A stretch of 39,999 bases of DNA. Origin: a virus. A program made the position numbers and the translations under genes. Positions 1 through 39,999 of the stretch are shown in pieces. The notes below the pieces were generated by a model. That model had not been told where the DNA came from and did not search any database. It saw nothing but the letters and a program-made list of their open reading frames with translations. The number at the start of each line of letters is the position of its first letter. Within the stretch, counting starts at the first letter, position 1. Location of the stretch: the IMG/VR virus record IMGVR_UViG_3300029952_000065; one strand, 5' to 3'.

Positions 1-725
1 GGACTAAAGGACTGGCAAAGCCCTACGACAAGCAATTTATGGACTGCATGAATGCCGCAGCAAGGGCACTTTGTGAGCAAATCAGCGGGGCTCAATTCGC
101 CTACATTCAATCCGATGAAATCAGTTTATTGGCTGTGGATTTTCTCGATATCAAAACTGAGCCCTGGTTTGATGGTGTGATACAGAAATGGGTGAGCGTG
201 GGGGCTTCCATCGCTACAACGGCATTTAACCTTCAAGTCGGCTACTACCAGAAGCTGGCGCTCCGCGACTCCTTCGGAGAAGGCTGGCTGGTAACGTCTG
301 CCCGTGATACATCTTTGCTTGGCGGTAAAAAACTCATGAACGCTATGTTTGACGCTAGGGTATTCACGATTCCTGATCTGGTTGAAGTCGAAAATTACTA
401 TGTTTGGCGACAACAGGACGCTGAACGAAATAGCGTAACCATGCTGGCACAAGCATACGCCAGTCACAAACAACTTCACGGAAAAAATCGTGCAGCGCAA
501 CACGAAATTATTCAAGCCGCAGGCGACAATTGGGCAAAGCACCCAGCTTCTTTTAAGCACGGACGCATAATTCGGAAAATTGACTCAGTAACCATCGGAA
601 ATACCAACTGGGTAATTGACGAAAATACGCCGGTGTTTACTCGAAATCGGAATTATTTGAGAGATTTAATTCCATATGCTTGGGAAAATGATATACTGGT
701 GAGAAAGGCGGCAACGAGTGAGTAA
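1..725 (+). CDS. tRNA-His guanylyltransferase (Thg1)-like protein, 5' end cut by window edge
   Basis: Reading frame is open upstream of Met39 (TKGLAKPYDKQF...). MNAAA...FAYIQSDEIS matches the Thg1/TLP catalytic core (FAYGQSDEYS) including the metal-binding D and E. Confidence 0.8.
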   Translation, partial: TKGLAKPYDKQFMDCMNAAARALCEQISGAQFAYIQSDEISLLAVDFLDIKTEPWFDGVIQKWVSVGASIATTAFNLQVGYYQKLALRDSFGEGWLVTSARDTSLLGGKKLMNAMFDARVFTIPDLVEVENYYVWRQQDAERNSVTMLAQAYASHKQLHGKNRAAQHEIIQAAGDNWAKHPASFKHGRIIRKIDSVTIGNTNWVIDENTPVFTRNRNYLRDLIPYAWENDILVRKAATSE

Positions 726-1041
726 ATCTCTGGGCTATCGAGCCATTACAGTATTCGATTCTCAAGTGCGATTTTGTGTTCGACAGTTGGAGACAGAAAT
801 TTACATATTTGATCATGTCATCAAGGTGCCGAATTGGGATATAAAAGGAGTCAGAGAGCCTTTCTACAGGGAAGAATATGTGTCCGTTCCAGTAGAAGAA
901 TACCTTCGCTCCGTCGTGGCACAAGAAGAGCTAGTAGAGTACGGTATCAAAGCCTCGGATGTTAAAAGATACATTTTGGAAAGACGCAAATATTTTTCTG
1001 AATTGATCGAAGATAATTTTGCTAATATTCCCTTGGAGTGA
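718..1041 (+). CDS. hypothetical protein
   Basis: 107-aa ORF whose start overlaps the stop of the upstream gene; no recognisable motif. Confidence 0.45.
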   Translation: MSKSLGYRAITVFDSQVRFCVRQLETEIYIFDHVIKVPNWDIKGVREPFYREEYVSVPVEEYLRSVVAQEELVEYGIKASDVKRYILERRKYFSELIEDNFANIPLE

Positions 1042-1044
1042 TTT

Positions 1045-1479
1045 ATGTGTTTAAGTTCAGTTGAAAAAATATTCGACATCGCTACCAGAAGCTCAAAAAA
1101 AGCTTGGAAAATAGTTCGCTTTAATAAACCCATCCCACCAGCACCGAAAGGGAGTTATGAAACTTGTTGTTACCCTGCTTTTATTACTTCTTCTTGGCAA
1201 GTAGCCGAGGGAACGACGATAGAAAGTGTGGGGCAAGACCTCATTAACTTTTCATATAGTGCAGGATTCCATACCTTTGCCCGCAAAAAAGACGCCCAGA
1301 AAGAACTTTCCAAATGGAATGCAGAATATCCATATTATCAACTCATTCCAGTTGAAATTGATGAAATCCACACACAGGGACTTGATATGGGTATAAAACC
1401 TATGTCAGCAATAAAATTCGTCTGTATCCCACAAAGAGGAAATAGCCATGTGTTTATACACAATCACTCAAACACTTAA
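1045..1479 (+). CDS. hypothetical protein, Met-Cys-Leu paralog family member 1
   Basis: Shares MCLxxV N-terminus, AWKIV, GFH(T/C)Y, IPVEIDEIxTxGxD and NYV..KIRL motifs with ORFs at 22678, 23104 and the fragment at 2576. Confidence 0.6.
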   Translation: MCLSSVEKIFDIATRSSKKAWKIVRFNKPIPPAPKGSYETCCYPAFITSSWQVAEGTTIESVGQDLINFSYSAGFHTFARKKDAQKELSKWNAEYPYYQLIPVEIDEIHTQGLDMGIKPMSAIKFVCIPQRGNSHVFIHNHSNT

Positions 1480-1667
1480 TCCCCCAGATCATAAAGTTCG
1501 CAAAGCTTGGAAGATCGTTACTGGTCGTAACTCATCCCCATTTTATCATATTATACTAACTTCTAAGTGGAGCATCGGATGGTGTGGGGCTCTAAAGAAG
1601 CACTCCTCGTCGCCCTCGTAGACGGTGTAAGCTCCAGCTTGCTTCATACTAATGAATACTGAAGTTT

Positions 1668-1745
1668 CGGCGCGTGTTGTTTAACGGTTAGCATATCTCC
1701 CTCTTAAGGAGCAAGGTGCAGGTTCGAATCCTGCCGCGCCGACCA
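1668..1745 (+). tRNA. tRNA, anticodon CTT (Lys) candidate
   Basis: Acceptor cggcgcg/cgcgccg, T-arm gcagg-ttcgaat-cctgc and encoded CCA at 1743-1745. Anticodon arm tctcc-ctCTTaa-ggagc. D-arm is imperfect, so the anticodon assignment is moderate. Confidence 0.65.
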
Positions 1746-1943
1746 AAATTTGAGTTTTGTGGTATTGTAGTGTATGGAACTAAAAATTGGACCGTACACA
1801 GCAACGGGGTCACAAGCATGGGTTGAGTTTTGCCGCTTCGTGATCGAGGATTTGCAAGACGGGGAAATTTTTCATTGGCCTCCGTATAGCTCGGTTGGAT
1901 TTGCAGCGAAGTATCCCGAGCACGTCGGTAGACTACAAGCTTT

Positions 1944-2189
1944 ATGAGTATAGACGGAAACGGGCATATCAACGTTGACGATCTCGCGGATGCTTTCGCG
2001 GCGATATTTCGTCACGACATGGAGCCGCCTGAACTGATGATTTGGGCTGATCCACCGGGAAGAGAATCGGGCACTTGGGTGTTCCGCAGGGGTCACGAAC
2101 CCTATCGGATCGCCGATACCTCAGAGTTCGAGCGTATCTGGATGAGCACTATCGGCATCACAGACGTGTCAATCAAAAGGTTTGCGTAA
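1944..2189 (+). CDS. hypothetical protein (between two tRNAs)
   Basis: 81-aa ORF with GC-rich codon usage; no motif. Confidence 0.35.
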   Translation: MSIDGNGHINVDDLADAFAAIFRHDMEPPELMIWADPPGRESGTWVFRRGHEPYRIADTSEFERIWMSTIGITDVSIKRFA

Positions 2190-2195
2190 AAGTTT

Positions 2196-2271
2196 GGATC
2201 GGTAGCTCAATTGGCAGAGCAACAGACTCTTAATCTGAAGGTTGTGGGTTCAATTCCCACCCGGTTCACCA
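2196..2271 (+). tRNA. tRNA-Lys(CTT)
   Basis: Acceptor ggatcgg/ccggttc, D-arm gctc-aattggca-gagc, anticodon loop gaCTCTTAAtc, T-arm gtggg-ttcaatt-cccac and encoded CCA. Confidence 0.85.
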
Positions 2272-2277
2272 ATTTCT

Positions 2278-2478
2278 ATGCGTAGGACGTGCCCCAGTTG
2301 TCTCGGCGATGACGCGGCAAAGCGCGAAGGTCGGAACTTTGACCCGCTCTACGGCACCGTCGAAATCTACTGCACGTACTGTGGGTCCTTCGTGGACATG
2401 CTCTGGCGCTGGCAGACGAGCGACAGCGTGTGGCAGAAGTTCAGGGATCAAGCAAAGTTCGGGTTAGCTCAAGGTTAG
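2278..2478 (+). CDS. hypothetical small Zn-ribbon protein (CPSC...CTYC)
   Basis: ORF-track entry 2242..2478 begins inside the tRNA; the first ATG after the tRNA is at 2278. Its 3' end overlaps the tRNA-like element at 2461. Confidence 0.3.
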   Translation: MRRTCPSCLGDDAAKREGRNFDPLYGTVEIYCTYCGSFVDMLWRWQTSDSVWQKFRDQAKFGLAQG

Positions 2479-2531
2479 GCAGAGCAGCCGCGCAAGCGGA
2501 AGACCGGCGGGTTCGACTCCCGCCCCCTAAG
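2461..2531 (+). other. tRNA-like element lacking an anticodon arm (degenerate tRNA or minihelix)
   Basis: D-arm-like gctc-aaggttaggca-gagc, a ccgc-gcaa-gcgg tetraloop hairpin where the anticodon arm should be, good T-arm gcggg-ttcgact-cccgc, but no complementary 5' acceptor strand and no CCA. Confidence 0.3.
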
Positions 2532-2575
2532 TAACAGGGTTTCACTCTTATTTTTCAAAAAAAGATGCTGATGCT

Positions 2576-2776
2576 ATGGTACAAGCCATTACTCCTTACC
2601 ATGTTGATGGCCAATATTCAGTTGTACCTGTTGAGATCAAAGATATAACTTACATAGGTACAGACGGTACTTTGTGGTACACCACTCCAGAGACGCGTAG
2701 TATAAGAAATTATGTATCAAATAAAATAAGACTTCTTCCAATCAAGAAAAAGAAAAATAAAAAGAAAGGAAAATAA
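2576..2776 (+). pseudogene. C-terminal fragment of a Met-Cys-Leu family paralog
   Basis: Keeps only the C-terminal motifs (VPVEIKDITYIGTDG, NYVSNKIRLLPIKKKK) found in the full-length paralogs at 1045, 22678 and 23104. Confidence 0.4.
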
Positions 2777-2777
2777 A

Positions 2778-3182
2778 GTGAAAATTGGGATCAGAGGGTG
2801 GCTCTTGGTGTTCGTCATCTGGATGTACTGTAATGCTCTGGTTTATTTTCTAGCGTCTTTTGACTCTTCCGACCCTTGGCTTGGGAATGGAGGGATTAAA
2901 AACTTTCATTCTTTCATACCCATATTTTTAACTCTCTTGGCGAGTGCTTCAGCCATACTATTAACAAAAAAAAGAGTAGAAGGCATACTTCTCGCTGTGG
3001 GTTTTTTAGTCTTGAGTGTGGTTGTGACGACAGTCTTGGTATTTTGGAGTATATCCGCTAAGAGTTTGTTTGTACCCTTATATTTTTTATCTTTGGTACG
3101 AACTTCTATCGCTGCGTGTATTTGGATACCGTATCTTAACTACTCTCAAAGAGTAAGGAACACTTTCGGGACAAATCTATGA
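2778..3182 (+). CDS. small multi-pass membrane protein
   Basis: 134 aa with about 4 hydrophobic helices. Confidence 0.5.
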   Translation: MKIGIRGWLLVFVIWMYCNALVYFLASFDSSDPWLGNGGIKNFHSFIPIFLTLLASASAILLTKKRVEGILLAVGFLVLSVVVTTVLVFWSISAKSLFVPLYFLSLVRTSIAACIWIPYLNYSQRVRNTFGTNL

Positions 3183-3213
3183 CCCTTTCATCTAACTTAG
3201 TCACAAAGTCCAC

Positions 3214-3540
3214 ATGGGGCAGTATATTTTGTATAATATCGGCTTGATTCTACTGATATTGTTGGGTATGTTTGGGTACCAGTGGGCCTATGTCCTGTAC
3301 GGTCTGTTGATGCTTATGTCTTGTATCGGATGTCGATTGGTTTTATTCTATGGGCAGACAGAGGATAACAAAAAATTTCAAGCCATAATGAACCAATCAG
3401 TATCCCCTGTCTTTAGCGTCGGGGTTGACATGTTCCAGGTATTTTTGCTAGGCTTTGGCTGGCACTTGTTTTTAGCTGCACTGGTTGTCGTGTCCCAATG
3501 GGATGAGATGGAAATCCGAAAACGCAGACTGGGAAGATGA
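3214..3540 (+). CDS. small membrane protein
   Basis: 108 aa with 3 hydrophobic segments. Confidence 0.5.
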   Translation: MGQYILYNIGLILLILLGMFGYQWAYVLYGLLMLMSCIGCRLVLFYGQTEDNKKFQAIMNQSVSPVFSVGVDMFQVFLLGFGWHLFLAALVVVSQWDEMEIRKRRLGR

Positions 3541-4067
3541 TTAGATTTTGGACAAAACGCGCAGGGGACGCGATATTCGCCATAAGGTGGGTGCTTTTTC
3601 CCATTAACTTGGCCTTGATCGTAGCGCTTTCTTTGTATGTGGTCGCTTTCTTAGTCAATGATTACATGTTTGTTGTCCATCAATTTACATGGGATATGGA
3701 ATCCCTAATGGTGATGTTATTGGGATTCGTTGATGCCAGCATGGTAGCAAATTTAATTGTCATGGTGGTACAAGGCGGGCACCAAATTTTTATCCATAAA
3801 TTTGATTTAGAAGAGAAGGATGAACGCCCCCAATGGCTGGATCATATTGACTCCGGTATTTTGAAAGTAAAAATTTCCTTGTCTATCGCCGGAATCACAT
3901 TGATTCAAATTCTAAAAGACTTTGTACACATTGAGCGCACTGATTGGGGGCTTACGGAACACCGAATCATCATTCATGTGGTAGCATTAATATCAGCCCT
4001 AATGATGGCGTTAATTTGGCGAGTGACGCATCCTCAATGGGCACATGAGCATAAGGAACCTGTATGA
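3537..4067 (+). CDS. membrane protein
   Basis: 176 aa with several TM helices; ATGA overlap with the upstream gene. Confidence 0.55.
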   Translation: MIRFWTKRAGDAIFAIRWVLFPINLALIVALSLYVVAFLVNDYMFVVHQFTWDMESLMVMLLGFVDASMVANLIVMVVQGGHQIFIHKFDLEEKDERPQWLDHIDSGILKVKISLSIAGITLIQILKDFVHIERTDWGLTEHRIIIHVVALISALMMALIWRVTHPQWAHEHKEPV

Positions 4068-4480
4068 GCAATGTATCATCGGATACCCAAAATCCGCTTG
4101 TTTTAATCATCATCGCTATAATCACGCTCACCTTTGCATCTTGTAATGGGTGTGATACCAGGCACAAAGCAAAAATCTATAAAATAAAAAACCATCACAT
4201 TGTAATGCAAGATGACCAAGGCAAATGGTGGGAGTATGTACTAAAAAATATGGATATTGATGTAGATATCCCCTTTACCGGCGGAGAATTGAAATTACCC
4301 AGCGGGGGCAGCTGGCGTGCAGCAACAAAAGCAGAGGAAGAAGAAATAGACAAAGCTACCAACGAAGAAGAAACCACTGTAGATGAGTCTACGAATGACG
4401 CTGGCGCGTCTCCCGATGGTAGCGGAGATGTAGGGGGCGATTCAGGCGGGGGTGATGGAGGAGGAGGAGGCGATGACTAG
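4064..4480 (+). CDS. membrane-anchored protein with acidic Gly/Asp-rich tail
   Basis: N-terminal hydrophobic helix, Cys pair after the helix (lipobox-like), and a C-terminal GDVGGDSGGGDGGGGGDD tail. Confidence 0.5.
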   Translation: MSNVSSDTQNPLVLIIIAIITLTFASCNGCDTRHKAKIYKIKNHHIVMQDDQGKWWEYVLKNMDIDVDIPFTGGELKLPSGGSWRAATKAEEEEIDKATNEEETTVDESTNDAGASPDGSGDVGGDSGGGDGGGGGDD

Positions 4481-4661
4481 TATATTTCATACAATTGTTT
4501 ACCCCGGCGAGGATATGTTCAACGCTATTTGTCGTGCTGGGTGGGAGGCCGCACATAACGGGTTTTCCGGTTATTCAATAGATTGCGAGCGATGCGGTCA
4601 AGCAGTTGATAGCCATGAAGTTCCGTCAGACTGTATCGTATGGGCGGGATTGACGGCATGA
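4452..4661 (+). CDS. hypothetical small protein
   Basis: 69-aa ORF at the start of a GC-rich island. Confidence 0.4.
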   Translation: MMEEEEAMTSIFHTIVYPGEDMFNAICRAGWEAAHNGFSGYSIDCERCGQAVDSHEVPSDCIVWAGLTA

Positions 4662-5068
4662 AAAATCTCCAGCAAGAGAAATACGAGGATGATAATGGGC
4701 ACGAGATAGGCGCATCAGAAGTGCAGATGCTCGCCTCGTATGTTCACCACGCCGACGGGTTCTACGACTGGACTTGTGGCTCGTGCGGTGCGGAGCACGC
4801 TGACCGCTGGTGGGATATTTCTGGCAGGGTAATTGCCTGCCCCGATTGCAAGAAAATGAACTTGCTTGTTCGCACTAACTGCGCCGAAATAACCGAACTT
4901 GCGCGGCGCAAGTTCGAGTCTGAGGAGCGTGACCTCGAACTGAAGCGACTCCAGGGAATAGAGAAGTACAACGACGATCAGCTTCTCAAGATCAAGCGCG
5001 AAATTATGGGACTCGTGGAAGATGCGATTCGCTCCCATGCAACTGCCGAAAAGAGGTTAGCCAAATGA
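4640..5068 (+). CDS. Zn-ribbon protein (CGSC...CPDC)
   Basis: 142 aa with two CxxC pairs and a coiled-coil C-terminus; overlaps the upstream stop. Confidence 0.5.
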   Translation: MGGIDGMKNLQQEKYEDDNGHEIGASEVQMLASYVHHADGFYDWTCGSCGAEHADRWWDISGRVIACPDCKKMNLLVRTNCAEITELARRKFESEERDLELKRLQGIEKYNDDQLLKIKREIMGLVEDAIRSHATAEKRLAK

Positions 5069-5391
5069 ACAGTCAACAAAGAATCGAGACCAGCGCAGAG
5101 CTTAAAGCTGCCCGCGAACGAGGGCGCTTTACGCCAACGCAGATCAACAAACTCAAGGCCGTGAGTCAGAGTCTCAACGACTCGCGGTTTGATGTGAGGG
5201 CAATTGAATATAGCCTCACGCGGCAGCTTCACGAGCTTCAAGTGATTTGTCCGCATCCCTTCCGCTTCGTTAGCTGGACAGAACGAATCCCAGCTGGACA
5301 GGTCAAGGGTATCTGCGAACTCTGCGGCGACAATAACATTTGGTTTCACACGTACCCGAAGAAAATGCGGGACACAGTGAAGTTCGTGTGA
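5065..5391 (+). CDS. hypothetical Zn-binding protein
   Basis: 108 aa; ATGA overlap with the upstream gene; CPHP...CELCGD. Confidence 0.5.
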   Translation: MNSQQRIETSAELKAARERGRFTPTQINKLKAVSQSLNDSRFDVRAIEYSLTRQLHELQVICPHPFRFVSWTERIPAGQVKGICELCGDNNIWFHTYPKKMRDTVKFV

Positions 5392-5429
5392 TATGATAGA
5401 AAAGCTGAAAGCCCACCCGAGGCCCAAAA

Positions 5430-5636
5430 GTGGATCTCGTGGGTCGGAAAGAAGACATTCTGATGCCCAAGAAAATGACCAAAGAGCGGCTGCTTCGTTT
5501 GGCCGTGGCGAAGGTGAATCGTCTCACTGATGATGAGTTGCACAATTTCGTTTTCAATATCAATTGCTGCCCGCACAAGAAGACACATCCAGTCGGCATG
5601 GACTCGTCCTGCGACGATTGCGGAGCGTGGGTCTAA
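5430..5636 (+). CDS. hypothetical small Zn-finger protein
   Basis: 68 aa with CCPHK...CDDCGAW. Confidence 0.4.
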   Translation: MDLVGRKEDILMPKKMTKERLLRLAVAKVNRLTDDELHNFVFNINCCPHKKTHPVGMDSSCDDCGAWV

Positions 5637-5899
5637 TGCCAAGGCTTAAGATAGGAACTGGATCATGGCCGTACAAACGGAGATGGCGGGACGGCCCTAC
5701 TTGGGATTGGCTTTGCCGGGTATTCGGGCATCAAAAAGAATGGTATCATTGGTATGCCAGTGCAGGGGACCAGTTGGGTACGGAAATTGCCCGTGCATTG
5801 GGCTGGGGAAGTGGCCGAATAAAACCGCATTGGCACCGACATAGGACTAATTCCGCGAACGGTTTCATTTGTGGCAGGTGCGGAAAGGCTGGTATATGA
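5636..5899 (+). CDS. hypothetical small protein
   Basis: TAATG overlap with the upstream stop. The longer ORF-track entry from 5564 would overlap the upstream gene by 70 nt. Confidence 0.4.
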   Translation: MPRLKIGTGSWPYKRRWRDGPTWDWLCRVFGHQKEWYHWYASAGDQLGTEIARALGWGSGRIKPHWHRHRTNSANGFICGRCGKAGI

Positions 5900-5958
5900 A
5901 GATCACACAGAAGCAGGCACGAGCCAATGACAAATTTTAGGTATCTTGTATCCTATTT

Positions 5959-6399
5959 ATGAAAACAAAAAAGAAAGCTAAAGCAAAAACTCAAAAAAAG
6001 GTGGTTATGGAAAAACATTTTGTAACATTTTTCAGCCCGGGTACATTTGTAGCAGAAACAAGCTGCTTATCTATTGATTCTTGGGATGTTGAAGAAGCCA
6101 AGAAAAAAGCTCGCGGGATCAAAGAACGTCATGACGCTGTACCTTATGGATTTAGGTTTTCTACTCGCAGCAGGGGAGTGGATGATTTGGACTCCAAAGA
6201 AACCAAAACAAGCGGGATGTATTACTTGGGCGGTAAGGTCGAGACTTTGAAACAAGTGAAAGCTCGCGCAACTAAAGACGATGCAATACTCGTCTCCAAC
6301 ATGGAATGTAACAACTGGAAGCGTATTGTTACTACCACGAATGGGTATCGATGGACTCAGCCTCTAAAAGATGAAGATAAAGTGGTGGATTGGTCTTAA
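5959..6399 (+). CDS. hypothetical basic protein
   Basis: 146 aa with a Lys-rich N-terminus. Confidence 0.5.
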   Translation: MKTKKKAKAKTQKKVVMEKHFVTFFSPGTFVAETSCLSIDSWDVEEAKKKARGIKERHDAVPYGFRFSTRSRGVDDLDSKETKTSGMYYLGGKVETLKQVKARATKDDAILVSNMECNNWKRIVTTTNGYRWTQPLKDEDKVVDWS

Positions 6400-6447
6400 T
6401 ACCATTTTTTTCTTATCTATAAACCGCTAGGTTCAGTATTAGGAGAC

Positions 6448-6933
6448 ATGGAAGAGTTTAAAAAAACAGGTGAGGAACGTGTATTTAAGGGCGGTGCGAG
6501 TAGAGACGCAGCGATAGGGAAAGGGGCACCACACTGGATGCCTTCTATTGCTCTTTTCCTTGTTTCTCGCATTTACGAGAACGGTAACATCCAAAGGGAT
6601 AAACTCAACGGCGGCATCGGCAATGGGGATACTCGTAATTGGGAAAATGGAATGCCAATTAATGAGTTGCTTGGTTCCGCCGAACGCCACATTCAGCGTT
6701 ATCGAGAAGGAGATCGCAATGAACCCCACCTCCCCCAAGCCGCTTGGAATATTCTTAACGCCATAATGATGTCTGTTTGGATTTGGCTTGGTTACAGAGA
6801 TGTTAGTTTCAATAATCTTCCCGATCACATCCACAATTGGAAACCTGGAGATCCTTCACCCTGCCCCTTAAGTCCCCAAGAAATAGAATGGTTGAAAGTA
6901 CGTGGAATAGAAAAAAATAACACAACTCAGTAA
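6448..6933 (+). CDS. possible dATP/dGTP diphosphohydrolase N-terminal-domain-like protein
   Basis: GASRDAAIGKGAPHWMP...NWENG...HLPQAAWNILNAIM resembles, from memory, the phage dGTP/dATP pyrophosphohydrolase N-domain consensus. Confidence 0.45.
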   Translation: MEEFKKTGEERVFKGGASRDAAIGKGAPHWMPSIALFLVSRIYENGNIQRDKLNGGIGNGDTRNWENGMPINELLGSAERHIQRYREGDRNEPHLPQAAWNILNAIMMSVWIWLGYRDVSFNNLPDHIHNWKPGDPSPCPLSPQEIEWLKVRGIEKNNTTQ

Positions 6934-6977
6934 ATCCATAAAAACAGTGACTTTCTACTTCTTCTGTAGAAACCGTC

Positions 6978-9569
6978 ATGCCTAATCTTTTACAAAAACT
7001 TACTTATTTCGACCCAGAAACCAGTAGACAATTTGTCATTGGGGATAAGGGATTCGCCTGGAAACAAGCGGTAAAATCTCCCGAAGACTCAAAAGTAACT
7101 CGTCTGGTAGCTCAATACGGCTGGGAATTGAAGTACGGTACGGATACATTTTTGCTTTTTAAGCGCCCCAAGCAAAAAGGGGAATTAAATGTACTGCGAG
7201 GTACCAAACAATGGTTTTTGGACATGGGCGGGCCGGTTTATGAAGATACCCCCGGGGGAACGGGATTAAAGAGCCTACAGAGGGCTCTAGAGGATAACCA
7301 GATGAATATATCAAAAGCGGCTAACCCCGCTGCTACAGCTGTTAATAACGCCGCAAAAGGCACTCCAGGATTAAATAGACGCCCAGATTACGCAGAAGCT
7401 GATTCCATTGTTGCTTTGGATGGTGGGGTTAAAACAGGAAGTACGGGTTTGCCAGCTACTTTATATGTTACGAGCGCCGATTACAAAGGCATTACTCTAG
7501 AGAAATTTTCTTTTAGCCCAAATATCGAAAAAGCTAGGATATTTCCTCCTCTTATGGCTAAAAGTTTAAGCAATCAAATCAAAGGTAGATTTGGTGTCAC
7601 TTCCCACATCATTTTAGCCTATAATTATGAGGAAATGTTTAAGTCTATACTTGCTTTAAACCCTGAATCCAAGTTTTTGATAGATAAAGAAATTACATGG
7701 GCTAAGCGGAGTCTCAAAAAACAGGATCGAGTTATTTGGTTTTTGCGCTGGATCCGCTTGGCTATCATGCAAGAACTTTATCATGCCGCTGGAGCCGCTG
7801 GATCTGGTAGACCTGCTGAACCAACATCCCCAGGCGAGAAATCCAGAGAACAGATTTATAAAGAGCGAGTAAAGAATGTTCTAGATCAATACAAAAAAGA
7901 CATGTCAGCAAAAGGGGGAAATCCAGATGCTGATAGTATGAGTATAGGAGATTTATCGACTATACATGCAAATTTAGATCACTTTTATGGTTTGAATGTA
8001 CCGGAGATCAATAATTATAGTCCGACAGTAGAAACTTGGACTGATTTACGACAACGATTTTCTAGCATTGAGCAGGCTTGGGCAGAAGCAGCAAAACGAG
8101 GACTTAAACCTAAAACAGAAGATAAAGTTTTTATTAAGTTTCCCGATGGTTGGGCTTGGTGGTTTTTACCTCGCTCTTCCTGTGACCAAGAAGCTAAAGC
8201 CATGGGTCACTGCGGAAATTCCCCTTTCGCCGGTAGAGAAGGTATCGGCATACTCAGTTTACGCAGACCAGTTAAACACGGAAAAGATTTTTTGTGGGAA
8301 CCTCATCTTACATTCATTCTTCATGAAGACCCACCAGGTGCTGACAGTGGAACTTTAGGGGAAATGAAGGGTAAAGGTAATGCAAAACCTACTCCTCAAT
8401 ACCATCCATATATTATGAAATTATTGGAAGATCATAGAATACAAGGCGTTGGCGGCGGTGGATACTTAGCGTCTCACAATTTTTCTTTTTCTGATCTTAC
8501 CCCTGAACAACAAGCCATCGTCAATAAAATTAATCCAGGCGTAGGAATGACCATCGCAGGATATTATAAAGAACATGGAATGGATGGAAAGCTGTTGAAA
8601 AAAATCAAAGCTATTTTGGGTTTAGAAAGTGCTACATACGACCCAAAATACGGAGTAGCGGTTGCCTCTTGGCCTAATGAAGAAGAGTTCATTAAGAAAA
8701 CAGGTGACAGTGAAGCTAAGAAAGCGTGGATGTTTGTTCAGACTGGTGAACACAACTATGACAGCCCGGATATCGATGAACTCACGGACTTGCTTAACGG
8801 AATCAATGATCCGCAAATCCATAATATTGGTTTATCCCTCACTTATGATTTTCCAGTAGAAATGCAATCATGGTATTCAAATTTCAACCCTAATGATAAA
8901 GTTGCGGTGAAATTGGCGCTTACAGATTTATATAATGCTTACATCGCTAAAGGGCAAAAAGTTTTTGACCAGGAAGTTGACAAACTCAAAAAATATTTAA
9001 CTACTCAGGAAAATGAGATGAATGAAACGGGAGGATTCGCAAATCCTGAAGTTATACAAGAGATAAAAGAAAAATTAAAGGGTTACGATCAAAATAAAGT
9101 GTGGGATGCTGTGCCTGTACTACAAAAATTGCATGCTGCATATGTGGCTGGGGGACCAAACCAAGCAGAGGTAAGGGCAAATATTAAAAAGAAAGTCCAA
9201 GAAGGCTTAAAAGATAAAGATAGGATCAAAATCACAACAACCACCGATGGTCGTTATTTGCAACTCATGGATGAAAAGAAACTGGTAAAAGATGCCCAAG
9301 GCCACCAAGACGCTGGAGGCACGGGAGGGTATTACGATACTCCCGAATTTCGCTGGTCATTCCCCTATGATTGGGATGAGTGGAACCCCGAAAGAACAAA
9401 TAAGGCTGTAGCTAAACTTTTTGGCGAACCTTCTAAAAAACCATCAAGGAATGTGAAGCAAAAAAGACTGTTTCCTGAGCCAAAAACTAATGAAGATGCC
9501 GTGCGCAAAGGCATTGCAGTGTCAAGTTTTAGGAATCCCTTATTACAAAAAAGACTCATTTTTGAGTAG
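6978..9569 (+). CDS. large hypothetical protein (863 aa)
   Basis: Longest ORF in the window; no recognisable catalytic motif. Confidence 0.7.
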   Translation: MPNLLQKLTYFDPETSRQFVIGDKGFAWKQAVKSPEDSKVTRLVAQYGWELKYGTDTFLLFKRPKQKGELNVLRGTKQWFLDMGGPVYEDTPGGTGLKSLQRALEDNQMNISKAANPAATAVNNAAKGTPGLNRRPDYAEADSIVALDGGVKTGSTGLPATLYVTSADYKGITLEKFSFSPNIEKARIFPPLMAKSLSNQIKGRFGVTSHIILAYNYEEMFKSILALNPESKFLIDKEITWAKRSLKKQDRVIWFLRWIRLAIMQELYHAAGAAGSGRPAEPTSPGEKSREQIYKERVKNVLDQYKKDMSAKGGNPDADSMSIGDLSTIHANLDHFYGLNVPEINNYSPTVETWTDLRQRFSSIEQAWAEAAKRGLKPKTEDKVFIKFPDGWAWWFLPRSSCDQEAKAMGHCGNSPFAGREGIGILSLRRPVKHGKDFLWEPHLTFILHEDPPGADSGTLGEMKGKGNAKPTPQYHPYIMKLLEDHRIQGVGGGGYLASHNFSFSDLTPEQQAIVNKINPGVGMTIAGYYKEHGMDGKLLKKIKAILGLESATYDPKYGVAVASWPNEEEFIKKTGDSEAKKAWMFVQTGEHNYDSPDIDELTDLLNGINDPQIHNIGLSLTYDFPVEMQSWYSNFNPNDKVAVKLALTDLYNAYIAKGQKVFDQEVDKLKKYLTTQENEMNETGGFANPEVIQEIKEKLKGYDQNKVWDAVPVLQKLHAAYVAGGPNQAEVRANIKKKVQEGLKDKDRIKITTTTDGRYLQLMDEKKLVKDAQGHQDAGGTGGYYDTPEFRWSFPYDWDEWNPERTNKAVAKLFGEPSKKPSRNVKQKRLFPEPKTNEDAVRKGIAVSSFRNPLLQKRLIFE

Positions 9570-9601
9570 ACAAACCCCTGCTTCAACTGTATAATAATAG
9601 C

Positions 9602-10372
9602 ATGAGTAGTTTACTCGAAATAGCTATTGAGCTGGCGCTGAAAGCACACCATGGGCAAATAGACTCGGATGGTGACCCTCACATTCTTCACAGCTTAGAG
9701 GTCATGTTTGCTGTAAAAAAAGAACTGGAATGTGCCCCCAATGAAACTCCAGATTGTTGCCTTCCCGTTTTATATGGAGCTACAAAAGAGCAACTTTTAG
9801 TAGCGGCTGTACTTCACGATGTGGTTGAAGACACTGATTTTTCTCTTGATCAGGTTCGTAAAGAATTCGGAGATGTGGTTGCAGATATCGTAGATTCCGT
9901 TACCCGACGTGAATCCGATGGAATAAAAGAATTTTATCGTGATTTTATTTATCGAGCCCGCGCGTCGAAAGGCGGAAGACTAGTTAAAATCGCAGACCTC
10001 CTCACAAATCTTAAACGCCTTCCAAATATTAAAATCGCTCACCCAAAATGGCATGACAAACTTCAATATAAATATCACTTAGCAAAACGGGTGTTGCAGA
10101 CTGAAGATGATGCTGCTTACAAGGTGGGTCAGTATACGCAGTTCGGAGGCTACGTGGTGCAGACTGAAGATGATGCTGCTTACAAGGTGGGCCAGCAGTT
10201 CGGAGGCTACGAAAAAGTGCGGCAGGTAAAGCTTTGGGAGAAGCTTTCTGGGGAGATTAGGGGTTATGACCCAAAGCAGTATTTTATTGCTGATCCCGAT
10301 GGTAAACGCAAAGAAATTTCATCTGCTGAGTTTACATTCTTATTTCCTACCAAGCTACCCGAACCGAACTAG
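9602..10372 (+). CDS. HD-domain (p)ppGpp hydrolase-like protein (SpoT/Mesh1-like small alarmone hydrolase)
   Basis: HHGQIDSDGDPHILHSLEV and VLHDVVEDT match the RelA/SpoT HD signatures (HxxQxRxxGxPYxxH and LHDvxEDT). Contains an internal 63-nt tandem duplication. Confidence 0.8.
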   Translation: MSSLLEIAIELALKAHHGQIDSDGDPHILHSLEVMFAVKKELECAPNETPDCCLPVLYGATKEQLLVAAVLHDVVEDTDFSLDQVRKEFGDVVADIVDSVTRRESDGIKEFYRDFIYRARASKGGRLVKIADLLTNLKRLPNIKIAHPKWHDKLQYKYHLAKRVLQTEDDAAYKVGQYTQFGGYVVQTEDDAAYKVGQQFGGYEKVRQVKLWEKLSGEIRGYDPKQYFIADPDGKRKEISSAEFTFLFPTKLPEPN

Positions 10373-10440
10373 CAGCTTGTGACCTAGAAAAGTATTATTC
10401 TTTTATGGTAAACTCAGCATCTAAGATTTGAGGAACAAAA

Positions 10441-11952
10441 ATGTCGATGACTGACAAGGAAATCGCTGTTGTCAATAATGCGCGTGAAAAGATTACGGAG
10501 CAGCAAAATCTTTTAAAACGCCTCACCGCCGCCGCTTATCATGTGGGAGTCGTTACCGCTGTTTTGGATAAATCGGTGATTGTAGTTACGGCAAATCAAG
10601 TTTTTGAGTTAGATCAAGTTGAAAGTTCTATCCCAGTAAAAGTAGGAATGTCAGTAGACGTTCATCCCGAAACGGGACAAATTGTTCGGGTAAGCGACTA
10701 CACTACTTACGGGGTATCTGGAACTGTCGTCCAAATAGACGATAAAACAATCCAACTTAATACCCCATCTGGTATATTGGCTACTGATTACGCTACCGTC
10801 CCCGTGGAAATTGGGGATCATGTGATCATGGACAGTACAAACCATGTCATCATCAAAAAAATAAATCAGACTTCTAAATTTGCCTTTAAAACGAATGCAG
10901 TTTTAACCTGGGATGATATTGGCGCATGCGAAGATGCTAAAAAGGCAATTATTGCAGCGCTGGAAACTCCTTATGTTAAAAAAGATATTTTTAAGTATTT
11001 CCACAAAAAAGAAGTTAAAGGGGCTCTTTTGTGGGGTCGCGCAGGGAACGGTAAAACGCTCATCGGAAGAGCGGCCGCAGGTTCCTTGGCTCGTATGCAC
11101 AGCAAAGAATCAGTGGAATCCGGATTTGTTTACATTAAAGGGCCGGAGATTTTAGATAAATATGTAGGTGAGTCAGAAAGTCAAATTCGTTTGGCATTTG
11201 ATTTTTGTAAACGCCACTACAAAAAATACGGGTACCCTGCTATTTTATTCATTGATGAAGCAGATGCTATTTTAATGCGCCGGGGAAGCCGCACATCCGC
11301 TGGCATGGAGCAAACCATTGTTCCCCAATTTCTCTCTGAAATGGATGGAATTGAAGATAGCGGGACTTTTGTGCTTTTGGCAACCAATCGGGCTGATACG
11401 CTGGATCCCGCTGTAATTCGTCCTGGGCGTATAGATCGACCAGTTTATGTAGCGCCCCCAACGAAGGAAAATGCGCCATCCATTTGGAATATTCATATGC
11501 GGAATGTTCCTTTATCCAAGGGGGTCAGCTCTGAGGAATTGATTAAAACTACCAATGAAAGACTTTTTAGCGAACAATATCCATTGTATAAATTGGAAAC
11601 AACTATAGGAACTAGGGTTTTCAGTTTAGGTAGTCTGGTCAGTGGAGCGCTCATCGCTGGTATTGTAGAGCGAGCTTCGGCGGTTGCTATTGATCGTAAT
11701 AATGACGCTAAAAATATTGATGGGTTGTGTCAAAAAGATTTCGACATTGCTTTAACAGCTATGCATAAAGAGCAGTATGGTATGAATCACATGGATGAGC
11801 TACGAGAGTTCGTTGAGAATCAAAAATTGCAAGTAACAGCTATGGAGCAGTACCATAACGGGGTGAAGATCGATGTTCGTTCTCCATCTTCACCTACGGC
11901 ACAACTGGTAGCTGTTCCAATTCCAAGTTCAAAACAGAGGTATGATTCCTAA
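10441..11952 (+). CDS. AAA+ ATPase (classic clade, CDC48/FtsH/proteasomal-ATPase-like)
   Basis: Walker A GRAGNGKT, Walker B ILFIDEADAI, second region of homology MEQTIVPQFLSEMDG...ATNRADTLDPAVIRPGRIDR; SD gagga upstream. Confidence 0.85.
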   Translation: MSMTDKEIAVVNNAREKITEQQNLLKRLTAAAYHVGVVTAVLDKSVIVVTANQVFELDQVESSIPVKVGMSVDVHPETGQIVRVSDYTTYGVSGTVVQIDDKTIQLNTPSGILATDYATVPVEIGDHVIMDSTNHVIIKKINQTSKFAFKTNAVLTWDDIGACEDAKKAIIAALETPYVKKDIFKYFHKKEVKGALLWGRAGNGKTLIGRAAAGSLARMHSKESVESGFVYIKGPEILDKYVGESESQIRLAFDFCKRHYKKYGYPAILFIDEADAILMRRGSRTSAGMEQTIVPQFLSEMDGIEDSGTFVLLATNRADTLDPAVIRPGRIDRPVYVAPPTKENAPSIWNIHMRNVPLSKGVSSEELIKTTNERLFSEQYPLYKLETTIGTRVFSLGSLVSGALIAGIVERASAVAIDRNNDAKNIDGLCQKDFDIALTAMHKEQYGMNHMDELREFVENQKLQVTAMEQYHNGVKIDVRSPSSPTAQLVAVPIPSSKQRYDS

Positions 11953-12162
11953 ATGTCTCAAGTACAAAAAGAAAGACCACAAGAAAAGAAACCTCGCCCT
12001 CAAGAAAATCATGGTCCAACTCTCGATGCAAATATTGACATAGGGGATGCGGATGATATTTTGAAGGAGCTTGAAGAAATTGAACACCCGAACCAGAATA
12101 TACCAGAATATTTTAGAGCACCCTGTTGTGTAGCAATAGCTAAAAAGAAATCGGTTCGCTAA
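11953..12162 (+). CDS. hypothetical small acidic protein
   Basis: 69 aa, directly follows the AAA gene. Confidence 0.4.
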   Translation: MSQVQKERPQEKKPRPQENHGPTLDANIDIGDADDILKELEEIEHPNQNIPEYFRAPCCVAIAKKKSVR

Positions 12163-12470
12163 TGCAGGAAAAGAAAACAAAACCGGCAATTCCTGTAAAG
12201 AAAGGAAAAGGTATTTCTCCGATCAATATCCATCTTGACCCTGTAGGCGACATTGTGGGTGAATTGTATGAGATCTCAAATCCCCGTCAGCGATTCGAAA
12301 TTCAGTACACTGAAATTGATATACGTTCCACAAGGGGTGTTTGCCCCAACACTGGGCAGTACACCGATTTATCATTTAGCGCTGAAAAACCTCGTATTCA
12401 AGCTTGTAGAGTGGGTTGTTCTTGCCACGCCTGTCTTTACAATAATTGTATCGGACACATAGAGCCATGA
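12162..12470 (+). CDS. hypothetical Cys-rich protein
   Basis: 102 aa with C-terminal CRVGCSCHACLYNNC. Confidence 0.4.
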   Translation: MQEKKTKPAIPVKKGKGISPINIHLDPVGDIVGELYEISNPRQRFEIQYTEIDIRSTRGVCPNTGQYTDLSFSAEKPRIQACRVGCSCHACLYNNCIGHIEP

Positions 12471-12781
12471 ATTTATCCGCTTTATTCCAACTGGTATACC
12501 TTAGCATCCCGTGTGGTGCTCTGAGTGCATTGATCACCCAAGGGGCGATATTTAACCCTCTACATGCTGCGTTACGTTTACGTAGCCCTTGGCTGGACGA
12601 ATTGCTTTCCTGCCCATGGTGTACAAGTCAGTGGATTGCGGCTATTTTGGTGTGTATTTATCACCCAATCGTGATCTCTTGTTGGGCTCCAATTGACTAT
12701 TTTGTATCAATTTTAGTGATGGCTGCACTTGCGTCTGTCACCGTTAAGCTGGTATACTCAATATACAAGTCTATGGACTAA
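12467..12781 (+). CDS. small membrane protein
   Basis: ATGA overlap with upstream; 2-3 TM helices (MNLSALFQLVYLS...). Confidence 0.45.
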   Translation: MNLSALFQLVYLSIPCGALSALITQGAIFNPLHAALRLRSPWLDELLSCPWCTSQWIAAILVCIYHPIVISCWAPIDYFVSILVMAALASVTVKLVYSIYKSMD

Positions 12782-12786
12782 TAATT

Positions 12787-14883
12787 ATGGGTCTTCAAGA
12801 ATACACCACAGCGCTAAACGCGAAACTAGAAAAAGCACGGGACGCTTATTACAAGAAGGGCGAACCCGTGATGTCCGATGCTGAATATGACGCTCAGGAA
12901 AAAGAGTTGGCGGATATAATATCGGCTAATCCTCAATTGAAGGTGTTCGCCCCTGTACTCCATACAGTGGGTTCCGATGTAACGGCCTCTGGAAGAGTGA
13001 AGCACAGCCGTCCCATGCTCAGCATTGAGAACAAATACACTGTTGATGACTTTGTGGAATGGGCTAAGAAAATATGGGCAGGATATCCCGACGCCAAATT
13101 CTGCTTAGAGCCAAAATTTGATGGTGTGAGCGTAGAATTAAGGTATAGGCATGGAAAATTGCATCAAGCCGTTTCCCGCGGTACGGGCAGTGAAGGAGAA
13201 GATTGCACTTTACAGGTAATGGCGATCAAATCCATTCCAAAAACAGTACCTAATAGTTTTCCAAATGTGTTTGACATTCGGGGAGAAATGGTCATGCGGA
13301 ATGACACCCTTGAACGTCTCAACGCTGAGGCCCAAAAATATGGGGGTAAAATTTATCAGTCCACCCGTAATCTAACAGCGGGTACCATGAAAAAGCAAGA
13401 CGCTAAAATTGTAGCTAGTCGTGACCTTGAATATAGACCTTGGGAAGTGACAGGTTCAGATTTAAATGATAGTGGGTTTGCCCGCTTGGATATGCTTGTT
13501 GATGCGGGGTTTGTCGCTCCCTTGGGAGAACTGGTAGAAGATGAAGCTTCACTACGAGCTGTTTTAGCGAAGAAACTTAAGGAGCGCACAACTAAACTTC
13601 GTGATATTCTTTCCTTGGAAACTGATGGCGTAGTCATTAAAGTAGATTCGAATGCTTTACGCACACAGTTAGGAGTTGCTTCTAAATATACCAACTGGCA
13701 AACCTGCTTCAAACCCCAATCTGCCTCTGGTACTACGTATCTACGCAGCATCGAATGGCAGGTAGGACGAACAGGAAAATTGTCTCCTGTTGCGGAATGT
13801 GACCCCGTGATACTGGCTTCCGCGAAGGTCGAACACGCCAGTCTTAACAACATCTCCTGGATTAAAGAAAAAGGTTTGAAACTGGGGGCAAAGGTAGAAA
13901 TGCTGCGATCCGGGGATGTGATCCCTCAAATCGTTCGTGTGATTGACGAAGGGGATGATGAAATCATTCCACCAACAAAATGTCCGGAATGCGCTGGAAA
14001 AGTTGTGGAGATGGATGAGGGCGGAGTAGGCATCATTCAACATTTTTGTACCAATCAAGCATGCCCCGGTATTCTACGGGGGTATTTGGCTTTTATTGGT
14101 AGTAGGGATGTACTAGAAATCGATGGGTTGGGTCCAGAAGCAGCAAGAACACTAGTGAAAGAGGAAGGGATCCATGATCTGGCTGGGCTTTTTAATTTTT
14201 ATAATAGATGCCAAGATAAAAGACTCTCCATGGATACAAATAAAGAATTTATCGCCTATGCTCGAATGATAGGATTTGATGCCACTCTTCCCAAAATGTT
14301 GGATTCCTTAGAGAAGGCTAAAACCGCTCCTTGGGAGCGTTGGATCAAAGCTTTGGGGATTCCTATGATTGGGGAAACTCATGGTAAAGCTTTGGTGACA
14401 TTTTTTAAGCTCACCCCAGAGAGCTTCAAAGATTTATGGCAAATTACCCAAAACTTGGAAGAGAACAAAATTGAGGGTATAGGGCCGCAGAAAATAAAAG
14501 CTTTATCTGAATGGGGGGCGAACCCTGACAACAAAGTTTTGTGTTTGTCATTATTCAATTTAGGTGTGCGTCCTACTCCTCCGGAAACGCCTAAAATAGT
14601 AGCTGGGGCACCTCTAAGTGGTATTATTTTCTGCATTACAGGGGAGTTTGACGAAGATAGAAACTCTCTTATCAAGAAACTTGTTAGCTTAGGGGCCGAA
14701 TCTAAAACTGGTGTAACCAAAAAAATAAATCTTTTGATCGTTGGTGATGACGCGGGAAAAACTAAGTTGACTAAAGCCGCAGAATTAGGTATAAAACAAG
14801 TAGGGAAAGATTGGCTCGTTAAAACTTTGTCCGATAGCGGCATTAAAATGTCGCAAAATAACTTTGTTCCAGAGCAGGCGTAA
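12787..14883 (+). CDS. ligA: NAD-dependent DNA ligase
   Basis: Adenylation motif LEPKFDGVSVELRY (KxDG), four-Cys zinc finger CPECAGK...CTNQACPG, HhH region and C-terminal BRCT-like segment. Confidence 0.9.
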   Translation: MGLQEYTTALNAKLEKARDAYYKKGEPVMSDAEYDAQEKELADIISANPQLKVFAPVLHTVGSDVTASGRVKHSRPMLSIENKYTVDDFVEWAKKIWAGYPDAKFCLEPKFDGVSVELRYRHGKLHQAVSRGTGSEGEDCTLQVMAIKSIPKTVPNSFPNVFDIRGEMVMRNDTLERLNAEAQKYGGKIYQSTRNLTAGTMKKQDAKIVASRDLEYRPWEVTGSDLNDSGFARLDMLVDAGFVAPLGELVEDEASLRAVLAKKLKERTTKLRDILSLETDGVVIKVDSNALRTQLGVASKYTNWQTCFKPQSASGTTYLRSIEWQVGRTGKLSPVAECDPVILASAKVEHASLNNISWIKEKGLKLGAKVEMLRSGDVIPQIVRVIDEGDDEIIPPTKCPECAGKVVEMDEGGVGIIQHFCTNQACPGILRGYLAFIGSRDVLEIDGLGPEAARTLVKEEGIHDLAGLFNFYNRCQDKRLSMDTNKEFIAYARMIGFDATLPKMLDSLEKAKTAPWERWIKALGIPMIGETHGKALVTFFKLTPESFKDLWQITQNLEENKIEGIGPQKIKALSEWGANPDNKVLCLSLFNLGVRPTPPETPKIVAGAPLSGIIFCITGEFDEDRNSLIKKLVSLGAESKTGVTKKINLLIVGDDAGKTKLTKAAELGIKQVGKDWLVKTLSDSGIKMSQNNFVPEQA

Positions 14884-14894
14884 GGAGTGAAAAT

Positions 14895-15263
14895 ATGAAA
14901 ATGAAAATCGTTACTATGTTTATCGCACTTTTCTTCGTTTTGGGAGTTAATTCCCAAGCACAGGGTGTTTCTTATCCGTATTCTGTAGTTTTGACTTGGA
15001 CTCCCCCATCTGGGGCTACAGGTATTAATGTCTACAGAACAACTTATTCGTCTGGAGCTTGTGGAACTTTCGCACTCCTGACAACCACATCACTCACCGG
15101 TACAGCAAAGACTTATACGGATACAACGGTAGCCTCTTTGGGGGATTATTGCTACGGAGTTACAGCTCTGGTTGGTGCAGCTGAATCAGGAATGTCGAAT
15201 ATTCCTCCCCCGTCACAGATTCCGCCTACGCCACCTACAGCCTTGGCTACACAAGAACAATAA
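14895..15263 (+). CDS. secreted protein with fibronectin-type-III-like domain
   Basis: Signal peptide MKMKIVTMFIALFFVLGVNSQAQG followed by a VLTWTPPSGATGINVYRTT FN3-like pattern. Confidence 0.55.
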   Translation: MKMKIVTMFIALFFVLGVNSQAQGVSYPYSVVLTWTPPSGATGINVYRTTYSSGACGTFALLTTTSLTGTAKTYTDTTVASLGDYCYGVTALVGAAESGMSNIPPPSQIPPTPPTALATQEQ

Positions 15264-15271
15264 ACTTTTAG

Positions 15272-15369
15272 GTGCGGCGTTAACGCGGAACGATTTAGGT
15301 CGCTCCGGATGAAGGGGTAAGGTTTAGGTTACGAATCCTTACGCTAATCGGTTCCAATCCGGCCCGCAC
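15272..15369 (+). ncRNA. tRNA-like structured RNA candidate
   Basis: gtgcggc (15273-79) pairs with gcccgcac (15363-69) like an acceptor stem. A T-arm-like tcgg-ttccaat-ccgg abuts it, and an internal 6-bp hairpin gtaagg...ccttac is present. About 26 nt longer than a tRNA. Confidence 0.3.
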
Positions 15370-15393
15370 AAGAGTTTTAGCGGAGGGGAGAGC

Positions 15394-15546
15394 ATGACGC
15401 AGAAGATTGAGTCGATTCAGGATTGGTTGCTGAGGCACGGCCACCATGCCGAAGATACGGTTAATGGAGAGCCGCTGCTCGACCTGCTGTGGAAATTCTG
15501 GGTGGACTCCGTAAAGGAGCGGACGAAAATTGGAGGGTCAGGGAGA
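15394..15546 (+). CDS. hypothetical small protein
   Basis: 50-aa ORF with SD ggagggga upstream. Confidence 0.3.
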
Positions 15547-15682
15547 TGAGCGCTGAATCCACAATGACGCCTCAACAGAAAATCTTGGCGGCGAAATTAG
15601 CGAAAGAATCGCTGGAACAACACTCAAAAAATATTTTGTTCAATACGGCAAAAACCCACATCATACACAATGGAGATGATTT

Positions 15683-16336
15683 ATGTCAATTAAAGAAATG
15701 TTGGAAAGTGCGGCACATGCGGTATGGGTACCCGGAGATGAAAAACTTTCAACTGCTGCCCCAGCTAAAGGTGCAACTCCAAGTTTTACTTTTCCGGGTT
15801 TAGGTAATTCAGGTACTGCACCTACAGCAGCACCATCTCCATTTTTGGTACCTGGTTCCGTGGCTCTAGACGAGGGCGTATACCAGAAAGTACTCGCTAA
15901 AACAAACTTTGAAACCACACCGGCTTGTATCTCCATTCATAAGTATTATGACGCTATGGAAGGTATGCCGATGGACATTAAAACTAAGTTCAAGATGGCA
16001 ATAGCGCAAGCCGCCAAGCTTGACGGTCTGACGGCAGATAAAATCCTCGCCACATTTGATGGCTTGAAAACCGCTCTGGCAGCAGATGCGAATAATTTCG
16101 CTAAGTTTGCCGAGGAACGAGAAAAAACTCAAATTACATCCCGGCAGACAAAAATACAGCAAATCACTGATCAAATTACCGCCCTGGAAACTCAACATAC
16201 CCAGCTCGCCGCTGAGTTAGCGGATGAACAGAATAAACACGTTGCTGGTACAACGCAATACGCCTTGGCACAACAACGCCGAGCGACAGAAATTGATCAA
16301 CAGAAGGCGGAATTTGCGGCCCTGCTATCGCACTAG
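15683..16336 (+). CDS. hypothetical protein with C-terminal coiled coil
   Basis: 217 aa with Ala/Pro-rich linker and heptad-rich C-terminus. Confidence 0.5.
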   Translation: MSIKEMLESAAHAVWVPGDEKLSTAAPAKGATPSFTFPGLGNSGTAPTAAPSPFLVPGSVALDEGVYQKVLAKTNFETTPACISIHKYYDAMEGMPMDIKTKFKMAIAQAAKLDGLTADKILATFDGLKTALAADANNFAKFAEEREKTQITSRQTKIQQITDQITALETQHTQLAAELADEQNKHVAGTTQYALAQQRRATEIDQQKAEFAALLSH

Positions 16337-16372
16337 ATCAGGAATAAAATCCAACCACGGAGCGAAACATAT

Positions 16373-39999: not shown

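What the first reader, a model, noticed from the sequence alone, without database searches (positions are those of the whole stretch)
9602..11952. SpoT/Mesh1-like HD hydrolase coupled to a classic AAA+ ATPase
The HD protein has both RelA/SpoT hydrolase signatures (HHGQIDSDGDPHILH and LHDVVEDT) but no synthetase domain, so it is a small alarmone hydrolase type. It is followed by a CDC48/FtsH-clade AAA+ ATPase with a ~150-aa N-domain. A phage-borne (p)ppGpp or (p)ppApp hydrolase could counter host stringent or alarmone-based defenses. The pairing with an unfoldase-type ATPase is not a described system.
Basis: partly seen in the sequence, partly recalled or inferred. Interest (0 to 1): 0.7.

Follow-up and report, generated by a model that had tools for sequence, protein, structure and literature searches.

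The report
Phage alarmone hydrolase beside Mpa-like unfoldase cassette
The two genes are real, but they look like independent neighbours: an ordinary phage (p)ppApp-type alarmone hydrolase, and a proteasome-ATPase-like unfoldase whose consistent partners are small Pup-like cysteine-ended proteins and a membrane protein, a combination I could not find described.

Summary
Both ORFs exist as described: HD 9602-10372 and AAA+ 10441-11952.

**HD protein.** It is a single-domain RelA/SpoT-type hydrolase. Its nearest relative by sequence and fold is Aph1, the (p)ppApp-specific hydrolase (PDB 7SMG, TM 0.88), not Mesh1 or SpoT. It keeps 5 of Aph1's 6 specificity residues. Phage-encoded hydrolases of this type are already known and have been shown to neutralise toxSAS toxins.

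**ATPase.** It is not CDC48- or FtsH-like in architecture. [quoted passage not shown]

**The pairing.** HD-AAA adjacency occurs only inside one collinear clade of huge phages. It is absent from 80 of 80 more distant phage loci and broken in two relatives.

**What travels with the ATPase.** In 38 of 90 sequences scanned, across 30-70% ATPase identity, the ATPase is followed by a translationally coupled cassette:
- a 58-118 aa protein with a Pup-like basic N-terminus, an acidic helix, and a CxC motif in place of Pup's GGQ;
- a DUF1360 membrane protein with a CPxC motif.

The downstream cassette is the interesting part.

The parts
9602..10372 (+). Aph1-like small alarmone hydrolase (HD_4), 256 aa; predicted (p)ppApp 3'-pyrophosphohydrolase
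   Evidence: Pfam HD_4 6.9e-9 and phrog_990 3.7e-32. Best PDB sequence hit is 7smg, a (p)ppApp hydrolase: 5.8e-13 alone, 6.8e-20 with a profile. Foldseek on the model gives 7smg TM 0.88 and rmsd 2.3 A, against Mesh1 at 0.62-0.66. H30, H72, D73, E76, D77, D132 and N136 are invariant in 20 homologs.
10091..10210 (+). Imperfect 63-bp tandem duplication inside the HD gene (aa 164-184 and 185-203), in a disordered linker
   Evidence: Read directly from the sequence. It is absent from the 92%-identical 235-aa variant P0122 / L178. pLDDT is below 50 over aa 172-205. TRF did not report it.
10232..10342 (+). Conserved C-terminal beta mini-domain of the HD protein (aa 211-247, motif FIADPxGKxIEI), absent from Aph1
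   Evidence: Conserved in the phage clade. Modelled at pLDDT of about 90 with three strands and a helix. Function unknown.
10441..11952 (+). Mpa/ARC-type AAA+ unfoldase, 503 aa
   Evidence: NCBIfam TIGR03689 (proteasome ATPase) 5.8e-73 over aa 6-446, below the equivalog cut-off. AlphaFold model has pLDDT 80.6. The top 30 Foldseek PDB hits are all Mtb Mpa over 470-500 columns, E 4e-34 to 5e-27. Walker A G199RAGNGKT, Walker B ILFIDE268-273, pore loop K240-Y-V-G, R327/R330.
10453..10527 (+). N-terminal helix of the ATPase (aa 5-29), the position of the Mpa coiled-coil arm
   Evidence: DSSP on the model; aligned to Mpa in the full-length fold matches. Coiled-coil pairing itself was not tested.
10540..10863 (+). 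Two beta-rich sub-domains (aa 34-84 and 90-141) at the position of the Mpa double-OB ring
   Evidence: Model secondary structure; fold match to Mpa; TIGR03689 alignment covers this region.
11863..11949 (+). Disordered C-terminal tail of the ATPase ending ...SSKQRYDS; no GQYL/HbYX motif
   Evidence: pLDDT below 50 over aa 475-503. Tails of relatives end in YDA, FDA or KDAN.
11953..12162 (+). 69-aa Pup-like small protein: basic N-terminus (ERPQEKKPRPQ), acidic helix (IDIGDADDILKELEEIE), C-terminal Cys pair (PCC; CGC[W/F/G] in relatives)
   Evidence: Starts at the base after the ATPase stop codon. The family was found between the ATPase and DUF1360 in at least 35 of 38 loci. It has no Pfam match. 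hhalign against 43 authentic Pups gives P of about 5e-5 on the Mpa-binding helix, with 0/150 column shuffles as good. In the reciprocal test 17/75 members beat all 200 of their own shuffles. There are 38 representatives in 1.84 billion proteins, all ending in a Cys motif and none in GGQ/E.
12162..12470 (+). 102-aa paralogue-like protein: basic N-terminus, acidic helix (DIVGELYEI), Cys knot C-x3-C-x-C-x2-C-x4-C-x-G-H
   Evidence: Its start overlaps the upstream stop. The same plan is seen in L001, L003, L004, L009, L010, L011, L172 and L174. The L174 version is hit weakly by the small-protein HMM (0.0029). It is truncated to 33 aa in one sample (L177).
12467..12781 (+). DUF1360 membrane protein (104 aa) with a CPWC motif at the start of a hydrophobic segment
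   Evidence: Pfam DUF1360 4e-6. It lies directly downstream of the ATPase in 38 of 90 sequences scanned, across 30-70% ATPase identity. CxxC is present in 38/38 and CPxC in 35/38.

Best explanation
The interval holds two separate functional units that are neighbours in the early or nucleotide-metabolism region of a huge phage.

Unit 1 (9602-10372) is a stand-alone metal-dependent HD hydrolase of the Aph1 branch of the RelA/SpoT family. It most likely removes the 3'-pyrophosphate from (p)ppApp. Possibly it also acts on other 3'-pyrophosphorylated adenosines, such as toxSAS-modified tRNA CCA ends. Either activity would protect infection from host or competitor (p)ppApp synthetase or toxSAS toxins. 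The fold and residues are shown here; the substrate and role are inferred.

Unit 2 (10441-12781) is a translationally coupled cassette with three kinds of component: an Mpa/ARC-type hexameric unfoldase; one or two small Pup-like proteins; and a DUF1360 membrane protein.

Inferred mechanism for unit 2:
1. The acidic amphipathic helix of the small protein docks on the N-terminal helical arm of the ATPase, as Pup does on Mpa.
2. Its basic, Gly-rich N-terminus enters the pore.
3. Its C-terminal CxC motif replaces Pup's ligase-dependent GGQ/E and couples it to a partner. The most obvious partner is the CPxC of the co-encoded membrane protein, through a shared metal ion or a disulfide.

The result would be a ligase-independent, membrane-linked targeting or anchoring device for the unfoldase.
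For: Unit 1:
- Family and fold.
- Aph1 signature residues D24, R96, R119, K133 and Y134 are conserved as D21, R118, R139, K157 and Y158.
- Catalytic H/HD/ED/D/N residues are invariant.
- Phage SAHs neutralise toxSAS (PMC7229694), and some SAHs reverse tRNA pyrophosphorylation (bioRxiv 10.1101/2021.04.30.441581).
- Aph1 itself is prophage-encoded (PMC10083569).

Independence of the two units:
- HD is adjacent to the ATPase only in the window's clade.
- 0/80 IMG/VR loci have HD adjacent to the ATPase.
- L173 has the HD without the cassette, and L174 has three genes in between.
- L006 and L007 have the cassette without the HD.
- Junction lengths differ between the HD-AAA boundary and the boundaries inside the cassette.

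Unit 2:
- Full-length Mpa match by profile and fold, with an intact motor.
- DUF1360 lies downstream in 38/90 sequences scanned, and a CxC small ORF lies between in nearly all of these.
- The small family resembles Pup in order, size and helix.
- The nearest cellular ATPases are Mpa/ARC of Pup-bearing phyla: 47/80 have a canonical Pup nearby and none has DUF1360 or a CxC protein, apart from one probable phage contig.
Against: - No enzymatic or binding data exist.
- The Aph1 D116 position is not conserved (K138), and the protein has an extra C-terminal domain, so specificity could differ.
- Pfam's Pup model does not detect the small proteins, and the exhaustive profile search did not reach true Pups.
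- The hhalign similarity covers only 17 columns of an acidic amphipathic helix, and a reversed-sequence control scored 18.7 against 25.6. Convergence or composition may explain part of it.
- The ATPase helix (25 aa) is shorter than Mpa's coiled coil.
- The Cys-Cys or metal link to DUF1360 is pure inference.
- 52 of the 90 sequences scanned with related ATPases show no DUF1360 within the flank.
- No protease partner was found, and the ATPase lacks GQYL/HbYX.
Confidence: 0.6

Rival explanations
1. One reading: the HD hydrolase and the AAA+ ATPase are a dedicated two-gene anti-defence system in which the unfoldase assists or regulates the hydrolase.
For: They are adjacent on the same strand in the window and in seven related contigs, down to 42% HD and 50% ATPase identity.
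Against: In that clade the whole block from UPF0114 to the NAD ligase is collinear, so the adjacency is no more conserved than that of any neighbouring genes. It is absent in 80/80 IMG/VR loci and in L006-L008. L173 keeps the HD but lacks the ATPase cassette, and L174 has three genes between them. Intergenic gaps are 29-288 nt, against 0 to -4 nt within the ATPase cassette.
Confidence: 0.07
2. The HD protein is a promiscuous or (p)ppGpp-directed SAH (PaSpo/PbcSpo/Mesh1-like) that dampens the host stringent response, rather than a (p)ppApp-specific enzyme.
For: It matches RelA/SpoT hydrolase domains and Mesh1 at 1e-9 to 1e-10. One Aph1 signature position (D116) is not kept. Tested phage SAHs are broad in their rescue spectrum (PMC7229694).
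Against: The guanine-contacting arginines of Rel (TtRel R43/R44) are replaced by D21/S22, as in Aph1 D24/K25. D24R together with R119A is what gave Aph1 detectable ppGpp hydrolysis, and both D and R are conserved here. The fold is much closer to Aph1 than to Mesh1 or PaSAH.
Confidence: 0.2
3. The ATPase cassette is real, but the small Cys-ended proteins are not Pup-like adaptors. They could be zinc-binding regulators, substrates or assembly factors. In that case the ATPase works as a membrane-protein extractase, or as a chaperone for the DUF1360 protein or for virion or compartment assembly, without coiled-coil docking.
For: No Pfam Pup hit. True Pups are not reached by the family profile. The reversed control is fairly high. 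A second sub-type carries the CGCG motif internally, followed by an acidic domain (L053-L074), which fits a Pup-like tag less well.
Against: Consistent size, order of segments and position next to an Mpa-type ATPase. The profile-profile and reciprocal tests are above shuffles, always on the Pup helix that binds Mpa. N-termini such as M-STQEQIKRRPxKGGGGGG parallel Pup's MAQEQTKRGGGGG.
Confidence: 0.3
4. The phage ATPase docks on a protease ring (a host 20S, ClpP or HslV, or a phage-encoded peptidase elsewhere in the genome) and degrades host proteins, i.e. it is a true proteasome-type activator.
For: Nearest relatives are proteasomal ATPases. It has a long, flexible, conserved C-terminal tail ending in [YF]-D-[AS] in the closest relatives.
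Against: No GQYL/HbYX with a penultimate Tyr (motif definition from PMC8755798). No proteasome, PafA, Dop or peptidase gene was found among the 34 window ORFs scanned. The host is unknown.
Confidence: 0.15

Closest known systems
Aph1, adenosine 3'-pyrophosphohydrolase 1 of Bacteroides caccae (PDB 7SMG; PMC10083569)
   Same: Single HD domain. Best sequence and fold match. Shares D24, R96, R119, K133 and Y134 equivalents and all catalytic residues. Also encoded on a phage (a prophage).
   Different: D116 equivalent is K138. Has a roughly 20-residue insertion after the first helix pair and a roughly 90-residue C-terminal extension (disordered linker plus beta mini-domain). No adjacent (p)ppApp synthetase toxin was found. 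Activity untested.
Phage small alarmone hydrolases PaSpo (Salmonella phage SSU5) and PbcSpo (PVP-SE1) (PMC7229694)
   Same: Stand-alone phage-encoded RSH hydrolase domain. The same proposed role, countering toxSAS and alarmone-based abortive infection.
   Different: Different SAH subfamily. The window protein carries the Aph1 rather than the (p)ppGpp-type base-recognition residues.
Mesh1 / SpoT hydrolase domain
   Same: Same HD_4 fold and the same HD and ED catalytic motifs.
   Different: Lower fold similarity (TM 0.62-0.66, rmsd about 5 A). The guanine-contacting Arg pair is replaced by Asp-Ser.
Mpa/ARC, the actinobacterial proteasome-associated ATPase (PDB 5KZF, 7PX9; PMC8755798)
   Same: Full-length architecture: N-terminal helix, two OB-like barrels, one AAA module with a K-Ar-Hb-G pore loop, and a C-terminal insertion. 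Nearest cellular relatives.
   Different: 24-26% identity. TIGR03689 score 246 against a cut-off of 505. Shorter N-terminal helix. No GQYL tail. No 20S, PafA, Dop or canonical Pup nearby. Instead it is linked to DUF1360 and CxC proteins, and it is phage-encoded.
Pup (and UBact), prokaryotic ubiquitin-like protein
   Same: 60-85 aa. Basic, Gly-rich N-terminus. Central acidic amphipathic helix of the D-x-L-L-D-E-I-D type. Encoded next to an Mpa-type ATPase.
   Different: No GGQ/GGE end and no FVxxYVQKGG ligase-binding segment; it ends in CxC instead. Not detected by Pfam Pup. No ligase or depupylase. Homology not established.
CDC48/p97 and FtsH
   Same: Classical-clade AAA module. High-scoring local matches to the D2 domains of VAT, CDC48 and p97, and to the FtsH AAA module.
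   Different: One AAA module, not two. No double-psi-barrel N domain. No transmembrane segments or HEXXH protease domain. Matches cover only aa 120-372.

Membership tests
RelA/SpoT-homologue hydrolase domain, small alarmone hydrolase (SAH) | HD_4 domain above the Pfam gathering score, with no synthetase (RelA_SpoT) domain | tested here: met
   HD_4 scores 36.1 bits against a cut-off of 27.2. Only HD_4 and HD were found in the 256 aa.
RelA/SpoT-homologue hydrolase domain, small alarmone hydrolase (SAH) | Metal-binding and catalytic residues (H...HD...ED...D...N) | tested here: met
   H30, H72, D73, E76, D77, D132 and N136 are invariant in 20 homologs and align with Aph1 H33, H53, D54, E57, D58, D110 and N114.
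Aph1 family of (p)ppApp hydrolases | Six-residue signature D24, R96, D116, R119, K133, Y134 (PMC10083569) | tested here: inconclusive
   Five of six are kept (D21, R118, R139, K157, Y158). The D116 position is K138, and G/N/S in relatives. The two residues shown to set specificity (D24, R119) are both kept.
Aph1 family of (p)ppApp hydrolases | Compact fold closest to Aph1 | tested here: met
   Foldseek 7smg: TM 0.88 (normalised to Aph1), rmsd 2.3 A, ranks 1-4. Mesh1, PaSAH and RelH score 0.56-0.66.
Aph1 family of (p)ppApp hydrolases | Hydrolyses (p)ppApp and not (p)ppGpp | not testable with these tools
   Needs an enzyme assay.
(p)ppGpp hydrolases of the Rel/SpoT/Mesh1 type | Arg pair contacting the guanine base (TtRel R43/R44; motif GQxRxxG) | tested here: not met
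   The sequence is GQIDSDG (D21, S22), and D is conserved in 17 of 20 homologs.
Mpa/ARC proteasomal ATPase | N-terminal helix, then two OB domains, then one AAA module | tested here: met
   Model elements H5-29, strands 34-84 and 90-141, then the AAA module. The top 30 PDB fold hits are Mpa over 470-500 columns. TIGR03689 aligns aa 6-446.
Mpa/ARC proteasomal ATPase | Functional motor: Walker A/B, Ar-Hb-Gly pore loop, arginine fingers | tested here: met
   GRAGNGKT199-206, ILFIDE268-273, KYVG240-243, RPGRID327-332, all invariant in 29 homologs.
Mpa/ARC proteasomal ATPase | NCBIfam TIGR03689 equivalog cut-off | tested here: not met
   246.3 bits against a cut-off of 504.75.
Mpa/ARC proteasomal ATPase | C-terminal GQYL/HbYX motif with a penultimate Tyr for 20S docking | tested here: not met
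   It ends ...KQRYDS. Relatives end in YDA, FDA, KDAN, VGV or SVQ.
Mpa/ARC proteasomal ATPase | Genomic association with Pup, PafA/Dop and 20S subunits | tested here: not met
   None among 34 window ORFs. Cellular relatives have a canonical Pup in 47/80 loci; phage loci have DUF1360 and CxC proteins instead.
Pup (prokaryotic ubiquitin-like protein) | C-terminal GGQ/GGE preceded by the FVxxYVQK ligase-binding segment | tested here: not met
   All 75 distinct family members end in Cys motifs.
Pup (prokaryotic ubiquitin-like protein) | Detected by the Pfam Pup model | tested here: not met
   No Pfam hit for 12 members, even at E up to 10.
Pup (prokaryotic ubiquitin-like protein) | Disordered N-terminal threader followed by the Mpa-binding acidic helix | tested here: inconclusive
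   hhalign against 43 Pups gives P of about 5e-5 on that helix; 0/150 column shuffles reach it; the reversed control scores 18.7 against 25.6. Family HMM against Mtb Pup scores 20.4 bits, against at most 15.5 in 2000 shuffles. In the reciprocal test 17/75 beat all of their own shuffles.
CDC48/p97 | Tandem D1-D2 AAA modules with a double-psi-barrel N domain | tested here: not met
   There is a single AAA module. CDC48 and VAT matches cover only aa 120-372, each of their two modules aligning to the same query region.
FtsH | Transmembrane N-terminus and a C-terminal M41 zinc protease | tested here: not met
   The FtsH model matches only its AAA part, 149-363 of 598. No peptidase domain in Pfam.

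The most novel reading that the evidence does not exclude
Huge phages may encode a ligase-independent version of Pup targeting. In this reading, a genetically encoded Pup-like protein uses its acidic helix and N-terminal threader to engage a phage Mpa-type unfoldase. Its terminal CxC motif, in place of the GGQ/E isopeptide chemistry, couples it through a shared metal ion or a disulfide to the CPxC of a co-encoded DUF1360 membrane protein. That would either anchor the unfoldase at the membrane or feed that membrane protein, or proteins bound to it, into the motor.
Probability: 0.25. Interest if true: 0.85.

Novelty: new variant of a known kind. Interest (0 to 1): 0.55.

Why it matters
**HD gene.** It adds one more phage alarmone hydrolase, but one with a testable specificity call: Aph1-type, so (p)ppApp rather than (p)ppGpp. 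It sits in a genome region rich in tRNA and RNA-repair genes. That fits the idea that large phages carry countermeasures against toxSAS and (p)ppApp toxins.

**ATPase cassette.** This is the larger point. Mpa/ARC ATPases and Pup are regarded as parts of a cellular proteasome pathway that depends on a ligase. Here an Mpa-type motor recurs in many uncultured phages with no ligase, no 20S and no canonical Pup. It is always accompanied by Pup-like proteins ending in cysteines and by a CPxC membrane protein. If the proposed docking is real, substrate recruitment by Mpa-type coiled coils can be rewired to a non-covalent or thiol-based tag. It would also give DUF1360 and a previously unnamed small-protein family their first functional context.

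Tried and rejected
- **DNA search, phages.** The search of 9000-13000 against deposited phages found nothing.
- **DUF1360 by tblastn.** tblastn against deposited phages found nothing, although the local HMM finds DUF1360 in LR756500.1.
- **Brevundimonas phage Polewnik.** Its annotated 'proteasome-associated ATPase' looked like a cultured example. It has a different N-terminal region and no CxC or DUF1360 neighbours, so it was rejected.
- **Pfam Pup model.** No hit on 12 small proteins.
- **Exhaustive profile search of the small family.** It reached no canonical Pup.
- **First hhalign shuffle control.** It crashed and timed out and was redone on a cleaned alignment.
- **Tandem Repeats Finder.** It did not report the 63-bp duplication in the HD gene. 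The duplication is visible in the sequence and in the alignment.
- **Promoter and terminator scan.** Counts were no higher than in shuffles: 18 against 16.7 promoter-like sites and 4 against 7.9 terminator-like sites. The 11/12 match at 9567-9595 is therefore not used as evidence.
- **PADLOC.** Only generic AAA matches, IetA and TRIP13.
- **BFVD.** No viral structure with the Mpa-like N-region; best TM normalised to the query is at most 0.47, on giant-virus AAA proteins.
- **Literature searches.** Searches for phage Mpa/Pup-like systems and for DUF1360 returned nothing relevant. This covers the held library only.
- **CDC48, FtsH and PAN as family assignments.** Considered and rejected; see the membership tests.


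Full report
**Setting.**
- The window is a one-strand gene array at about 44% GC carrying 19 tRNA genes.
- It has no DNA-level match among deposited phages.
- Its proteins recur on metagenomic contigs of 100-500 kb with the same gene order. It is therefore part of a huge uncultured phage that is present in many samples.

**The observation.**
- Both ORFs are there. ORF 9602-10372 encodes 256 aa containing the quoted HHGQIDSDGDPHILH and LHDVVEDT. ORF 10441-11952 encodes 503 aa.
- Pfam finds HD_4 and HD in the first ORF, with no synthetase domain. It finds a single AAA module at aa 196-337 in the second.
- Gene callers in four other samples made the same calls.

**The HD protein.**
- It matches phrog_990, 'metal-dependent phosphohydrolase', at 3.7e-32, and 49 deposited phages encode relatives.
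- Against solved structures, the best hit by sequence is 7SMG, the (p)ppApp hydrolase Aph1: 5.8e-13 for the single sequence and 6.8e-20 with a five-sequence profile. That is ahead of Mesh1 and the Rel/SpoT hydrolase domains.
- An AlphaFold model built on 20 homologs (pLDDT 83) matches Aph1 with TM 0.88 and rmsd 2.3 A. Mesh1, PaSAH and RelH reach only 0.56-0.66.
- The Aph1 paper defines six residues typical of (p)ppApp hydrolases: D24, R96, D116, R119, K133 and Y134. It shows that D24R plus R119A lets Aph1 hydrolyse ppGpp (PMC10083569).
- Using the HMMER alignments, these residues correspond to D21, R118, K138, R139, K157 and Y158. Five of six are kept, including both specificity residues.
- The catalytic residues H30, H72, D73, E76, D77, D132 and N136 are invariant in the family.
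- The protein differs from Aph1 in two ways. It has a disordered linker containing a 63-bp tandem duplication that is polymorphic between samples. It also has a conserved C-terminal beta mini-domain of unknown role.
The better reference is Aph1, not Mesh1 or SpoT, and the predicted substrate is (p)ppApp.
- Phage SAHs and their ability to neutralise toxSAS toxins are established (PMC7229694). Some SAHs also reverse tRNA-CCA pyrophosphorylation (bioRxiv 10.1101/2021.04.30.441581). This part is a new member of a known kind.

**The ATPase.**
- Local matches to CDC48, VAT and FtsH cover only the AAA core.
- The NCBIfam model for the actinobacterial proteasome ATPase (TIGR03689) aligns from residue 6 to 446 at 5.8e-73, though at 246 bits it is far below the 505-bit equivalog cut-off.
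- The AlphaFold model (29 homologs, pLDDT 80.6) has a helix at aa 5-29, two beta-rich sub-domains at 34-84 and 90-141, the AAA module, and a disordered tail at 475-503.
- Its 30 best PDB matches are all Mtb Mpa chains aligned over 470-500 columns, E 4e-34 to 5e-27. Eukaryotic Rpt subunits follow.
- Walker A, Walker B, the K-Y-V-G pore loop and the arginine fingers are intact and invariant.
- The defining Mpa features are taken from PMC8755798. Against that list, the helix, double OB, AAA module and pore loop are met. The GQYL tail is not: the protein ends in ...KQRYDS.
- No 20S, PafA, Dop or canonical Pup gene was found among 34 window ORFs.
- No catalogued viral structure shows this architecture.

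**Is the HD-ATPase pair a system?**
- Loci whose ATPase is at least 50% identical (L001, L003, L004, L005, L009), and the HD-anchored L172, have the HD gene directly upstream. But the entire block is collinear in these phages: UPF0114, dGTP_diPhyd_N, a 700-1000 aa protein, HD, ATPase, small ORFs, DUF1360, then NAD ligase.
- In phages whose ATPase is 40-45% identical, the HD is not there (L006-L008).
- I fetched 80 further phage loci from IMG/VR with the ATPase alignment and scanned everything with local HMMs. None has an HD gene next to the ATPase. Three have one 5-9 kb away.
- Starting from HD relatives instead, L174 has three genes between the HD and the ATPase. L173 keeps the backbone and the HD but has no ATPase, small protein or DUF1360.
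- HD-to-ATPase gaps are 29-288 nt. The ATPase stop abuts or overlaps the next start, with gaps of 0, -1 or -4 nt.
- Taken together, these results point to two independent units that happen to be neighbours in one lineage.

**What travels with the ATPase.**
- The same scan found a DUF1360 gene within 1.5 kb downstream, on the same strand, in 38 of 90 sequences (89 fetched loci plus the window). That is 29 of the 80 IMG/VR loci, spanning 30-70% ATPase identity.
- Between the two genes there is almost always a small ORF of 58-118 aa with a constant plan:
  - a Lys/Arg- and often Gly-rich N-terminus;
  - an acidic amphipathic helix of the type D-x-[IL]-L-x-x-[LI]-D;
  - a CxC motif at or near the C-terminus (CGCW, CGCF, CGCG, CKC, CEC, CCCC; PCC in the window).
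- The window and its relatives carry a second, related protein (12162-12470) with the same N-terminal plan and a larger Cys knot.
- All 38 DUF1360 proteins keep a CxxC, and 35 of them a CPxC, at the edge of a hydrophobic segment.
- The small family has no Pfam match.
- It has only 38 representatives at E of 1e-3 or better among 1.84 billion proteins. All of them end in cysteines.

**Resemblance to Pup.**
- The nearest cellular ATPases are Mpa/ARC from Actinomycetota, Nitrospirota, Verrucomicrobiota and Poribacteria, at 30-35% identity.
  - 47 of 80 such loci contain a canonical Pup ending in GGQ or GGE.
  - None contains DUF1360, a CxC protein or the HD. The one exception is a 513-kb contig binned into a MAG that has the phage-type cassette.
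- I harvested 43 authentic Pups from those loci. The Mtb sequence I had recalled was confirmed against PDB 7PX9.
- hhalign of the phage small-protein alignment against them gives probability 63-68% and P of about 5e-5.
  - The match covers 17 columns that coincide with the Pup helix that binds the Mpa coiled coil.
  - None of 150 column-shuffled controls exceeds 14.7, against 25.6 for the real alignment. The reversed alignment reaches 18.7.
- The small-family HMM scores Mtb Pup at 20.4 bits, against at most 15.5 for 2000 shuffles.
- In the reciprocal direction, 17 of 75 distinct small proteins beat all 200 of their own shuffles, where about 0.4 would be expected. 31 are in the top 5%.
- Some N-termini (M-STQEQIKRRPxKGGGGGG) parallel Pup's MAQEQTKRGGGGG.
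- The family lacks Pup's ligase-binding FVxxYVQKGG(Q/E) end.
- I therefore describe these proteins as Pup-like in layout and context. Homology is not established, and they are not members of the Pup family.

**Mechanism.**
- Shown here:
  - the family and fold assignments;
  - intact active sites;
  - the conserved gene linkage ATPase, CxC protein, DUF1360;
  - translational coupling within that cassette;
  - independence from the HD gene.
- Inferred:
  - The HD enzyme hydrolyses (p)ppApp, and perhaps 3'-pyrophosphorylated tRNA ends, to protect infection.
  - The small protein docks by its helix on the ATPase arm and threads its N-terminus into the pore, as Pup does.
  - Its cysteines link it to the CPxC of the membrane protein through a metal ion or a disulfide.
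- The last step has no direct support beyond the co-conservation of the two Cys motifs.

**Verdict.**
The hydrolase type is right. The ATPase class is imprecise. The proposed two-gene system is not supported.
- The hydrolase is ordinary. The Mpa-like, Pup-like, DUF1360 cassette is, as far as the searched literature shows, undescribed. It is a new variant of a known kind of machinery.

Noticed in passing
window 30351-32831: An 826-aa ORF matching the major vault protein shoulder domain (3.6e-26) and a vault repeat (1.8e-8). A vault-protein-like gene in a phage is unusual.
   Followed up: no
window 1668-2271, 24955-26779, 35670-38101: 19 tRNA genes in three clusters, including four tRNA-Ser and four tRNA-Arg isoacceptors. 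One call has an odd two-base anticodon (37614-37684). Nearby are a Thg1-like tRNA-His guanylyltransferase (39-725) and an RlaP RNA-repair nucleotidyltransferase (33108-33941). This suggests heavy investment in tRNA supply and repair, which fits an SAH that could clean tRNA 3' ends.
   Followed up: partly
window 6448-6933: ORF with the N-terminal domain of dATP/dGTP diphosphohydrolase (PF18909, 6.2e-9), conserved in the same block in all relatives. No check was made for PurZ or other modified-base genes.
   Followed up: no
window 6978-9569: An 863-aa protein with no Pfam or PHROG match, directly upstream of the HD gene and conserved in relatives at 668-1018 aa. Orthologues in L003 and L174 hit PF17338 (GP88).
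   Followed up: no
window 10091-10210: A 63-bp imperfect tandem duplication inside the HD gene, present in the window, L175, L176 and L177 (256 aa) and absent in L178 and P0122 (235 aa). It is a length polymorphism in a disordered linker.
   Followed up: yes
L177 4722-4823 (equivalent to window 12162-12470): In one sample the 102-aa Cys-knot ORF is called as only 33 aa, a possible natural disruption of that gene while the rest of the cassette is intact.
   Followed up: no
L003 8310-9203, L009 8403-9260, L006 10011-11540, L007 10935-12464, L012, L039, L041, L042, L065, L067 and L068: A second, divergent AAA-type ATPase (about 290 aa or about 509 aa) often lies 0-4 kb downstream of the DUF1360 gene. 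It is absent from the window itself.
   Followed up: no
L090 (CAYOCJ010000002.1, a 513-kb contig in a 'Gammaproteobacteria' MAG): It carries the phage-type cassette: the ATPase at 38% identity, a small ORF ending CFCFR, and DUF1360. It is probably a huge-phage contig binned into a bacterial MAG.
   Followed up: partly
L053, L057, L059, L065-L068, L073, L074, L171: A second sub-type of the small protein (88-118 aa) has the GCGCGG motif in the middle, followed by an acidic C-terminal domain rather than at the C-terminus.
   Followed up: no
window 17487-22114: A 643-aa protein with a C-terminal OmpA domain, followed by ABC-transporter permease-like and ATPase genes. These are unusual envelope-related cargo for a phage.
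   Followed up: no
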